From an uncultured Alphaproteobacteria bacterium (GTDB lineage Bacteria > Pseudomonadota > Alphaproteobacteria > ATCC43930 > CGMCC-115725), in assembly GCA_963733945.1 (NCBI GenBank), contig CAVTFD010000015.1:26728-90727 (forward strand): a stretch of DNA of 64,000 nt, written 5' to 3'. The translations under genes were made by a program, and so were the position numbers. Below are positions 1 to 64,000 of the stretch, piece by piece; the stretch's first letter is position 1, and every line of letters starts with the position of its first letter. Below the pieces are notes generated by a model. It was not told the DNA's origin and did no database searches. It saw only the letters and a program-made list of their open reading frames with translations.

Positions 1-899
1 GGATGCACCGCGCGGCTGTCGAGCGGGGTGAATTGCGGCGCCAAGGCCGGGATTGCGACCTCGGCCAAGGTCTCGGGGGTCCAGCCGCCCTGGCGATGTA
101 CCATGCGTACCGGCCGCATATGGCCATACAGCGACAATTCGCCGGCGCGCTGATGAAAGACCTGGCCGTTGACGTTGGCGGCCTGCTCGGAGGCGAGAAA
201 AACGCACAGCGGGGCGATCGCGTCCGCCCGGCTGCGGCGCAGCCGCTCCTCGCGTATGGCAGCGGCCTGCGGATCCTTCGGCGTCGGCACCGAGCGGGTC
301 ATGCGGGTGTCGGCCGACGGGCAAATGACATTGACGGTAATTCCCCGCGACGCATTCTCCATCGCGACAATTCTCGCCAAGGCGACGATCCCAAACTTGG
401 CCGCACCATAATTACACTGGCCGACATTGCCGAGCAGGCCCGAGGTCGACGACACCATGATCATCCGGCCGTAATTCTGCTCGCGGAATAGGTTGATCGC
501 GGCCCGGTTGATGTTGAAATGGCCGGTTAAATGGACGTCGATGACCGCCTGCCAGTCTTCCGGAAACATGTTGTGGAACATCTTGTCGCGCAGGATGCCG
601 GCGGCGTCGAACACGATGTGCAACCCGCCAAAGGTGTCGCGGGCCTGCTGGACCATCGCGAGACAGTCGTCGAACTTGGCGACCGAGCCGTAATTCGCCG
701 CCGCCTCCCCGCCCGCCGCTTTGATCTGGTCGACGATCTCCTGCGCCGGCGTTTGGTCGGACCCTTCGCCGCTGCCGCTGGTGCCGGGATCGTTGATCAC
801 GACCTTTGCCCCATGCGCCGCCATCAGCTTGGCGACCTCGGCCCCGACCCCCCGACCCGCGCCGGCGCAAATTGCGACCCGTCCTTCGAGCATGCCCAT
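1..899 (-). CDS. SDR-family NAD(P)-dependent oxidoreductase (3' end runs off the window)
   Basis: Absent from the ORF track because it is open at the window edge. My minus-strand translation from the ATG at 899 gives MGMLEGRVAICAGAGRGVGAEVA (Gly-rich Rossmann motif) and later SSTSGLLGNVGQCNYGAAKFG (Ser...YxxxK catalytic motif). Track ORFs 412..1545(-) and 531..1022(+) are out-of-frame shadows. Confidence 0.85.
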   Translation of the reverse strand, partial: MGMLEGRVAICAGAGRGVGAEVAKLMAAHGAKVVINDPGTSGSGEGSDQTPAQEIVDQIKAAGGEAAANYGSVAKFDDCLAMVQQARDTFGGLHIVFDAAGILRDKMFHNMFPEDWQAVIDVHLTGHFNINRAAINLFREQNYGRMIMVSSTSGLLGNVGQCNYGAAKFGIVALARIVAMENASRGITVNVICPSADTRMTRSVPTPKDPQAAAIREERLRRSRADAIAPLCVFLASEQAANVNGQVFHQRAGELSLYGHMRPVRMVHRQGGWTPETLAEVAIPALAPQFTPLDSRAVH

Positions 900-1011
900 C
901 CCTCGACCCCTTCGGTTTTTGTCTCGTCTCCGGGGTTGTCGGGAGGTATGCCGGTTTTGTCAATCCGCGCCAGGCCCGTTTTCGTAGAGCGATCCCGACG
1001 GAGGTGCAAAG

Positions 1012-1401
1012 ATGACGTTTGAAACTCGGCGCATTGCCGGCGCGCCCGATGCGACCGCCCCCGACGGCTCTGAGGTGCGCGTATTGTGCGGCCTTTCCCG
1101 CGGCGGCCTCGCCGTCTTTTCCCTCCAGCCCGATTCCGTCTCGAAGGCGGTCGCTCATCGTACCGTTGAAGAGATCTGGTACGTGCTCTCGGGCCGCGGC
1201 CGGATCTGGCGCAAGCTTGGCCGGCGGGAGGGGATCGACGAGATCGACGCCGGCGTGTCGCTCAGCATACCTACCGGCACGCAATTTCAATTTCGTTGTG
1301 ACGGTCCGGAGCCGTTGACCGTGCTCGGTGCGACAATGCCGCCGTGGCCCGGCGAGGACGAGGCCTACTTTGTTGAAGGCATCTGGGAGGCCGCGCTCTG
1401 A
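1012..1401 (+). CDS. cupin-domain protein
   Basis: 129 aa. Small beta-barrel pattern (VAHRTVEEIWYVLSGRGRIW ... LSIPTGTQFQF) typical of cupin_2 proteins. Confidence 0.6.
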   Translation: MTFETRRIAGAPDATAPDGSEVRVLCGLSRGGLAVFSLQPDSVSKAVAHRTVEEIWYVLSGRGRIWRKLGRREGIDEIDAGVSLSIPTGTQFQFRCDGPEPLTVLGATMPPWPGEDEAYFVEGIWEAAL

Positions 1402-1423
1402 GCAGAGCGCCGGTCCGCCTACT

Positions 1424-2572
1424 TCAGAGCAAGTGCCCGCTGCGCGCGGCCTTGGTGCGCAGATAACGCTCGTTGTGGCCGTTGGCCGGAAAGACGTGCG
1501 GCACCCGCTCGACGACGCGGATGCCGTAGCGCTGAAGCGCCGCAATTTTGTCGGGGTTGTTGGTCAACAAGCGGATCGTGCCGAAGCCGAGCTGGCGCAG
1601 CATCTCCGCGGCCGGCAGATAGACGCGCTCGTCGGCGTCAAAGCCTAGCTGCTCGTTGGCATCGAGCGTGTCGAAGCCGGCGTCCTGCAGCTGATAGGCC
1701 CTGAGCTTGTTGACGAGACCGATGCCGCGTCCCTCCTGGGCTAGGTAGAGCAGCACGCCGCCGCCGGCCCGCGCGATCGCCGCGATGGAGCCTCGCAGTT
1801 GATCGCCGCAATCGCAGCGCAGACTGGCCAGCAGATCGCCGGTGAAGCATTCCGAATGCAGTCGCACTAGCACAGGGGCCGCCGGATCGGGCGTCCCAAT
1901 CAATATCGCCAGATGCTCGACGCCGCCGTCACCCGGCCGGAACGCGATCAGACGAGCGTTTTCGGCGTCGGCTAGGGGTACCCGAGCCTCCGCAACGCGG
2001 GTCAGTCCAGCGGTTGCGGCATCGCGCTTGAAGACGGTTGCGGCCTCGATCGCCGCGAGGTCAGCGCGCCGCGCCAATAACTGGGCCTCGGCCGCCCCGA
2101 CTCGAACGACCAGCGCCGCCGGCAGTAAGGACGCGAGCTTGGCCAGAGCGACCGCGGCCAAGGCCCCACCCTTCGCGAGGACCGGCTGAGGACCGAAGCC
2201 CGGCGGCTCCACACCAAGCGATGCACCCGGGTCAGCTAGGTTACGGATCACCGCTGCCGGCATTTCGGGAGAAACCGAGATCGTCAACGCGCCCGACAAG
2301 TCCTCACGCGGCGCGAGGCCGAGCGCCACCGCGCGACGGCGGGTCAGCACGACACGCGGCGACGCGGCGGAGACTTCGCGCAGCCGGCGCAAATTCTCTT
2401 CGGTCACCAGCTCGGCGGCGATCGCGAGCACGTTCAGCTTATCGTCGCGGATCAGCACTGGCTCGGCGCGGCGCAACGCCGTGATCGCCCCGCCCAGGTC
2501 GCGGCCCGCATTCGTCGTCGTTGGCGCGATGCCGTCATGCGCTGCGCTCGAAATGGTCTTGAACTCGGGCAA
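1424..2572 (-). CDS. ribA: GTP cyclohydrolase II with N-terminal extension
   Basis: The C-terminal half carries the RibA hallmarks HSECFTGDLLASLRCDCGDQL and LYLAQEGRGIGLVNKLRAYQLQDAGFDT. The N-terminal ~170 aa are of unclear function. Confidence 0.9.
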   Translation of the reverse strand: MPEFKTISSAAHDGIAPTTTNAGRDLGGAITALRRAEPVLIRDDKLNVLAIAAELVTEENLRRLREVSAASPRVVLTRRRAVALGLAPREDLSGALTISVSPEMPAAVIRNLADPGASLGVEPPGFGPQPVLAKGGALAAVALAKLASLLPAALVVRVGAAEAQLLARRADLAAIEAATVFKRDAATAGLTRVAEARVPLADAENARLIAFRPGDGGVEHLAILIGTPDPAAPVLVRLHSECFTGDLLASLRCDCGDQLRGSIAAIARAGGGVLLYLAQEGRGIGLVNKLRAYQLQDAGFDTLDANEQLGFDADERVYLPAAEMLRQLGFGTIRLLTNNPDKIAALQRYGIRVVERVPHVFPANGHNERYLRTKAARSGHLL

Positions 2573-2930
2573 CCGATTCTCCTTGACGCCGCCGGCGCAT
2601 CATAGGCGGAGGCGGCCGCGACGCCAGCAAACTTATTCGCATAGGAGCATTTCCGACACGGTCGAGCAGAATGCAGAATACTGGCGGTCCCGGTGCACCG
2701 GGACCGCCGCGCCGCGCCGAGAGACCCCGTACCGGGTCTCCTTGTCGCGCCCAAAACCGCTCAGTGAGCCCGCCGGCTAGCGCAAGCGGGGGGGATCGGT
2801 TAAGCTCAAAACACGCCTAACGGGGATGACACGGGATGAAACCGGCGGATAATTGCTGGTTTCGACAGCACGGCCCCCGATAGTGACACAGGAACGCCAT
2901 GCTGGTCTTCCGAACCCGGCGGATGGGGTC

Positions 2931-3620
2931 ATGAGGCCTGGTCGCAGAATATTGATCGTCGACGATGACAGTGCGCTACGCCAATCGCTAACCGAGCAGC
3001 TGGAGCTCAACGAGGAGTTCGTGACCGTGGAGTGCGAAACCGCGGCGCGGGCACTGGAAATCGCCAAACATGAGCGCCTCGACGCGATCCTGCTCGATGT
3101 CGGCCTGCCCGACATGGATGGGCGCGAGCTGTGCCGCCGCTTGCGCGATGCGGCAGTTCAGGTGCCGATCGTCATGCTGACCGGGGCCGACAGTGACGCC
3201 GACACCATCCTCGGCCTCGATGCGGGCGCCGACGATTACGTCACGAAGCCGTTTCGGCTGAGCGTATTGCTCGCTCGCCTACGCGCGCATCTGCGCCAGA
3301 GCGAGCACAGCGACGACGCCGAATTCACGATTGGCCCCTACACCTTCCGCCCGGGCGCCAAGCTGCTGCTCGACCCGGGCGGGCGCAAGAAGATCAGGCT
3401 GACCGAAAAGGAAACGGCGATCCTCAAATACCTCTATCGCGCCCGCGATCGAGTGATCGGGCGCGGTACCTTGCTCGGCGAGGTGTGGGGCTACAATGCC
3501 GGGGTGACAACCCATACCTTGGAGACCCATGTGTATCGGCTCCGCCAAAAGATCGAGCGTGATCCGACACGCGCCGAGATCCTGGTAACCGAGTCCGGCG
3601 GCTACCGCCTGGTCCCTTGA
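2931..3620 (+). CDS. OmpR-family response regulator (receiver plus winged-helix)
   Basis: RILIVDDD...LLDVGLPDMDG...VTKPF receiver motifs and a C-terminal trans_reg_C region (LTEKETAILKYL...THTLETHVYRLRQKIE). Track ORF starts at 2853; the ATG at 2931 (MRPGRRILIV) is the more plausible start. Confidence 0.85.
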   Translation: MRPGRRILIVDDDSALRQSLTEQLELNEEFVTVECETAARALEIAKHERLDAILLDVGLPDMDGRELCRRLRDAAVQVPIVMLTGADSDADTILGLDAGADDYVTKPFRLSVLLARLRAHLRQSEHSDDAEFTIGPYTFRPGAKLLLDPGGRKKIRLTEKETAILKYLYRARDRVIGRGTLLGEVWGYNAGVTTHTLETHVYRLRQKIERDPTRAEILVTESGGYRLVP

Positions 3621-3651
3621 CGCGCGCCGGTCTGGCAGCACCGGCCGGCCG

Positions 3652-4593
3652 ATGACCGCGGCCGACCGTCTGTTGATCGTCAGCGGGGCGGATCGCGCGT
3701 ATTTCCCGCTGCTGCGCGACACCGTCCTGTCAGTGCGGACCGAGCGCCGGGACGCTGAGATCGGAATTTTGGATGTCGGGCTCGAACCGGAGCAGCGCGC
3801 GTGGCTCGCCCCACGCGTAACCCATTTGGTCCATCCCGACTGGGATATCGATTTTCCGGGGCGTGAGCACACCCCGGAAGCGCGCAAGGCGCAGTTCGCG
3901 CGGCCCTTTCTGCCGCGCCACTTCCCGGGCTACGAGACCTACCTCTGGATCGACGCCGATGCCTGGCTCCAAGACTGGCGAGTAGTCGAGTTGTATGCCC
4001 GCGCCGCGCGCGGCGGCAAGCTGGCGATCACCCCGGAGATCGACCGTGCCTATAAGCGCCACTACAAGCGGCCGAAACTGTTCGGTTGGACTTTGGCGTG
4101 GAAGAACTACCGCGAGGCGTTCGGCTGGCGCGCCGCCGATCGTCTCGGCCGCAATCCGATGGTCAATTGCGGCGTTTTTGCCCTTCGCGGCGACGCCCCG
4201 CATTGGCAGGTATGGGCGCGGATCATGGCGCAGGTAGCGCAACGGACGCGGTTTTTCTTTGTTGAGCAGACCGCGCTCAACTACGCAATATTTGCCGAGC
4301 ATCTGCCGGTCGATTTCCTGCCGGCCTATTGCAACTGGATGCCGGGGGACGCGGCGCCCGCCTTTGACGCCGCGCGCGGTTTGTTCGTCGAGCCCTATTC
4401 GCCGCATGAGGCGATCGGCGTGATGCATCTCGCCGGCCGCGAGCAGAAGACCCACGTCTTCCGCCTGAATCGATTGGATGGCGGGACGGTCGAGACCTCG
4501 CTGCGCTATGGTGAAAGTCGTGCCTTATGCGAGCGGTCGGTAACGCGGACTGCTGCTCGGCGACCAGATGGGCGCGGCCTCACGATGAAGTGA
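3652..4593 (+). CDS. putative glycosyltransferase (GT8-like, DxD)
   Basis: 313 aa. YLWIDADAW (DxD-like) and MVNCGVFAL resemble retaining GT8 nucleotide-sugar transferases. Call rests on motifs only. Confidence 0.45.
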   Translation: MTAADRLLIVSGADRAYFPLLRDTVLSVRTERRDAEIGILDVGLEPEQRAWLAPRVTHLVHPDWDIDFPGREHTPEARKAQFARPFLPRHFPGYETYLWIDADAWLQDWRVVELYARAARGGKLAITPEIDRAYKRHYKRPKLFGWTLAWKNYREAFGWRAADRLGRNPMVNCGVFALRGDAPHWQVWARIMAQVAQRTRFFFVEQTALNYAIFAEHLPVDFLPAYCNWMPGDAAPAFDAARGLFVEPYSPHEAIGVMHLAGREQKTHVFRLNRLDGGTVETSLRYGESRALCERSVTRTAARRPDGRGLTMK

Positions 4594-4697
4594 ATAGAAA
4601 TAAACAGCACAGATTATCTTTTCGGTCATTTTCGGCTTCTCGCTGAGCGAACCCTTGAATAGTCTCCGCGTCCGAACGACACGCCAGGGAGGAGAAC

Positions 4698-5126
4698 ATG
4701 GGTTATCTGCGGTTATCGGTTTTGGGGGTCCTCGCTTTATGTCTTGTCTCGGGAGCTGCCCAGGCCGAGACAAAGATCTTCAAGGCGACCCTCAGCGGCG
4801 CCAGCGAGGTTCCACCAACCACCAGTGCCGGGACCGGCGCCGCGACTGCGACGCTCGACACCGCCACCGGAAAGCTGGTCTGGGACGTGACCTATTCGGG
4901 CCTGACCGGCCCGGCGTTGGCGGCGCATATCCATGGTCCGGCAGACCCCGGACAGAATGCGGGGGTGGTGGTCCCGCTGAAAGTCACTGCCAGCCCGATC
5001 AAAGGCTCGAAAGTATTGACCGCCGTGCAGGTGGCGGACCTCGAGGCCGGGAAATACTACGTCAACATTCACACGGCGGCGAATAAGGGTGGAGAAATCC
5101 GCGGCCAGCTGCAAGCGACGCCATAA
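4698..5126 (+). CDS. secreted CHRD-domain protein
   Basis: GGGAGGAG Shine-Dalgarno upstream. Signal peptide MGYLRLSVLGVLALCLVSGAAQA. CHRD pattern LSGASEVPP...G.A...HIHGPA...YYVNIHT...GGEIRGQL. Confidence 0.75.
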   Translation: MGYLRLSVLGVLALCLVSGAAQAETKIFKATLSGASEVPPTTSAGTGAATATLDTATGKLVWDVTYSGLTGPALAAHIHGPADPGQNAGVVVPLKVTASPIKGSKVLTAVQVADLEAGKYYVNIHTAANKGGEIRGQLQATP

Positions 5127-5211
5127 CGGCGGTTTCCTGCCTGACGACTGGCTGCGGCCCAATGGGGCCGCCCATCGCGCCGCATTGCGCCGATGCCGCG
5201 TTGGGGGATGC

Positions 5212-5952
5212 TCAGAAGGCGACGCGCATATCCGCGACCGCTGATCCGAAATAGGCCTGTGGCTCCGAGGGTAGCTCGCCGCGCGCGTGCTCTTGACGGC
5301 TGACGCATCGGCTGGTCCGGCTGAATACCGCTTGCCAATTCGCCGATTGCGGCAGGGCGCCGAGCAGGCATTGATCGAAAACGGTGTAGGTGCGCTCGAC
5401 TTGACAGCCGAAGGAGGGCCGGTCCCGGCGCGCCGCGGTCAGGATGACACGATTCGGCTCGGCCATCGTCCCCGCGGCAAAGCCGCCGGTGTAGCATCCC
5501 GAAACGATGACCACCGTCGGCACCATCGCACAGCCGCGCGACAGGGCTTGGGCGAGCTCTTCCGGGTGCAACGCCCGTTGCGAGCGGGCCAGCCACAGCC
5601 CGGCGTCGGGCTCGCCATGTGAGGTCATAAAGACAAAACAGTGGTCGCCGGGTCGGGCCGGCAGGTCGGCAATCTGCCGCAGCAGGTTCTCGGCGGTGGC
5701 GGGTTCGACGCCGCGGCGGAGTTCAGCGCTGCTCGCGCTGAGCCGGTGAATGTTCGCGGCTGGCACCCCCGAGGCAGCGAGACGCCGCACCAAGGCCCGG
5801 GTGGCGTCGTCGAATACCGGCTCGGCATCGTCACCGGCGGCGAGCACCGCCTGCCAACTGCCGCCGGATGGGGCCACCGATCCGCCATAGCCGGAAACCA
5901 ACATCAGGACCAAAATGAAGGCCGGCGCCCGCGTAAGTACCCAAGACCCCAT
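5212..5952 (-). CDS. C13 (legumain/caspase-fold)-like peptidase, secreted
   Basis: Motifs DHCFVFMTSHGEPD and VVIVSGCYTGGF (His and Cys dyad context), then ILTAARRDRPSFGC. The track ORF reaches 6033 and would overlap divergent phhB, so the ATG at 5952 (MGSWVLTRAPAFILVLML, signal-like) is preferred. Confidence 0.55.
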   Translation of the reverse strand: MGSWVLTRAPAFILVLMLVSGYGGSVAPSGGSWQAVLAAGDDAEPVFDDATRALVRRLAASGVPAANIHRLSASSAELRRGVEPATAENLLRQIADLPARPGDHCFVFMTSHGEPDAGLWLARSQRALHPEELAQALSRGCAMVPTVVIVSGCYTGGFAAGTMAEPNRVILTAARRDRPSFGCQVERTYTVFDQCLLGALPQSANWQAVFSRTSRCVSRQEHARGELPSEPQAYFGSAVADMRVAF

Positions 5953-6020
5953 CGAACCGGACCTCCGCACCTCCGTCCTGCGTTTTGTGCTATGCTGTGG
6001 CATTTCGATGGAGGTGACCA

Positions 6021-6374
6021 ATGGCCATAGCACTCGTCGAGAAAAGTTGCACGCCCTGCCGTGGCGGCATCCCGCCGCTCACCCGCGAGGAGGCCGAGGG
6101 CTTCCACCTCCAAGCCCCGGATTGGAGTTTGCTCGACGAAGCAAAGCGGATCGAGCGAACCTATCGCTTCAAGAATTTCCGCGAGGCCTTCGGCTTTGTC
6201 GAGCGCGCGGCCGCGCTCGCCGAGACCGAGAGCCATCACCCCGAGATCCGCTTCGGCTGGGGCTTCGCGACCGTCTCGCTGCACACCAAAAAGATCAAGG
6301 GGCTGCACGAGAATGATTTCATCATCGCGGCCAAGCTCGACCGTATCGCAGCGGATGAGAGGGTGCCGGCCTGA
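6021..6374 (+). CDS. phhB: 4a-hydroxytetrahydrobiopterin (pterin-4-alpha-carbinolamine) dehydratase
   Basis: 117 aa. FKNFREAFGFVERAAALAETESHHPEIRFGWGFATVSLHT is the PCD/DCoH signature. Confidence 0.9.
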   Translation: MAIALVEKSCTPCRGGIPPLTREEAEGFHLQAPDWSLLDEAKRIERTYRFKNFREAFGFVERAAALAETESHHPEIRFGWGFATVSLHTKKIKGLHENDFIIAAKLDRIAADERVPA

Positions 6375-6449
6375 CAACAAAACGCAGGGCAGTGTAGTAG
6401 AATCCGCCGCTAACACCGGCGGGCGCTCAGCCAGGAAGGGAGGAACGCC

Positions 6450-6743
6450 GTGCCCACTTACATCATGCTCGCCAACTGGACGGATCAGGGAGCACAAAAG
6501 GCCAAGGACTCGCCACGCCGGGTTGATACCGCGAAAAAAGCCCTGCTCGACATGGGTGGCGAGTTCAAAGGCCTCTACATGACGATGGGCGATTACGATC
6601 TGATCGCGATTTATGAAGCGCCGGACGATGCCGTGGCGGCAAGGTTTACCTTGCTGCTCGGGATGCTGGGAACGGTGCGAACCAAAACGCTGAAAGCGTT
6701 TCCCGAGGCTGCCTATCGCGAGATCATCTCGTCGCTCGGCTAA
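6450..6743 (+). CDS. GYD-domain protein
   Basis: 97 aa. YIMLANWTDQG...MGDYDLIAIYEAPDD...A matches the GYD family pattern. GTG start. Confidence 0.8.
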   Translation: MPTYIMLANWTDQGAQKAKDSPRRVDTAKKALLDMGGEFKGLYMTMGDYDLIAIYEAPDDAVAARFTLLLGMLGTVRTKTLKAFPEAAYREIISSLG

Positions 6744-8314
6744 TCGAGGGCGGCGACGGCCGCGCCGCCCGGTATCGACCGCGGCCGGCGCAGCAGCAGC
6801 AGCAGCGGCGCAGCGGCGATGACGAGAAGCATCATCAGCATGAAATCGTCGATATAGGCCACCATTGCCGCCTGTCGCGTCGCTTCGGCGTTCAGCGCGG
6901 CGACACCCGATGGTGTCACCAAGCTATAGGGCGGAACCAGTTGCGGTGCGCGGGCGAGCGGGTTGTCGGGCCGCAAGTGCTCGACGAGGCGAGAATGAAC
7001 AATCTGGGTGTTCTGATCGAGCAGCGCCTCGACGATAGCGATGCCGACGCTCCCGCCGATATTGCGCATCAAGCTGAAAATCGCCGTCCCTTGGGTCAGC
7101 AGGTTCCGCGGCAAGGTCGAAAAGGTTACGATGCTCAACGGGGTGAACACGAAGCCGAGGCCGAAACCTTGCATCATTCCGGTCCAAATGACTGGTCCCA
7201 TTCCCATTTGCAGCGAAAACCCGGTCATCTGCCACATCGACACCGCAGTCAGCACAAGTCCCAGGAGGATCAGCAACCTGGTATCGATGCGGCCGACCAG
7301 CCGGGCGACCACCAGCATGGCAATCATCGTGCCGACGCCGCGCGGCACCGTCACCAGCCCAGTCGTAAACACCGGGTAGTTCATCAGATCCTGCAGCATC
7401 GTCGGCAATAACGTCATGGTGCCGTAAAGCGGGATGCCGATTAGAAACATCAGTAGGGTGCCGGCGATGCAGTTGGCATCCTTTAGCAAATCACGGTTCA
7501 GAAACGACCGGTCGGTAGCGGTCGCGGTGTGGACGATGAAGAGATAGAGGCAGAGCCCGGCGATTGTTGCCTCGATCCAGATCTCGCTCGAGCCGAACCA
7601 GTCCTTCAGCTGGCCGCGGTCGAGCAGCATCTGCAAGGCGCCGATCGCCACGCTTAGCGTCGCGAAGCCGAAGAAGTCGAACGCCTCGCGCTGGGCCCGG
7701 CGCGTTTCGTGGATGAAGATCAGGATGCCGGCGCCGGCGAGAAGCCCGACCGGCAGATTGATGAAGAACACCCAGCGCCAACTGTAGTCGTCGGTTAGCC
7801 AGCCGCCGAGCGCCGGGCCAATGATCGGGCCCAGTATGACACCTAGGCCCCAGACCGCCATTGCCCTCGCTTGGCGATGAGGCGGGTTGATCTGCAGCAA
7901 TACCGCTTGAGACAGCGGGACCAACGCCGCTCCGCAAACGCCCTGGAGCAGGCGAAAAATTACCAGCTGGGTGAGGCTGGTCGCCATGCCGCACAAGGCC
8001 GAGGCCAAAGTGAAACCGACGACCGAGATAAAAAAGACGTATTTGATTCCGAACCGGCCGGCCAGCCAGCCGGTCAGAGGGGTCATGATCGCCGCGGCGA
8101 CGATGTAAGAGGTCACCACCCAGGCGATCTGGTCCTGCGCCACCGAGAAGCTGCCCTGCATGTGCGGCAGCGCCACGTTGGCGATCGTGGTGTCGACCCC
8201 CTGCATGAAGGTCGCCAGCATGATCGAGACCGTGATCCAGCCCCGGTTCGGCACCGGGGCCGGGGTAACGTCGCTCACCGCTCCGCTGTTTGCGTCGGCC
8301 TGCCGACGAGCCAT
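6740..8314 (-). CDS. emrB: DHA2 (EmrB/QacA) 14-TM MFS drug efflux transporter, paralog 1
   Basis: 524 aa. LPHMQGSFSVAQDQIAWVVTSY, LAGRFGIKYVF and RLLQGVCGAALVPLSQAV motifs. The start overlaps the emrA stop (operon coupling). Confidence 0.9.
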   Translation of the reverse strand: MARRQADANSGAVSDVTPAPVPNRGWITVSIMLATFMQGVDTTIANVALPHMQGSFSVAQDQIAWVVTSYIVAAAIMTPLTGWLAGRFGIKYVFFISVVGFTLASALCGMATSLTQLVIFRLLQGVCGAALVPLSQAVLLQINPPHRQARAMAVWGLGVILGPIIGPALGGWLTDDYSWRWVFFINLPVGLLAGAGILIFIHETRRAQREAFDFFGFATLSVAIGALQMLLDRGQLKDWFGSSEIWIEATIAGLCLYLFIVHTATATDRSFLNRDLLKDANCIAGTLLMFLIGIPLYGTMTLLPTMLQDLMNYPVFTTGLVTVPRGVGTMIAMLVVARLVGRIDTRLLILLGLVLTAVSMWQMTGFSLQMGMGPVIWTGMMQGFGLGFVFTPLSIVTFSTLPRNLLTQGTAIFSLMRNIGGSVGIAIVEALLDQNTQIVHSRLVEHLRPDNPLARAPQLVPPYSLVTPSGVAALNAEATRQAAMVAYIDDFMLMMLLVIAAAPLLLLLRRPRSIPGGAAVAALD

Positions 8315-9447
8315 GCGAATACCCGGTTAATGCGGTCGAGCCACGGCCGGCGGAATTCGGTATCGACCTCGACAGTGACGCTGAGCCCGGCGGCAAGCGG
8401 ACGATCCGGGTCGAGCTTGTCGAAAGCGAGACGCACCGGTAGACGCTGGACCACTTTGACCCAGTTTCCGGTCGCGTTTTCCGCCGGCAGCAATGCAAAG
8501 GTGAGCCCCGTCCCGGGGCTCAAGCTTTGCACCCGGGCCGGGAAGGCGAGATCGGGATAGGTATCGACCTCGACCGTCGCCGCCTGCCCGGGCCGCATAT
8601 GGGTGAGTTCGGTCTCCTTGAAATTGGCCTCGACCCAAACCCGGTCGGTCGACATCAGCGAGAACAGCGACGTCGACGCGTTGACGTAGTCGCCGGCCTG
8701 AAGCTGCTCGACCTTGGTGACGATGCCGTTCTCGGGAGCATGGATCACCGTATAGGAAAGGTTGAGTTCGGCGCGATCGAGCGCCGCCTCGGCATGCTGC
8801 ACCATCGGGTGCTGGCTGACCGGGATGTCTGGATCGCCTCCAAGGCTGGCAAGGGCGCTGGCGACGTCCTGCTCCTTGGAGGCGAGTTGTTCGCGGGCGA
8901 TTTTGTAGGCGTGATTTGATTGGTCGTACTGCGCCTGCGAAGCGGTGCCCGACGCGAGCAAGCGCTGCTGTCGTTCCAACTCGCGTTGTTGATAGACGAG
9001 CGTGGCCTCGGTAGCGGCGGCGTCGGCCTTCTTTTCCTGATAAGTCGCCTTCATCGCCTCGATCTGAAGCCGAACCGCGGCGAGCTGCGCCTTAGCCTCC
9101 TCGACGGCGATGCGAAACGGCCGCTGGTCGAGGCTGAACAATACCTGGCCGGCGGTCACCCGCTCGTTGTCGCGGACATCGACATGAGCGACGCGACCCG
9201 AAACATCGGTGCTGATCGAGACGCGCCCAGCCTGGACATAGGCGTCGTCGGTCGAGACGTAACGTCCGGTCGTCAGGTACCACCAGCCGGCAGCCAGCAG
9301 CACGACAATCGGCCCGAACAGCATCAGCGGCAGCCGCAGTCGTTGGCGCCAGGGGCGCCGTCTTCCGAGGATCGCCGGCCGGCCCTCGACGGCGGCACGA
9401 AGGGCGCCGATCGACGAAGATGCTTCGTTGTCGGCGGAGGTCGTCAC
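8275..9447 (-). CDS. emrA: HlyD/EmrA-family membrane fusion protein
   Basis: 390 aa. N-terminal TM segment, YVSTDDAYVQAGRVSISTDVSGRV, long coiled-coil, and a C-terminal NWVKVVQRLPVRL motif typical of EmrA. Confidence 0.9.
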   Translation of the reverse strand: MTTSADNEASSSIGALRAAVEGRPAILGRRRPWRQRLRLPLMLFGPIVVLLAAGWWYLTTGRYVSTDDAYVQAGRVSISTDVSGRVAHVDVRDNERVTAGQVLFSLDQRPFRIAVEEAKAQLAAVRLQIEAMKATYQEKKADAAATEATLVYQQRELERQQRLLASGTASQAQYDQSNHAYKIAREQLASKEQDVASALASLGGDPDIPVSQHPMVQHAEAALDRAELNLSYTVIHAPENGIVTKVEQLQAGDYVNASTSLFSLMSTDRVWVEANFKETELTHMRPGQAATVEVDTYPDLAFPARVQSLSPGTGLTFALLPAENATGNWVKVVQRLPVRLAFDKLDPDRPLAAGLSVTVEVDTEFRRPWLDRINRVFAWLVGRPTQTAER

Positions 9448-9983
9448 TGGTGGCCCCCAACCGGCGATAAATTCGCCGCGACCGGGGCTCGGTATTGAGG
9501 GGGACGATCACTCGGTTCGACGGCTTTCGACTGCGGTGTCACCGTCGGCGATGGAACGCTTTGACACAAATTGCCGTGAACTCGGCGCAGCAGGTCAACT
9601 AGCTGCCGGCCCTCTACGTCGGTCAGGTCAGCGAACGCCTCGCTGCGGACTGCACTCGACAGGTCGAGGATGCGAGCGAGGATCGGGCGCGCCTTTTCAG
9701 TCAATACCAATCGGCGGGCCCGGCGGTCGCCCGGATCGGGTCGGCGCTCGATCCAGCCATCCTCCTCCATGCGATCGAGCTGGCGCACCAGGGTCATCGG
9801 CTTGATCTCGAGCAGATCGGCAAGGCCGGCCTGATTGATCCCTTCGTGGCGGGCAAGATAGCCCAGCACGCGGCACTGCGACCGGGTGAGCCCAAGAAAC
9901 AGCAGCGCCCGCTGATTGAAGCGTCGCGCGAACAGGCGGGCCACATCGTGCACGAGATAACCGAAGCTGCGTTCGAGTTTCAT
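9444..9983 (-). CDS. MarR-family transcriptional regulator
   Basis: 179 aa. Winged-HTH pattern LTRSQCRVLGYLARHEGINQAGLADLLEIKPMTLVRQLDRMEEDGWIERRPDPGDRRA. ATGA-type overlap with emrA. Confidence 0.85.
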   Translation of the reverse strand: MKLERSFGYLVHDVARLFARRFNQRALLFLGLTRSQCRVLGYLARHEGINQAGLADLLEIKPMTLVRQLDRMEEDGWIERRPDPGDRRARRLVLTEKARPILARILDLSSAVRSEAFADLTDVEGRQLVDLLRRVHGNLCQSVPSPTVTPQSKAVEPSDRPPQYRAPVAANLSPVGGHQ

Positions 9984-10025
9984 AGCAATGCCAGACCGAC
10001 AAAAGAACTACCCAAAGGTGATAAT

Positions 10026-10112
10026 AAGCTATGATACGGAAAATACGAGCGCCGCCACCTGTCCAGATCGCGCGGCTGGTAGAAGCGAATTCGATAGCTC
10101 GCTGCACCGGCC
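10026..10112 (-). promoter_or_regulatory. conserved upstream box, copy A (upstream of marR-emrA-emrB)
   Basis: Aligns by eye with 11718-11800 and 13508-13600. Shared blocks TATGATACGnAAAA, GATAATArGC, and GGCTGGyAG...GAATTCGATrGCTCG (core GAATTCGAT at 10087-10095). Confidence 0.35.
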
Positions 10113-11666
10113 TCAGCCGGCGCGCACGCTCCGGGCACCTACGGCGACCGGCACCGCACGGGTCTGCCGTGGCGGTCGCACCACCAGCAACAGCGGGATC
10201 ATGGCAGCCACGATGATCATCATCGAGGTGAATACGTCGATATAGGCGACCATCGAGGCTTGGCGGGTGACCTCGACGTTGAGCGCCGCAAGACCAGACG
10301 GGTTGCTGAGGCTGAACGGCGCCGCCAGAAACGGGGCTCGGGCGAGCGGGTTGTCCGGACGCAAATGCTCGACGAGCCGGGAATGGACAATCTGAGTGTT
10401 CTGGATCAGCAAGGTCTCGAAGATCGAGATGCCGATGCTGCCGCCGAGATTGCGCATCAGGCTGCGTAATGCGGTGCCCTGGGTCATAATGTGACGCGGC
10501 AGGTTGGAAAGCGCCAAGGTGTTCAGCGGGACGAAGGTGCAGCCCAATCCGAACCCCTGCAGCACCCCCGACGTAATGACCGGCGCCATCCCCATCTGCA
10601 GCGAAAAACCGGTCATCTGCCACAACGAGATTACGGTCATCAGTAGCCCCGCCAGGATGATCAGCCGGTGGTCGAGGCGGTTCATCAACCGCCCGACGAA
10701 GAACATCGCCGCCATCGTGCCGACGCCGCGCGGTGCGGTCACCAGCCCGGTCAGGAATACCGGATAGTCCATCAAGGATTGCAGCATCGTCGGGACCAAA
10801 GCCAGCGTGCCGCTGAGGATGCCGCCGACAAAAAACATCAGGATCGTGCCGGCCGCGAAGTTCATGTTCTTTAAGAGACCGCGATTCAGGAACGACCGCT
10901 CACCCGCGGTCGCCGTATGGACGATGAAAAGGTATCCCGCGACCGCGGCGATCGCCGCCTCGGCCCAGATCTCGGTCGAGCCGAACCAATCCTTAAGTTG
11001 ACCCCGGTCGAGCATCAACTGCAGTGCGCCGATCGCGATGCTCAACGTGGCGAATCCGAAGAAATCGAACGCCTCGCGATGCGGGTGCCGCGCTTCGCGG
11101 ATGAACACCAGGATACCGATCGAAGCGATCAACCCGACCGGCACATTGATGTAGAATATCCATCGCCAGTTATAGTCCTCGGTCAGCCAACCGCCGAGCA
11201 TCGGGCCAAAGATTGGCCCCAGCATCACACCGATGCCCCAGACTGCGATCGCCTGGCCGTGCCGTTCCGGCGGGTTGATCTGCAGCAGCACCGATTGCGA
11301 CAACGGCACCAGCCCGGCGCCGAAGACGCCTTGCAGCAGGCGAAAGATCACCAACTCGGCCAGGCTGGTGGCGCTGCCGCACAAGGCCGAGGCCACGGTG
11401 AAGCCTGCGACCGAGATCAAGAACACGTATTTTATGCCAAAGCGGCCGGCAAGCCAGCCGGTCAGCGGCATGGTGATCGCCGCGGCGACAATGTACGAGG
11501 TCAGCACCCAGGCGATCTGGTCCTGGGCCGCCGACAGGCTGCCTTGGATATGGGGCAGCGCCACATTGGCGATCGTGTTGTCGACGCCCTGCATGATCGT
11601 CGCCAGCATGATCGAGACCGTGATCGCGCCGCGATGGCCGAGCGGGCTGCGCGCCTCGCCTCTCAC
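10113..11666 (-). CDS. DHA2 (EmrB/QacA) MFS efflux transporter, paralog 2
   Basis: 517 aa. Collinear with paralogs 1 and 3 over the full length (for example LPHIQGSLSAAQDQIAWVLTSYIVAAAI). Confidence 0.9.
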   Translation of the reverse strand: MRGEARSPLGHRGAITVSIMLATIMQGVDNTIANVALPHIQGSLSAAQDQIAWVLTSYIVAAAITMPLTGWLAGRFGIKYVFLISVAGFTVASALCGSATSLAELVIFRLLQGVFGAGLVPLSQSVLLQINPPERHGQAIAVWGIGVMLGPIFGPMLGGWLTEDYNWRWIFYINVPVGLIASIGILVFIREARHPHREAFDFFGFATLSIAIGALQLMLDRGQLKDWFGSTEIWAEAAIAAVAGYLFIVHTATAGERSFLNRGLLKNMNFAAGTILMFFVGGILSGTLALVPTMLQSLMDYPVFLTGLVTAPRGVGTMAAMFFVGRLMNRLDHRLIILAGLLMTVISLWQMTGFSLQMGMAPVITSGVLQGFGLGCTFVPLNTLALSNLPRHIMTQGTALRSLMRNLGGSIGISIFETLLIQNTQIVHSRLVEHLRPDNPLARAPFLAAPFSLSNPSGLAALNVEVTRQASMVAYIDVFTSMMIIVAAMIPLLLVVRPPRQTRAVPVAVGARSVRAG

Positions 11667-11717
11667 CGAAGCCCCCGGTCTCGCAACATCACTGTCCGCG
11701 GGCGATTGTCGACCATC

Positions 11718-11800
11718 TGGTTATGATACGCAAAACCGAGCCGCCGCCTTCGCAATTCGTGAGCGCGCCAGGTACCAAGAAATTCGATGGGTTGAACGCC
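11718..11800 (-). promoter_or_regulatory. conserved upstream box, copy B (upstream of emrB paralog 2)
   Basis: TTATGATACGCAAAACCGAGCCGCCGCC ... GAAATTCGATGG is homologous to copies A and C. Confidence 0.35.
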
Positions 11801-11819
11801 GAGGCTCGGGGGCCGGTAT

Positions 11820-13376
11820 CTAGCCCGCGCGGCGCGGCCGCATCGTGCGCGGGTCAAGAGCAGGGGCGACGTCGGGCCGGCTCGGGCGGATCAGCAACAG
11901 CAGAAAGCAGGAGCCGATCGTAATGATCATCATCAGCGCAAAGTTATTAATATAGGCGACCATCGCCGCTTGCCGGGTGATCTCGGCGTTGAGCGCGGCG
12001 ATGCCGGGAGGGGTCGTCAGGCTGTAAGGCGCGGCGAGATAGGGCGCGCGAGCCAGCGGGTTGTCCGGCCGCAGTTGTTCGACCAGGCGGGAATGCACGA
12101 TCTGGGTGTTCTGGGTCAGCAAGGCCTCGAGCACGGCGATGCCGATGCTGCCGCCGAGATTGCGCATCAGGCTGCGCAGCGCGGTTCCCTGGGTCAGGAT
12201 GTGCCGAGGCAGGTTCGACAACGCGATCGTATTCAGCGGCACAAACGTGCATCCGAGGCCAAATCCCTGAATTAAGCCGGAGACGATGATCGGCTGCATC
12301 CCCATCGCCAACGAGAACTCGGTCATTTGCCACATCGAGAGCGCGGTCAGCAGCAGGCCGAAAAGAATGATCAGCCGGTTGTCGACGCGATCGATCATGC
12401 GGGCGACGAGGAACATTGCGATCATCGAGCCGATGCCGCGCGGTGCGGTCACCAAGCCGGTCGTCAGCACCGGATAGTTCATCAAATCCTGCAGCATCGT
12501 CGGCAACAGCGCCAAGGTGCCGTTCATGATCAGCCCGACCAGGAACATCAGCGCGGTGCCGACGGTGAAATTGAGGTTTTTCAACAAATCGCGGTTCACG
12601 AACGAACGGTCGGTCGCGGTCGCCGTGTGCACGACGAACAGGTAGAACGCGACGCCGCAAAGCCCGGCATAGACCCAAATCTCGGTCGAGCCGAACCAGT
12701 CCTTCAGCTCGCCGCGATCGAGCAGCATCTGCAAGGCGCCGATCGCCACGCTCAACGTGACGAACCCCAGCAGATCGAACGGCTCGCGATGGGCGTGGCG
12801 GCTCTCGCGGCCGAAGATCAACATGCCGAGGGTGGCGACGATCCCGACCGGGAGGTTGATGTAAAATACCCAACGCCAGTTATAGTCATAGGTGAGCCAG
12901 CCGCCGAGCACCGGTCCGCAGATCGGCCCCAAGATCGTGCCGATACCGAACACCGCCATCGCTTGGCCGTGCCGCTCCGGCGGGTTGATTTGCAATAAGA
13001 CCGCCTGAGACAGCGGCACCATCCCGGCGCCGCAGATGCCTTGCAGCCCGCGAAAGAGCACAAGCTCGGTCAGGCTGGTGGCGCTGCCGCATAAGACGGA
13101 GGCCAAGGTGAAGCCCGCGACCGAGAGCACGAACACGATCTTGATGCCGAACCGGCCGGCCAGCCAGCCGGTCAAGGGCATCATGATCGCCGCAGCGACA
13201 ATGTAGGAGGTCAGCACCCAAGAGATTTGATCCAGCGAGGCCGACAAGCTGCCGCGGATGTGAGGAAGCGCCACGTTGGCGATCGTGGTGTCGAGCCCCT
13301 GCATGATGTTGGCCAGCATGATCGCGACGGTCAGCGGCCCGCGATTGGCCATTGTCGACCGCGGCGCAGTCTTCAC
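11820..13376 (-). CDS. DHA2 (EmrB/QacA) MFS efflux transporter, paralog 3
   Basis: 518 aa with the same architecture (LPHIRGSLSASLDQISWVLTSYIVAAAI...). Confidence 0.9.
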   Translation of the reverse strand: MKTAPRSTMANRGPLTVAIMLANIMQGLDTTIANVALPHIRGSLSASLDQISWVLTSYIVAAAIMMPLTGWLAGRFGIKIVFVLSVAGFTLASVLCGSATSLTELVLFRGLQGICGAGMVPLSQAVLLQINPPERHGQAMAVFGIGTILGPICGPVLGGWLTYDYNWRWVFYINLPVGIVATLGMLIFGRESRHAHREPFDLLGFVTLSVAIGALQMLLDRGELKDWFGSTEIWVYAGLCGVAFYLFVVHTATATDRSFVNRDLLKNLNFTVGTALMFLVGLIMNGTLALLPTMLQDLMNYPVLTTGLVTAPRGIGSMIAMFLVARMIDRVDNRLIILFGLLLTALSMWQMTEFSLAMGMQPIIVSGLIQGFGLGCTFVPLNTIALSNLPRHILTQGTALRSLMRNLGGSIGIAVLEALLTQNTQIVHSRLVEQLRPDNPLARAPYLAAPYSLTTPPGIAALNAEITRQAAMVAYINNFALMMIITIGSCFLLLLIRPSRPDVAPALDPRTMRPRRAG

Positions 13377-13507
13377 CGTGCCTTTTCCGACAGGCCGGGC
13401 CGGCGACAGCGCCGGGCGGAAAGGCAGGCCGCGTCAAACCTTAGCATCGATGCCGCGTTTCCTCCTCCGGGGCGATTCGGGCCTTCGGCCCTATTTCAGA
13501 ATTGTGA

Positions 13508-13600
13508 CGCGATAATAGGCAGCTCCGACCAATACCCAAAAGCTGCATCGCAGCGCAATTGCGTGGCTGGCAGTCGAGAATTCGATGGCTCGGTGGCCCT
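13508..13600 (-). promoter_or_regulatory. conserved upstream box, copy C (upstream of emrB paralog 3)
   Basis: GCGATAATAGGC ... GGCTGGCAGTCGAGAATTCGATGGCTCGGTG is homologous to copy A. Confidence 0.35.
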
Positions 13601-13715
13601 CCTTGTCGAGGACCGAAAATCGTTCCACAGTTTCACTTGAGTGGTCCGGGCCCCGTCGCACCTTGACACCACCGTCCGAAGGCAGCCAACGGCGAGAAAT
13701 TCGTTGCCCGATCCT

Positions 13716-14492
13716 ATGCCCGTTCAAGCCTCGACCTTGGTTGAGGCGCTGATCAACAGTGCCGAGCCGGAGTTGTGGCGACGATACTGCCGTCTCGCGG
13801 CCGAACTCGAAGGCCGTCCTGCGGTCGCGCCGGTCTATGCCCCCGGTTCAATGGAGTGGCAGGCACAGCAGGAACAGAAATCCAATCAGGCCGATCAGGC
13901 TGTGCCGGGTTACGTAGAAGCTGCAGGCCGCAAGCGGATCTCGCAGCGGGGCACGCCGGCGCCATTCGCCGGGGCGCCTTCGCCGTTTGGTAGCGCCCAA
14001 AGTGAGAAATTCGATGCATTTCTCGCGCGGCATCGCGGCCCCCTATCCGTGCTCGCAGAGATCGATGCGATCGAACACCAGCTGGTCGGCGCGTTGGAGG
14101 CGGCCGGTAGTTCCGGCCGATGCCGTGCCACCGGGTTTCGCGACGGCGCGAGAATCGAGCTATCGGCAGCCTGGTTCGGGCGGATGCAATTCGATTTCGG
14201 GAGGAATTCGGTGGTCCTGCCGGACGGTTCCGAGATCGCCGGCCTCGAGGTAACGAGCGGTTCGCCCGCCCCTGTCGCCGGTCGTGGGCGCGAGCGCGCG
14301 GCGCGGGCAATGCTCCGTGAGGCGCTGATCGCCCTGTGGCAGCGTGGCGCCTTCACTGCCGGGACCGGAAACGAGAGGGTTTTGGCGTTGGCGCTGCGCG
14401 AGCTCGCGCTGTCCCCCTCTGATCCGCCTTACGGCTTCAAGAGCGCCGAGACCGTGCGAAAGCTCCGAAGGGCGTTGAAGATGTCGCTCTAG
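13716..14492 (+). CDS. hypothetical protein
   Basis: Long ORF (track 13641..14492) in a plausible frame with no recognisable motif. The internal ATG at 13716 (MPVQAST...) is the preferred start because 13508-13600 holds the emrB upstream box. Confidence 0.4.
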   Translation: MPVQASTLVEALINSAEPELWRRYCRLAAELEGRPAVAPVYAPGSMEWQAQQEQKSNQADQAVPGYVEAAGRKRISQRGTPAPFAGAPSPFGSAQSEKFDAFLARHRGPLSVLAEIDAIEHQLVGALEAAGSSGRCRATGFRDGARIELSAAWFGRMQFDFGRNSVVLPDGSEIAGLEVTSGSPAPVAGRGRERAARAMLREALIALWQRGAFTAGTGNERVLALALRELALSPSDPPYGFKSAETVRKLRRALKMSL

Positions 14493-14644
14493 CCGCTATC
14501 CCGATCAGCCGAGCTTGCCAGCTTCCAAGCTTGGAACTTCGCGAGTGCCGGTCATCTTTTAGCCGTCTATTTTCGCTTTCGGGTCACGGCTGGCCCGCCC
14601 GCGCTGTTGTCAGACCCCAACGCTTCTTCTCAGGGAACCAACGC

Positions 14645-14992
14645 ATGATCTTCCACCGCCTGATTGCCCCGCAGGGTATGGGCCCGACCACGATCGAATT
14701 GGCCGGCGGAGACCAGCTCGCGGTTCCGCCGAGCGGCGTTATCGAGATCCCGCACGCGCTCGAAATGCCCGGTGACGGTGGCGTCTTCGAGCCGGTCGAT
14801 CGCATCGTCGAAACAGCCTGGTTGCGGCAATTGCTCGATCTGGGCTTTCGCCATTTGCCGCCCGCCGGCCCGACCGGCGACCGTCCGCCCGCCGGCCGCT
14901 ACGAGGGCGACGCATTCTTCGACCAAACCCTCGGCCGCCCATTATGGTGGTCTGCCGGCGCCTGGCGCAGCGCCGACGGGGCAGAGGTTTAG
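14645..14992 (+). CDS. hypothetical protein
   Basis: Track ORF 14531..14992. The ATG at 14645 is preceded by AGGGA. 116 aa, Pro/Gly-rich, no recognisable domain. Confidence 0.4.
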   Translation: MIFHRLIAPQGMGPTTIELAGGDQLAVPPSGVIEIPHALEMPGDGGVFEPVDRIVETAWLRQLLDLGFRHLPPAGPTGDRPPAGRYEGDAFFDQTLGRPLWWSAGAWRSADGAEV

Positions 14993-15853
14993 ATTTCGGG
15001 GGCGAGAGCAAGGTCGAGAACTTCCGCCGGGGTCATTCCTGCCGCGCGTATCGCCCGGATCGTCTGCGCATCGTCACGCTTTGCGAGACGGCGGCCGGTT
15101 GCATCGGCTAACAACTGGTGATGCTGATAACGCGGCGTCGGGAGCCCCAGCAGCGCCTGCAGTAGACGATGGATATGCGTCGCCGGCGCGAGGTCTTCGC
15201 CGCGGGTGACCAACGTCACCCCTTGGATCGCATCGTCGACGGTGACCGCGAGGTGGTAGCTCGCTGGCGTCTCCTTGCGCGCCAGCACGACGTCGCCGAG
15301 CGCCGGCGGATCGGCTAGAACCCGACGCGGTTCGCCGCCGCCTTCCTCAACCCATTCGAGCGGGCCGGTCAAGGTTAGCGCCCGGGCTAGATCGAGCCTC
15401 AACGCATAATCGAGGCCCCGGTTTTGCTTTTCTTCGCGCTCCGTGGAGCTCAGCCGGCGACAGGTGCCGGGATAGAGCGGCCCCGCTTCGCCCTGCGGCG
15501 CGCCGCCGGCACGTGCGATCTCGGCCTGGATCGCACGCCGCGTGCAGAAGCACGGGTAAATCACGCCGAGCGTGGCCAGCCGGTTCGAGCGCGCGGCGAT
15601 AGTCATCGAAATGCTCGGACTGGCGGCGCACTGGCCCGTCCCAGGCGAGCCCTAGCCAAGCGAGGTCGTTGAGGATCGCTGCTGCGAATTCGTCGCGGCA
15701 GCGCCCCTGGTCGATATCCTCGAGCCGCAGCAGGAATCGCCCGCCGGCGGTCCGAGCGGCACGCCACCCTTCGAGCGCTGAGCGGACGTGGCCGAGATGC
15801 AGGTACCCGGTCGGGCTCGGGGCAAATCGCGTCACTACCGGCGCGGCGGTCAT
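14989..15853 (-). pseudogene. gluQ: glutamyl-Q tRNA(Asp) synthetase, split by an apparent +1 frameshift
   Basis: The N-terminal frame (15853 down) reads [20 protein letters not shown]...RLEDID...[10 protein letters not shown]. The C-terminal frame (track 14989..15606) continues [16 protein letters not shown]...YHLAVTVDD...VTRGEDL. The frames join at about 15580-15586, where there is one extra base in GAACCGG. Confidence 0.85.
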
Positions 15854-15935
15854 CGCGGCGCCGCCGCGGGTGACAGCAGAGCAGTCTTTCCGCTATGTCT
15901 GCATTTTTGCGCCGGCTTTTCGAAAGACCGCAGCA

Positions 15936-16602
15936 ATGACGCCCAAATTGTCCGGACCGTCGCGCCCCCCCGCGTCCGGCGGCAAGCCCAGCCGCCTCGT
16001 AATCCTGCTGCACGGGCTCGGGGCCGACGGCAACGATCTGATCGGGCTTGCCCCGTACTGGGCTCCGCTGCTGCCCGAGGCCGAGTTCCTGTCGCCGAAC
16101 GCACCATTCCCGTGCGACATGGCGCCTTATGGCTATCAGTGGTTCAGCTCGCAGGATCGCAGTCCGGCGGCGGTTCTGGCCGGGCGTGCGCGCCGTCGCC
16201 CCGATCCTCGACGCCTTCATCGACGAAGCGCTGGCCGAGCGCGGGTTCGGCGACAGCGATTTGGCGCTGGTCGGGTTCTCGCAGGGCACGATGATGTCGC
16301 TGTTCGTCGGGTTGCGGCGCGCCCAATCGGTAGCCGGCATCGTCGGCTTTTCCGGCCGGCTGCTCGCCCCCGAGCTGCTGGCGAATGAGTTGCGCTCGCG
16401 CCCCCGGATCTTGCTGGTCCACGGCACAGAAGACCCGCTCGTTCCCTACGCGTCGCTGGCGGCAGCCGAAACCGCGCTGACAAGCGCCGGCGTCCCGGTC
16501 GAGACGCTGACCTGCCCCGGCATCGGCCATTCGATTGACGAGGCCGGCTTGCGGCGCGGCGGGCACTTTCTCAGGGACGTGCTCGCGGAAAGGACGTCTT
16601 GA
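15936..16602 (+). pseudogene. phospholipase/carboxylesterase-family alpha/beta hydrolase, split by an apparent +1 frameshift
   Basis: Frame 1 from the ATG at 15936 reads [24 protein letters not shown]...[17 protein letters not shown]. Frame 2 (track 16048..16602) continues [14 protein letters not shown]...[10 protein letters not shown] (GxSxG)...LLVHGTEDPLVP...GHSI. The junction is at about 16182-16186 (GGG-C-GTG). Confidence 0.8.
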
Positions 16603-17161
16603 TTACCTCGTCCTCGCTCAGCAGGGGATCGATGATTGCCAGCATCTTTGGCGAATCCCATTCCGCCTCGCCTTCGACCCGGCCCAGCACCCGCCCCTGC
16701 CGATCGATCAGGAAGCTGGTCGGCAGGCCATCGACCTTGAACGCGCGGCCGACCGTGCTCTCTGGATCGAGATAAGTCTTGACCACTTTGAGCCCGAGCT
16801 TGGCGATAAACGGCGCAACGGCCTTGCTGCCGCCGCGATCCTCGGATATCGCGAGGATCGCGATCTTGTCGCCAAGTCGGGTTTGCAGCCGCTCGAGCGA
16901 CGGCATTTCGTGCCGGCACGGCGCGCACCAGGTGGCCCAGAGGTTGACGAGGACGAGCTTGCCGGCGAAATCGCGAAGACTGAGGGTTTTCCCGTCGGCG
17001 TCGGTAAAGACGGCCGGAGGGGCGGGCCGCGGCCGCGAGGCCGGGATGAACTCGCCTAAGGACGCCTGCCCGGCGGGGTCCGCATCGGCCTGCGCCGAGG
17101 CGCCCGGACCCGGTAGAGCCAGCAGCAAGGCCACCAGTAGAGTCCAGCCCGATCTCACCAT
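16571..17161 (-). CDS. TlpA-family periplasmic thiol:disulfide oxidoreductase
   Basis: Signal or anchor sequence [23 protein letters not shown]. Thioredoxin motif [17 protein letters not shown]. The track ORF extends to 17386, but the ATG at 17161 fits the signal peptide. Confidence 0.85.
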
Positions 17162-17173
17162 TGCAGCCTTCCA

Positions 17174-18604
17174 TTGCACCCGGGCAGTCGGATGAACGGC
17201 ACAGCGAAGCCGGGCAAGAGCGCGGCGAACGAGCAATGGGGCGGCCGCTTCACCGGCGGCCCGGCCGAGATCATGCGCCGCATCAACGCGTCCATCGATA
17301 TCGACAAGCGCCTGTGGGCCGAGGACATTGCCGGCTCCAAGGCGCATTGCGCGATGCTGGTGGCACAGAACATCCTGTCGCCGCAAGATGGAGCCGCCAT
17401 CGCTGCCGGTCTAGATCAAATCCGGGTCGAGATCGAAGGTGGGCGTTTCGCTTTCAGCGAGGCGCATGAGGACATTCACCTGAATGTCGAGGCGCGCCTA
17501 GCCGAACTGATCGGGCCGGCCGCCGGCCGGCTTCACACCGCGCGTTCGCGCAACGACCAAGTTGCAACCGATCTGCGGCTGTGGCTGCGCGCTACGATCG
17601 ACCGCCTCGACGCCGCGATGCAGGAACTGCAGCAGGCGCTGATCGATCGCGCCGAGGCCGAAGCCGATACGGTGATGCCGGGTTTCACCCATCTCCAAAT
17701 TGCTCAGCCGGTGACGTTGGGCCACCACCTGATGGCCTATGTGGAAATGGTCGGGCGCGACCGCGGGCGGCTTGCCGATTGCCGGCGCCGGATGAACGAA
17801 TCTCCGCTCGGCGCCGCCGCTCTTGCGGGCACCTCGTTCCCGATCGATCGCGAGGCGACCGCTGCGACGCTGGGCTTCGACCGGCCGGCGGCAAACTCGC
17901 TCGATGCGGTATCGGACCGGGATTTTGCCATCGAATTTCTCGCCGCGGCGGCGCTCGCCGGGACCCACCTGTCGCGCTTTGCCGAAGAGGTTGTTCTGTG
18001 GTGCAGCGACGGGTTCGGCTTTATCGCCCTGACCGACGCCTTTACCACCGGCAGCTCGATCATGCCGCAAAAGCGCAACCCCGACGCGGCCGAGCTGGTC
18101 CGGGCCAAAACCGGGCGGCTGAACGGCGCGCTGGTCGCGCTGCTGACGGTGATGAAGGGCCTGCCGCTGGCCTATGGCAAGGATATGCAGGAGGATAAGG
18201 TTTCGGTCTTCGAGGCCGCCGACACGCTCGAGCTCTGTCTCGCCGCGACAACAGGGATGGTGCGCGATCTGCAGCCGGATCGCCAGCGCCTGCGGGAAGC
18301 GGCCGGGCGTGGCTTCGCCACCGCGACCGACCTTGCCGACTGGCTGGTGCGCATTGGCGGGCTGCCGTTCCGGCAAGCGCACCATGCAACCGGACAGATC
18401 GTCAAGCGTGCCGAGGAGATGGGCTGCGCCCTCGCCGAGCTGCCGCTCGGCGAGTTGCAGGCGGTAGAGGCTAAGATCAGCGCGGCCGTCTATGACGTAC
18501 TCGACGCCGACCGGTCCGTCGCCAGCAGGATCAGCTTTGGCGGCACCGCTCCAGTGCGCGTCCGTGCCGCCGTCACCGCGGCGCGCAAGCGGTTTCTGGG
18601 ATGA
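17174..18604 (+). CDS. argH: argininosuccinate lyase
   Basis: WGGRFTGG, the signature [12 protein letters not shown], and full length of about 470 aa. The alternative start at 17192 (MNGTAKPG) is equally possible. Confidence 0.95.
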
Positions 18605-18765
18605 CAGGCCCGCGAGAGGGGCTGCGCGCGTTGCGGGCCGCTGGCGGGATAGTCCTCCTCGCCCTCGTTCTCGCCCTGGAATTGGGGGGTTGCGGCAGGA
18701 AAAACGCGCCAATCCCGCCGCCCGGGGTGCCCAATACCTACCCGCGGCAATACCCCCATGGGTAA
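18601..18765 (+). CDS. small lipoprotein (LptM/YifL-like), 54 aa
   Basis: Below the track size cut-off. The ATG overlaps the argH stop (ATGA) and the stop overlaps the lysA start. Sequence [42 protein letters not shown]... has a lipobox L-G-G-C. A small lipoprotein gene in front of lysA or dapF is a common proteobacterial arrangement. Confidence 0.55.
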
Positions 18766-20059
18766 ATTCTTTTCGCATCGCGGCGGTCAGCTGCACGCCG
18801 AGGGAGTTCCGATCGCGCAGATCGCCGCGGCGGTCGGCACCCCGTTCTACGTCTATTCGGCGGCGGCGTTCACCGCGCTATATCACCGCTTTACCGAGGC
18901 GCTCGCCGATCAGCAGCCGCTAATCTGCTATGCGGTCAAGGCGAATTCGAACCTCGCCGTATTGCGCCTGTTCGCCAATCTCGGCGCCGGCGCCGATGTC
19001 GTTTCGGAGGGTGAGCTGCGGCGCGCGCTCGCCGCCGGGATTCCGCCGCAGCGCATCATCTTTTCCGGCGTCGGCAAGACCCGAGCGGAGCATGCCGCCG
19101 CGCTCGACGCCGACATCCACCAGATCAACGTCGAATCGGTCCCCGAGCTGCGCCAACTCAGCCGGGTGGCGGCGGCGCGGGGCGTCACCGCCCGAGTCGC
19201 GATCCGCGTCAACCCCGATATCGACGCGAGGACCCTCAGCGACATCTCGACCGGGCGCAAGGAAGACAAGTTCGGCATCGCTTATGGCGACTGCCTGGCC
19301 GCCTATCGCCTCGCCGCCGACCTGCCGGGCATCGAGCCGGTCGGGTTGGCCGTGCATATCGGCTCGCAGATCGTCGACCTCGCACCCAGCCGCGCGGCGT
19401 TCCAGCGGGTCGCCGAGTTGGTGGTCGCGCTGCGCGTCGAAGGGTTTGCGGTGCGGCAGGTCGATCTCGGCGGCGGTTTGACGATCTCCTACGGCGATGA
19501 GGTTCCCGCGACCCCCGCCGCCTATGCCGCGACGGTGCGCGAGGTGTTCGGCGCGCTCGACCTGGCGCTGGCGTTCGAGCCGGGCCGCTTCCTGGTCGCC
19601 GCCGGCGGAATCCTGGTGGCGAGCGTCATCTGCGTCAAGGAAGGCGGCCGCCGCATCGTCGTCGTCGACGCAGCGATGAACGATCTGGTCCGGCCGGCGA
19701 TGTACAAGGCGGAACACCGGATCGTCCCGATCCGCGAGGCGGTGGCGGGTTCGGGCCTCTTTCCCGCCGATGTCGTCGGGCCGGTGTGCGAGACGACCGA
19801 CACGTTCACCCGCGATCGCCCGCTGCCGCCGCTCACCGAGGGCGACCTGATTGCGTTCCTCACCGCCGGCGCCTATGGCGCGGTCATGAGCTCCACCTAT
19901 AACAGCCGCCTCCTGGTGCCCGAAGTAATGGTGGCCGGCGACCGCTTTGACATCATTCGGGCGCGGCCGGGCTATCAAGCGCTGCTGGCGCTGGATACAA
20001 TTCCGCCCTGGCTCGAGCGCATCGCCCCTGAGCCGGCTCGGAAGCGAGGTGCCGCATGA
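18758..20059 (+). CDS. lysA: diaminopimelate decarboxylase
   Basis: 433 aa. YAVKANSN (PLP lysine), HIGSQ, CETTD and GAYGAVMSSTYNSR motifs. Confidence 0.95.
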   Translation: MGKFFSHRGGQLHAEGVPIAQIAAAVGTPFYVYSAAAFTALYHRFTEALADQQPLICYAVKANSNLAVLRLFANLGAGADVVSEGELRRALAAGIPPQRIIFSGVGKTRAEHAAALDADIHQINVESVPELRQLSRVAAARGVTARVAIRVNPDIDARTLSDISTGRKEDKFGIAYGDCLAAYRLAADLPGIEPVGLAVHIGSQIVDLAPSRAAFQRVAELVVALRVEGFAVRQVDLGGGLTISYGDEVPATPAAYAATVREVFGALDLALAFEPGRFLVAAGGILVASVICVKEGGRRIVVVDAAMNDLVRPAMYKAEHRIVPIREAVAGSGLFPADVVGPVCETTDTFTRDRPLPPLTEGDLIAFLTAGAYGAVMSSTYNSRLLVPEVMVAGDRFDIIRARPGYQALLALDTIPPWLERIAPEPARKRGAA

Positions 20060-22518
20060 CCGCCCGCCCGGCGAGAGCCCCGACTGGGTCCGCGCCTCTG
20101 CTTGCAACTCGGCTGCGCCTTGCTCGCGGTGCATTGCTGTGGGAGAGGCTCTGGCCAGTCTGCTGGCCTGCTCTTGCGCTCCTCGCCTTATTTCTAGTCC
20201 TGGTTCTGTTCGATTTGTTGCCGCTCCTCCCGGGCCTCGTCCACGCCGCGATCCTGCTCGCCTTCGGCGCCGGTTTTCTGCTCGCCCTCGGCATGGCGCT
20301 TCGTGACATCGTACTGCCCGATACCACTGCTGCCCGACGCCGCATCGAGCGCGCGAGCGGGCTGTTGCATCGGCCGTTGCAGGCATTGGTAGACCGGCCG
20401 AGCATGCCGCTCGACCCGCAAGCAACCCAACTGTGGGACGCCCACCAGCTGCGCATGCGGGCGCTGGTGCGCCGGCTGCGGATCGGGACGCCCGCCGCAG
20501 GACTCGCGGCGCGAGACCCGTGGGGTTTGCGAGCGGTGCTGGCATTGCTGCTGTTGATTGGCGCAGTCGATGCCGGGGACGATTGGCGCGACCGCCTGAT
20601 ACGCGCGGTAACCCCAGAGGTGACAGGCGGCACATCCGCGATCGCCGCCAGCCTCGACATCTGGGTCACCCCGCCCGAATACACCGGGCTGGCACCGCAA
20701 TTCCTGCGCCCGGAATACCGGCAGACGATCGTGGTGCCGATCGGCAGCAAGTTGCTCGCTCAGGTGCATGGCGGACGTTCGGTGCCGCGCCTGTCGATCG
20801 ATCGAAGTACCCACGACTTCGCCACAACCGACAAGCAAGATTTTCAAGCCCAAGCGACGTTGACTGCCGGCAAGCGGATCGAGGTCGCGCAGGGGGGGAC
20901 CCTACTCGGCGGTTGGCCGATCCGGATAATCCCCGATCGCCCGCCCGCCGTCGCTTTTGCCAAGCCGCCTGAGGCGACGGTGCGGCAAGCTCTACGGATT
21001 GATTACCGGGCCTCGGACGATTACGGGGTGGAGAGGGTCAAGGCGGTGATCCGGCGCCCTGGGGACAAGTCCGGCGACAAGATCGAGCTGGAGCTGCCCT
21101 TGCCCGGGTTGCATCTCAAGCAGGCGGAGTCGACCAGCTATCACGATCTGACGCCGGCCCTGTGGGCTGGGCTGCCGGTCGAGATCCGGCTCGTCGCCAG
21201 CGACGCGCTGGGGCAGACCGGCAAGAGCGAACCGGTGCATATGAAGCTGCCGGAGCGCTCCTTCGCCAACCCGGTTGCCCGCGCGATCATTGAGCAGCGC
21301 AAAGAGCTGGCGGCCAATCCGAGTTCGCGCTTGCCGGTAGCCGAGATTCTCGGAGATCTCCGCTCGCGCCCGCAGCTCTACCATGATGATATGGTCGTGT
21401 TTCTCGCACTTCGCGTGGCCCAAGAGCGGCTGCGCTTGCACGACGACGCGGCCGCGACCGCGCAGGTCGAGCAACTGTTGTGGGATACCGCCCTGCGTAT
21501 CGAGGACGGACAGGCCTCATTGGCGCAGAACGAGCTGAGGCGGCTGCAGCAGCAGCTGCAGGACGCGCTCGCAAAAAACGCGCCGGACCAGGAGATCGAG
21601 CGCTTGATGAGCCAGCTGAAGCAGGCGCTCGACCGTTATTTGCAGGCGCTCGCCGCGAACATGGCGCGCCATCCCGAGCAGAACCAACAGCCGCCTGATC
21701 CGTCCCAGCAGATGCTCACCAGCCGGGATCTCGAACATATGCTCGACCGTGCCGCCGAGCTGGCCAAAAATGGGGCGCGCGATCAGGCCCGCGAGCTGTT
21801 GTCGCAACTTCAGAATATGCTGGAAAATCTGCGCCTGGCGCGTCCTGGCCAGTCGCCGCAGGAGTCCAGTGAGGCGCAGCAGATGATGAGCGGAATGCGC
21901 CAGCTGATGCAACGCCAGCAGCAGCTGCTTGACCGCAGTTTCCGCGCCCAGCAGCAAGCCGAGCGAGGGCAGACGCCGGCTCCAGGCGATCAGAACGGCA
22001 TTCAGCCGAATGGCGCCGGCGATATAAGCGGCGCGGCCCAGCAGCAGGAAGAGCTCCGCCATACGCTGGGTGAGATGATGCGCCGGATGGGTGACGGGCT
22101 CGGCGAAATTCCCGACCCGCTGGGCCGTGCCGAGCGGGCGATGCGCGACGCGGCGCAGGCGTTGCGCGGCAGCCGGCGCGGCGCGGCGATCGGCCCGCAA
22201 ACCGACGCTCTGGATCAGTTGCAGCAGGCCCAGCGCGAATTCGCTCGGCAGATGCAACAGCGGCTAGGCGCCGCCTGGGGTGAGCCCCTGGAACGCGGGA
22301 CCGGAACCGGCCAGCCGCGTGACGGGGGCGACCGCGATCCGTTGGGCCGGCCGATGGCAAACGGAGGCTCTTACGATCAGGGCGACGTCAAGATTCCGGA
22401 TCTGGATATGATGCAGAGGTCCCGTCAGATCCTCGACGAGCTGCGCCGTCGCGCCGGCGAGCGCTACCGGCCGCAAATCGAGCTGGACTATATCGACCGG
22501 TTGCTGCAGCGGTTTTGA
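20056..22518 (+). CDS. large membrane-anchored low-complexity protein (alphaproteobacterial TIGR02302/DUF4175-like)
   Basis: 820 aa. N-terminal TM helices and a Gln/Arg-rich C-terminal coiled or low-complexity region. Its position directly after lysA matches the family as I remember it. Assignment is from memory of family features, not a search. Confidence 0.6.
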   Translation: MTARPARAPTGSAPLLATRLRLARGALLWERLWPVCWPALALLALFLVLVLFDLLPLLPGLVHAAILLAFGAGFLLALGMALRDIVLPDTTAARRRIERASGLLHRPLQALVDRPSMPLDPQATQLWDAHQLRMRALVRRLRIGTPAAGLAARDPWGLRAVLALLLLIGAVDAGDDWRDRLIRAVTPEVTGGTSAIAASLDIWVTPPEYTGLAPQFLRPEYRQTIVVPIGSKLLAQVHGGRSVPRLSIDRSTHDFATTDKQDFQAQATLTAGKRIEVAQGGTLLGGWPIRIIPDRPPAVAFAKPPEATVRQALRIDYRASDDYGVERVKAVIRRPGDKSGDKIELELPLPGLHLKQAESTSYHDLTPALWAGLPVEIRLVASDALGQTGKSEPVHMKLPERSFANPVARAIIEQRKELAANPSSRLPVAEILGDLRSRPQLYHDDMVVFLALRVAQERLRLHDDAAATAQVEQLLWDTALRIEDGQASLAQNELRRLQQQLQDALAKNAPDQEIERLMSQLKQALDRYLQALAANMARHPEQNQQPPDPSQQMLTSRDLEHMLDRAAELAKNGARDQARELLSQLQNMLENLRLARPGQSPQESSEAQQMMSGMRQLMQRQQQLLDRSFRAQQQAERGQTPAPGDQNGIQPNGAGDISGAAQQQEELRHTLGEMMRRMGDGLGEIPDPLGRAERAMRDAAQALRGSRRGAAIGPQTDALDQLQQAQREFARQMQQRLGAAWGEPLERGTGTGQPRDGGDRDPLGRPMANGGSYDQGDVKIPDLDMMQRSRQILDELRRRAGERYRPQIELDYIDRLLQRF

Positions 22519-22609
22519 GCGCGCCTCGCTCGAAGTCGTCGGGCCGGCGGATCATCGCCGGATTCGGCAGGACAGCGTTTTCTGGCCAAGACAGTTGAAA
22601 CTTGAGAGA

Positions 22610-23485
22610 TCAGAAAAACCCTTTGACCAGATCGAGGAACCCGTCGAGCCGGTCGTGGTGTACCCAGTGGCCGGCGTTTTCGAAGTTGACGACCTTGGCG
22701 TTGCGGAAATGCCGTACTCTGCCGTCGTCGAGCGGGTTCGAGGCCCAGCTTTCCTTGCCGTAGACGAGTAGCGTCGGGCATGTGATGTGCCCCCAAAGTT
22801 CCTCGATCTCGATCGGGGTCATCTCATAGGGTGGCTCGGCGCGCACGTAATTGTCGAACTTCCAGCTGTAAGTGCCGTCTTCGTTCTGGTTGACCCCGTG
22901 CTGGGTCAGATGGCGCGCCTGTTCCGGCGACAGATGCTGATTTTCATCCTGCATGCGCCGAAAGGCGTCCTCGATCGAGGCGTAACGCCGCGGCAATCGT
23001 CCGGAGAGCCCGCGCTGCTCGTCGATCCAGCTTTGCATCCGAATGGCGATGGAACGCTGTCGGCGCTCGCGAATTCGCCGCGGCGACGCGCCGAGCCCTT
23101 CGATGGCGACGAGCTTTGCGACGAAGTCGGGATAGATCCCAGCATAGCGCAGCGCGATCACACCACCTAGGGAGTGGGCGATGATGGTCACCGGCGCAAG
23201 CTCTTGCTGATGGATCAGCTGGGTGAGGTCATAGACGTATCCGGCGATCGTGTAGTTGCCGTCGGGCGACCACTGGCTGTCGCCGTGACCGCGCAGGTCA
23301 GGCGCCAGCACATGCCAGTCATGGCGGAGAGCCTCGGCGACCCAGTCCCAGTTACGGCAGTGATCGCGGCCGCCATGGACGAGCAGCAGCGGCGGCGCGC
23401 CCGGATTGCCCCAATCGACGTAATGCAGCCTCAGGCGCTGCGAGAAATAGATGCGCGAGGTCGGACCGGAGCTGTCGAGCGTCAT
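22610..23485 (-). CDS. alpha/beta hydrolase
   Basis: 291 aa. LLLVHGGRDH, nucleophile elbow AHSLGG, and a C-terminal GHWVHHD. Confidence 0.8.
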   Translation of the reverse strand: MTLDSSGPTSRIYFSQRLRLHYVDWGNPGAPPLLLVHGGRDHCRNWDWVAEALRHDWHVLAPDLRGHGDSQWSPDGNYTIAGYVYDLTQLIHQQELAPVTIIAHSLGGVIALRYAGIYPDFVAKLVAIEGLGASPRRIRERRQRSIAIRMQSWIDEQRGLSGRLPRRYASIEDAFRRMQDENQHLSPEQARHLTQHGVNQNEDGTYSWKFDNYVRAEPPYEMTPIEIEELWGHITCPTLLVYGKESWASNPLDDGRVRHFRNAKVVNFENAGHWVHHDRLDGFLDLVKGFF

Positions 23486-23818
23486 TCATCGGATCCCGTT
23501 ATTCTTTGATCGGCGGCGACCCTAGCGCCCGGAAAAGCGCACGAAAAGTCGGATCGACCAGCGACGATACGCAAAGACCCCCGTGCGCACTGATGCGTCA
23601 AGCGGGGGTCGCTGTTGCGAAGCCGTAACCTCGCGCCCGGGATCGAAGCCCGGGCTATATCTTGGACTTTATGCTCGGTTGCCGATGCCAAGTGGTCGGC
23701 AACTCGCACTTCCCGGGTGGCATCATGTCGATCGGACATCCTCCCGCTGAGTTGACGACAATCGATAATTTAGGACCCGCTCCGAACGCGGTCAAGAGAC
23801 GCGACCGGCCGACGGTCC

Positions 23819-23847
23819 TTGCAAAAGGCGGCCCGCTTCGTTACTTT
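23819..23847 (+). promoter_or_regulatory. candidate sigma70-type promoter of groESL
   Basis: TTGCAA (23819-23824), a 17-nt spacer, then TACTTT (23842-23847), placed just upstream of and abutting CIRCE. Confidence 0.3.
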
Positions 23848-23849
23848 TG

Positions 23850-23876
23850 TTAGCACTCCCTGATTAGGAGTGCTAT
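23850..23876 (+). promoter_or_regulatory. CIRCE operator (HrcA binding site)
   Basis: TTAGCACTC-cctgattag-GAGTGCTAT compared with the consensus TTAGCACTC-N9-GAGTGCTAA. It lies 39 nt upstream of groES. Confidence 0.85.
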
Positions 23877-23914
23877 AAGCCATCGTAACGTCCGGTATTT
23901 GATGGAGGTACCCC

Positions 23915-25863
<1,949 letters not shown>

Positions 25864-25887
25864 AAGTCGCCGCCTTAAGTCACGCCC

Positions 25888-25923
25888 GAGGCCGATGCCG
25901 CGAGGTGTCGGCCTCTTTCTTTG
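25888..25923 (+). terminator. intrinsic terminator after groEL
   Basis: GAGGCCGA (25888-25895) pairs with TCGGCCTC (25908-25915) and is followed by TTTCTTTG. Confidence 0.7.
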
Positions 25924-25927
25924 CCCT

Positions 25928-27076
25928 CTAGCGCGTGAGCAATACGACCAGCCGGGCGACGGCACCCGCAATTTGCGCGGCCATCGCGGCGTCGACGGCG
26001 TGCGGCCAGCGGTCCTGCGGCAGATGAAATAGAGGGTTGCTCCCGACCAAAGTCAGATAGCGTCCGCCGGCGCGGTGGATGTCGCGTGTTTCCCCGGACG
26101 GGACCATACTCGGGGGCGCGATTCGATCCGGTGCGCAGCCATCGCGGGTCAGTTCTTGGGCAGCGCGCGCCGCCAGATCCCCGCTTGCCGACTGCACCGA
26201 CAACTCACCTCCGACAGCGCCGATATTGGCCCCGTAATGAACCCAGGTCGCCCCGCCCAGTCGCTCCCACCCGGGGCGGCGGGCGCTGAAGTCGTCAAGA
26301 CCGAGATGGCCGAGTTCGTGACCGCTGTTGGCGGTAAAGACCGTGTCGCACGCCGGCGGAGCGGCGACGAGCGCGCGGAGAGTCTCGAGCCAGCACACGA
26401 GCCCACCGCCGCGTTCGGCGGTCGATTGCCACCATGAGCTGCGAGGTGTCATCACTACGAACGGCCTCCGTATCGGATCCCGGCCGGGGATCGCAAACAC
26501 GATATTGCGTGCGCAAGCCGGAGTGCGACAGCTGTCGACAACGAGCCGCGCCACGGCCCCCCGCGCTGCGCCGGCAAAGATCGCCTCTCGTGCCTCGCTC
26601 GGGAGCTGGATTGCCGGCGAGCCGTAGGGCCGAGTGAATTGCTCGGCATTCAACAGTCCGAGACCAGGCTGCTCACCCTTGCAGATGATAACCAGCCCAC
26701 GACGTCCCGCATCGCGCCGCAGCCTTTGGTAGTCGGGTGTGTAGACGATCCGGGGCGATAGCTCGGCGACTGCAATCGGGGCCTCGCCACCGACCAGACC
26801 GAGCGCGCCATCGACGCCGTCGGCGCCGGTCGCGGGCGCATCGAATACCGGCACCCCGGCGATGCGGACGCCGTCGACCTCCAGATAGGCCGCGATCGGA
26901 TCGAGGCGATCGAGCGCAAATTCCTCGCAAGTGGGGGCAGCAACCCCAAGCGCCGCCACCTCGCGGATCAGCCAGTCGGCGCCTGCCTCGTCGCCGGCGG
27001 TCGCAGTGCGGTGGATGCCTTGCGCATCCCAGGCGGCGAGCCATTTGGCCGCGCGGGCCTCGCCTTCGTCGCGCAT
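25928..27076 (-). CDS. hypothetical protein with M28-peptidase/PA-domain-like layout
   Basis: The track ORF (to 27667) overlaps the divergent SDR. The ATG at 27076 is preceded by GGAGGGGG. The layout NIVFAIPG...VVMTPRSSWW...AERGGGLVCWLETLRAL...FTANSGHELGHLGLDDF parallels M28 metal-ligand blocks, but the expected His/Asp/Glu ligands are not obvious. Confidence 0.6.
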   Translation of the reverse strand: MRDEGEARAAKWLAAWDAQGIHRTATAGDEAGADWLIREVAALGVAAPTCEEFALDRLDPIAAYLEVDGVRIAGVPVFDAPATGADGVDGALGLVGGEAPIAVAELSPRIVYTPDYQRLRRDAGRRGLVIICKGEQPGLGLLNAEQFTRPYGSPAIQLPSEAREAIFAGAARGAVARLVVDSCRTPACARNIVFAIPGRDPIRRPFVVMTPRSSWWQSTAERGGGLVCWLETLRALVAAPPACDTVFTANSGHELGHLGLDDFSARRPGWERLGGATWVHYGANIGAVGGELSVQSASGDLAARAAQELTRDGCAPDRIAPPSMVPSGETRDIHRAGGRYLTLVGSNPLFHLPQDRWPHAVDAAMAAQIAGAVARLVVLLTR

Positions 27077-27163
27077 ACCCCCTCCTTCCATACCAATGCG
27101 TCGGCACGATATCGGCCTCCGCATGGCGGCGCTATTCTGTTGGCCCAAGATGATCGGGAGGAG

Positions 27164-27934
27164 ATGATGGCCGGCTTGCTCGACGGAAAATCCGCGCTGA
27201 TCACGGGGGGCGGCGGAGGGATCGGCCGCGCAACGGCGCTCGCCTTTGCCCGAGAGGGCGCCCGTGTCGCGGTCGCCGATATCGCCGCCGACGCAGCGAG
27301 GGAGACCGTTGGGCTGGTCAACGCCGCCGGCGGCCAGGCGATATCGCTCTCGGGCGAGGTCACGCACGACCCCGAGGTCGAGGCGCTGATCCAAGGTGTC
27401 GTCGCCGCCTATGGCCGGCTCGATTGCGCCTTCAACAATGCCGGTATCGCCGGCTGGCAAGTCGAAGCCGCCGGCAAGAAGACCGCCGAGTGGTCCGAGG
27501 AAGCCTTCGATCGGATGATCGAGGTCAATCTGAAGGGGGTGTGGCTGTGCATGAGGCACGAGCTCAACCAGATGCAGGCCCAGGGTGGTGGCGCCATCGT
27601 CAACACTGCCTCGATCGCCGGGCTCACCGGTCTGCCGACCTCTTCGGCCTATGTCGCGGCCAAGCACGGCGTGATCGGTCTGACCAAGACCGCCGCGATC
27701 GAATACGCCGAGGCCGGAATCCGGGTGAACGCGGTCTGTCCCGGCTATATCAAGACGCGGATGACCGAGGAAACGATGCGGCGGCGCGGCGCGGCGATCC
27801 TCGCTCAGACCCCGCTGCGGCGCATGGGCAACCCGGAAGAGATCGCCGAAATGGTCGTCTGGCTGTGCTGCGACAGGGCGAGCTATGTCACCGGCGCCGC
27901 CTACAACGTCGACGGCGGCTATATGGCGGTGTGA
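27164..27934 (+). CDS. SDR-family oxidoreductase
   Basis: MMAGLLDGKSALITGGGGGIGRATA, NNAGI, and ASIAGL...SAYVAAKHGVIGLTK (YxxxK). Start at 27164 after GGGAGGAG. Confidence 0.9.
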   Translation: MMAGLLDGKSALITGGGGGIGRATALAFAREGARVAVADIAADAARETVGLVNAAGGQAISLSGEVTHDPEVEALIQGVVAAYGRLDCAFNNAGIAGWQVEAAGKKTAEWSEEAFDRMIEVNLKGVWLCMRHELNQMQAQGGGAIVNTASIAGLTGLPTSSAYVAAKHGVIGLTKTAAIEYAEAGIRVNAVCPGYIKTRMTEETMRRRGAAILAQTPLRRMGNPEEIAEMVVWLCCDRASYVTGAAYNVDGGYMAV

Positions 27935-27972
27935 AAATGGTGGTCTCGCCAGACTAAACAGGAGCCGTAGCC

Positions 27973-30292
27973 ATGGGTGATTTCGCGTTGGGTCAGCCGG
28001 TCCCGCGCTTCGAAGATCCGCGGCTGCTGCGTGGCGGCGGCCGCTATGTCGACGACATGGTCCTGCCGCGCATGGTTTTCGGCCATGTGCTGCGCTCGCC
28101 GCACGCTCATGCGCGCATTCGCTCGATCGACACGACGCAAGCCCAGGCGGCCCCGGGCGTGCTGGCGGTGCTGACCGGAGCCGATTGGGAAGCCGCGGGC
28201 TGGGGCGATCTGCCGTCTCCGAGCGGGCTCAAACTGCGCGACGGCTCGCCGTCGTTCCGGCCGCGGTTTCCCGCATTGGTCAAGGACCGGGTGCGCTGGG
28301 TCGGTGACTACGTCGCCTTTGTCGTCGCGCTGACCAAGGATCAGGCAGCCGATGCCGCCGAGCTGATCGCGGTCGATTACGAACCCCTGCCGGCGATCGT
28401 TTCGACCGCCGAAGCCGTCGAGTCCGGTGCGCGCGTGTGGGAGGGCAGTCCGGATAATGTCGCCTTCTTTCATACCGAGGGCGACGCGGCGGCGACCGCA
28501 TGCCGCATTTGCCGGCGCCGCGCATGTCGTGCGCCGCCGCTTCGTGATCAACCGTGTGACCGCCGCGAGCATGGAGCCGCGTGGCGCCATCGGCGATTAC
28601 AACCGCGCCGAGGATCGCTGGACCATCTACACGACCTTGCAACGCACTCACGGCTATCGCGCCGAATTGGCGAGGCAGGTGCTGAAAGTCCCCGAAAGCC
28701 GTGTCCGGGTCGTCGCCGGCGATATCGGCGGCAGCTTCGGCATGAAATCGGCGATCTACAACGAGGTGGCGCTGGTCCTGCTCGGCTCGAAGACGGTCGG
28801 CCGGCCGGTCAAATGGACCAGCACCCGCTCCGAGGCCTTCATGGGCGATGCGCAAGCGCGCGACAACGTGACCGAGGCCGAATTAGCGCTCGACCCTAAC
28901 GGGCATTTCCTTGCCTTGCGGGTGCGCACGACCGCCGCGGTCGGGGCCTATCCCCAGGCCGGTTCCAACGCCTTTGTCGCCAATCTGGGTACCCTGGCGG
29001 GAGTTTACCGCACACCCTCGGTCCGCGCCGAGGTGACCGCGGTCTACACGAACACTAACCCGGTGCGGGCCTATCGCGGGAACGGCCGGCCCGAGGCCGG
29101 CTATGTCATCGAGCGCATGGTCGACGAGGCCGCCGCCGAGATCGGTATCGACGCTATCGAATTGCGGCGGCGCAACATGATCCCGCCCGACGCGATGCCG
29201 TTCAAATCGGGGCTGACCTTCACCTATGATTGCGGCGAATTTGAAAAAAACCTCGACTTGGCGTTGAAGCTCGCCGATGCCGCCGGCTTCGAGCGTCGCC
29301 GCGCCGAGGCTCTCCGAAGTGGCAAGTTGCGCGGCTTCGGTCTCTCCAACACGATCGAGCGCGCTGCGGCGGGTGGGTTCGAGGCAGCGGAGATCCGCTT
29401 CGACCGCGGCGGCACGGTGACCTTGGTGTCGGGCTCGATCACCCAGGGCCAAGGCCATGAGACGGTCTACAAACAGCTGCTCTGCGACCGCCTCGGTATC
29501 CACCCCGATCAGGTGCATTACGTCCAGGGCGACACCGAAAAGGTCGCAAATGGCGAAGGCACCGGCGGCTCGCGTTCGGCCGCCCTGGGCGGGTCGGCGG
29601 TCTACCTCGCGACCGAGAAGATCGTGACCAAGGCAAAGGCGATCGCCGCTCACCTGCTCGGCGCCGAAGCGACCGAGGTGAATTTCGCCGATGGCCTTTT
29701 TACCGCACCGCGCTCTAATCGCGCGCTGACGGTTGGCGAGATCGCGACCGAGTTGTTCAACCCGCCGAGCCTGCCGGACGACATGGAGCCCGGACTGATC
29801 GCCGGGGCCACCTTCACCTCGAAGCAGCAGAATTTCCCGAACGGGGTTCATATCTGCGAGCTGGAGATCGACATCGATACCGGCGAGATCGAAATCCTGC
29901 GCTACAGCGTCGTCGATGATGTCGGCACGGTCATGAACCCGCTATTGCTCGAAGGTCAGATCTGCGGCGGCATCGCCCAGGGTGTCGGCCAGGTGCTGAT
30001 GGAGGATATCCGTTTTGATCCGGCCTCGGGCCAGCTGTTGACCGGCTCGTTCATGGACTACGCGATGCCGCGCGCGGGCGATCTTTCGGCGATCGAGTGC
30101 GAGAACAACCCGGTGCCGACCAAGACCAACCCGCTCGGCGTCAAGGGCGCGGGCGAAGCCGGCAATGTCGGCGCCTTACCGGCGGTCGGCAACGCGTTGA
30201 TCGACGCGCTCTCCCCGCTCGGCATCCGCCACGTCGAAATGCCCGCCACCCCCGAACGCCTCTGGCGCGCGATCCGGGAAGCGAGGCAATAG
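27973..30292 (+). pseudogene. xanthine dehydrogenase/CoxL-family molybdopterin-binding large subunit, split by an apparent +1 frameshift
   Basis: Frame 1 reads GQPVPRFEDPRLLRGGGRYVDD...HAHARIRSID...FFHTEGDAAATA. Frame 2 (track 28427..30292) continues AAFAGAAHVVRRRFVINRVTAASMEPRG...GGSFG...YRGNGRPEA. The junction is at about 28495-28502 (ACC GCA t GCC GCA). The combined length of about 773 aa is normal for the family. Confidence 0.85.
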
Positions 30293-30392
30293 GCCGGCGT
30301 ATTGGCGCCGCGCAGCGCCGCCGATCGAATCTCCACAATCTTGTTAGCGACTTAAGTCACTCAGGAACACGGTTCGGGAGGAGCGGACGGCG

Positions 30393-30521
30393 ATGAAAGT
30401 GACGATCGGCGGCATCTCGGCCGCGTGTTTCGAATTCCCTCAGCGGCGCGCGAAATTCCCGGCCCAAAGCCGCGAGGGGAGCCGGACACCGCACGGCAAG
30501 CGCCGCTGCTGTGAACCATAA
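30393..30521 (+). CDS. possible small ORF (42 aa), hypothetical
   Basis: The ATG lies 8 nt after GGGAGGAG. Sequence MKVTIGGISAACFEFPQRRAKFPAQSREGSRTPHGKRRCCEP has no recognisable family. May be noncoding. Confidence 0.2.
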   Translation: MKVTIGGISAACFEFPQRRAKFPAQSREGSRTPHGKRRCCEP

Positions 30522-30662
30522 AGTAAACTGTCACCGTAATTCCGTCACCCTAATCCCATGAAGCGTTTGCCGGCTTTTCCTGAATGCACATTATGCGACG
30601 TTGACGAAACCAGAACGGCGTGCCAGAAACAGAAGATGTAGATTTCGGGAAGGCTGGTTGCG

Positions 30663-30995
30663 ATGGCATGGCCTTTGGTCGCGGCCCTCGGTCTTATGGT
30701 CATACTGTTAATTGCGCTGTACAGACGCGCCCTCAATGACACCCAACATATGTTCTCGCTGCTTATCTTAGTGTTGCTCGACGATAGCGTGCACACTGCG
30801 CGCAAGACCGACCTAATCAATTTCGTGATGAGTAACAAGACCCAAAATGCAAGCCAACTTTCCAGTGAGGTCTATAACTCCCTGTGCAATGTTGCAAACA
30901 GATTAGCTCGCACTTCAGTACTTGGTGCGCATGCCTATTTGTGGAACCTCAAAACGGCGATAGCTCCGAACGCATCGCCGCCGCCAGCTTCCTAG
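30663..30995 (+). CDS. hypothetical small membrane-anchored protein (110 aa)
   Basis: GGGAAGG lies upstream of the ATG. N-terminal TM helix MAWPLVAALGLMVILLIALY. Low-GC codon usage. No known motif. Confidence 0.35.
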   Translation: MAWPLVAALGLMVILLIALYRRALNDTQHMFSLLILVLLDDSVHTARKTDLINFVMSNKTQNASQLSSEVYNSLCNVANRLARTSVLGAHAYLWNLKTAIAPNASPPPAS

Positions 30996-31008
30996 AGAAT
31001 TCGTCACA

Positions 31009-31257
31009 TTACCGAGTGGCGAACAAGTATACACCAGAGATCACGGCTCCCAATATGGAGCCAGTCAAAAAAGTTGCCCATAACGTGACCAAAAGCGTTT
31101 TTAGAAATAGCTTTTGTCGAAACTCGTCGAGGTCTGCTTCTGTCGCTCCGTGTGCGATTAGTCGCCGAACGACAGATGCTTGGTGGCGCATAATATACGT
31201 CAGGACTGTGATGAGTGTAACTACATAGCAAGTGCCGAACATCAGAATGTATGGCAT
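31009..31257 (-). CDS. hypothetical 2-TM membrane protein (82 aa)
   Basis: AGGGGGA Shine-Dalgarno about 9 nt upstream of the ATG at 31257. Two hydrophobic helices (ILMFGTCYVVTLITVLTYI and LLVTLWATFLTGSILGAVISGVYLF) flank a charged helix. Convergent with the 30663 ORF. Confidence 0.4.
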   Translation of the reverse strand: MPYILMFGTCYVVTLITVLTYIMRHQASVVRRLIAHGATEADLDEFRQKLFLKTLLVTLWATFLTGSILGAVISGVYLFATR

Positions 31258-31304
31258 ACCGGAGCATCCCCCTGTTACCCATCCTCCCTGTCACCGATTA
31301 TTAT

Positions 31305-31670
31305 AAGGCGAGCGACCGCCTCGCGCGCAGCACCTTCGACCTGTTCGCAATCGTCAAGAAAATCGTGGACGCCGAGGCACAATTCCGCTCACTGGCCGAG
31401 CCGTGGGCCGACACCGGCACCAGCACCGGACGGCTGATGATCGCCGTGCTCGGCGGCATCGCCGACGTGGAGCGCGATCTTATCCGCACCCGCACCGCCG
31501 AGGGCCGCAGCCGGGCACAGAAGCGCGGTCAGCACATGGGCCGACCCTCGAAACTGACTGACGCGCAGAAGGCTGAAGCACGGCGGCGGCGAGTAGAAGG
31601 CGCAACGCTTGCCGAACTCGTCCGCTGCTACGACGTAGGAAAGAGCACGATTTCACGGCTCACATCCTGA
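31305..31670 (+). pseudogene. serine recombinase (resolvase/invertase) fragment lacking the N-terminal catalytic region
   Basis: DRLARSTFDLFAIVKKI...FRSLAEPWADTGTSTGRLMIAVLGGIADVERDLIRTRTAEGR...GRPSKLTDAQ...LAELVRCYDVGKSTISRL corresponds to resolvase residues from about 65 to the C-terminal HTH. The catalytic Ser region is absent. GC content switches at about 31300. Confidence 0.75.
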
Positions 31671-31733
31671 GAGCATTATCATTCGCTTTCAATGGCATAT
31701 CGTGAAACAACCGAGTGAAGAGATACCTCCAGC

Positions 31734-32792
31734 ATGCGCGATATTAGGAAAAGACCATTTCGAAGTCCGCCACAGTGGATACCGGTTGAACTTTCCGGGA
31801 AGCGGGTTCTGTGCGCGAAATGCTTGACTTCGACACCTATCCCGTGGGTCGAGAAGCAAAAATTCCCCACGCAACCAGTTGCACCGAACGCAGGTGGAGG
31901 TCATTGGGTTCCCGTATCGATCTCAGTTGCATGCGCACGGTGTACCGAAATTTCTCTTGTTCCGGTTCCGCGTCTACCTACTGAAGGCAGGTGGTCTCTA
32001 TATGGGGACGAAGCTGCCCGTCAGATTAAAAACCCCGATCGGCATTTTTTTTGTATTACCCTAGTGGGACTCCACCGCGATAAACGAGAGGTCGTGGAAA
32101 CCGAAATCACAACTCTCAAATCTAATATTCGACCAGATCGTGATCCATCGACATGGGCATTGCATTTTACCGAACTCTGGAGTGATCGAGAAGAGAAGTT
32201 TTCGTTTGGCTCAACACACGATAAGATAGTTTTTGCTAACGATTTTTCCAATCTTATTCACAAGGCAAGACCAGAACTATTCACTATGAACGTGTCTTCG
32301 GTAATAGAAGTTCCAACAATAAAAAATGAGAGGACGCGACGCATAAGAAAATTACATCAAGATGTATTCACCTTATCTCTATTGAGCTCATTACAACAAT
32401 TTAGAGAGCGGAAGCTCGCCCCGTCTTGGATATTTGATAGTATCCGAGATACGACTGGTGGCGAGCGGACTGAAGGTTGGGCCGAAGAGGTATTTTTGGG
32501 ACTACAATACACCCCTCTGTTTACGTGGCTTTCGGCTGGAGCAACGATCCTCGCTCCACAATTTGCCAAACCGGGATCGCACTTTTTAGCTGAGATAGCT
32601 GATTTTATAAGCTACGGTGTGGCAAGAGAATTCCAGAAAAAGGTCGAAAACACCGAACCAGAATTTTCGACCAGTGGGTTTGGCATGGGATTTTATCAAT
32701 CAATACGCCCGGATGGTTCGGTTGACTTCGAATGGTCGAATGGCCTTCCCTTTGCCGGATTTTATAGTGAATCCCGACGTGGGCGGTCTTGA
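31734..32792 (+). CDS. Zn-ribbon plus DUF3800-like protein (function unknown)
   Basis: 352 aa, low GC. N-terminal CxxC pairs (LCAKCL ... VACARCT). The rest shows three blocks resembling DUF3800: SLYGDEAAR plus FFCITLVGL, ALHFTELW, and C-terminal SHFLAEIADFISYGVAR. Assigned by motif resemblance only. Confidence 0.55.
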   Translation: MRDIRKRPFRSPPQWIPVELSGKRVLCAKCLTSTPIPWVEKQKFPTQPVAPNAGGGHWVPVSISVACARCTEISLVPVPRLPTEGRWSLYGDEAARQIKNPDRHFFCITLVGLHRDKREVVETEITTLKSNIRPDRDPSTWALHFTELWSDREEKFSFGSTHDKIVFANDFSNLIHKARPELFTMNVSSVIEVPTIKNERTRRIRKLHQDVFTLSLLSSLQQFRERKLAPSWIFDSIRDTTGGERTEGWAEEVFLGLQYTPLFTWLSAGATILAPQFAKPGSHFLAEIADFISYGVAREFQKKVENTEPEFSTSGFGMGFYQSIRPDGSVDFEWSNGLPFAGFYSESRRGRS

Positions 32793-32945
32793 CAGTTTTC
32801 TCGACGACCGAGCCACGAATTTCATAATCAGGGATATGCGGCAAACAACCGGTTCGCCTTTGGTGCTGGTCGATTAGATAGTGCCGAACAGGCACGAAAC
32901 CGGGCAAGAGTTCGGCACGGCGCACGATCCGAGGAGGATGTCACG

Positions 32946-33789
32946 ATGCCCGAGACGCCGATGCTGTCGCGCCCGATCCCGTCGACCGGCGAGTTGATGC
33001 CGGTGATCGGCCTCGGCACCTGGCCGGTGTTCGATGTCGGCGCCGGCGAAAGCGCGCGGCGGCCGCTGCGCGAAGTCGTTCGCCTGCTGCTCGATGCGGG
33101 CGCGAAGATGATCGATAGCTCGCCGATGTATGGCCGGGCGGAGGCGGTGACCGGTGATCTGCTCGCCGATTTGCAGGCGAGGCCGCGCGCCTTTCTCGCG
33201 ACCAAGGTGTGGACGACAGGTCGCGAGCGCGGCATCGAGCAAATGCGGCGCTCGGCGGCGCTGCTGCGCAGCGAGGTCGTCGATTTGATGCAGATCCACA
33301 ACCTCGTCGATTGGCGCACCCATCTGGCGACGCTTGCGGCGGATGAAGGAGGCGGGAGGCATCCGCTATATCGGCATCACCCACTACACCGACCGGGCGC
33401 TTTCCGAACTCGCCCATATCCTCGAAACCGAGCCCGGCATCGACTTTGTGCAATGCGGCTATTCGCTGGCGGCGCGAGCGGCCGAGCGCGAATTGCTGCC
33501 GGTGGCGGCGGCGCGCGGGGTCGCGGTCATCGTCAACCAGCCGCTCGGGCAAGGCGGCCTGTTGCGCCGGGTGCGCGGCCAAGTCCTCCCCGACTGGGCC
33601 CGAGAATTCGACTGCACAAGCTGGGCGCAGCTGCTCCTCAAATATGTTCTGGCCGAGCCTACGATCACCTGCGTGATCCCGGCGACGCGCAACCCCGAGC
33701 ACATGCAGGAAAACCTCGGTGCCGGGCTCGGCCAGCTACCGGATGAAAAACAGCGGCAACGGATTCGGGCGTTGTGGGACGCAGTCTAG
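32946..33789 (+). pseudogene. aldo/keto reductase, split by an apparent +1 frameshift
   Basis: Frame 1 reads VIGLGTWPVFD...IDSSPMYGRAE...LATKVWT...VDLMQIHNLVDWRTHLATL. Frame 2 (track 33334..33789) continues RRMKEAGGIRYIGITHY...VIVNQPLGQGGLL...VIPATRNPEHMQENL. The junction is at about 33330-33337. Confidence 0.85.
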
Positions 33790-33925
33790 CATCCGCGATA
33801 AAGGTCGACGCAGCCCTCTGCCCTTGCGAAGATCGCGGTGTCAGCGCGGTTCTGGAGCGATGCAAATGGATTTATTGGCGGTCCGCTGCGGTCTTGGACC
33901 AGCTCAGCCGATGGCGGCGTAGGCA

Positions 33926-34837
33926 ATGGCATCGCCACTGCCCGCGCTCAATCTCGTGGCCGCACCCGGGCGGCGGCGAGCTACCCTCGACCTTGCCCGC
34001 GAGATCGAGCGCCGCGGATTTACCGGCATCTCGATATCGAGCCAGTACAGCAACATGTCGCAGTGCCTGGGTCTAGCCTTCGCCACCGAGCGTATCCCTT
34101 TCGCTACCGCGATTGCTCCAATCTACGCCGCGACCGCCGAGGAATTTGCCAACAATGCCGCTTATCTGCACGAGGTCTCGGGCGGCCGTTTCCAGTTCGG
34201 CATCGGGGTCGCTCATGCGCCCGCGCTTCAGCGCATGGGGGTGACGCCGGGCAAGCCGCTCGCCGACATCCGCGCCTTTGTTGCAAAGATCCGCTCCTAT
34301 GAAGGGATCGGCGCGTTGCCGCCGATCATTCTCGCCGCATTGCGCAAGCGCATGGTCGCGCTGGCGGCCGAGATTGCCGATGGCCTGGTCTTTGCCAACG
34401 CCAGCCGCTCGCATCTCGCGGCATCGCTGTCGGTTCTGCCCGCGGCCAAACGCGCCGATCCGGACTTCTTCATCGGCAACCGCATCCGCACCTGCGTCTG
34501 CGACGACGAGGCCGAGGCCAAGGCGGTATTGCGGCGCGCGGTCACGAATTACGCGCTGATGCCGAATTACCGCAATTACTGGAAGGAAGCGGGTTACATC
34601 GAGGAAATGACGGCGATCGAGAACGCCGTCGCCAGCGGGCAGACCGACGAAATCGGCAAATACCTGCCCGACCGCTGGCTTGCCGATATCGCGTTATTCG
34701 GACCTGCCGCGAAAATCCGAGAGGGCGTCGAGGCGTGGCGCGACGCCGGCATCCGGACGCCGGTGCTGGTGCCGCTCTCAGCCGACGGCGATCCGGCGAC
34801 CGCGATCCGCGACGTGTTCGCCGCCTTCGCCGACTGA
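33926..34837 (+). CDS. LLM-class (luciferase-like) flavin/F420-dependent oxidoreductase
   Basis: 303 aa. GGRFQFGIGVAH, ILAALRKRMVALAAEIADG and a C-terminal TIM-barrel pattern typical of LLM oxidoreductases. Confidence 0.8.
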   Translation: MASPLPALNLVAAPGRRRATLDLAREIERRGFTGISISSQYSNMSQCLGLAFATERIPFATAIAPIYAATAEEFANNAAYLHEVSGGRFQFGIGVAHAPALQRMGVTPGKPLADIRAFVAKIRSYEGIGALPPIILAALRKRMVALAAEIADGLVFANASRSHLAASLSVLPAAKRADPDFFIGNRIRTCVCDDEAEAKAVLRRAVTNYALMPNYRNYWKEAGYIEEMTAIENAVASGQTDEIGKYLPDRWLADIALFGPAAKIREGVEAWRDAGIRTPVLVPLSADGDPATAIRDVFAAFAD

Positions 34838-34860
34838 ACTCGCACAGAAGGGATACGCTC

Positions 34861-35757
34861 ATGCAACTCGGATGCTCATTGCCGGTCGGGGATATCGGCA
34901 CCGGTCCCTCGGTGCTGCGCGACTATGCCCAGGCAGCAGAGGGGTTGGGCTATGCCCACCTGGTAGCGCCAGACCATGTGCTCGGCGTCAATCCGGCCGC
35001 GGATCATGAGGGCAGGCGCGTCGGAACGACAGCCACCGCCTATCACGATCCGTTCGTGCTGTTCGGTTTTTTGTCGGGCTGCACGCAACGGATCGGCTTT
35101 GCCGTCGGCGTCTTGATCCTGGCGCAGCGGCAAGCTGTGCTGGTGGCGAAACAGGCGGCTTCGCTCGATGTGCTGTGCGGCGGCCGGTTCCGGCTTGGGA
35201 TCGGGGTCGGCTGGAACGAGGTCGAATTCATCGGCCTAAACGAGAATTTTCATAACCGCGGCCGCCGCTCGGCCGAGCAGGTGCGGGTCATGCAGGCCTT
35301 GTGGGCTGAGCCGCATGTCCGCTTCGACGGCGAGTTCCACCATATCGACGATGCCGGCATCAACCCGCGCCCGGCCTCTGGGCGCGTGCCGATCTGGTAT
35401 GGTGGGCATGCCGAGGTGACTTTTCGGCGGTGCGCGAGGTACGGCGACGGCTTCATGCCGCTGGCTTACCCGCCGGGCGACGCAGCGCTCGCGGCGTTCG
35501 AGAAGCTGCGCGGGCTGACCCGGGAGGCTGGCCGCGACCCGGCCGCGATGGGGATCGAAGTCTGGGTCTCTCTCGGCGCCGGCGGCCCCGAGGATTGGCG
35601 GCGTGAGGTCATGTTCTGGAAAAACGCCGGGGTCACCCACCTGACCGCGCACACGACCTATGCCAGCAATCACCACAAGCGCATCGCCGGACATAGTGCC
35701 GCCGAGCATTTGGCGGCGATCACCCGATACCGGGAGACGGTGGCGGATTTGCTGTAG
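34861..35757 (+). CDS. LLM-class F420-dependent oxidoreductase-like protein
   Basis: The ATG at 34861 gives MQLGCSLPV... Motifs AQRQAVLVAKQAASLDVLCGGRFRLGIGVGWNEVEF and PIWYGGH. The track ORF starts upstream (34735) and overlaps the previous gene. Confidence 0.8.
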   Translation: MQLGCSLPVGDIGTGPSVLRDYAQAAEGLGYAHLVAPDHVLGVNPAADHEGRRVGTTATAYHDPFVLFGFLSGCTQRIGFAVGVLILAQRQAVLVAKQAASLDVLCGGRFRLGIGVGWNEVEFIGLNENFHNRGRRSAEQVRVMQALWAEPHVRFDGEFHHIDDAGINPRPASGRVPIWYGGHAEVTFRRCARYGDGFMPLAYPPGDAALAAFEKLRGLTREAGRDPAAMGIEVWVSLGAGGPEDWRREVMFWKNAGVTHLTAHTTYASNHHKRIAGHSAAEHLAAITRYRETVADLL

Positions 35758-35793
35758 ACCCCGATCGGTGGTGAACAGGCGCAGGAGAATCAG

Positions 35794-36678
35794 ATGAGCG
35801 ATCCAGAGATCGGCGCGTTACGCGTCAAGCTGGCGAGCAGACCGCGCTCCGACGATTACCGGCAGCGGCGCAAAGACATCGATGCGCGCGGCTTGGCCTA
35901 TGGGCTCGCCGCCGATGTCGGGGTCGAGCTGGTGACGGCGAACGGCGTGCGAGCAGAGTGGACCACGACCCCCAAAGACGCCCGCGACGCCGCGCTGCTC
36001 TACCTGCATGGCGGCGGTTATGTGATCGGTTCCCTCGACAGCCACCGCCATCTGGCCGCCGAGGCCGGCCGGGCTGCGGGGATCGCGGCATTGGCGCTGG
36101 ACTATCGTCTGGCGCCCGAGGACCCGTTCCCGGCCGCGGTCGACGACGCGCTCGCCGGCTACCGTTTTCTGCTGGGCCGAGGCATTTCACCAGGACGCGT
36201 CGCGCTCGCCGGCGACAGCGCCGGCGGCGGTCTGGTGGTCGCGGCGATGCTGGCGATCCGCGAAGCTGGCTTGCCGCAACCGGGCTGCGGTTGGTGCATC
36301 TCGCCCTGGGTCGACATGGAAGCGATCGGCGAGACGATGACGAGCAAGGCTGCGGCCGACCCGACCGTGCAGCGCGCCGGCCTCTTGGACATGGCCAAGA
36401 TGTATTTGAGCAGCGCCGATCCGCGCTCGCCGCTGGCCGCGCCGATCTACGGCAATCTTTCGGGCCTCGCCCCGCTGATGATTCAGGTCGGCGGCTGCGA
36501 GACTCTGCTCGACGACGCGCTGCGTCTTGCCAAAATCGGCGGCGCTGCCGACGTGCGGGTCGATCTGCAGATCTGGCCCGAGATGATCCATGTCTGGCAC
36601 CTGTTTCATCCCGAGCTGAACGCCGGCCGGCAAGCGATCGAAGCGGGCGGGTCTTACGTGCGCGCGATGATCCGCTGA
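35794..36678 (+). CDS. alpha/beta hydrolase, HSL-type esterase/lipase
   Basis: LYLHGGGYVIGS (HGGG oxyanion motif), GDSAGGGL (GxSxG), and a C-terminal IHVWH. Confidence 0.85.
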   Translation: MSDPEIGALRVKLASRPRSDDYRQRRKDIDARGLAYGLAADVGVELVTANGVRAEWTTTPKDARDAALLYLHGGGYVIGSLDSHRHLAAEAGRAAGIAALALDYRLAPEDPFPAAVDDALAGYRFLLGRGISPGRVALAGDSAGGGLVVAAMLAIREAGLPQPGCGWCISPWVDMEAIGETMTSKAAADPTVQRAGLLDMAKMYLSSADPRSPLAAPIYGNLSGLAPLMIQVGGCETLLDDALRLAKIGGAADVRVDLQIWPEMIHVWHLFHPELNAGRQAIEAGGSYVRAMIR

Positions 36679-36724
36679 GGCTTCAGTCCTAGTTCAGAAG
36701 TGACTATCCACCTTTGGCTCGGAC

Positions 36725-37231
36725 CTAGAGGGGTCCGCGCTCCGGCTCCGGTTCGCCCGAATCATCCTCTCCGGCCGCGGGCGGCTTCTCGCCCGGGTGA
36801 AACGCGAGGCACACCCCGTTCATGCAGTAACGCTGGCCGGTGGGCTGCGGGCCGTCATCGAAGACATGGCCCAAATGACTGCCGCAGCGGCTGCAATGGA
36901 CCTCGTTGCGAACCATGAAAAAGCTACGGTCGGTCTCGGTCTCGACCGCATCGGCGAGCGGCTCGAAAAAGCTCGGCCAACCGGTGCCGCTGTTGAATTT
37001 GGCATTCGCGCCGAACAGCGGCTGTCCGCAGCCCGCGCAGTGATAGATGCCGTCGCCGTATTCCTTGTCGAGCGGGCTTGAGCCGGCGCGCTCGGTGCCG
37101 TGTTCGCGCAGTACCTGGTATTGCGGAGCCGAGAGCTTGTTGCGCCACTCCGCCTCGCTCAGCTCGACGGCAAATTTTTTGTCTGCCGAATGCCGCTTTG
37201 CACCGAACCGACCCAACAGACCCCCAGCCAT
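36725..37231 (-). CDS. msrB: peptide-methionine (R)-S-oxide reductase
   Basis: GIYHCAGCGQPLF...GWPSFF...VHCSRCGSHLGHVFDDGP...RYCMN. Start at the ATG at 37231 (MAGGLLG). Acidic and Pro-rich C-terminal tail. Confidence 0.9.
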   Translation of the reverse strand: MAGGLLGRFGAKRHSADKKFAVELSEAEWRNKLSAPQYQVLREHGTERAGSSPLDKEYGDGIYHCAGCGQPLFGANAKFNSGTGWPSFFEPLADAVETETDRSFFMVRNEVHCSRCGSHLGHVFDDGPQPTGQRYCMNGVCLAFHPGEKPPAAGEDDSGEPEPERGPL

Positions 37232-37318
37232 GATGTCTCCTCTCTCGATTAGCGACCCACCGAGCCGGATATCGGAACGCAAAGAGCTTCGATTAAGAGG
37301 GGGGCGGGGCCAAAACGT

Positions 37319-37537
37319 TCAATGAATGCGTTCACCTCTGTCCGGAACCGGGCGCAACAATTCCGCGGTCGAACGGGCGATCCAACACCACACGACGCAG
37401 GTCAACTCATCGTCGCTCTTGCGCAGGCGCTGCGCTTCGCGCTGGGCGACGACGGCGGCGGCGGCGCCATGCCGGCGGACCAGAAGCAACGCGGCTTCCC
37501 AGATCTTGCGCTCGTTGGTCATCATCGTCATCACCAT
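37319..37537 (-). CDS. small hypothetical protein (~70 aa)
   Basis: MVMTMMTNERKIWEAALLLVRRHGAAAAVVAQREAQRLRKSDDELTCVVWCWIARSTAELL is a helical small protein resembling a conserved alphaproteobacterial small family, recalled from memory only. Start uncertain (37522-37537). Confidence 0.4.
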   Translation of the reverse strand: MVMTMMTNERKIWEAALLLVRRHGAAAAVVAQREAQRLRKSDDELTCVVWCWIARSTAELLRPVPDRGERIH

Positions 37538-37691
37538 AACGCCGGTGCTGCCCCACAGAGTTCCAGAAAATGCGCCGCTCGACCAGCCGGGCAATGCAAA
37601 CTTCCGGCGCCGCTCCAACATATAGTTGCCTGAGCCTTAATAGATACCGAATGCTGCTTGCGCCTGAGCTGTCCCACGTTATATTCGCGCC

Positions 37692-39689
37692 ATGCCAGAC
37701 CTTTTCGACGCCCCGATTGCAAAATCCGCCGACAGCTATTCGGCCAAGGACATCGAGGTTCTCGAAGGGTTGGAACCGGTCCGCCGTCGCCCCGGCATGT
37801 TTATCGGCGGCACCGACGAGCGCGGCCTGCATCACCTCGCCGCCGAGGTGCTCGACAATGCCATGGACGAGGCCGTGGCCGGCCATGCCACGCGCATCGA
37901 GATCGAGCTCGCGGCGGGCGATTGGGTCACGGTTCGCGACAACGGTCGCGGGATTCCGGTCGATCCGCATCCGCGCTTCCCAGACAAGTCCGCGCTCGAG
38001 ATCATCCTGACGACCTTGCATGCCGGCGGCAAGTTCGGCGGTGACGCCTATCGCACCGCGGGCGGCTTGCACGGCGTCGGCGTGTCGGTGGTCAACGCGC
38101 TCAGCGACGCGCTCGAAGTCGAGGTCGCTCGCGACCGGCGGCTGTGGCGCCAATCCTACAGCCGGGGCAAGCCCGGTGCCGGGCTGCAGGACGGCGGGCC
38201 GGTTCACAATCGGCGGGGCACGACCCTGCGATTTCATCCTGACCCCGAAATCTTTGGCGGTCTGGGATTTCGTCCCGCCGTGCTCTATCGCATGGCGCGG
38301 TCGAAGGCCTATCTGTTCCGCGGTCTCGAAATCCGCTGGAGCTGTGACCCCTCGCTGTCGCGTCCGGCCGACGTTCCGGCAGAGGCGCGGCTGCATTTCC
38401 CCGGCGGGCTCGGCGATTTCCTCGCCACCAGCCTCGACGGCCAGGCGATGTTGGCTCCGCGCCCATTCCTCGGCCAAGCCGATCTCGCCGAGGGTGGCAA
38501 GGTCGAATGGGCGGTTGCGTGGCCCGAGACCGAAGAGGCTGGTTTCAGCCATTCTTACTGCAACACCGTTCCGACCCCCGAGGGCGGGACCCACGAAGCC
38601 GGTCTGCGCAGCGCACTGTTGCGCGGGATCAAAAGCTATGGCGAGCTCGTCGGCCATCGTCGCGGCGCCCAGGCGACGGGGGAAGACGTGACCGGCGGGG
38701 CGGCGATGCTTTTGTCGCTGTTCATTCGAGATCCGCAGTTTCAGGGGCAGACCAAGGAGCGGCTCGCCTCGGCCGAGGCGGCGCGGCTGGTCGAGAACGC
38801 GGTCAAAGATCATTTCGATCACTGGCTCGGCGCCGACCCGGCGACGGCGCGGCTGCTGCTCGATCATATCGCCGAGCGCGCCGAGGAGCGCCAGCGGCGG
38901 CGCCAGCAGCGCGAGCTCGCGCGCAAAACCGCAACGCGCAAGCTGCGGCTGCCGGGCAAACTCGCCGACTGCACGCGCGACAGCGCCGCCGGTACGGAAA
39001 TTTTTCTGGTCGAGGGCGACAGTGCCGGCGGCTCGGCCAAGCAGGCGCGCGACCGCGAAACCCAGGCGATCCTGCCGCTGCGCGGCAAGATCCTCAACGT
39101 TGCCAGCGCCTCGGCCGACAAGATGCGGTCCAATCAGGAGATTGCCGATATTATCCAAGCGCTCGGCTGTGGCTCGAGCGCGCATTATCGCGAGGAGACT
39201 TTGCGCTACGAGCGCGTGATCATCATGACCGATGCCGATGTCGACGGCGCCCACATCGCCTCGCTGTTGATGACCTATTTCTTTCGCGAGATGCCGAAGC
39301 TGATTGAAAACGGTCATCTGTTTCTGGCGCTCCCGCCGCTTTATCGGCTGACCCAGGGCGAGGTCACCCTCTATGCTCGCGACGACCCCCATCGTGAGGA
39401 ATTGCTGCGCAGCGGCTTCAGCGGCCGCGGCAAGATCGAAGTCAGCCGTTTCAAGGGATTGGGCGAAATGCCGGCGCGCTACCTCAAGGCGACGACGATG
39501 GATCCGGCGCAGCGCACCTTGCTGCGGGTCAGTGTGAACTCGGAGGATGGCTCGGCAGAAATCGAGCCGGCGGCCGGGCCGGACCCGCGAACCGAGGTTC
39601 TGGTGGAGACCTTGATGGGCCGCCGCCCCGAGCTGCGCTTCGATTACATCCAGAAGAATGCCCGCTTCGTCCGCGACCTCGACGTATAA
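37692..39689 (+). CDS. parE: DNA topoisomerase IV subunit B
   Basis: 665 aa. [50 protein letters not shown] and [12 protein letters not shown]. The length and the absent GyrB insertion favour ParE over GyrB. Confidence 0.9.
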
Positions 39690-39865
39690 AGATTCCTTGC
39701 GCTGCGCCGGGAACCCGCTTACCTAAAATATGTCGACCCGTTTGGGTTCGGCTTCCCGGCCTTGCGTTCGTGTACGATCGTCCGACCGTGTCTCCCGAGC
39801 CAATCGATGTCCGATACGCTGTGCATCCGCGCAGCGGCCTATCTTGCTACTTGGAGTTACTGCTA

Positions 39866-40072
39866 ATGGCGACCGGTACGGTCAAATGGTTCAATGCGCA
39901 AAAGGGCTACGGCTTCATCCAGCCCGAAAACGGCGGCGCTGATGTGTTTGTCCACATCTCCGCTGTCGAGCGCGCGGGTATCGACAATCTGCGTGAAGGC
40001 CAAAAGCTCAGCTTTGAGCTCGAGCAAGGCCAGCGCGGCCGGGTCTCAGCGGTCAATCTGCGCCCGGTCTGA
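39866..40072 (+). CDS. cspA: cold-shock protein (CspA family)
   Basis: [34 protein letters not shown] carries the RNP1 and RNP2 motifs. Confidence 0.95.
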
Positions 40073-40088
40073 GGGAGGGCCAATAGTA

Positions 40089-40118
40089 CGGGGGTGCCGG
40101 AGCGCCCCCGTTTCTTTG
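40089..40118 (+). terminator. intrinsic terminator after cspA
   Basis: A 9-bp stem, CGGGGGTGC (40089-40097) paired with GCGCCCCCG (40102-40110), with loop CGGA, followed by TTTCTTTG. Confidence 0.75.
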
Positions 40119-40132
40119 TCTAGGAGACCTGG

Positions 40133-40402
40133 TTGGCTAAGGAAGATCTGATCGAATTCGACGGCACGGTGCTCGAGCTGCTACCCGATGCGCGGTTTCG
40201 CGTGCGGCTCGACAATGGGCACGAGACCCTTGCCTACTCCTCGGGCAGAATGAAGAAAAATCGCATCCGGATCTTGGCCGGCGATCGGGTTACGGTCGAA
40301 ATGACCCCCTACGATTTGACCAAGGGTCGAATCAACTTCCGCCACAAGGACGAGCGAGCGGCGCCGCCGATGACGCCGCGCCCACAATTTCGTCGGCGCT
40401 GA
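40133..40402 (+). CDS. infA: translation initiation factor IF-1
   Basis: [66 protein letters not shown]. Apparent TTG start after AGGAGA. Confidence 0.95.
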
Positions 40403-40530
40403 CGAGGTGCTGCCCTGTTCTACCGGCATGTCTCAGAGTCTAGAAAAGGTTTGACAAGTTAATGGTCAGACCCGACTTAAGCTAAAGGTTCCAACCTAAC
40501 CGATTGTTACGAAAAGGCTACAACTGCTCA

Positions 40531-42009
40531 ATGGGTTTTTCAGAACTCGACCTATCGCCTGAGGTTCTTCAGGCAGTTTCCGACGCCGGCTATACGACCC
40601 CCACCCCGATCCAGGAACAAGCGATCCCGCATGTCAAAAGCGCGCGGGACGTTCTGGGCTGCGCGCAGACCGGGACCGGCAAAACCGCAAGCTTTGTGTT
40701 GCCGATGATCGATATGCTGGCGGCGGGCCGGTCGCGAGCGCGGATGCCGCGCTCACTGATCCTCGAACCGACGCGCGAGCTGGCGACTCAGGTCGCCGCG
40801 TCTTTCGAACTCTACGGCAAATACCACCGCCTGACGATGGCGTTGCTGATCGGCGGCGAGAGCTTTGTCGATCAGGAGCGCAAGCTCGATCGCGGCGTCG
40901 ATGTGCTGATCGCGACACCGGGGCGCCTACTCGACCTGCATGGGCGCGGCAAGATCCTGTTGTCTGATGCGCACATTCTGGTCATCGACGAAGCCGACCG
41001 GATGCTCGACATGGGCTTCATCCCCGATGTCGAGCGGATCGTCGGCTTGCTGCCGAAGAACCGACAGACCTTGTTCTTCTCGGCGACGATGCCGGCCGAA
41101 ATCCGCACGCTCGCCGACGCCTTTCTCAGCAACCCGGTGGAAATCGCCGTCGCACCACCAGCCTCGCCGGCCGCACTGGTGATCCAGTCGCTCGCCGTCG
41201 TCGACCCGCGAGATAAACGTGATGCGCTGCGTCGCCTGATCGCTTCAGAAGACGTTAAGAATGCGCTGATCTTCTGTAACCGCAAACGGGACGTCGATAT
41301 TCTGTTCAAGTCGCTCGCCCGCCACGGTTTCGATGCTGCGGCGCTGCACGGAGACATGCCCCAGCCAAAGCGAACCGAGACCTTGGAGCGCTTCAAGCGG
41401 GGCGAGATCCGGCTGCTGGTCGCCAGCGACGTCGCCGCCCGGGGGCTCGACATCAAAGGCATGAGCCACGTCTTCTGCTTCGACGTGCCGATCCACGCCG
41501 AAGATTACGTGCACCGCATCGGCCGCACCGGCCGCGCCGGCCTTTCCGGCCGATCGTTCATGCTGGCGGCGCCCGAGGATGGAAAAGCAGTCGCCGAGAT
41601 CGTCAAGCTGATCGGCAAGGACATACCGATGCACGAAATCGAGGGCGTCGCTCCCGCCGAACTCGACTACACCGCACGCCGCGAACGCGGGTCACGGCCG
41701 AGTTCACGGATCGCTCGGCCCGAGCGTCCGGCGCGTGCTGGCGGCGATGGCCGCCCCACCCCTCCGGCGCCGGCAAAGGGGCGACCGGCGCATGCCAAGC
41801 AGCGGCCGGCGGTTGCCGCGGCCGCACGATCCGACCCCGCTGAGCATAGAGCCAACGGCGCGACGGTAACCCCGTTCCCGCGCGCCGCCGCGCCGCGCCG
41901 CCCGCGCCAGCCCGAGCGGAACATCGACGAGGATCGCAAGATCATCGGTTTCGGCGATGATCTGCCGGCCTTTCTCGCCCGTCCGCCGCGCATCGTCGCC
42001 AGGCCCTGA
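40531..42009 (+). CDS. DEAD-box ATP-dependent RNA helicase (RhlE-like)
   Basis: Q-motif TPTPIQEQAIP, then AQTGTGKT, PTRELA, VIDEADRM (DEAD), SAT, and HRIGRTGRAG. Basic Arg/Pro-rich C-terminal tail. The ATG at 40531 is preferred over the track start at 40504. Confidence 0.9.
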   Translation: MGFSELDLSPEVLQAVSDAGYTTPTPIQEQAIPHVKSARDVLGCAQTGTGKTASFVLPMIDMLAAGRSRARMPRSLILEPTRELATQVAASFELYGKYHRLTMALLIGGESFVDQERKLDRGVDVLIATPGRLLDLHGRGKILLSDAHILVIDEADRMLDMGFIPDVERIVGLLPKNRQTLFFSATMPAEIRTLADAFLSNPVEIAVAPPASPAALVIQSLAVVDPRDKRDALRRLIASEDVKNALIFCNRKRDVDILFKSLARHGFDAAALHGDMPQPKRTETLERFKRGEIRLLVASDVAARGLDIKGMSHVFCFDVPIHAEDYVHRIGRTGRAGLSGRSFMLAAPEDGKAVAEIVKLIGKDIPMHEIEGVAPAELDYTARRERGSRPSSRIARPERPARAGGDGRPTPPAPAKGRPAHAKQRPAVAAAARSDPAEHRANGATVTPFPRAAAPRRPRQPERNIDEDRKIIGFGDDLPAFLARPPRIVARP

Positions 42010-42027
42010 TCCGATCCGCGGGCCGCG

Positions 42028-42285
42028 ATGAAGACGATCTTCATCATGGTCAAGTGCGAGCTCGGGCAGGCCTACACCGTGGCCGATGAGGCGGTCCAGG
42101 GCGTCGAGCAGGTTTCAGAGGTCTATTCGACCTCGGGCCAATACGATCTCTTGATGAAATGCTACTTGCCGGACGAGACCGACATCGGCCGGTTTGTCAC
42201 CGAGCGCGTACAGATGCTGCCCGGCGTCAAGGACACATTTACGATCATTGCTTTCAAGGCATTCTCGGAAGATTCATCGGCCTAG
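42028..42285 (+). CDS. stand-alone Lrp/AsnC ligand-binding (RAM) domain protein
   Basis: 85 aa. IFIMVKCELG...VSEVYSTSGQYDLLMKCY...F.TERVQMLPGVKDT.T matches the AsnC_trans_reg domain pattern. Confidence 0.75.
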   Translation: MKTIFIMVKCELGQAYTVADEAVQGVEQVSEVYSTSGQYDLLMKCYLPDETDIGRFVTERVQMLPGVKDTFTIIAFKAFSEDSSA

Positions 42286-42366
42286 CCGAGCTGCCTCGAC
42301 CGTCTCCCCTTGCATTCGCGCTCGAGCAATGCCATCCCCGGTTTCGATGATTGGGAAAGGTGGACG

Positions 42367-42691
42367 ATGAGCGCGGCAGAAACGGGCTGGGTGAGAGTGG
42401 CCGGACGAGCCGATCTGGCCTCGGGCGAGGTCATCGGCGTCGAGGCCGCGCGGCCATTCGATAGCGATCTACGACTGCGACGAAGGCCTTTTCGCCACCG
42501 ACAATATATGCACCCATGCCTATGCGTGCCTGTCCGACGGCTGGCTCGACGGCGAGACCATCGAGTGCCCGCTGCATGCCGCGCGCTTCGACATTCGCAC
42601 CGGCAAGGTGCTCGATCCTCCAGCCACCGAAGATCTAAAGACCTACCCCGTCCGCCTCGTCGGCGACGACATCGAAGTCAAAGTCGACTAA
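42367..42691 (+). pseudogene. Rieske [2Fe-2S] ferredoxin, split by an apparent +1 frameshift
   Basis: Frame 1 reads MSAAETGWVRVAGRADLASGEVIGVEAA. After one extra base at about 42448-42452 (GCG-c-GGC), the +1 frame reads GHSIAIYDCDEGLFATDNICTHAYACLSDGWLDGETIECPLHAARFDIRTGKV...VKVD-stop (TAA 42689-42691). It contains both Rieske boxes, CTH and CPLH. Confidence 0.85.
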
Positions 42692-42707
42692 GCCGCCTTC
42701 CCAACTT

Positions 42708-43868
42708 TCATCCATAAACCCGCCGGTAGAGCGCGATGATCTCGTCGCTCGTCGGCACCAGCGGGTTGTTGGCGGGCGAGCCCGAGGCCAGCGCCTGGCT
42801 CGCCATCACTGGCAGCAATTCCTCGTAGCGCCCGGCATCGATCCCCCACTCGCGTGGGGTCGGCACCTTTAAATCCTGGTTGAGCTGGCGTAGTTCGTTG
42901 AGCAGCCGCGCGACCGCGCCCTGGCTGCCTTCGCCTTCCTCGGCGATCCCCATCGAGCGCGCGCAATCGGCATAGCGGTCGAGTGCGGCCGGCACGGAGA
43001 ACGCGGTGATCTCGGGCAACAGCATCGCGTTCGACAGCCCGTGCGGCACGTGAAAGAACGCGCCGATCGGCCGGCTCATGCCATGGACGAGGGCGACGCT
43101 TGCATTCGAGAACGCCATCCCCGCCGTGGAGGCGCCGAGCATCATCGCCTCCCGCGCCGCCCGGTTGTCGGGCTCCGCGCAGGCGGTGCGGATATGCCGT
43201 GCGATCAGTCCCATCGCATTTTTGGCGAGCCCGTCGGTATAAGGGCTGGCGCGGCGGCTGACATAAGCCTCGATCGCATGGGTCAGGCTGTCGAGGCCGG
43301 TATCGGCTGTGAGTCGCAACGGCATCGTCAAAGTCAGCTCGTAATCGACGATCGCCGCCAGCGGGCAGCAGGCCAAGCCAGCGATCAGCATTTTCTCGTC
43401 GGTCGCGGTATCGGTGATGACCGTGAACCGGGTAACCTCCGAGCCGGTGCCGGCGGTGGTCGGGATCGCCACGACAGGCGGCCCGGCCGTCGGGATCTCG
43501 GCCGGGACCTTGTAGTCGCGCATCTGCCCGCCATTGGCGGCGAGCACGCTCATCGCCTTCGCGGTATCGATCGAGCTGCCGCCGCCGACCGCGACGAGGC
43601 TGTCGAACCCACCCTCGGCGAGCATTCGCGCCCCGGCCTCGACTACCGCCGTGGTCGGATCCGGAACCGTGTCGGCAAAGACTTCCCAGCGGATATGTGC
43701 CCGGTCGAGCAGCGCCGTTGCGCGTTCCAGAATGCCGCAGCCGCGGATATAGGGATCGGTGACGACCAGCGGTCGGGCGAGCCCGAAACGCTGCAACATG
43801 CCGGGCAACTCGGCGAGCGCCCCGCCGCCGACCGCCATCAGCCGCGGTGTGGTGATCGTCGCAACCAT
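42708..43868 (-). CDS. iron-containing (group III) alcohol dehydrogenase
   Basis: GGGSSIDTAKA, AIPTTAGTGSEVT and VHGMSRPIGAFFHVPHG motifs. The ATG at 43868 follows a GGAGGGAGG Shine-Dalgarno. The upstream part of the track ORF overlaps tusA. Confidence 0.9.
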   Translation of the reverse strand: MVATITTPRLMAVGGGALAELPGMLQRFGLARPLVVTDPYIRGCGILERATALLDRAHIRWEVFADTVPDPTTAVVEAGARMLAEGGFDSLVAVGGGSSIDTAKAMSVLAANGGQMRDYKVPAEIPTAGPPVVAIPTTAGTGSEVTRFTVITDTATDEKMLIAGLACCPLAAIVDYELTLTMPLRLTADTGLDSLTHAIEAYVSRRASPYTDGLAKNAMGLIARHIRTACAEPDNRAAREAMMLGASTAGMAFSNASVALVHGMSRPIGAFFHVPHGLSNAMLLPEITAFSVPAALDRYADCARSMGIAEEGEGSQGAVARLLNELRQLNQDLKVPTPREWGIDAGRYEELLPVMASQALASGSPANNPLVPTSDEIIALYRRVYG

Positions 43869-43885
43869 GTCGGCCTCCCTCCGGC

Positions 43886-44134
43886 TCAGCCCGGCTTTTT
43901 TAGCCGAAAGCGCAAGACGCCGCCCGGTTCTTCGCTGGACTCCAATAGCCGGCAGCCGGTGGTCTGGCAGAAATGTTCGAAATCCTTGACCGCCCCAGGA
44001 TCGGTTGCCAGCACTTCGAGGACCGCGCCGGGCGGCAGCGGTTTCAATGCCCGCCGCGCCTTCAATACCGGCAGCGGGCACAACAGCCCGGTCGCGTCGA
44101 GGGTGGTGGCGGTGTCGGCTGTCGCTTCCGTCAT
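43886..44134 (-). CDS. TusA/SirA-family sulfurtransferase
   Basis: 82 aa. LDATGLLCPLPVLKARRAL (CPxP active-site motif). Confidence 0.8.
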   Translation of the reverse strand: MTEATADTATTLDATGLLCPLPVLKARRALKPLPPGAVLEVLATDPGAVKDFEHFCQTTGCRLLESSEEPGGVLRFRLKKPG

Positions 44135-44168
44135 GGCGCAGACATCTCAGTCAGCTATGGCGAGACGA

Positions 44169-44197
44169 ATTTTAGCGATCGACCGAACGGCCGGCAA
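44169..44197 (-). promoter_or_regulatory. candidate sigma70-type promoter P1 for tusA-adh (inside repeat copy 1)
   Basis: The minus strand reads TTGCCG, a 17-nt spacer, then TAAAAT. The -10 element lies about 35 nt upstream of the tusA ATG. Confidence 0.4.
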
Positions 44198-44237
44198 CCA
44201 GGCCGCCTGACAATCTCGGTCAGCTATGGCGAGACGA

Positions 44238-44267
44238 ATTTTAGCGGATCGACCGAACGGCCGGCAA
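44238..44267 (-). promoter_or_regulatory. candidate promoter P2 (inside repeat copy 2; 18-nt spacer)
   Basis: Same TTGCCG and TAAAAT hexamers, with the spacer lengthened to 18 nt by the extra base. Confidence 0.3.
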
Positions 44268-44330
44268 CCAGGCCGCCTGTTCCACCTGTCTCAGCGCGGG
44301 TGGCAGCCTTTGCGAGTTGCAGTCGGACAC

Positions 44331-45080
44331 TCAACCCCGCCGGGAACGGCGGGGGGCAACCAGCCATTCGCGGAGGATCGTTCGGAGTACACGAAATCCA
44401 TCTGGGATCGCACGCAAATTACTGTTGCCGCTGATCCGGGGCGACTCGAAGCTGGCAACCTCGACGATTTTCAATTTATTTTTCAATGCTCGCACATTGA
44501 TCAGGGTGTCGATCTCAAACCCGTCGCAATCACAACCGAGGCAATCTATGTGCCTTGCCCAGAAAGCCATGTAGCCGTAACATAAATCGGTAAATTTACA
44601 CCCATAGAGTAAGCGAACAATTTTGGTCAATCCGCGATTACCAAGATCGCGGAAAAATGAAATATCGTCACTCCCCGCGCCTTGCATATTGCGCGAACCT
44701 TTCACGAGGTCGGCCCCGGCCAAGAGGGCGCCAAGAAACACGACGGCTTCCTCGGGTGCCATCGACCCATCCGCATCGAGTATCACAATGATTTCACCAC
44801 GAGCGGCGCGGAACCCGGCCCTTAAGGCAGCACCCTTACCTCGTCGTATTTCAAGCACGACCCGCACATCGTGGCGCAATTGGCGCGCAACCTCAACGGT
44901 GCTGTCGGTGGAGCGACCGTCGACAATGATGACCTCGTGCGCCCAATCGGGGATCCGTGGAAGTAAATGTGGGAGATTGTTCGCTTCGTTGAGCGTAGGA
45001 ATAACGAAGCTAACCAAGGGCAGCTTAAAATGGGATGCGAGTCGCGCTGGGGACACCATTTGTGAAACATCCGAGCTCAT
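44331..45080 (-). CDS. GT2-family glycosyltransferase (polyprenyl-phosphate sugar transferase-like)
   Basis: VSFVIPTLNEANNL, IIVDGRSTDST, GKGAALRAGF and IVILDADGS (DxD) motifs. Confidence 0.85.
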   Translation of the reverse strand: MSSDVSQMVSPARLASHFKLPLVSFVIPTLNEANNLPHLLPRIPDWAHEVIIVDGRSTDSTVEVARQLRHDVRVVLEIRRGKGAALRAGFRAARGEIIVILDADGSMAPEEAVVFLGALLAGADLVKGSRNMQGAGSDDISFFRDLGNRGLTKIVRLLYGCKFTDLCYGYMAFWARHIDCLGCDCDGFEIDTLINVRALKNKLKIVEVASFESPRISGNSNLRAIPDGFRVLRTILREWLVAPRRSRRG

Positions 45081-45137
45081 CTCTTGTCATTCCCTTGAAA
45101 CGTCTAATTTTTCTTCCCAAATGTAAAACGGAATACC

Positions 45138-45371
45138 CTACCTGTTACTATTTTCTTTGGTTGATGCACGACGCCATATGATTTCTGAGCCGCGCGTTGC
45201 ACACACATGAACTTGACAACAGTGCCGATCATGCCGAAGCTCAAAGGTAGCAGAAATGGCTCCGTCAATCCGTGCGTAAGTCGGATTGAATTGGATCAGG
45301 ATTTCATCAGAATAAAAACAAAGAATTAACGTACCGAAAAATATCAATGATACACCAAATAAAAGCGACAT
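45138..45371 (-). CDS. possible small membrane protein (77 aa), hypothetical
   Basis: MSLLFGVSLIFFGTLILCFY is a TM helix. Lies in a low-GC spacer between the GT39-like and GT2 genes. May be noncoding. Confidence 0.25.
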   Translation of the reverse strand: MSLLFGVSLIFFGTLILCFYSDEILIQFNPTYARIDGAISATFELRHDRHCCQVHVCATRGSEIIWRRASTKENSNR

Positions 45372-45617
45372 TTTGTCGCGAGACTTGCGATAGCGGCCCC
45401 GACTCGAACAACATGGGGTGGGCATCATTCATGCTTAGCATGCGCCAATTATGCCTTGACGTCAAAAAGAAAACCGAGAGGTCGGGCGCGCGCGGGGGGC
45501 ATATGACTCCCGGCGTCGCGCAACACGGCAGTCATTTGGCGGTGCGAGTGCGTCACCGCCTCGCTCTCCCAACCGCTTCATCCGGCCGCTCGCTGCATCG
45601 TGGCGTGTGCCGCAGAC

Positions 45618-47306
45618 TTACTTGTTGTGCTCGGAGAAGCGGCCGCCAATCAGCGGCATGTCGAATGCGAACGGCTCCGCGGTCTCGGCGATCGGGCCGT
45701 CGTATCGGTAGATGCGCAGTTCGTGGTCGTGGTGCGGCGTATTCGCCGCGACAGACACCACTTTCACCAGGCTGAAAGGGGCCGCGGACAACACTGATTC
45801 GAGCGTCGCTATCGTCTCGATATCGGTCCAGAACCCGCTCTCGAATACCACGTAACGGATGCGGAAACGCTTAAAATAACTTTCGATTTCGGCACGGGAG
45901 ACGGAAAGGGGACGCGTGTCGGCGTTGCGGCCCTGGCGGTAGTGCACCAGAAGCTTCTCCGCGCGCAAGACGTGGAGGTCAGATCGCGGGCTGTTGGCGC
46001 GAAGGTTGAAAATAAACGAAGCGGAACGCTGGCCGTGGAACAGGATCGTGGTGCGCTCCGGCGCCAATGACGCGACAAGCTCCGCCGCTGCCTTGTGACC
46101 ATCGACGCGCGGAACCGCAACGGCAGTTGTCCCATAGGCGAACACACCAAGCCCAAAAATAAAGCAGGCGGGGCCGGCCAGGCGGGTAGGGATAAGCCGG
46201 TACAGCGCCGCCACTGCAAACAGTGCGAGCGGAGCCAATATGTGGATTGTGTACCGCTCGTCTTTCAGGTGGATCGCGGTGAAGAAGACATAGCCGACAG
46301 CGAAGGTCACTAGCGAGGTCACCAGCAGCGGGTCGCGCCAGCCGCGCTGAGGCGCGACGATCTCAAGGACCACGAAGAGCACGGCGAGGCCGAGAACCAC
46401 GATGCCGGCCTGAGCGGGCAGCAGGCCGGCATAGTATCCCAGGCTCGACCAAAGATGGTGCGGCCCTTGCGAGGCCGCCTCGCCGGTCGCCAGATCCATG
46501 TCCATCGAGCCGAACCGCAATGTTATCGCGGCCAATGGCGCGAGCAGCACCACTGCAATTGCCGCGGCGATCCACAGCCGCCGCTGGGCAAACGCCGACA
46601 GCCCATGTCGCCACACCAGCATGACGGCGAATACGAAGGCGGCGAAGACAATGGTCTGCTTCACGTACAATCCCGCTACTAGCAAGACAACCGCGAGAAC
46701 AATCTGCCAAGTCTGCTCGTCGCGCAGGTAGCGCACCAGGTAATAAATGGACCAAATCAGGAATGCGTAGGCCGGCATCTCAAGCATTACCTGTCGGCCC
46801 CATAACGTCACGAGCGGTAGCCCAAGCGCGGTAAGCCCGACGCCGACCGCAGCGGCATCGGACATCCAAAGCCGCGCCAGTTGTCGTGTTCCCAGCGCGA
46901 AAGCGAATAAAAAAGCGGTTACCGTCAGCTGTGCGACGAAATGCGACACACCAAACACCGCGAAGAATAACGCCTCGACGATCGGTAACAAAGGCGGATA
47001 GAACAATATGGTCACGGCCGGGTAGCGCATATAGTAATCGATTGCGAAACCGACCGGATCGCGCCACGGCATCGCCGCCACAAAGTCGCGGATAAAGACA
47101 CCGTTCATCGCATGGCTCGGCGCATCGAACCACCAGAAGTCGCCGTTAGTGGGCGCGGTCAACAACAGGATGGCGCAAGCGCAGGCCAAGATTATAGTGC
47201 CGGGCAAAGCAGAGCGTAGTCGCAAATGCCGGGGCAACGAATTCTTAATAAACAATCCTGTCATTATTGGGACATTATCACAGATGGTAGGCGCGGCTGA
47301 AGCCAA
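45618..47306 (-). CDS. GT39/ArnT-like polytopic membrane glycosyltransferase
   Basis: 562 aa. About 11-12 predicted TM helices followed by a soluble C-terminal domain of about 170 aa. The overall architecture matches the PMT_2/ArnT family. The start may be an internal Met (MTGLFIK). Confidence 0.75.
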   Translation of the reverse strand: MASAAPTICDNVPIMTGLFIKNSLPRHLRLRSALPGTIILACACAILLLTAPTNGDFWWFDAPSHAMNGVFIRDFVAAMPWRDPVGFAIDYYMRYPAVTILFYPPLLPIVEALFFAVFGVSHFVAQLTVTAFLFAFALGTRQLARLWMSDAAAVGVGLTALGLPLVTLWGRQVMLEMPAYAFLIWSIYYLVRYLRDEQTWQIVLAVVLLVAGLYVKQTIVFAAFVFAVMLVWRHGLSAFAQRRLWIAAAIAVVLLAPLAAITLRFGSMDMDLATGEAASQGPHHLWSSLGYYAGLLPAQAGIVVLGLAVLFVVLEIVAPQRGWRDPLLVTSLVTFAVGYVFFTAIHLKDERYTIHILAPLALFAVAALYRLIPTRLAGPACFIFGLGVFAYGTTAVAVPRVDGHKAAAELVASLAPERTTILFHGQRSASFIFNLRANSPRSDLHVLRAEKLLVHYRQGRNADTRPLSVSRAEIESYFKRFRIRYVVFESGFWTDIETIATLESVLSAAPFSLVKVVSVAANTPHHDHELRIYRYDGPIAETAEPFAFDMPLIGGRFSEHNK

Positions 47307-47421
47307 TTCCGATACGGCCTTGCACGACCCCTATGTGCGGCCATTCCGATGGCTCGTCGCCGCCAGCAACTCCGCGCCCGGCCGATGGCGGAACATTGCG
47401 ACGATATCGTATCCCGCAGGA

Positions 47422-47913
47422 TCAGGGCGGCGCGAGTTTGCCAAGTAATGCCCGTATTTCCAGCAGCTCACGCCGCACCTCCTCGAGCGCCTCGCGCAGC
47501 ATTTGCCGAGAGGGCAGGGGGCTGCTCGCGGGCCCGGGCGGATCGGCGACCGGCTCGAGTGCGAACAGAGTGGACGGGGCCTCCTCGTCAGCTGGCGGCG
47601 CCGCCGGCTCGTCGTCGCGCAGCGCGCCGTCGCGCAGCAGCTTCTGCACCCCGCGGATCGTGTAGCCTTGCTGATACAGGCACTGCCGGATCCGCCGCAG
47701 CAGATCGACGTCCTCCGGCCGGTAATAACGCCGCCCGCCGCCCCGCTTCAGCGGTTTGACCTGCGGGAATTTGGACTCCCAGAACCGCAGCACGTGCGCC
47801 GGCAGGTCGAGCTCCTCGGCAACTTCGCCGGTCGTCCAAAAAGCGGCGGCGGATTTGCCGTTCCGGCGGGGCGGCTCGCCCTCGTCCGCCCGATGCGCTT
47901 CAGCGCGCGCCAC
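47422..47913 (-). CDS. MerR-family transcriptional regulator (ihfA-linked type)
   Basis: [67 protein letters not shown]. Confidence 0.85.
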
Positions 47914-47914
47914 G

Positions 47915-48253
47915 TCAGCCTGAGGTCGCCTCAGCCGCGCTCTTACCGGTTTCGGCCAGCCCGCTGTTGATCTGATCCTTCAGCGTATGGCTGGCGCGAA
48001 ACACCAGGACCCGGCGCGGGCTGATCGGCACCTCCTGACCGGTCTTGGGATTGCGGCCGACGCGCTGCCCTTTCTGCCGCACGGCAAAACTGCCGAATGA
48101 CGAGATCTTGACCATCTCGCCGCGCTCCAGCGCGCCCGAGATTTCGGCGATCACCAATTCGACCAGCTCGGCCGATTCGTTACGCGACAATCCGACTTCT
48201 TGATAAACCGCTTCGCTGAGCTGAGCGCGTGTTACCGTATGCCCGGCCATCAA
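47915..48253 (-). CDS. ihfA: integration host factor subunit alpha
   Basis: [29 protein letters not shown]...[35 protein letters not shown]. Confidence 0.95.
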
Positions 48254-48354
48254 CCCCTCCCCGCTTTTGGGGAAGGTTACCCTGGCCGCAAAATCCCGTC
48301 AAATTCCAAAGCGTTGTCCAGCTCGCGCCATGCCGCGACCGAGCTCGCGCCGTG

Positions 48355-49326
48355 CTACCACCGCACCACGCTCGCACCCCAGCTCAAGCCACCGCCGAGC
48401 GCTTCCATCAATATCAGATCTCCCGGCTGGATCCGGCCGTCGGCCACCGCCGTCGCGAGCGCCAACGGGATCGAGGCGGCTGAGGTATTTGCGTGGCGAT
48501 CGATCGTGGTAACGACCTTGGCGGGCGGGAGCCCGAGCTTTCGTCCCACGCCTTCGATAATCCGGCTGTTCGCCTGATGCGGCACCAGCCAGTCGATGTC
48601 CGCTGCGGTCAGTTGGTTGGCGGCGAGCGCCTCGTCGACCACTTCGCTCAGATGTTGGACCGCCCGACGGAAAACCTCGCGTCCCTCCATCCGTAGGAAC
48701 CCGGTACGACGCGTCGAAGACGGCCCGCCGTCGACATAGAGGATGTCATATTGGCGCCCGTCCGAATGCAGATGGTTGGACAGGATGCAACGGCCGCGCG
48801 GTCCCGGGTCGGAAACCGCGCTCAGTACGAGGGCGCCGGCGCCGTCGCCGAACAGGACGCAGGTGCCGCGATCGTCCCAGTCGAGAATTCGCGAAAACGT
48901 CTCGGCGCCGATGACGAGGGCGGTGCGCGCCTGCCCCAGCCGCAGCGCATTGTCAGCTGTAGCCAGGGCAAAGATGAAACCCGCGCACACGGCTTGCAGA
49001 TCGAACGCTGCTCCCCGGTGCATCCCCAACCGGGCCTGCACCCTGGTCGCGGTCGCCGGAAACGTGTTGTCCGGGGTCGCGGAGGCGAGGACGATCAGAT
49101 CGAGATCGCTGCCATTCATGCCGGCGGCGGCCAGCGCCTGTTCGGCCGCGCGCACGGCAAGGTCCGAGGTCAGCTCTCCAACGGCCGCCACACGGCGCTC
49201 GCCGATGCCGGTGCGCTGGCGAATCCATTCGTCCGAAGTGTCGAGCCGGGCGGCGAGTTCGTCATTGGTGACGATCCGCTCGGGCAGATAGGCGCCGCAT
49301 CCGATGATTTGAGATCGCAACGCCAT
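48355..49326 (-). CDS. fabH: beta-ketoacyl-ACP synthase III
   Basis: The ATG at 49326 gives [24 protein letters not shown]. Active-site motifs AVCAGF (Cys), VPHQAN (His) and [10 protein letters not shown] (Asn). Confidence 0.95.
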
Positions 49327-49336
49327 TGATGCGGGC

Positions 49337-50383
49337 TTACAGCGCCGCCGATTGCGCCATCGATGTCGCCTGGTAGAGGCGCGCCAGATCGTCCCGCGTC
49401 TTATCAAGAAACCCGTTGAGCTTCATATCGGCGGCGAGACCGATCGCGTTGGCAAAGCCCAGGGCATCGGTCGAGCCGTGACTTTTGACTGCAATCCCGC
49501 CCAGACCCAGGAACACGGCCCCGTTGTAGCGGCGCGGATCGATTCGTATCCGCAGTTTGCGGAGCGCCCCGCGCGCGAACAGATAGCCCACCCGCGCCAG
49601 CGGCGAATGGTGGAAGGCAGCGAATAGAAACTCGCTGAAGAGCTTGGCGGTCCCTTCCGCGGTCTTGACCGCGATGTTGCCGGTGAAGCCGTCGGTGACG
49701 ACGACATCGACCGTCCCCGCCGCGATGTCGTCACCTTCAATGAAGCCGCAAAAACGGATCGGCGTCAGCGCGCCGCGCAGCCGCAGGCTGGCGGCGCGTA
49801 CGGCGTCGTTGCCCTTCAGATCCTCGGAACCGACATTGAGCAGGCCAACGGTAGGCTCGACCAGACCGAGCACGGTCCGGGCGAAGGCATCGCCCAGCAG
49901 CGCGAACTGAACCAGATTCTCGGCATCGCATTCGACATTGGCCCCGAGATCGAGCATCACGCTTTCGCCGCGCCGAGTCGGAAAGAACGAGGCGATCGCC
50001 GGCCGGTCGATCCCCGGCAACGTCTTCAGCACGAATTTCGCCATCGCCATCAGCGCGCCGGTGTTCCCGGCTGACACGACGCCGTCGGCCCTTCCGTCGG
50101 CGACCGCATCAATCGCCAAACGCATGCTCGATTGCCGCCCGCCGCGCAGTGCCAGGGATGGCTTGGCGTCGTCCAGCACCACCTCGCTCGTGTGATGCAA
50201 GGTCACTGCGGGAGCGAGGCGAGGCAGCTTCGCCAGCAACGGGCGCAGCGCGTCTTCTTGGCCGAAGAGCATGAAGCGCAAGTCAGGATAGCGCTGCAGC
50301 GCCATATCGGCGCCCTTCAACACCATGGCCGGGGCCTGCTCGCCGCCCATCGCGTCGAGGGCGATTGTGATGCCACCGCTCAC
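49337..50383 (-). CDS. plsX: phosphate acyltransferase PlsX
   Basis: [21 protein letters not shown] and LLNVGSE motifs. 348 aa. Confidence 0.95.
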
Positions 50384-50415
50384 CTAGCGCGGCCCTCCCC
50401 GCCGGCGCTGATCCC

Positions 50416-50604
50416 TCAGGCCGTCTCGGAACGCGGCGCCGTTACCTCGCGGCCGTCATAATAGCCGCATGACGCGCACAGGTGATGCGCGCGTTTGAGC
50501 TCGCCGCAGTTCGGGCATTCGGCGTATGTGGCCGGCTTCAAGGCATGATGCGAGCGCCGCATGTTACGGCGCGACGGAGAGGTTTTCTTTTTTGGAACGG
50601 CCAT
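50416..50604 (-). CDS. rpmF: 50S ribosomal protein L32
   Basis: [20 protein letters not shown]......CPNCGE.K..HH.C..CG.Y. Confidence 0.95.
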
Positions 50605-50730
50605 GGGCAACTCGTTTTGGGGATCGCGGAAAGGCCCCGGTAATTAGCCAAAATCGGCGGTCACGGCAACAGACATGGCGTTGCCGCGCATAGAGCGGGC
50701 CGCTCTGTTCCGCACCGGGCGCCGGCAGCC

Positions 50731-51249
50731 TTAATCCTGCGCCGGTTTGCGCAACCTTGCCAGGGCGGCAAAGGCAGAGTCGACCGGTTCCGCCGCGGCA
50801 GCGGCATCGACCGCGGCGTCGGGGTGGCGCGGGAATTCTGGAAGCGCCAGCGACAGCTCCTGGGCCACCGCCTCGCCGATGTCGATCGCGTCCCCGGTCA
50901 GCGCTTCGAACACGGGGTCGTCTGGGCCCGGCTCGTGTTCGGCGCCAGGCTCTTCGGCCGGACCATAAAGCAATGAAAAAGATCCGAGAACCGTGTCCGA
51001 GACGGGTTCGAGGGTGATCACGCAGTTCTGCGCGAACGCGGCCTCGAACTCGGCTTCGAGGACGACGATCTCGCCTGGCTGGCGGCGTAAGGTCACCATC
51101 GCTGTTAGGCGGTCGAGTGCGACGAGGTCGAATCGGGCGGCGAGACGCTCGCGCTCGTCTGCCGTGGCTTGTATCTGCTGACGAAAAGGCTCCGGACCGA
51201 GCCGCGCGAGCGGGATCAAACGGGAAAATTCGGGTGTGACTTCACTCAT
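50731..51249 (-). CDS. YceD/DUF177-family protein
   Basis: The position upstream of rpmF-plsX is the classic yceD context. Acidic protein with C-terminal EAVAQELSLALPEFPRHPDA. The ATG at 51249 (MSEVTPEF) is preferred over the track start at 51678. Confidence 0.8.
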   Translation of the reverse strand: MSEVTPEFSRLIPLARLGPEPFRQQIQATADERERLAARFDLVALDRLTAMVTLRRQPGEIVVLEAEFEAAFAQNCVITLEPVSDTVLGSFSLLYGPAEEPGAEHEPGPDDPVFEALTGDAIDIGEAVAQELSLALPEFPRHPDAAVDAAAAAEPVDSAFAALARLRKPAQD

Positions 51250-51821
51250 CGAGCGGCGTCCGATGCCGCGAATGTGCTGCTCGGCCCGCCGCCGACGGGA
51301 GCGGGAAATCGAACGCGGCCGGACAGCAGCTCCGCGGCCGGTTGCCGGGCCAACTCTCCGACCGCTGCCTGCACATATTCCGCCATGCCGGCGATCTGCG
51401 GCGACGATCTCGGGATGGTGCCGAAAAGGTTGCGCTCCAATGCGGCGGCCAGAACCGAATCGGCGCTTTCGATACCGTCCTGATAAGCGCGAATGCGGCC
51501 GTAAAAACCCCTGGCCATCCGCTTCACGTGCTTGCCCACGCTCAAATCGCCGGTGCCCATTTCGCGCAACGCCCGGTCGAGATCCGCGAACATCGCGTCG
51601 AAAAACGCCTGAGACAGTTCCGCCGACCGCGGCCGGTCGGCCTTGAGCCGGTAAAGATAGAGAAATGCATGCAGGCAAATCAGCTCATACCGGCCGTCGA
51701 GTGTGTCAGGCACCCCATATCCGGCGAAAAACACGGGTTGGCGAGCTTGTTCGACGACCCGTCCATAGGCGAGCGCCGCCGCATCTCGAATCGACCTGCG
51801 TCGGGTAGAACTGATCACCAT
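51246..51821 (-). CDS. ubiquinol-cytochrome c chaperone (Cbp3-like) family protein
   Basis: YGRVVEQARQPVFF..YGVPDTLDGRYELICLHAFL...FFDAMFADLDRALREMG.GDL.VGKHVKRMA..FYGR. ATGA overlap with the downstream yceD. Confidence 0.7.
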   Translation of the reverse strand: MVISSTRRRSIRDAAALAYGRVVEQARQPVFFAGYGVPDTLDGRYELICLHAFLYLYRLKADRPRSAELSQAFFDAMFADLDRALREMGTGDLSVGKHVKRMARGFYGRIRAYQDGIESADSVLAAALERNLFGTIPRSSPQIAGMAEYVQAAVGELARQPAAELLSGRVRFPAPVGGGPSSTFAASDAAR

Positions 51822-51958
51822 GAGCCTCGCGGGCAATCGCAGTCGTTGACAACGACCGGCTCTCGGCCGAATCTGCGGTCCGGTAGGTAGGTGTCGTCTC
51901 AATCTATTTCAACCGAGACCTGCCTTGGCCGCGCGATATCTTGTCCGGTAGCCAAGCC

Positions 51959-52462
51959 ATGCTGATGCTACGCTTATCCGCCGCTTTCACTGCTCTGTCG
52001 GCTGCTGTCGCGCTGGCGGGCTGCGCTACCACCGTCGAGCAGCGCGGCAATCTTCCGCCGCCGGACGAAATCGGTGAAATTCACCCGGGCAAAACTACCA
52101 AGGACGAGGTTGCGAAGATCCTCGGTACGCCGTCCAGTGTCGGCGTCTTCAACGATAATTCGTGGTATTACATCAGCCGGCGCACCAGCCAATTCTCGTT
52201 CTTTGATCCTAAGGTGGTCGACCAGCAGGTCTATATTGTCGACTTCAACGACCACAATGTCGTTAAGGCTGTGGACCATAAAACTTTGAAGGACGGGCAG
52301 GAGATCGCCCCGGTTGCGCGTGCGACGCCGGCCCCCGGACGTGAGTTGACGTTTCTCGAGCAGATTATCGGCAATCTCGGCAGGTTCAACGGCAGCACGG
52401 CAGGCACCGAGAGCAGCGGCGGCGGCCGCGCGCCTGGTCCAAACCCGCAAAGCCAGGAGTGA
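51959..52462 (+). CDS. bamE: outer membrane protein assembly factor BamE (SmpA/OmlA)
   Basis: Lipobox LAGC, then GNLPPPDEIGEIHPGKTTKDEVAKILGTPS and WYYISRR. The track start at 51941 is a TTG; the ATG at 51959 is preferred. Confidence 0.8.
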   Translation: MLMLRLSAAFTALSAAVALAGCATTVEQRGNLPPPDEIGEIHPGKTTKDEVAKILGTPSSVGVFNDNSWYYISRRTSQFSFFDPKVVDQQVYIVDFNDHNVVKAVDHKTLKDGQEIAPVARATPAPGRELTFLEQIIGNLGRFNGSTAGTESSGGGRAPGPNPQSQE

Positions 52463-52490
52463 CCGGTGCTGCTGCCGATCAGCCGCAGCC

Positions 52491-54587
52491 TCAACTCGCC
52501 CATTTCGCCAGAATGGCCAGCAGCAACAGCGCGACGATATTGGTGATCTTGATCATCGGGTTGATCGCGGGCCCGGCTGTGTCCTTGTAGGGATCGCCAA
52601 CGGTATCGCCGGTCACCGCAGCCTTGTGGGCATCCGAGCCCTTGCCGCCGTGATGGCCTTCCTCGATGTATTTCTTGGCATTGTCCCAAGCGCCACCGCC
52701 TGAGGTCATCGAGATCGCAACAAAAAGACCGGTCACAATCGTGCCAAGCAGCATTGCGCCGAGCGCGCTGAACGCGGCGGAGCGTCCGGCGATCAGCGCA
52801 ATCACGACGTAGAGCGCGATCGGCGCCGCCACCGGCAGCAGGGAAGGCACGATCATCTCGCGGATCGCCGCGCGGGTCAGCAAATCGACGGCAAGGCCGT
52901 AATCGGGTTTTGCCCGGCCTTCCATGATGCCGGGGATCTCGCGAAACTGCCGACGCACTTCGACCACGATCGACCCTGCCGCGCGGCCGACCGCGGTCAT
53001 GCCGAGGGCCGCGAAGAGGTACGGCAAAAGCCCGCCGAGAAAGAGCCCGATCACGACATAGGGGTCTTGCAATGCAAAATGAACATCAAGAGTGGGAAAG
53101 TAGTGCTTGAGGTCCTGGGTGTACGCAGCGAACAGCACAACGGAAGCGAGCCCGGCGGAGCCGATCGCATAACCCTTGGTCACTGCCTTGGTCGTGTTGC
53201 CGACGGCATCGAGCGCGTCGGTCGTGCGGCGGACCTCGGGCGGCAGATCGGCCATCTCGGCGATGCCGCCGGCATTATCGGTAACCGGGCCATAGGCGTC
53301 GATGGCGATGATGATTCCGGCCAAGGCCAGCATCGTCGTCGCCGCCACGGCGATGCCGAACAGCCCGGCCAGCAGAAAGGAGACCACGATCCCGACGCAG
53401 ATGACAACGACCGGCAGTGCCGTCGCCTCCATCGACACCGCAAGCCCTTGGATCACATTGGTGCCGTCGCCGGTTGTCGAGCTCTGCGCGATGCTGCGCA
53501 CCGGCCGGTAATCGCTCGCCGTATAATACTCGGTGATCCAGACGATGAAGCCGGTTACCCCCAGGCCCACAATGCTGCACAACCACAGCTGAACGCCGGT
53601 GACGGAACTCCCGGTGCTCATCAGCAGCGGTCGCCGGGCGCCAAACAACAAATAGATCACGACCGCGATCGCGATGACCGACAAGATCCCGGTGGCGATC
53701 AGCCCCTTGTAGAGCGCTTTCATGATCCCGTTATCGTTGCCGAGTCGCACGAAATAGGTGCCAATTACCGAAGTCACGATGCACACCGCGCCGATGACGA
53801 GCGGCAACAGCAGCATTTTGTCGAGCAAGGGCGGTGCAAAAAAAATATTGGCCAGCAGCATCGTCGCGACGATGGTCACGACATAGGTTTCGAACAAATC
53901 CGCGGCCATGCCGGCGCAATCGCCGACATTGTCGCCGACATTGTCGGCGATGACCGCGGGGTTGCGCGGGTCGTCCTCGGGGATGCCGGCCTCGATCTTC
54001 CCGACGATGTCGGCGCCGACATCGGCGCCCTTGGTGAAGATGCCGCCGCCGAGCCGCGCGAAAATCGAGATCAACGACGCGCCAAAGCTCAGCCCGAGCA
54101 TGGCTTCAAGGACCGGACGCAGATCGTCGCCCCCGGTCGTTGCGCGCAGGACGAAATAATAGATCCCCACCGCCAGCAACCCCAGTCCAACCACCAGCAA
54201 TCCGGTCACGGCGCCCGCTCTGAATGCGACCGCAAGCCCGGCGGCGAGCCCGCCGCGCGAGGCCTGTGCGGTGCGCACATTTGCCCGCACCGAAACGTTC
54301 ATGCCGATATAGCCGGCCGATGCCGACAACACCGCGCCGATCAGGTAGCCGATCGCGACGCGCGGCCCGAGTGCTATGCCGAGCACGATCAGGATGACCA
54401 CGCCGACGATTGCGACAGTTCGGTATTGGCGGTTGAGATAGGCGCGGGCGCCGACTTGCACCGCGCCCGAGATTTCCTGCATCCGGGCGGTCCCGGCATT
54501 GGCGCTCAGCACCTGACGGCTCGTGACCCAGCCGTAGAGCAACGCCAGCACGCCGCAAGCGATGACGAGATAATATGCGTTAGGCAT
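52491..54587 (-). CDS. hppA: membrane-bound proton-translocating pyrophosphatase
   Basis: [67 protein letters not shown] and [12 protein letters not shown]. The ATG at 54587 gives [10 protein letters not shown]. Confidence 0.95.
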
Positions 54588-54760
54588 AGGGGAGCTTGCC
54601 TCGCGACCAGCGGGAAAGGGGGGCCCTCCGCTGCCCGGCGAGGACAGGTCGGAGCGCGCGGAACATGGCAGAAGCGCAATCTTTGGGCAACCGCCCTCGC
54701 GAATAGCGCGCACTCGCACGCGCGAGGCGTCCTGCTTAATCAGACCATCGTCTCAGCCCG

Positions 54761-55753
54761 TCAAAAATGGCGGTAGCCCCCGACCTCGACCGGGATCGCC
54801 CGCCCCGCAGCGTCGACGAGCCGCACACCCGCGCCGGGCTCGATCCGACCGATCGCGGTGAGCGGCAAGTCGAGCCGCGATCCAAGTGCGCGAATGCTCT
54901 CGGTCGCTTCCGGAGCTGCCGTGAACAGCAGCTCGTAATCGTCGCCGCCGGTTGCGAGCCGTGGCGCAATCTCCGGATCGAGCGCAACGAATGCTCTTGC
55001 GGCGGGCGACAACGGCAGCGCTTCGAGTTCTACGATCGCGGCGACGTCGGAGGTCTCGCAGATGTGGCCGAGATCGGCGAGGAGGCCGTCGGAAACGTCG
55101 ATCATCGCATGCGCGAGACCGCACAGCGCGGGACCGAGGGCAACGCGCGGTTCAGGGACCTGGAACCGGGCGATCAGGGCAACGCGATGTTCCGCCGCCA
55201 AGCCCGGACAGGCTCCGCGCAGCACGTAGAGTCCGAGAAACGCGTCGCCGATCGTGCCCGAGACCCAGACCACATCCCTGGGGCGGGCGCCGCTGCGCCG
55301 GATCTCGGTTCCCGACGCGACTTCGCCGATCGCGGTCAGCGACAGCACCGCCGGCCCCGAGGTCGCGACCGAATCGCCGCCCAGCAGGGCAATGCCGAAC
55401 CGCTGCTGATCGTCTTCAAGCCCGCGCGCAAAGCCGGCGATCCATTCTGTCCCGAGTTGGGCGGGCAGCGCCGTCGTCAGCAGATAATGCAATGGCTGGG
55501 CGCCCATCGCCGCGAGGTCCGACAGATTGACCCGCAGCAGTTTTTTGGCGACCAGGTCCGGCGGGTCCTCCGGCAGGTAATGCACGCCGGCGACGATCGC
55601 GTCCGCGGTCATGACCAGCCGGTGCCCGGCGCGGCAATCGACCAGTGCTGCGTCGTCGAGCAGTCCGAGCCCGCCCGGCCCCGCCAGCGGCGCGAAATAG
55701 CGCCGAATACGCTCGAACTCGCCCGCTGCCTCGCCGGCGGCGCCCGGGGGCAT
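54761..55753 (-). CDS. thiL: thiamine-monophosphate kinase
   Basis: GEFERIRRYF, LLDDAALV and VMTADAIVAGVHY...KLLRVNLSDLAAMGA...GGDS motifs. The ATG at 55753 is close to the nusB stop. Confidence 0.9.
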   Translation of the reverse strand: MPPGAAGEAAGEFERIRRYFAPLAGPGGLGLLDDAALVDCRAGHRLVMTADAIVAGVHYLPEDPPDLVAKKLLRVNLSDLAAMGAQPLHYLLTTALPAQLGTEWIAGFARGLEDDQQRFGIALLGGDSVATSGPAVLSLTAIGEVASGTEIRRSGARPRDVVWVSGTIGDAFLGLYVLRGACPGLAAEHRVALIARFQVPEPRVALGPALCGLAHAMIDVSDGLLADLGHICETSDVAAIVELEALPLSPAARAFVALDPEIAPRLATGGDDYELLFTAAPEATESIRALGSRLDLPLTAIGRIEPGAGVRLVDAAGRAIPVEVGGYRHF

Positions 55754-55758
55754 CGCCG

Positions 55759-56256
55759 CTACATATCCGCCGGGCGCAAGCTGCGGCCCAACCGATCGAG
55801 CACGCCATTGGCGAGCCCCGGTTCCTTGCCGACAAAAAACGCATGGGCGATTGCGATGTACTCGCTGATCGTGACCCGCGCCGGGACATCCCTCCGCCGC
55901 ACAAATTCCCAGGCGCCGGCGCGCAAGATCGCACGCAATACCGCATCGAGCCGCGCCAGCGGCCATTCCTCGACCAGCACGGCCGAGATGTCGGCGTCGA
56001 GCCGTTCCTGATCGGCGGCGACGCCACTCACGATGTCGGCGAAGAACACCGGGTCGGCCTCAGCCAACTGGTCGCCCTCGATCTCCTGGTCAAACCGGTA
56101 GCGGGCGAATTCGCGGACCACCGCTTCGGGATCGAGCTCCGGGTTGAGCTCGAGCTGGTAGAGCGCCTGAACCGCCGCGAAGCGCGCGACCGTGCGCCGC
56201 CGCCCGCCGCTCCGCGGGCGTCCGTCGCTCGTGGTGTGGTCGTCCGCCGCATTCAT
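55759..56256 (-). CDS. nusB: transcription antitermination factor NusB
   Basis: RRRTVARFAAVQALYQLEL...WPLARLDAVLRAILRAGAWE...EYIAIAHAFF. Confidence 0.9.
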   Translation of the reverse strand: MNAADDHTTSDGRPRSGGRRRTVARFAAVQALYQLELNPELDPEAVVREFARYRFDQEIEGDQLAEADPVFFADIVSGVAADQERLDADISAVLVEEWPLARLDAVLRAILRAGAWEFVRRRDVPARVTISEYIAIAHAFFVGKEPGLANGVLDRLGRSLRPADM

Positions 56257-56699
56257 CCGCCGGCCTGCGCCAGCCGCCGTTTCAGCTCGACGATCGCCAG
56301 GCAGGCGCGCACCGCCGCGCCGCCATGGTCGCGGCCCTCGGGTGGGGCGCGTTCGAGCGCTTGCGCCTCGTTCTCGCAGGTCAGAATGCCATAGCCGATG
56401 GCGAGCCCGTCACGCACCGCCAGTTCCTGCAATCCGCGCGCGCTCTCGGCACAGATATGATCGTAATGAGTCGTCTGGCCGCGGATCACGCAGCCAAGCG
56501 CCACAAACCCGTCGAACCGCTCGCTCGCCCGCGCGGCGATACCGATCGCGGCCGGGATCTCGAACGATCCGGGGACCTGGACGGTCTCATGGGTGGCTCC
56601 CGCCGCGGCGAGCGCGCGCTTGGCCCCGCGCCGCAATGCCTCGGCGATATGGGCGTAATAGGGCGCCTCGACGATCAGGATATGCGGTGGCCGGCTCAT
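56253..56699 (-). CDS. ribH: 6,7-dimethyl-8-ribityllumazine synthase
   Basis: 148 aa. VPGSFEIP, ALGCVIRGQTTHYDHI and GILTCEN motifs. Confidence 0.95.
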   Translation of the reverse strand: MSRPPHILIVEAPYYAHIAEALRRGAKRALAAAGATHETVQVPGSFEIPAAIGIAARASERFDGFVALGCVIRGQTTHYDHICAESARGLQELAVRDGLAIGYGILTCENEAQALERAPPEGRDHGGAAVRACLAIVELKRRLAQAGG

Positions 56700-57313
56700 G
56701 ATGCGCTGTCCTGAACAGCGTCGGCCGCTGTCGAACCGAGCAGCCGGGCGACGTAGCGGGCGATCATGTCGATTTCCAGATTCATCTGCTGCCCCGGCTG
56801 AGCCTCGTTGAAACTGGTGCGGGCTAGGGTGTGCGGGATGATGTTGACGCCAAACCGGGTCCCCGACACTTCGTTGACCGTCAGGCTGACCCCGTCGAGC
56901 GCCACCGACCCCTTGGGCGCGATAAACGGCATCAGCGCCTCGGGGGCCTCGAACACGAATCGGACCGATTCAGCCTCGGGCCGCCGTTCGACGATCCGCG
57001 CCAGCCCATCGACATGGCCCGAAACCAAATGCCCGCCCAGCTCGTCGCCGAGCCGCAAGGATTGTTCTAGATTGACCGCGGCGCCTTCCCGCCAGGCGCC
57101 GATCGTCGTCCGCGATACGGTCTCGGCCGAAGCCTGCACCGTGAACGCCCCGTACTCGACCGCGACCACGGTCAGACACGGCCCCGAGCAGGCGATCGAC
57201 GCCCCGATCGCGATCGCCGCGGTATCGAACCCGGTGGCGATGGTCAGGTCGACCAGCTCGCCGCGCCGCATCCGCCGCACCTGCCCGAGATCGGTAACGA
57301 TGCCGGTAAACAT
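56696..57313 (-). CDS. ribE: riboflavin synthase (alpha chain)
   Basis: MFTGIVTDLGQV..., GASIACSGPCLTV, GGHLVSGHVDG, and the duplicated lumazine-binding repeat GVSLTV. Confidence 0.95.
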   Translation of the reverse strand: MFTGIVTDLGQVRRMRRGELVDLTIATGFDTAAIAIGASIACSGPCLTVVAVEYGAFTVQASAETVSRTTIGAWREGAAVNLEQSLRLGDELGGHLVSGHVDGLARIVERRPEAESVRFVFEAPEALMPFIAPKGSVALDGVSLTVNEVSGTRFGVNIIPHTLARTSFNEAQPGQQMNLEIDMIARYVARLLGSTAADAVQDSAS

Positions 57314-57466
57314 GCCGACAGGCTACGAGTCCCGCCGGAAATTTACCAGCCGCCTCTCGCCCGGACAGGGATTAAGGGGCCAATTCGCGTCGTCCCCGCG
57401 AAAGCCGAGGCCATGACGGAAATGGGCGCCGTCCGAGGTCTGTCCGTCTCGACCAATGCAGGCGCC

Positions 57467-57651
57467 AATTCCCGTAAACCGGGAAAATAACCAGGAATCT
57501 TGTCGATTCAGCTTTTCGGCGGCCGTTCGGTGTTGAAATCGGTACTGATTCATCAATGGGTTACGGGCGAATTCCCGTAGCGGCATGACCGGGAAATTTT
57601 TGCCCGGAACCGGGAAAATATTCGGCGTAACCGGGAAATGGACGGGAACGG
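57467..57651. repeat. cluster of (A)CCGGGAAA(W)/TTTCCCGG motif copies and short palindromes
   Basis: Plus-strand copies: AATTCCCGtaaaCCGGGAAAAT (57467-57488), TACGGGcgaattCCCGTA (57562-57579), ACCGGGAAATTTT (57588), GCCCGGAACCGGGAAAATA (57602-57620), CCGGGAAATG (57631) and ACGGGAACGG (57642). The last three direct copies are about 20-21 nt apart. Confidence 0.7.
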
Positions 57652-57783
57652 AAGATTGGGACTGCATTCTCGACCAAAGGCTTGTTTCTGATCTGTTCGC
57701 ATCCGAATATCCGAATATAGGGTGTGTCCCTAACTTGGAAAGACGATCGACCGGTTACAGGAACTGCCTGCCATCAAAAGTAG

Positions 57784-58461
57784 TTACCGGTCTTTAAATT
57801 CTTGGCTGGTGGGCAGCCCTGCCGTCCTCCATTCGGGAAATCCATCGGCGAGCCGCCGCGCCCGGTAGCCTCGCTGGCGTAACAACGCGACCGCTTCGAA
57901 CGACAGAACGCACCACGGCCCGCGGCAATAAGCGACGATCTCTTGGTCCGGCGGCAGCTCGGCCAAGCGCCGTTCCAATTGCGATAACGGGATGTTCAGG
58001 GCGTCGGGCAAATGCCCGCTGGCGAACTCATCTTCCGGCCTAACGTCGAGGACGGTGGCAGCCCCGCGGCGCAGGCGGTCGAGCAGTTCATCGCGCGATA
58101 CTGGCTCAAACTCGTCGCGAGCGCGGAAATAGCTCGCCATCACGCGCGCGATTTCGGCGCTGTTGCGCTCTCCGACGCGGCTGAGGGCTCCGAGCAAACC
58201 CACCACCACTTCGTCGCCCGCGAGACAATAGTAGACGCGCTTGCCGGCGCGGCGGCCCTCGACAAGCGCAGCGCGGCGGAGAAGCTGCAAATGCCGGGAT
58301 GCATTGGCGAGGGTGAGGCTCGCGCGAGTCGCCAAATCCTCGACGCTGCGCTCGCCTTGCCCGAGATGCTCGAGCAATTCGAGCCGATGCGCATGGGCAA
58401 GCGCGTGCGCGATCTGGGCGAGACCTGCAAAAACCTGCTGTTTCGGACCCACGCTTGACAT
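57784..58461 (-). CDS. ArsR/SmtB-family regulator fused to a rhodanese domain
   Basis: N-terminal wHTH LAHAHRLELLEHLGQGERSVEDLATRASLTLANASRHLQLLRRAALVEGRRAGKRVYY. C-terminal rhodanese domain LDVRPEDEFASGHLPDALNIP...IVAYCRGPWC (active-site Cys loop). Confidence 0.85.
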   Translation of the reverse strand: MSSVGPKQQVFAGLAQIAHALAHAHRLELLEHLGQGERSVEDLATRASLTLANASRHLQLLRRAALVEGRRAGKRVYYCLAGDEVVVGLLGALSRVGERNSAEIARVMASYFRARDEFEPVSRDELLDRLRRGAATVLDVRPEDEFASGHLPDALNIPLSQLERRLAELPPDQEIVAYCRGPWCVLSFEAVALLRQRGYRARRLADGFPEWRTAGLPTSQEFKDR

Positions 58462-58480
58462 CTCTTGCTTTCTATGGAAT

Positions 58481-58502
58481 CATTCATTAGAATAATTGAA
58501 TG
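58481..58502. promoter_or_regulatory. candidate operator in the divergent arsR-rhodanese / MBL promoter region
   Basis: AT-rich 88-nt divergent intergenic region containing the imperfect inverted repeat CATTCAttagaataaTTGAATG. Confidence 0.25.
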
Positions 58503-58549
58503 TATGTCGGCGGCCAAGCAAAGCGGCTGTCGCGCTGTGGGAGGCTCGC

Positions 58550-59293
58550 ATGATCCTGCGTCAATTCCTCCATACCGACCCCGTTGCGATCTCCTATTTG
58601 TTCGGCTGCGGCGGGCATGCCGCCTGCGCGGTCGTGGATCCGGTGGGCGACATCGCACCATATCTGCGGGTGGCCGACAACACCGGCATGCGCATCCATT
58701 TCGTGATCGACACCCATATTCACGCCGATCATCGTTCGGCGGGCAGCGCTCTCGCTGCCGAGGCGGGAGCCGAGTACGTCCTCCGCGCCGGCGCCGACGT
58801 GGGTTTCGCTTTCTACGCCCTGAAGGACAGCGAGCGCCTGCCGCTCGGCAATGTCGTGGTCGATGTCATCCATACGCCCGGCCACACGCCGGAGCATGTC
58901 TGCCTTCTGGTCACCGACCGCACGCGAGCGGACGAGCCGTGGTTCGTGCTGACCGGCCACACGTTGATGGTCGGCGATGTCGGCCGCACCGAACTCGCGA
59001 CCGACGCCGCAGCCGGCGCGCGCACCCTGTTCGCCAGCCTCGTTCGCCTGAAGGCGCTGCCCGACCATATCGAGGTACTGCCCGGCGCCTACGCCGGCTC
59101 GGTCTGCGGAAGGCGGCTCAGCGGCAAGCCCTCCTCGACGATCGGCTTCGAGCGGCGTTTCAATGCCGCGTTCCGGATCGCGGCGGCAGACGCCTTCGTC
59201 GAATTCATGTTGCAGGACATCCCGCCAGCGCCCCCCGAGGCGGCGGAGTTGCGCGCCTGGAACGCAGGACACCGCGCCGTCGCGGCGAAATGA
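58550..59293 (+). CDS. MBL-fold metallo-hydrolase (glyoxalase II / persulfide dioxygenase-like)
   Basis: The ATG at 58550 follows GGGAGG. Motifs VIDTHIHADH (HxHxDH), HTPGHTPEH and GHTLMVGDVGR. Confidence 0.85.
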   Translation: MILRQFLHTDPVAISYLFGCGGHAACAVVDPVGDIAPYLRVADNTGMRIHFVIDTHIHADHRSAGSALAAEAGAEYVLRAGADVGFAFYALKDSERLPLGNVVVDVIHTPGHTPEHVCLLVTDRTRADEPWFVLTGHTLMVGDVGRTELATDAAAGARTLFASLVRLKALPDHIEVLPGAYAGSVCGRRLSGKPSSTIGFERRFNAAFRIAAADAFVEFMLQDIPPAPPEAAELRAWNAGHRAVAAK

Positions 59294-60564
59294 CCCTGAC
59301 CGACAAGGCCGCGGCGGTCCCCGCAGGCATCGCCCTCGGCATCCGCGCCAATCTGAACAAGTTTCTGCTGCTGATCCTGCTGAACGCGTTTGTCGGCGGC
59401 ATGGTCGGGCTGGAACGGACGGTCGTGCCGCTGATCGGGGCTGAAACCTTCCACCTCGCATCGGCCAGCATCATCACCGGATTCATCATCAGCTTCGGCG
59501 TTGTTAAGGGGCTGACCAATCTCATCTCGGGTCAACTGGCCGAGACCTGGGGCCGCAAGCATACGCTGGTGTTGGGCTGGCTATTCGGGCTGCCGGTGCC
59601 GTTCATGATCATGTGGGCGCCGAGCTGGGGCTGGGTCATCGCCGCCAATGCGCTGCTCGGGGTCAACCAGGGTCTCGCGTGGTCGATGACAGTCTTGATG
59701 AAGATCGATCTGGTCGGACCGAAATCGCGCGGCCTTGCCGTCGGCCTCAACGAGTTTGCCGGCTACTTCGCGGTCGGCCTGACCGCCTTTCTGACCGGCT
59801 GGATCGCCGCGCGCTACGGCCTGCGTCCCAGCCCGTTCTATATCGGCGCCGTCTATGCCGTGCTTGGTCTGGGGCTTGCCGTCCTGGTGGTGCGCGACAC
59901 CGGCGACCACGTGCGCCACGAGGTCCGCGCGCACGGCCACGGCGAGGCCGAGGCGCTGGGCTTCTGGGAGGTGTTCCGCCGCACCAGTTTCGGGGACCGG
60001 CGGCTGTTTGCCGCCTGCCAGGCTGGGCTTGTCAACAATCTCAAGGACGGCATGGTCTGGGGGCTGTTCCCGCTATTTTTTCTCGCCTACGGCCTCGGCG
60101 TCGAGCGGATCGGTGTGCTGAAGGCTGTCTACCCCGCCTGCTGGGGCATCCTGCAAATCGTCACCGGTCCGCTGAGCGACCGGGTTGGGCGGCGGGGGCT
60201 GGTGGTCTGGGGCCTGTGGCTGCAGGCCGCGGCGCTGGCGCTGACCGCGCTCACCGGCAGTTTCGCGTGGTGGCTGCCGGCGAGCGCGTTGCTCGGGCTC
60301 GGCACCGCGATGGTCTATCCGACGCTGATAGCCGCAATCTCCGACGCCGCGCATCCGGCGATGCGGGCCCGCGCGCTCAGCGTCTATCGGTTCTGGCGCG
60401 ACCTCGGCTACGCGGTCGGCGCGCTGGCATCTGGAGTGATTGCCGACATCTTTGGCTTCGAAGCGGCGATTCTGGCCATCGCCGCGCTCACTTTTGTTTC
60501 AGGCATGGTCACGGCCGGCCTGATGCGGGACCAGCCGCGAGCCCAGAAACGGCAAGCTGCCTGA
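59290..60564 (+). CDS. MFS transporter (12 TM)
   Basis: ATGA overlap with the MBL stop. Motifs GQLAETWGRKHTL and GPLSDRVGRRG (MFS motif A-like, both halves). The 699-aa track ORF is this gene plus an out-of-frame read-through of the MBL gene. Confidence 0.85.
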   Translation: MTLTDKAAAVPAGIALGIRANLNKFLLLILLNAFVGGMVGLERTVVPLIGAETFHLASASIITGFIISFGVVKGLTNLISGQLAETWGRKHTLVLGWLFGLPVPFMIMWAPSWGWVIAANALLGVNQGLAWSMTVLMKIDLVGPKSRGLAVGLNEFAGYFAVGLTAFLTGWIAARYGLRPSPFYIGAVYAVLGLGLAVLVVRDTGDHVRHEVRAHGHGEAEALGFWEVFRRTSFGDRRLFAACQAGLVNNLKDGMVWGLFPLFFLAYGLGVERIGVLKAVYPACWGILQIVTGPLSDRVGRRGLVVWGLWLQAAALALTALTGSFAWWLPASALLGLGTAMVYPTLIAAISDAAHPAMRARALSVYRFWRDLGYAVGALASGVIADIFGFEAAILAIAALTFVSGMVTAGLMRDQPRAQKRQAA

Positions 60565-60588
60565 CCCGTCATCAAAGAGGAGGAATGG

Positions 60589-61365
60589 ATGAGTGACGCT
60601 TTACCGATTGACGCTGGTGCGTTGCGCGAGGAGGTGAAGGTCAAATACCGCGCCGTCGCGGTCAATCCGCATGGCAGCTATCATTTCCACACCGGCCGCC
60701 CCTTGTCGCGTCGGCTGGGCTATGACGAGGCCTTTGTGGCCAAGCTGCCGGAAAACGCGGTCGAGGCCTTTGCCGGCGTCGGCAACCCCTTCTCGATGAG
60801 CATCTTGCAGCCCGGCGAACGGGTCGTCGATCTCGGCTCCGGAGGCGGTTTCGACTGCTTTATCGCGGCCGGTCAGGTCGGGCGGGAAGGCCATGTCGTT
60901 GGCGTCGACATGACTGAGGAGATGCTCGGCCGGTCGCGCGCCGCCGCGACCGCTATGGGTGTGGGCAATGTCGAATTTCGGCAAGGTATGATCGAGGACT
61001 TGCCAATTGAAGACGGCTCGGCCGATGTCGTAATCAGCAACGGCGTCATCAACCTATGCGCCGACAAGCGCCGGGTCCTCGCTGAGGTCATGCGCGTACT
61101 GAAACCGGGTGGGCGCTTGCAGTTTGCGGATATCGCCAACGGTAAGGAGATTCCGGCAGGCGCGCTGCGCAATATTGATTTGTGGACCGATTGAATTGCC
61201 GGTGGCCTGCCGTGCGCAGGCTGGCGGCATATGCTTGAGCAGAGCGGTTTCGTCGAGGTCCAAATCGGCCCGCCAGTTGACACCTTTGGCGGTGCCGGCG
61301 GCGAGAGCAAGGCACGGTTGTTCGAAGTGTTTGGTTACGCCTTTCTGGCGCACAAACCGAAATAG
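60589..61365 (+). CDS. ArsM/UbiE-like class I SAM-dependent methyltransferase with in-frame TGA (candidate Sec; otherwise a nonsense-truncated gene)
   Basis: VVDLGSGGGFDCF (SAM motif I), ADVVISNGVINL and VLKPGGRL. The track ORF stops at TGA 61192-61194, but the same frame continues for 56 codons (IAGGLPCAGWRHMLEQSGFVEVQIGPP...FGYAFLAHKPK) to TAG 61363-61365. This matches the usual C-terminus of ArsM-like enzymes. Confidence 0.7.
61198..61228 (+). promoter_or_regulatory. SECIS-like stem-loop immediately downstream of the in-frame UGA
   Basis: GCCGGUGGCCUGC (61198-61210), loop CGUGC (61211-61215), GCAGGCUGGCGGC (61216-61228). This is a 13-position stem with one G-G mismatch and two G-U pairs. 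The loop contains GU and starts 17 nt after the UGA. Confidence 0.45.
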
Positions 61366-61373
61366 GGGGCACT

Positions 61374-61404
61374 GAGCGTGCGATCTCTTTCAGGTCGCAC
61401 GCTC
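61374..61404 (+). terminator. terminator-like hairpin after the methyltransferase gene (no U-tract)
   Basis: Perfect 10-bp stem: GAGCGTGCGA (61374-61383) paired with TCGCACGCTC (61395-61404). Confidence 0.4.
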
Positions 61405-61471
61405 AACTATCCGTCTAGTGCGAGAGGCGCGGGCAGGAAAGCGGTCGGTCTTCTAACCTTGGGCAAGAACA

Positions 61472-62083
61472 ATGAGTAAATCTACTCTCATCGCAACGAT
61501 GGTTATCGTGCTGCTCGGCGGCATAACATCCGTTGTCGTAGCCCAGCAATCGAATCCAGTCCCGTGGAACCGGTGCTGCGGCCTAAGTCCGTGGTCAGCG
61601 ATGGGGCCGGGAATGATGGGCGGGGGGATGATGGGGGGCGGCGGCGGAAGCGGCAGAGGCGGGATGATGGGGGGCGGCGGCGGATACGGCAGTATGCCGC
61701 GGATGCACTTCGCCATGATGTCGGGAGTTCCAGCGCCTTACAATTCAATGACCAATCCGCTGCCGAGAACCCGCGAGACGGTCGAACGAGGCGCTAAGAT
61801 CTACGAGCAAAACTGCGCTTCTTGCCACGGGACAACCGGCTTAGGCGACGGTCCGGTCGGTCGAACCCTCTCGCCGCCGCCGGCCAATCTCGCGTTTCTT
61901 TCGCAAATGCCGATGGTTCAGTGGGACCCGTTTATGTACTGGACCGTCGCCGAGGGCGGCGCACAGTTTGGGAGTGCGATGCCGACATTCAAGGGCACGT
62001 TGTCCAAAGACGATATCTGGGCAGTTATTGCCTACATACAGGCCCGGTTGCCACAGACGGCGGCTAAACAAGAACAAAAATAA
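61472..62083 (+). CDS. secreted class I c-type cytochrome with N-terminal Met/Gly-rich segment
   Basis: Signal or anchor sequence MSKSTLIATMVIVLLGGITSVVVAQ. Met/Gly-rich GPGMMGGGMMGGGGGSGRGGMMGGGGGYGSMPRMHFAMM. Haem motif CASCH and distal SAMPTF. Confidence 0.85.
   Translation: MSKSTLIATMVIVLLGGITSVVVAQQSNPVPWNRCCGLSPWSAMGPGMMGGGMMGGGGGSGRGGMMGGGGGYGSMPRMHFAMMSGVPAPYNSMTNPLPRTRETVERGAKIYEQNCASCHGTTGLGDGPVGRTLSPPPANLAFLSQMPMVQWDPFMYWTVAEGGAQFGSAMPTFKGTLSKDDIWAVIAYIQARLPQTAAKQEQK
61625..61696 (+). repeat. in-frame 36-nt tandem duplication inside the cytochrome c gene
   Basis: GGGATGATGGGGGGCGGCGGCGGAAGCGGCAGAGGC is followed by GGGATGATGGGGGGCGGCGGCGGATACGGCAGTATG. They encode GMMGGGGGSGRG and GMMGGGGGYGSM. 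Confidence 0.9.
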
Positions 62084-62117
62084 TGGAGCAAGGGCCACAC
62101 GATTCAGTGGGCGTGGC

Positions 62118-62741
62118 CTAGTGCGCGTGGTCGAACTCGCCTTTCGCCATCGCGAGGTGGTGTGGCTGATGCCATGCGCCGCTGACCAGCAGGCCGATGA
62201 AACCTAGGCAGCGAATATGCTGGACTTCCTTGGAGGTGGTCGCGGTGACTGTAAGCAGTTCGCCATTGGGCAGCGGGGCGGCCTTGGCGTTCCAACCGTT
62301 GAGGCCGTTTGCCATCTGTATCCAAGCTGGGATCATTCGTTGGATCGCGATCAGTGTGCGGCCGTTGCCGGTGACGGCAACTTCCAAACCGCCGTCGATC
62401 TGTTTTGGAGCAGCGTCGGCCTTAAGGGTGACCTCGTTCATATCAATAAGATGCTGACGCAGCGCTTCGAGATCGACCTTTGACCAATCGGTCTTCGGAT
62501 CGGCGTCGAGGATTCGCACGATCTCCTGAATAGCGCCGAATGCGGCTTGGCCGGGCATCGTTGGCGTCGCCAAGGCGGCGTGCGTCCCGGCATGGTCGCC
62601 CATCGGCATCTCCTGCATGTGCTCCGGCTTCATCGAATGGCCCTTGAGGGGCGCTTCTGCGAGCGCGATGCCTGATGCTGCGAAGACAAACAGGGCACTG
62701 ACGGCAACGAGCTTACGGATAGAAAGCATGGGAAACCTCAC
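62118..62741 (-). CDS. periplasmic Met/His-rich protein of unknown function
   Basis: Signal peptide LVAVSALFVFAASGIALA. Met/His-rich HSMKPEHMQEMPMGDHAGTH. C-terminal HQPHHLAMAKGEFDHAH. No family recognised. Confidence 0.6.
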   Translation of the reverse strand: MRFPMLSIRKLVAVSALFVFAASGIALAEAPLKGHSMKPEHMQEMPMGDHAGTHAALATPTMPGQAAFGAIQEIVRILDADPKTDWSKVDLEALRQHLIDMNEVTLKADAAPKQIDGGLEVAVTGNGRTLIAIQRMIPAWIQMANGLNGWNAKAAPLPNGELLTVTATTSKEVQHIRCLGFIGLLVSGAWHQPHHLAMAKGEFDHAH

Positions 62742-62905
62742 CGGGTTGATCCCGGCCGCTCCACGCGGGCGACTGCCGAAACGGCGGCAAGGCTAGACTT
62801 TGGGCGGGGAGCCGGGATTTTCCAGGTGTTGCGTTCTGCGCGGCGTGAGTGTCGGCTCCGTGTGATCATCATGCTCCGGGCGTGTTCGCTGTTCGCGCAG
62901 CGGGG

Positions 62906-63062
62906 ATATAGCGTTAGGGCGTCGCCGGAGACGCCGAGACGGTGCGCAATTTGGGTGACGCCGATGTCGGGATTGACGAGAAACGCCTTGGCGTCCTCGA
63001 TGTCGGTTTCGATGCGGCGTGATCGGTGGCAGTCGCCGAACCTGCTTGCGCGACCTTGGTAA
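62906..63062 (-). pseudogene. remnant of a recombinase-type C-terminal HTH (no start codon)
   Basis: A minus frame not in the track reads ...GRASRFGD.HRSRRIETDIEDAKAFLVNPDIGVTQIAHRLGVSGDALTLY. This resembles resolvase/HTH_7 C-termini (GRPxKL...IA..LGVS..TLYR). A stop lies directly upstream and there is no ATG. Confidence 0.3.
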
Positions 63063-63117
63063 CGGGTGTCGTCGCCCCATTACGGAAAATCGCCGCGGCG
63101 GCGCACGCAAAAATCAA

Positions 63118-63330
63118 TCAGCTCGCCAACCACCATCGTCGCGCGGCCACACCGCACCAGATCGCTTCCACGAGTCCGAACGGCCACGCCCCTTGGAGAA
63201 ATCCGTATACTGACCCCATTGCACAAGCGCCAGCGAAGGCGAGGACAAACCATCGGCTGCGATGCTCCAGAGCATAAAACACCAGCATGGCCGAGACCGC
63301 GAACAATCCAAAGAGCGTCAGGCCATCCAT
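63118..63330 (-). CDS. small 2-TM membrane protein (70 aa), hypothetical
   Basis: MDGLTLFGLFAVSAMLVFYALEHRSRWFVLAFAGACAMGSVYGFLQGAWPFGLVEAIW has two clear hydrophobic helices. Confidence 0.5.
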   Translation of the reverse strand: MDGLTLFGLFAVSAMLVFYALEHRSRWFVLAFAGACAMGSVYGFLQGAWPFGLVEAIWCGVAARRWWLAS

Positions 63331-63496
63331 TGGGGCACAATTCTACATCTTGCGCTTTTGGGAGGTTCTCGCAATCCGATCTCTGCCGCATAATTGCATA
63401 TTAGATCAATTTTTTGAAGTGCTTGCAAAGTCTCTGTTTTAATCTTCCAATATATCGCGACGGCCGGGTAATATCGGCCGTATTGGCGGCGCGCGG

Positions 63497-63823
63497 TTAT
63501 TCCTTGTCCGGAACGCCGGCTTCGAGTTCTTCGAGCCACACGGTGGCGGTGGCGTCGGAGGGGGCGCGCCAGTCGCAGCGCGAGGAGAGCGAGCCGCCCG
63601 ACGAGGTTTGCGGGCCGTTGGGCAGGGCCGAGCGCTTGAACTGACTCAGTTGGAAGAAGCGGTGGAGGAAGACCCGCAGCCAATGCTTGATCTCGGGCAG
63701 ATCGTAGGCATGTCGCGCCAAGTCCGGGGTGTTGGCCGGCCACGCCCCGCGCTCGATGTCATGCCACGCGTTCCACGACAGATAGGCGATTTTCGACGGG
63801 CTGAAACCGTAGCGGGTCGCGTA
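63497..63823 (-). pseudogene. 5'-truncated gene fragment, probably mobile-element associated (replication-initiator-like C-terminus?)
   Basis: The minus frame reads [26 protein letters not shown]...[49 protein letters not shown]...stop at 63497. An in-frame TAA at 63824-63826 and a change in sequence character cut it off upstream. The family guess is from memory only. Confidence 0.45.
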
Positions 63824-64000
63824 TTAAAAGTTGAAGTCCTGCGATGGCGCCCCGGGTACCCGCTCTCAGGTGCAGGCGCCTCTTGCCCGATGGCAGGGGG
63901 GACGCCAAGATTGTCGCGTCAGATGCTCGGGTCCCAATACGTCATAAAGATGCCCACATCTCGTATTAGGCGTCCCGCTTCGCGCGGCTTCCGGTCCGGC

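Follow-up and report, generated by a model that had tools for sequence, protein, structure and literature searches.

The ArsR-type regulator encoded at this locus is a hub with modular cargo, which mostly consists of an MBL-fold enzyme and an MFS transporter and elsewhere consists of methyltransferases. The regulator, MBL and MFS genes form a widespread unit that was detected at 53 of 80 species loci and also on plasmids, and the most likely role of this trio core is to sense a reactive compound of the sulfur or selenium type and to remove it. The quartet studied here is completed by a methyltransferase gene whose product is a true selenoprotein, of the already known ArsM type with a UxxG motif. 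We put at about even the chance that a sulfane-sulfur-sensing repressor switches on oxidation, export and methylation at this locus.

Gene layout and control region

The locus lies in a window of 64,000 nucleotides, the whole stretch of DNA that was analyzed, and the source organism of the window is a soil alphaproteobacterium. An ORF check on the sequence confirmed the four genes that the first-pass annotation had placed at 57784-61365 (Table 1), and its domain calls for the regulator, MBL, MFS and methyltransferase proteins were correct by Pfam, NCBIfam and PDB matches. The regulator gene is head-to-head with the MBL-MFS-methyltransferase operon across a divergent intergenic region of 88 nt. 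The MBL gene begins with ATG after a GGGAGG ribosome-binding site, and its homologues align from residue 1. The ATGA overlap described earlier between the MBL stop and the MFS start was seen in the sequence, and a 24-nt spacer with a GAGGAGG ribosome-binding site separates the MFS and methyltransferase genes. A consensus scan detected no terminator-like site at either gene junction of the operon, its two plus-strand hits both falling within the MFS coding sequence, and no strong hairpin was found in the MFS-methyltransferase junction of the window. The 14-bp hairpin beyond the methyltransferase stop (dG -30 kcal/mol, z -4.5, with 0 of 200 shuffles folding equally well) has no U tract and is likely the transcript end.

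Table 1. Features of the locus, with positions counted along the window
Feature	Position	Strand	Basis
Regulator (REG), 225 aa	57784..58461	-	Pfam HTH_20/HTH_5 + Rhodanese
Predicted sigma-70-like promoter of the MBL-MFS-methyltransferase operon	58455..58483	+	consensus scan
Candidate operator, inverted repeat CATTCA-N10-TGAATG	58481..58502	.	inverted-repeat search
Stand-alone CstB-type MBL-fold enzyme, persulfide-dioxygenase-like, 247 aa	58550..59293	+	PDB matches
MFS transporter, 424 aa	59290..60564	+	Pfam MFS_1 E 8e-43
ArsM-like class I SAM methyltransferase, 258 aa, selenoprotein	60589..61365	+	NF008823 best family
In-frame TGA = selenocysteine	61192..61194	+	orthologue conservation
SECIS-like hairpin	61197..61229	+	fold, dG -27.9 kcal/mol
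14-bp hairpin 3' of methyltransferase stop	61373..61405	+	fold vs shuffles

The candidate operator was the only inverted repeat detected in 58440-58570. Of 93 distinct upstream regions, 87 contained the TCAAT core of this motif, and in 80 of the 93 the core preceded the regulator start by 37-39 nt, regardless of cargo; the column-majority consensus of the operator-like motif was ACATTCAATCATTCTGCTGAATG. The predicted operon promoter consists of TTGACA, a spacing of 17 nt and AATCAT with TG ahead of the -10 box, and as a pattern match it agrees with the consensus at 10 of 12 positions. Its predicted -10 box overlaps the left arm of the candidate operator.

Distribution of the regulator and its cargo

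The first-pass annotation had treated the four genes as one unit and held that an absence of co-occurrence in related genomes would count against it. The genes do co-occur, as the 53 species loci with the trio show, but the conserved unit is the trio and the quartet is rare. The MFS gene adjoined the MBL gene at these 53 of 80 loci, and by the neighborhood counts the arrangement of the genes exceeds chance. Beyond the window, the full quartet was found at three loci only, one of them damaged, and the regulator tree indicates that it was assembled at least two times, in two distant regulator clades. Genomes of the same genus that have the trio carry a second MFS gene in place of the methyltransferase. 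The Sec-methyltransferase was present in one family-level lineage and L062, in 11 of 201 genomes of the order and in none of 400 elsewhere in the phylum. It lay beside this regulator at nine of ten fetched loci, usually with a second methyltransferase and no MBL or MFS gene, and the tenth locus had a stand-alone rhodanese alongside.

These counts bear on whether the genes share a pathway at all. The methyltransferase could be a recombination neighbor of the regulator, with the MBL-MFS pair and the methyltransferase acting on unrelated substrates, as the rarity of the quartet, the second MFS gene that follows the trio in same-genus genomes and the very modular cargo would suggest. We consider this unlikely given the association of the Sec-methyltransferase with this regulator or, in the tenth case, with a rhodanese, the rise of the quartet in two distant clades, and a short MFS-methyltransferase junction free of terminator-like sites and strong hairpins, with the strong hairpin only after the methyltransferase.

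Further cargo under related regulators included two more methyltransferase types, rhodaneses, DsrE and a cysteine desulfurase. A GDCCVxC '(seleno)protein' gene was next to several loci, and no sqr gene was adjacent to the locus. Several plasmid copies lay in mer, czc or cop metal-resistance islands, with merA, MerT, P-type ATPase, RND and multicopper oxidase genes as neighbors. The islands are consistent with a soft-metal or metalloid sensor in which the regulator's CX4C pair would bind two-coordinate thiophilic MAs(III), Sb(III) or Hg(II), the MFS protein would be the efflux pump, and the methyltransferase, which has no Cys pair for the first As(III) step, would methylate MAs(III). Membership of the regulator in the ArsR/SmtB metalloregulator family, by its passing of model NF033788, and the closeness of the methyltransferase to ArsM, with Sec at the third Cys position and Cys157 nearby, point the same way. 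Such a sensor nevertheless seems improbable to us: a complete ars operon is present at another place in the genome, the MBL partner is nearest to persulfide dioxygenases and not to any known metal-resistance enzyme, the MFS protein's list of 25 NCBIfam families included no arsenic or metalloid efflux family, and the other cargo of related regulators (rhodaneses, DsrE, cysteine desulfurase) is involved in sulfur trafficking. Moreover, the sulfide methyltransferase MddH also occurs in metal islands (PMC11445057).

The regulator, the enzymes and the transporter

In the regulator, an ArsR/SmtB winged HTH (residues ~1-82) is followed by a long helix (83-116) and then by a rhodanese domain (~119-218), whose loop reads C179-RGPW-C184. 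This upholds the earlier reading of an ArsR-type wHTH fused to a rhodanese with a CRGPWC loop. The Pfam rhodanese match had an E value of 5e-18, the ArsR/SmtB model NF033788 scored 70.5 bits (cut-off 55), and ArsR-family structures aligned at Foldseek TM 0.66-0.87. After the generic ArsR model, the best named HTH family was BigR, and SqrR ranked second among solved HTH relatives (E 3e-10); the BigR model NF040642 scored 47.9 bits and did not reach its cut-off of 155. In alignment, Glu occupies the position of SqrR C41, a sensing Cys of the SqrR/BigR group. The only invariant Cys residues were the CX4C pair C179 and C184, found in 81 of 81 homologues; C79, the sole Cys of the HTH half, is unconserved and is Arg in 63 of the 81.

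The top PDB match of the regulator's rhodanese was the C-terminal rhodanese of CstB-like 3tp9 (E 8.7e-19). In that alignment the regulator's loop, CRGPWCVLS, exceeds CRTGGRS of 3tp9 by two residues. In the AF2 model (mean pLDDT 77, HTH domain 87-97), residues 179-185 were the only internal segment with pLDDT below 50. Rhodanese sulfurtransferases are recognized by a catalytic Cys that opens a six-residue active-site loop. The Cys at the catalytic position is present and invariant in the regulator and the loop is long and poorly modeled, and from sequence and model the sulfurtransferase competence of the domain is uncertain. A literature search found no functional study of the regulator family or of the regulator-MBL-MFS core.

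The MBL protein had a weak Pfam Lactamase_B match and strong matches to the persulfide dioxygenase (PDO) domains of 3tp9 (E 1.4e-46) and Staphylococcus aureus CstB (3r2u, E 3.4e-40), with ETHE1 (4chl) at E 1.3e-11. The Blh model NF040641 scored 41 bits against a cut-off of 625. Across 54 homologues, the family keeps THIHADH, TPGHTPEH and the Cys residues aligned to two Cys of the CstB PDO domain. As judged from these alignments, the MBL protein is a stand-alone CstB-type persulfide-dioxygenase domain. It stops after the PDO domain with no fused rhodanese, which bears out the view that the rhodanese is carried by the regulator rather than by the dioxygenase, and the genome encodes a separate PDO-rhodanese fusion elsewhere. 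At the SGD of CstB and 3tp9, all 54 family members have TGH. From what is known of ETHE1 and glyoxalase II, we take the Asp of SGD/TGD to be the third ligand of a 2-His-1-Asp iron site. The family also has AY at the HG of the CstB HGAGS motif, so the His of this motif is missing. Because the metal-binding Asp is replaced by His and the HGAGS His is lost, dioxygenase activity of the MBL enzyme is unproven. The earlier assignment to an HxHxDH enzyme of the glyoxalase II/persulfide-dioxygenase type could be narrowed to a CstB-like one, while its claim that the enzyme oxidizes stays inferential on account of the Asp to His change.

The MFS protein was identified by its MFS_1 match, and no specific NCBIfam family reached its cut-off. 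The 12 TM segments previously assigned to it are plausible from sequence; a crude hydropathy scan gave ~10-11 clear segments.

The best family of the methyltransferase was the ArsM subfamily NF008823, at 235 bits under a cut-off of 263. Assignment to ArsM needs at least three of four conserved Cys residues (PMC5552862), and the three that bind As(III) are C72, C174 and C224 of CmArsM. In alignment with ArsM 5evj, GCGNP and SNCVINL are replaced by GVGNP and SNGVINL, which makes the first and second As-binding Cys Val and Gly. The N-terminal Cys cluster is absent, and Cys157 lies four residues past the lost second Cys. Only the third As-binding position is kept, as Sec (U202, in the UxxG motif UIAG), too few for an ArsM by its Cys residues. 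The genome has its own full-Cys ArsM, 45% identical to the methyltransferase and encoded in a canonical arsR-arsM-arsC-acr3 operon on another contig. Arsenic is disfavored as the target because two of the three As-binding Cys are missing and this operon is present elsewhere.

Exactly one TGA was present in 13 of 13 orthologous matches within the order, and every orthologue has Sec and none has Cys. Nearly all of the best 120 protein clusters listed were called at 201 aa, which is a stop at the TGA codon, and the 56 codons that follow are conserved (C-terminal identity 82-95%). Bacterial SECIS elements are hairpins just 3' of the UGA with G within the first two loop bases. The hairpin found here has 13 bp and the apical loop CGUGC and begins 3 nt past the UGA. 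Its consensus structure was retained in nine distinct sequences with one compensatory pair, and synonymous diversity over codons 203-214 was 0.13, lower than in any other of the 238 windows (mean over the gene, 0.39); no Rfam model matched. Genes for selA, selB, selC (tRNA-Sec) and selD, all above cut-offs, are clustered on contig C9. The earlier suggestion of an ArsM-like, possibly Sec-containing methyltransferase was substantiated by the family match, the conserved TGA, the SECIS-like hairpin and the sel genes.

A unit specific for selenium would account for the invariant Sec of the methyltransferase in a genome with a full Sec system. The loop would capture selenium as a perselenide or a C179-C184 Se bridge, selenide or Se(0) would be removed, the methyltransferase would produce methylselenol or dimethylselenide, and Se-glutathione species would fall to the MBL and MFS proteins. 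Rhodaneses are able to bind selenium, the regulator's rhodanese domain weakly hit MnmH and rhodanese-related selenoprotein models, and the GDCCVxC gene at several loci also fits. The trio was without a selenoprotein at 52 of its 53 species loci, however, the Sec-methyltransferase is restricted to one family-level lineage and L062, and Sec in an enzyme is uninformative on its substrate, which leaves a selenium-specific unit doubtful.

Proposed mechanism and relation to known systems

Computation established the gene identities, the Sec codon, the conservation of the operator-like repeat, the pattern of Cys residues and the co-occurrence counts. From these features we infer that the regulator represses, what it senses, what the enzymes do and what is exported. 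In the preferred reading of a sulfane-sulfur-sensing repressor, an ArsR-type dimer would bind the candidate inverted repeat and block both its own promoter and the divergent promoter of the MBL-MFS-methyltransferase genes. The sensing site would be the C179/C184 pair in the rhodanese loop and not the DNA-binding domain. The rhodanese domain would take up sulfane sulfur as a Cys-persulfide, with possible di- or polysulfide closure with C184, and the long helix may relay the change to the HTH domains, releasing the repressor from DNA. The CstB-like enzyme would oxidize a low-molecular-weight persulfide, the MFS protein would export a product, and the Sec methyltransferase would methylate a small chalcogenide nucleophile on Sec (H2S, methanethiol, persulfide or possibly selenide). 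In favor of this reading are the confinement of invariant Cys to the rhodanese loop, the nearness of the HTH to BigR and SqrR and of the MBL enzyme to CstB, the conserved operator-like repeat, the co-occurrence of the genes, the sulfur-trafficking cargo of related regulators and the precedent of MddH. Weighing against it are the Asp to His change and the missing HGAGS His of the MBL family, the longer and poorly modeled rhodanese loop, the plasmid copies in metal-resistance islands, the lack of an adjacent sqr gene and the PDO-rhodanese fusion encoded elsewhere in the genome.

A more speculative version, to which we give a small chance, is that the CstB enzyme was effectively divided, with the repressor now carrying its catalytic rhodanese. 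Loading of the rhodanese Cys with sulfane sulfur (or selenium) would turn the operon on, sulfite from the MBL enzyme would strip the sulfur as thiosulfate and reset the repressor, and the Sec methyltransferase would be a new methylase of chalcogenides (H2S, persulfide, selenide). If true, the regulator would be a sensor reset by an enzyme product, and we know of no such mechanism described for any RSS regulator.

The locus resembles the BigR/SqrR/YgaV/HlyU operons (bigR-blh; ygaV-ygaP) in combining an ArsR repressor, an MBL sulfur enzyme, a rhodanese function and an exporter. Escherichia coli pairs the ArsR-type YgaV with the rhodanese YgaP (PMC9774250), whereas both functions are in one polypeptide here. 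Both sensing Cys of SqrR (C41/C107) and BigR (C42/C108) are absent from the regulator, in which invariant Cys are confined to the loop of the fused rhodanese and the HTH half has no conserved Cys, and the exporter is an MFS protein rather than TauE. The first-pass view that the layout matches neither BigR-Blh operons nor ars clusters holds, given the 48 bits against 155 for BigR, the Glu at the sensing Cys and the ars operon elsewhere.

CstB (3r2u) and the Alicyclobacillus protein 3tp9 each join a persulfide dioxygenase to two rhodanese domains, with CstB encoded in the cst operon. The MBL protein can be aligned from end to end to the PDO domain, and it keeps HxHxDH, the TPGHTPEH His and both Cys; it differs in having no rhodanese domains, TGH for SGD and AY for the HG of HGAGS. 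The regulator is of the ArsR type, whereas CstR is of the CsoR type.

An ArsM-type selenoprotein with UxxG is among the known prokaryotic selenoprotein families (PMC13188914, PMC9312934). The methyltransferase shares its fold, Sec position and UIAG motif and differs in its below-cut-off score, in Val and Gly at As-binding Cys and in its ArsR-rhodanese context with no ars operon. MddH, MddA and MddM are H2S and methanethiol S-methyltransferases (PMC11445057, PMC12904073), and MddH is a cytosolic UbiE-like enzyme that methylates both compounds and whose genes are found in metal-resistance surroundings that show no clear connection to sulfur (PMC11445057). By description, all three are class I SAM methyltransferases, like the enzyme here, and act in the detoxification of small thiols; these papers mention neither selenocysteine nor a rhodanese-fused regulator.

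The closest solved HTH to that of the regulator is Mycobacterium bovis Mb0332 (3gw2/2kko; 42% identity, TM 0.87, E 1.6e-15). The PDB titles describe 'fragment 1-100' of a longer protein, of which the HTH fragment alone was solved. We take its M. tuberculosis orthologue, Rv0324, to have a C-terminal rhodanese domain; a literature search for Rv0324 and rhodanese found no paper. Mb0332/Rv0324 offer a lead as members of the regulator's fusion family.

Gene layout of the locus

The first-pass annotation had described four genes at 57784-61365, and all four were recovered in the ORF list, translations and family scans. The regulator matched HTH_20 (E 1e-10), NF033788 (70.5 bits, above the cut-off) and Rhodanese (E 5e-18). 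The ATG at 58550 was taken as the start of the MBL-fold gene in preference to TTG 58496, since it has GGGAGG ahead of it as a ribosome-binding site and homologues align from residue 1. The methyltransferase gene starts 24 nt past the MFS stop, with GAGGAGG as the ribosome-binding site ahead of its start. The consensus scan that predicted the promoter-like site placed no terminator-like site in either operon gene junction. This anatomy, together with the 3' hairpin, fits a single predicted MBL-MFS-methyltransferase transcript divergent from the regulator gene.

Features of the locus and of related loci (window positions unless a contig or locus is named)
Feature	Position	Strand	Basis or remark
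ArsR/SmtB HTH and rhodanese domain regulator, 225 aa	57784-58461	-	family scans
Promoter-like site TTGACA-17-AATCAT, extended -10 box	58455-58483	+	predicted, consensus scan
Candidate operator, inverted repeat CATTCA-N10-TGAATG	58481-58502		repeat search
MBL-fold protein, 247 aa	58550-59293	+	ORF list
MFS transporter, 424 aa	59290-60564	+	ATG overlaps MBL stop as ATGA
ArsM-like methyltransferase, internal TGA at 61192-61194	60589-61365	+	ORF list, translation
SECIS-like hairpin, 13 bp, loop CGUGC	starts 3 nt after UGA	+	fold
14-bp hairpin after methyltransferase stop	61373-61405	+	dG -30 kcal/mol, z -4.5
Second class I methyltransferase	L039 7307-7972	-	equivalents in L040-L043, L047, L120-L126
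Canonical ars operon arsR-arsM-arsC-acr3	G000 contig C18:153510-156450 (L149 3011-5948), outside window		arsC LMW-PTP-type

Beyond the operon, the gene for a cytochrome c whose N-terminus carries a Met/Gly-rich tract is convergent with that for a 207-aa protein without a Pfam match (61472-62741). From about 61000 onwards the G+C content is lower, at about 0.60, suggesting a flexible region.

The locus had been said to recall ars clusters and BigR-Blh operons without matching either, and the lack of a match held. An ars cluster was rejected since the methyltransferase lacks two of the three As-binding Cys and a complete ars operon, whose ArsM carries every conserved Cys, lies elsewhere in the genome. 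Of the 25 NCBIfam families listed as matches to the MFS protein, none concerns arsenic efflux, which also counted against an ars cluster. A BigR-Blh operon was ruled out by the Cys pattern and model scores: a Glu in the regulator aligns with the sensing Cys of SqrR (C41), and the BigR model scored far below its cut-off.

The regulator, its candidate operator and its cargo

The sole Cys invariant among 81 regulator homologues (62-100% identical) are C179 and C184, in the motif YCRGP[YW]C; most carry Arg at the position of C79. The AF2 model of the regulator, built from 36 sequences (mean pLDDT 77, pTM 0.52), has a confident winged HTH (pLDDT 87-97) and a helix of 34 residues (83-116); confidence is lower for the rhodanese domain, in which loop 179-185 falls below pLDDT 50. 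Foldseek retrieved no solved structure spanning HTH and rhodanese. The nearest solved HTH was the M. bovis Mb0332 'fragment 1-100' (42% identity, TM 0.87), and the top match of the rhodanese half was the C-terminal rhodanese of the CstB-like structure 3tp9 (E 8.7e-19), with a modest margin over other rhodaneses. The family is large, with at least 7998 matches at E <= 1e-10, and its hosts include Mesorhizobium, Bradyrhizobium, Methylobacterium, Acidiphilium and Acidithiobacillus as well as conjugative plasmids. No functional study of an ArsR-rhodanese fusion regulator was found in the literature searched, including that on Rv0324 with rhodanese.

Of 93 distinct upstream regions, 87 contained the TCAAT core of the candidate operator, 80 of them at 37-39 nt upstream of the regulator start, irrespective of the divergent gene. 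The column-majority consensus is ACATTCAATCATTCTGCTGAATG. In the window, the -10 box predicted for the operon overlaps the candidate operator; by binding this inverted repeat, the regulator would repress its own gene and the divergent operon.

Gene neighbourhoods were compared in 80 species-representative loci anchored on the regulator (62-90% identity) and in 10 anchored on the selenocysteine (Sec) methyltransferase. The MBL-MFS pair was divergent from the regulator in 53 of the 80, in genera including Mesorhizobium, Bradyrhizobium, Afipia, Rhizobium, Ensifer, Aminobacter, Xanthobacter and Acidiphilium, and in Burkholderia alba. The Sec-methyltransferase took the place of MBL-MFS in four loci, preceded there by a second class I methyltransferase of 200-221 aa. 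This second enzyme (N-terminus GFFPATTMPDxxWW, motif DLCCGDG) always lay ahead of the Sec-methyltransferase in loci without MBL-MFS, and some database entries (P0132, P0160) call the two as one fused protein. Loci with neither cargo had a third methyltransferase type (at least six), a fatty-acid-hydroxylase family gene (three) or another MFS gene (three). The third type (Methyltransf_25, N-terminal HWQxxY...SWFQ) is divergent from the regulator in L051, L059, L080, L088, L093 and L105.

The full quartet was found in a single regulator-anchored locus, L062. Among the Sec-methyltransferase-anchored loci, the regulator was divergent in seven of 10, a stand-alone rhodanese replaced it in one, and two were quartets, namely L159, which is intact, and L158. 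In the latter (G114:C325, 1709-2644), a deletion fuses regulator residue ~86 to MBL residue ~73, so that the HTH domain, operator and N-terminus of MBL are lost but the MFS, Sec-methyltransferase and GFA genes are intact; it reflects gene decay or else an artefact of MAG assembly. Within the genus, the trio of regulator, MBL and MFS was detected at the DNA level in two of 18 genomes, and in the one where the contig continues beyond MFS, the next gene encodes a second MFS protein and not the methyltransferase. These neighbourhood counts and same-genus genomes led us to reject the idea that the quartet is the conserved unit; the conserved unit is instead the regulator with its candidate operator. 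In a midpoint-rooted FastTree phylogeny of the regulator, the window groups within the clade that has methyltransferase cargo, far from the clade of L062, which points to at least two assemblies of the quartet. The cargo is modular: it is predicted to serve either oxidation with export, through MBL-MFS, or methylation, and only rarely combines the two, as in the window. Co-location without a shared pathway, a reading not exclusive of the others, is given a low probability.

Other genes also adjoin the cargo. A MerT-like gene and a GDCCVxC '(seleno)protein' gene lie beside it at L039 5332-6490 and L150 6632-7284, and a GFA-family gene does so in many loci. The plasmid trio of Bradyrhizobium betae adjoins MerT, GDCCVxC and P-type ATPase genes, that of Acidithiobacillus ferrooxidans adjoins merA and RND genes, and that of Acidiphilium adjoins a multicopper oxidase gene. 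The Methylocystis plasmid trio is extended by DsrE, cysteine desulfurase and methyltransferases, and in a Thioclava plasmid copy rhodaneses stand in place of the trio cargo.

The selenocysteine methyltransferase

Comparative evidence identifies the methyltransferase as a genuine selenoprotein, with the internal TGA predicted to be read as Sec (U202). The genome encodes selD, selA, selB and tRNA-Sec; all four exceed their cut-offs, and they form a cluster on contig C9 (G000 C9:75112-79600; L001, L005, L007, L015). The selD open frame there is 796 aa long, so selD may be fused to an N-terminal domain. Nearly all of the best 120 protein clusters of the methyltransferase have a called length of exactly 201 aa and therefore stop at the TGA. 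The three full-length calls checked among close homologues included no Cys form: one has W at the Sec site, consistent with the gene caller having translated TGA as Trp, another is frame-shifted across the site, and the third is only extended N-terminally and still ends at the TGA. A search of 201 same-order genomes gave 13 orthologous matches (77-100% identity, 11 genomes), all with exactly one TGA, and the 56 codons past it are 82-95% conserved at the protein level.

The SECIS-like hairpin was kept in nine distinct sequences, with one compensatory pair. Synonymous diversity at codons 203-214 was 0.13 against a gene mean of 0.39 (12 distinct orthologues), the lowest of 238 sliding windows. 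The single-sequence fold z-score of the region was weak (-1.3), and support for the hairpin comes from the comparative data. An Rfam E-value scan of 57000-62500 returned no match, so no curated SECIS or riboswitch model lies behind the hairpin.

Judged by its residues, the protein is not a canonical ArsM. In the alignment to ArsM, Sec takes the position of the third conserved Cys, and its motif UIAG conforms to UxxG as listed for selenoprotein family NF008823, for which the protein scored 235 bits against a cut-off of 263. It has GVGNP and SNGVINL where ArsM has GCGNP and SNCVINL, and is without the N-terminal Cys cluster. One conserved Cys position is kept, whereas ArsM assignment in a published survey needs at least three of four (PMC5552862). 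The annotation 'arsenite methyltransferase' given automatically to such proteins in many soil metagenomes is probably wrong. Selenoproteins of the ArsM type are a family already on record (PMC13188914, PMC9312934). The orthologue group has a lineage-restricted distribution: 11 of the 201 same-order genomes carry it, against none of 400 genomes sampled elsewhere in the phylum. That the whole unit is specific for selenium seems unlikely.

The MBL-fold enzyme and the proposed signal

Among solved structures, the MBL protein was closest to persulfide dioxygenase (PDO) domains: that of 3tp9 matched at E 1.4e-46 and that of S. aureus CstB at E 3.4e-40, with far weaker matches to glyoxalase II and to ETHE1 (E 1.3e-11). 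An alignment of 54 family members retained THIHADH, TPGHTPEH and two Cys aligned with Cys of the CstB PDO domain. In contrast to CstB and 3tp9, which carry SGD and the HG of HGAGS, the family has an invariant TGH and AY at these sites. The Asp of SGD is presumably the third metal ligand, as in ETHE1 and glyoxalase II, so its replacement by His may give a 3-His metal site, and persulfide dioxygenase activity of the family is putative. Unlike CstB, the MBL protein is without a rhodanese domain of its own. A 366-aa MBL-rhodanese fusion of the PDO-rhodanese type is encoded elsewhere in the genome (G000 contig C1:107548-108648; L166 5049-6149), and the Pfam-matched genes within ~5 kb of it include no sulfur or regulator families.

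We consider the chances about even that the regulator senses sulfane sulfur and that the operon responds by oxidation, export and methylation. In a more novel but unlikely reading, the regulator carries the rhodanese lost by CstB; persulfide would load this domain, and sulfite from the induced MBL enzyme would discharge it. A soft-metal or metalloid sensor is improbable: a metal cation fits less well than a small chalcogenide nucleophile (sulfide, persulfide or selenide) with oxidation and methylation alternating as answers to one signal. More distant members of the regulator family have sulfur-trafficking cargo, which also points to a chalcogenide. A precedent in the same direction is MddH, which is UbiE-like, methylates H2S and methanethiol, and is also found among metal-resistance genes (PMC11445057). 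The ligand of the regulator, once worked out, would reveal what a widespread and mobile cassette of three genes does, explain the alternation between oxidation with export and methylation, and provide a substrate for the selenoprotein methyltransferase.

Relative to the literature found, three predicted features appear new: a sensor architecture with Cys only in the fused rhodanese, a His-for-Asp variant of CstB, and a Cys-poor Sec-methyltransferase as cargo of a fusion regulator. ArsR repressors that sense reactive sulfur species are well known. To our knowledge, in all the known bacterial sensors of these species (CstR, SqrR/BigR/YgaV and FisR) it is the DNA-binding protein itself that does the sensing, whereas the putative sensing Cys here sit in a fused sulfur-transfer enzyme domain.

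What the first reader, a model, noticed from the sequence alone, without database searches (positions are those of the whole stretch)
60589..61365. In-frame UGA plus SECIS-like hairpin: candidate selenocysteine-containing ArsM-like methyltransferase
The methyltransferase ORF stops at TGA 61192-61194, but the same frame stays open for 56 more codons to TAG 61363-61365. The extension (IAGGLPCAGWRHMLEQSGFVEVQIGPP...) has the character of the normal C-terminus of ArsM/UbiE-like enzymes. The UGA sits in ...NIDLWTD-U-IAGGL, where ArsM-type enzymes as I recall them carry a conserved catalytic Cys (...C-x-[AS]-G-A...). A 13-position stem starts 4 nt after the UGA, and its 5-nt apical loop CGUGC begins 17 nt downstream. 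This is the geometry of bacterial SECIS elements (GU-containing loop roughly 16-37 nt from the UGA). Arsenite-methyltransferase-like selenoproteins have been reported from metagenomic selenoproteome surveys, so the family is plausible, but a Sec form in this organism would still be notable. The alternative is a TGC/TGT to TGA nonsense mutation or a base-call error.
Basis: partly seen in the sequence, partly recalled or inferred. Interest (0 to 1): 0.75.

Follow-up and report, generated by a model that had tools for sequence, protein, structure and literature searches.

The report
Selenocysteine-containing ArsM-like methyltransferase gene
The apparent stop codon inside this methyltransferase gene is almost certainly read as selenocysteine, so this is a real but mis-callable selenoprotein gene of a family already reported in selenoprotein surveys, not a mutation or sequencing error.

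Summary
ORF 60589-61194 ends at TGA 61192-94, and the same frame stays open for 56 codons to TAG 61363-65. A hairpin lies 3' of the TGA.

The Sec reading is strongly supported:
- All 54 closest genomic relatives, from several phyla, have TGA (never TAA or TAG) at this column, followed by a conserved in-frame extension.
- More distant relatives have Cys there. The column is the As(III)-binding Cys224 of CmArsM.
- The 8-bp stem and CGUGY loop are conserved, with compensatory changes, and are absent from Cys forms.
- In two alphaproteobacterial relatives, selB and tRNA-Sec lie within 10 kb of the gene; one of them also carries selA and selD.
- TGA is an ordinary stop elsewhere in the window.

Sec machinery was not found in the 64-kb window, and the rest of this genome could not be searched.

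ArsM-type selenoproteins with this UxxG motif are already listed in the literature (Fomenko 2007; GOS 2008), so this is a new member of a known kind. One twist: this clade lacks three of the four canonical ArsM cysteines ("SNG" in place of "SNC") and is mostly Sec. It recurs with an ArsR-rhodanese regulator, an MBL-fold protein and an MFS transporter. Its substrate may therefore not be arsenite.

The parts
60589..61365 (+). Full selenoprotein gene: 258-codon ArsM-like class I SAM-dependent methyltransferase (ATG 60589 to TAG 61363-65), with Sec at codon 202
   Evidence: Searches give the frame. One search gives Pfam Methyltransf_31 at 112 bits. One search gives NCBIfam PRK11873 at 235 bits, against a cutoff of 263. 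In one search the alignment to solved ArsM structures runs through the TGA to residue 227.
61192..61194 (+). In-frame UGA = predicted selenocysteine codon (Sec202), at the column of CmArsM Cys224
   Evidence: TGA is found in all 54 related loci (never TAA or TAG) and Cys in 26 of 26 more distant loci. Alignment to 5evj, 8xt7 and 5eg5 places it on the conserved GEC(L/I)(A/G)G Cys.
61203..61223 (+). Conserved core of the SECIS-like element: 8-bp stem 61203-61210/61216-61223 with apical loop CGUGC 61211-61215
   Evidence: 94% of cells are paired across 50 sequences. Three of 8 pairs show double-sided compensatory changes in 13 cells (0 of 500 shuffles reach this). Slid controls are 19-50% paired. 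The loop is CGUGY in 49 of 55 sequences. No such hairpin is present in the 26 Cys homologs.
61197..61229 (+). Full MFE hairpin in this window, including a 5-bp lower stem (61197-61201/61225-61229) that is not conserved in relatives
   Evidence: One search gives -26.4 kcal/mol with z = -1.7. In one search the outer pairs are formed in only 24-72% of the sequences, pair by pair (48% overall).
61195..61362 (+). 56-codon C-terminal extension translated only if UGA is decoded
   Evidence: Codon-position entropy is 0.54/0.44/1.29, the same as the 50 upstream codons at 0.53/0.38/1.30. Against L001 there are 10 synonymous and 3 non-synonymous codon differences. Extension length is 55-56 codons in 46 of 55 loci.
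61373..61405 (+). 14-bp hairpin immediately after the true stop codon (possible 3'-end or terminator-like structure, no U tract)
   Evidence: -30 kcal/mol, z = -4.5, 0 of 200 shuffles.
57784..58461 (-). Divergent ArsR/SmtB-family HTH regulator fused to a rhodanese domain; recurrent neighbour of the selenoprotein gene
   Evidence: HTH_metalloreg 70 bits; Rhodanese 66 bits. A homolog lies within about 4 kb of the methyltransferase gene in 17 loci from several phyla.
58496..59293 (+). MBL-fold (HxHxDH) hydrolase/dioxygenase-like gene, first gene of the putative operon
   Evidence: (GloB-like 67 bits, below cutoff). A sigma70-like promoter lies at 58455-58483. It co-occurs with the gene in 10 loci.
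59293..60564 (+). MFS transporter gene (start approximate), directly upstream of the selenoprotein gene
   Evidence: MFS models. One search finds 75% DNA identity to annotated MFS transporters in Methylocystis, Bradyrhizobium and Rhizobium plasmids. It co-occurs with the gene in 10 loci.

Best explanation
60589-61365 is one gene for a 258-residue ArsM-like SAM-dependent methyltransferase. UGA 61192-94 is recoded to selenocysteine (Sec202) by the bacterial SelB/tRNA-Sec pathway.

The recoding signal is the hairpin just downstream. It has an 8-bp stem at 61203-61223 and a CGUGC loop whose G-U sits 18-19 nt after the UGA. This matches the position at which SelB binds a bacterial SECIS.

Sec202 replaces the C-terminal substrate-binding Cys of ArsM (CmArsM Cys224). 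It is inferred to act as the nucleophilic, soft-ligand residue that holds a metalloid or chalcogen substrate next to SAM for methylation.

What is shown:
- the gene structure;
- conservation of TGA, and of the reading frame beyond it, under purifying selection;
- the Sec/Cys pair at a known catalytic column;
- the conserved, covarying hairpin;
- Sec machinery adjacent to the gene in two relatives.

What is inferred:
- actual Sec insertion in this organism;
- the chemical role of Sec;
- the substrate. Arsenite is the default by homology, but it is doubtful (see Membership tests).

The gene appears to be the third gene of an MBL-fold / MFS / methyltransferase operon, under a divergent ArsR-rhodanese regulator.
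For: (1): L001-L054 all have TGA at the column, followed by IAGGLPCAGW... for about 56 codons. These loci come from Alpha-, Gamma- and 'Delta'-proteobacteria, Acidimicrobiia, SAR324, Eisenbacteria and Anaerolineae. They include the cultured actinomycetes Pseudonocardia asaccharolytica DSM 44247 and Actinomycetospora cinnamomea DSM 45771. L055-L080 have Cys.

(2): nearly all of the 120 best database proteins listed end at ...LWTD, most of them 201 aa; the one 'Trp' homolog (P0003) is actually TGA.

(3): variability after the TGA is concentrated at third codon positions, and substitutions are mostly synonymous. The pattern is the same as before the TGA.

(4): the alignment to ArsM crystal structures continues through the TGA, which lands on CmArsM C224.

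(5): the inner stem is 94% paired. Compensatory pairs are 17-33 (GC 44 / CG 5), 18-32 (CG 34 / UA 3) and 21-29 (GC 44 / UA 5); the loop is CGUGY in 49 of 55 sequences; the hairpin is absent from 26 Cys forms.

(6): tRNA-Sec is found by both ARAGORN and Rfam (73-75 bits) in L007 and L010; selB is in L007; selA, selB and selD are in L010. All lie within 10 kb of the gene.

(7): TGA terminates 8 of 12 confident genes in the window, so TGA is not reassigned genome-wide.

(8): ArsM (PRK11873/NF008823) with a UxxG Sec motif is a listed prokaryotic selenoprotein family. NCBIfam holds three curated ArsM-type selenoprotein models, which match this protein at 203-229 bits.
Against: No selA, selB, selC or selD is present in the 64-kb window. 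The only AIR-synthase-fold gene is thiL. The rest of the genome was not available.

The window's hairpin is not significant against shuffles on its own.

RNAalifold did not recover the stem as the consensus structure. In 11 of 50 sequences there is a U-C mismatch at pair 18-32.

Part of the stem's conservation could be a by-product of protein conservation of GGLPCAGW.

There is no Rfam SECIS hit, though none is expected, because Rfam covers few bacterial SECIS types.

No experimental evidence exists for this clade.
Confidence: 0.9

Rival explanations
1. The gene is a genuine selenoprotein gene in the clade, but in this particular organism it is a relic. The Sec machinery has been lost and translation stops at UGA, giving an inactive 201-aa fragment.
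For: No Sec machinery is present in the window. The rest of the genome is unseen.
Against: The 56-codon extension is intact. It differs from its closest relatives mainly by synonymous changes: 10 synonymous versus 3 non-synonymous against L001, and 12 versus 4 against L003. The hairpin is fully intact and identical to that of L001. The RBS and the downstream 3' hairpin are in place.
Confidence: 0.05
2. UGA is read through without selenium. Either near-cognate Trp or Cys is inserted, or the lineage has a reassigned code, with the hairpin acting as a generic read-through stimulator.
For: A JGI gene caller translated the homologous TGA as Trp (P0003). A downstream hairpin can stimulate read-through in general.
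Against: The 'W' is only a code-4 gene call on a TGA. TGA ends 8 of 12 confident genes here. The carriers span many phyla with the standard code. The column is a catalytic Cys in homologs, which is the classic Sec/Cys pair. selB and tRNA-Sec co-localise in L007 and L010, with selA and selD also in L010.
Confidence: 0.03
3. This is a nonsense mutation, a sequencing error, or two separate genes: a 201-aa methyltransferase plus a small downstream ORF.
For: Gene callers annotate it that way everywhere. An internal ATG exists at 61231.
Against: The same TGA occurs in all 54 independent loci, including isolate genomes. Conservation begins immediately after the TGA, 12 codons before the ATG, with no RBS. 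The region is homologous to the contiguous ArsM polypeptide. Among 50%-identity cluster representatives, 35 end at exactly this column.
Confidence: 0.02

Closest known systems
Sec-containing arsenite S-adenosylmethyltransferase (PRK11873/NF008823, motif UxxG). Sources: Fomenko et al. 2007 Science, as cited in PMC9312934 and PMC13188914; GOS survey PMC2398784
   Same: The fold is the same: class I SAM methyltransferase, best NCBIfam hit PRK11873. The Sec motif is the same (U-I-A-G = UxxG). There is one Sec per protein. The Sec/Cys pair sits at the Cys224 column of CmArsM. The family was found in marine and soil metagenomes.
   Different: This protein scores below the PRK11873 cutoff (235 versus 263 bits). 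It lacks the Cys at the CmArsM 44, 72 and 174 positions, with V64 and G152 at the latter two. I could not retrieve the published representative (WP_011987699.1) to see which clade it belongs to.
Canonical ArsM / AS3MT (CmArsM PDB 4FR0/5EG5; Chlamydomonas ArsM 5EVJ; human AS3MT 8XT7)
   Same: The SAM-binding core and the C-terminal continuation are homologous: E = 1e-28 to 5evj, aligned over residues 48-227. The GE-C-(L/I)(A/G)G motif is conserved as TD-U-IAGG.
   Different: Canonical enzymes have GCGNP, SNCVINL and N-terminal Cys pairs, and use Cys at all sites. This clade has AGVGNP, SNGVINL(C) and no N-terminal Cys. None of the canonical SNC-type representatives examined ends at the Sec column.
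NCBIfam multi-Sec fusion selenoproteins: NF041537 (ArsM/AhpD), NF041536 (ArsM/DUF2284) and NF047649 (MTase/UXPK-star). Source: Haft & Tolstoy 2025, cited in PMC13188914
   Same: The methyltransferase domain matches at 203-229 bits over residues 8-226, with the same UxxG motif. One representative, P0121, looks like the AhpD + ArsM + SNG-methyltransferase type and also ends at the Sec column.
   Different: Those are 283-459-position multi-domain proteins with 2-3 Sec. This one is single-domain with a single Sec, and all three scores are far below their cutoffs of 460-575.
E. coli fdhF-type bacterial SECIS (SelB-binding hairpin immediately 3' of UGA)
   Same: The hairpin lies inside the coding sequence directly after the UGA. 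The apical loop carries a conserved G-U about 17-19 nt from the UGA. This geometry agrees with the bSECIS consensus as I recall it: the loop lies 16-37 nt from the UGA, with G among the first two loop bases.
   Different: The sequence is unrelated and there is no Rfam match. No bulged U is evident. SelB binding is untested.

Membership tests
Bacterial selenoprotein gene (SelB/SECIS-dependent UGA recoding) | In-frame UGA with the reading frame conserved on both sides under purifying selection | tested here: met
Bacterial selenoprotein gene (SelB/SECIS-dependent UGA recoding) | Sec/Cys pair: homologs carry Cys at the UGA column | tested here: met
   The 26 distant loci have Cys, and so do the Cys forms within the same clade: 13 SNG-type cluster representatives (among them P0123, P0154 and P0159) and locus L055.
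Bacterial selenoprotein gene (SelB/SECIS-dependent UGA recoding) | SECIS hairpin immediately downstream of the UGA, conserved in structure | tested here: met
   94% paired, with 3 compensatory pairs; absent in Cys forms. Caveats: one search gives z = -1.7 for the single sequence, and RNAalifold did not recover the stem.
Bacterial selenoprotein gene (SelB/SECIS-dependent UGA recoding) | selA, selB, selC and selD present in the same genome | not testable with these tools
Of the relatives, L007 carries selB and tRNA-Sec next to the gene, and L010 carries selA, selB, selD and tRNA-Sec.
Bacterial selenoprotein gene (SelB/SECIS-dependent UGA recoding) | Selenium actually incorporated (75Se labelling or mass spectrometry) | not testable with these tools
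   Experimental test only.
Arsenite methyltransferase ArsM/AS3MT | Class I SAM-binding methyltransferase domain | tested here: met
   (Methyltransf_31 112 bits; Methyltransf_11/25).
Arsenite methyltransferase ArsM/AS3MT | At least 3 of the 4 conserved Cys (CmArsM 44, 72, 174, 224); criterion used in PMC5552862 | tested here: not met
   Only the 224 position is occupied, by Sec. Position 72 is V64 and position 174 is G152. There is no Cys in the N-terminal 89 residues.
Arsenite methyltransferase ArsM/AS3MT | Score above the curated NCBIfam PRK11873 cutoff | tested here: not met
   235 bits against a cutoff of 263.
Arsenite methyltransferase ArsM/AS3MT | As(III) methylation activity | not testable with these tools
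   Experimental test only. The context gives no support: the ArsR-family regulator lacks the CVC As-binding motif, and no arsenic-resistance gene family turned up among the neighbouring window genes that were scanned.

The most novel reading that the evidence does not exclude
The 'SNG' clade to which this gene belongs may not be an arsenite methyltransferase at all. It could be a distinct, predominantly Sec-dependent methyltransferase family.

Its only invariant reactive residue is the single Sec or Cys at the ArsM-C224 column. Among cluster representatives, 35 are Sec-truncated and 13 have Cys. Cys157 is present in only 14 of the 35 Sec forms.

The gene recurs in a module with an ArsR-rhodanese regulator, an MBL-fold (persulfide-dioxygenase-like) protein and an MFS transporter. 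The module appears across Proteobacteria, Actinomycetota, Eisenbacteria and Chloroflexota.

This would point to methylation or volatilisation of a chalcogen species (sulfide or persulfide, selenide, tellurium) or of an organo-metalloid. The substrate would be held on a single selenolate, rather than As(III) chelated by three thiolates.
Probability: 0.3. Interest if true: 0.55.

Novelty: new member of a known kind. Interest (0 to 1): 0.35.

Why it matters
There are three practical points.

(1) Annotation. Public gene callers truncate this gene at the UGA essentially everywhere. Nearly all of the best 120 homologs listed, and 35 of the 95 cluster representatives examined, end at the Sec column. 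The catalytic C-terminal quarter, including the active-site residue, is therefore missing from thousands of database entries labelled 'arsenite methyltransferase'. Surveys that count arsM, or that screen for its conserved Cys residues, will misjudge these genes.

(2) Physiology. The gene marks its host, an aerobic-type soil alphaproteobacterium, as a likely Sec user. It also links selenium availability to a metalloid or chalcogen methylation function.

(3) Enzymology. A clade that keeps only the C224-equivalent residue, and prefers Sec there, is a natural experiment on which ligand is indispensable in ArsM-type chemistry.

None of this overturns current knowledge. ArsM-type selenoproteins have been known since 2007-2008.

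Tried and rejected
- Rfam at gathering threshold on the whole window, and at E <= 10 on 61100-61400, gave no SECIS or tRNA hit. This is uninformative, because bacterial SECIS elements are barely represented in Rfam.
- RNAalifold on the 50-sequence alignment returned only a 4-bp mini-hairpin, not the stem. I relied on explicit pair counts instead.
- The ARAGORN tRNA-SeC call in L017 (80 nt) is rejected, because Rfam does not confirm it.
- The ARAGORN 'tRNA-Ala' inside the ORF is rejected as spurious.
- The window's E. coli SelD-like tblastn hit (54821-55657) is thiL, not selD.
- The look-up of encoding contigs for the identical protein P0002 found nothing, so the source contig and genome could not be traced.
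The 201-aa part was used instead.
- Methylocystis plasmid pGW6_1 shares the MBL-MFS pair, but its adjacent SAM methyltransferase is not an ortholog: 34% identity over the core only.
- Haft & Tolstoy 2025 (PMC12013261) is not held in the library.
- The entropy comparison of Sec versus Cys forms after the column is suggestive of an RNA-level constraint. It is confounded by the greater overall divergence of the Cys set, so I do not rest on it.
- Structure prediction was not run. The tool returns no coordinates from which the C157/U202/C209 geometry could be read.

Full report
**Observation.**
- An ORF with a good ribosome-binding site (GAGGAGG, then ATG 60589) runs to TGA 61192-61194, after ...NIDLWTD.
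- The same frame continues for exactly 56 codons (IAGGLPCAGWRHMLEQSGFVEVQIGPP...FGYAFLAHKPK) to TAG 61363-61365.
- The RNA just 3' of the UGA folds into a hairpin:
  - a 5-bp lower stem at 61197-61201/61225-61229;
  - an 8-bp upper stem at 61203-61210/61216-61223;
  - a CGUGC loop at 61211-61215.
- Taken alone, this hairpin is not remarkable for a 64% G+C sequence. Its z-score is -1.7, and 11 of 200 shuffles fold as well.
- A much stronger hairpin (14 bp, z = -4.5) follows the second stop, at 61373-61405. That fits a gene that ends at 61365, not at 61194.

**What the protein is.**
- The read-through product is a class I SAM-dependent methyltransferase (Pfam Methyltransf_31, 112 bits).
- Its best curated match is NCBIfam PRK11873, 'arsenite methyltransferase', at 235 bits. 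That is below the 263-bit cutoff.
- It is followed closely by three curated ArsM-type selenoprotein models: NF041537, NF041536 and NF047649, at 203-229 bits.
- Against solved structures the best matches are ArsM/AS3MT: 5evj at 1e-28, then 8xt7, 5eg5 and 4fr0.
- The alignment runs straight through the TGA to residue 227. The TGA lands on the Cys of the conserved GE-C-(L/I)(A/G)G motif. By the chain numbering, that is CmArsM Cys224.

**Is the TGA conserved?** Yes, overwhelmingly.
- In the 5.8-billion-protein search, nearly all of the 120 best hits listed (81-88% identity) end at ...LWTD, most of them 201 aa. There are two exceptions:
  - P0003 has 'W' at the column, but its DNA has TGA there. 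This was a code-4 gene call.
  - P0001 bypasses the TGA through a local frame shift.
- A scan of one genome per species returned 80 loci.
  - L001-L054 all carry TGA at the column, never TAA or TAG. A conserved in-frame extension follows, 55-56 codons long in 46 of 55 cases.
  - These loci come from Alpha-, Gamma- and 'Delta'-proteobacteria, Acidimicrobiia, SAR324, Eisenbacteria and Anaerolineae.
  - They include the isolates Pseudonocardia asaccharolytica DSM 44247 and Actinomycetospora cinnamomea DSM 45771.
  - L055-L080 carry Cys there.
- Across the Sec-type loci, per-codon-position entropy after the TGA is 0.54/0.44/1.29. Before it, the values are 0.53/0.38/1.30.
- The window differs from its closest relatives in the extension mainly by synonymous changes: 10 synonymous versus 3 non-synonymous against L001, and 12 versus 4 against L003.
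- The extension is therefore translated, and the TGA is neither a mutation nor a base-call error.
- TGA is not reassigned in this genome. It terminates 8 of 12 confidently identified genes in the window.

**The hairpin.** I aligned the 51 nt around the TGA from 50 distinct sequences and counted pairs.
- The lower 5-bp stem is not conserved. Its pairs form in only 24-72% of the sequences, pair by pair.
- The upper 8-bp stem is paired in 94% of cells, against 19-50% when the partner strand is slid.
- Three of its eight pairs show changes on both sides that keep pairing: 17-33 (GC 44 / CG 5), 18-32 (CG 34 / UA 3) and 21-29 (GC 44 / UA 5). That is 13 cells, a value reached by 0 of 500 shuffles.
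- These compensations involve amino-acid changes on both arms. Examples are GGC CUG...GCA GGC becoming GCU CUG...GCA GAG, or CUU...GAA.
- The loop is CGUGY in 49 of 55 sequences.
- In the two actinomycete isolates the Cys codon UGY is replaced by Arg CGU, which keeps the G-U. The conserved 'Cys209' may therefore be at least partly an RNA-level constraint.
- The 26 Cys-type homologs show no hairpin at this place. They also differ in G+C, so this control is imperfect.
- Two further caveats: RNAalifold did not recover the stem as the consensus structure, and 11 sequences have a U-C mismatch at pair 18-32.
- The geometry agrees with the bacterial SECIS consensus as I know it. The loop starts 17 nt after the UGA and G is the second loop base. 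This is my recollection of Zhang & Gladyshev's bSECIS model, not something tested here.

**Sec machinery.**
- The window holds none. ARAGORN and Rfam find no tRNA-Sec.
- The only SelD-like tblastn hit is thiL.
- The rest of the window is ordinary chromosome: parE, plsX, ribH/ribE, thiL and H+-PPase.
- The source genome could not be traced.
- In relatives the machinery sits next to the gene.
  - L007 (Xanthobacteraceae, 75% identity) has selB (TIGR00475, 422 bits), with tRNA-Sec overlapping its 3' end. They lie 2 kb downstream of the methyltransferase gene.
  - L010 (Alphaproteobacteria, 72% identity) has a run of five features within about 9 kb of the gene. These are an AhpD-related (seleno)protein, a Pyr_redox_2-SelD fusion, tRNA-Sec, selB and selA (582 bits).
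  - Rfam confirms both tRNA-Sec genes at 73-75 bits.
  - A third ARAGORN call, in L017, is not confirmed and is discarded.

**Comparison with what is known.**
- ArsM-type selenoproteins are established in the literature.
  - The GOS survey lists 'arsenite S-adenosylmethyltransferase, PRK11873' with 8 Sec and 245 Cys sequences (PMC2398784).
  - Two reviews list 'arsenite methyltransferase, NF008823, motif UxxG, 1 Sec', citing Fomenko et al. 2007 (PMC9312934 and PMC13188914).
- The motif here is U-I-A-G, which is UxxG. The finding is therefore a new member of a known selenoprotein family, not a new kind.

**Membership versus mechanism.** The protein works like an ArsM, but it fails the usual ArsM definition.
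- Chen et al. required a SAM domain plus at least 3 of the 4 Cys at CmArsM positions 44, 72, 174 and 224 (PMC5552862). Here only position 224 is occupied, by Sec.
- The C72 column is Val64 (AGVGNP instead of GCGNP).
- The C174 column is Gly152 (SNGVINLC instead of SNCVINL).
- There is no N-terminal Cys.
- All 54 Sec-type loci and one Cys-type locus (L055) share this 'SNG' pattern. All canonical 'SNC' loci use Cys.
- I examined 95 of the 150 listed 50%-identity cluster representatives.
  - 35 SNG-type proteins end exactly at the Sec column, and 13 SNG-type proteins have Cys.
  - None of the SNC-type proteins ends there.
  - The shifted Cys157 is present in only 14 of the 35 Sec forms.
- Sec or Cys at position 202 is therefore the only invariant reactive residue of the clade.

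**Gene context.**
- The gene is the last of an apparent MBL-fold / MFS-transporter / methyltransferase operon.
- A sigma70-like promoter lies at 58455-58483.
- The operon is divergent from an ArsR-family regulator fused to a rhodanese domain. That regulator lacks the CVC arsenite-binding motif.
- Homologs of the regulator lie within about 4 kb of the methyltransferase gene in 17 loci. Homologs of the MBL and MFS genes each do so in 10 loci. The hosts span Proteobacteria, Acidimicrobiia, Actinomycetes, Eisenbacteria and a Cys-form Anaerolineaceae.
- This context resembles sulfide/persulfide-type modules more than ars operons. The arsenite assignment is therefore only a default by homology.

**Verdict.**
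- I put about 0.9 on 'genuine Sec-recoded ArsM-like methyltransferase gene'.
- The remaining probability is spread over three rivals:
  - a relic gene in a host that has lost Sec;
  - non-Sec read-through;
  - an artefact, which effectively excludes.
- Novelty is modest: a new member of a known kind.
- The most novel reading still open, at about 0.3, is that the SNG clade is a distinct, mostly Sec-dependent methyltransferase family with a non-arsenite substrate.

Noticed in passing
window 60865-60954 (+): ARAGORN calls a 90-nt 'tRNA-Ala (ggc)' inside the methyltransferase ORF. Rfam at gathering threshold finds no tRNA anywhere in the window, so this is almost certainly a false positive in G+C-rich coding sequence.
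   Followed up: partly
window 61373-61405 (+): A perfect 14-bp hairpin (-30 kcal/mol, z = -4.5) begins 8 nt after the true stop TAG 61363-65. It has no U tract. It may be a 3'-end or terminator-like structure marking the real end of the gene.
   Followed up: partly
window 61472-62083 (+) and 62118-62741 (-): The downstream cytochrome c has a striking Gly/Met-rich N-terminal stretch (GPGMMGGGMMGGGGGSGRGGMMGGGGG). The convergent 207-aa ORF, which has no family hit, has a His/Met-rich motif (MKPEHMQEMPMGDH). This may reflect copper or soft-metal binding.
   Followed up: no
L007 7417-7508 (-) and 7461-9437 (-): The tRNA-Sec gene overlaps the 3' end of the selB ORF by about 48 nt. This matches the nested or overlapping selC-selB arrangement reported for Alphaproteobacteria (Mukai 2021, cited in PMC13188914).
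   Followed up: partly
L010 10001-19240: A compact 'selenium island' with six features in a row. They are the Sec methyltransferase, an AhpD-related (seleno)protein (NF041238, 287 bits), a pyridine-nucleotide-disulfide-oxidoreductase-SelD fusion (778-aa ORF), tRNA-Sec, selB and selA.
   Followed up: partly
L022, L023, L027 (MAG MFD00991.bin.1.39): One alphaproteobacterial MAG carries three copies of the Sec-type gene. Two are on the same 2.2-Mb contig. L023 and L027 have identical downstream sequence.
   Followed up: no
P0003 / L083 121-900; P0001: Public gene calls 'rescued' the full-length protein in two wrong ways. JGI read the TGA as Trp, a code-4 model. An ENA contig has a local frame shift (…LWTE-LNCRW-LPCAGW…) that skips the TGA.
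   Followed up: yes
P0138, P0140, P0142, P0150, P0170; P0121: SNG-type methyltransferase domains also occur fused to a roughly 210-aa N-terminal domain with a DISGYTRF...LEGDA motif. In P0121 the domain sits behind AhpD plus a canonical Cys-type ArsM. All of these calls also end exactly at the Sec column, so they are probably truncated selenoproteins too.
   Followed up: no
window 61213-61215 (Cys209 codon UGC) and homologous sites: The near-invariant Cys in 'GGLPCAGW' is encoded by the G-U of the SECIS loop. In Pseudonocardia and Actinomycetospora it is Arg (CGU), which keeps the G-U. In Cys-type clade members this segment is highly variable. The residue's conservation may therefore be driven by the RNA, not by the protein.
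   Followed up: partly
L081 (Methylocystis rosea plasmid pGW6_1, NZ_CP034087.1 8512-17637): A related MBL-fold + MFS pair (75% DNA identity for the MFS gene) sits among an ArsR-family regulator, two DsrE-family proteins, a cysteine desulfurase, a SHOCT protein and several SAM methyltransferases. This is a sulfur/selenium-trafficking-like neighbourhood without the Sec methyltransferase.
   Followed up: partly
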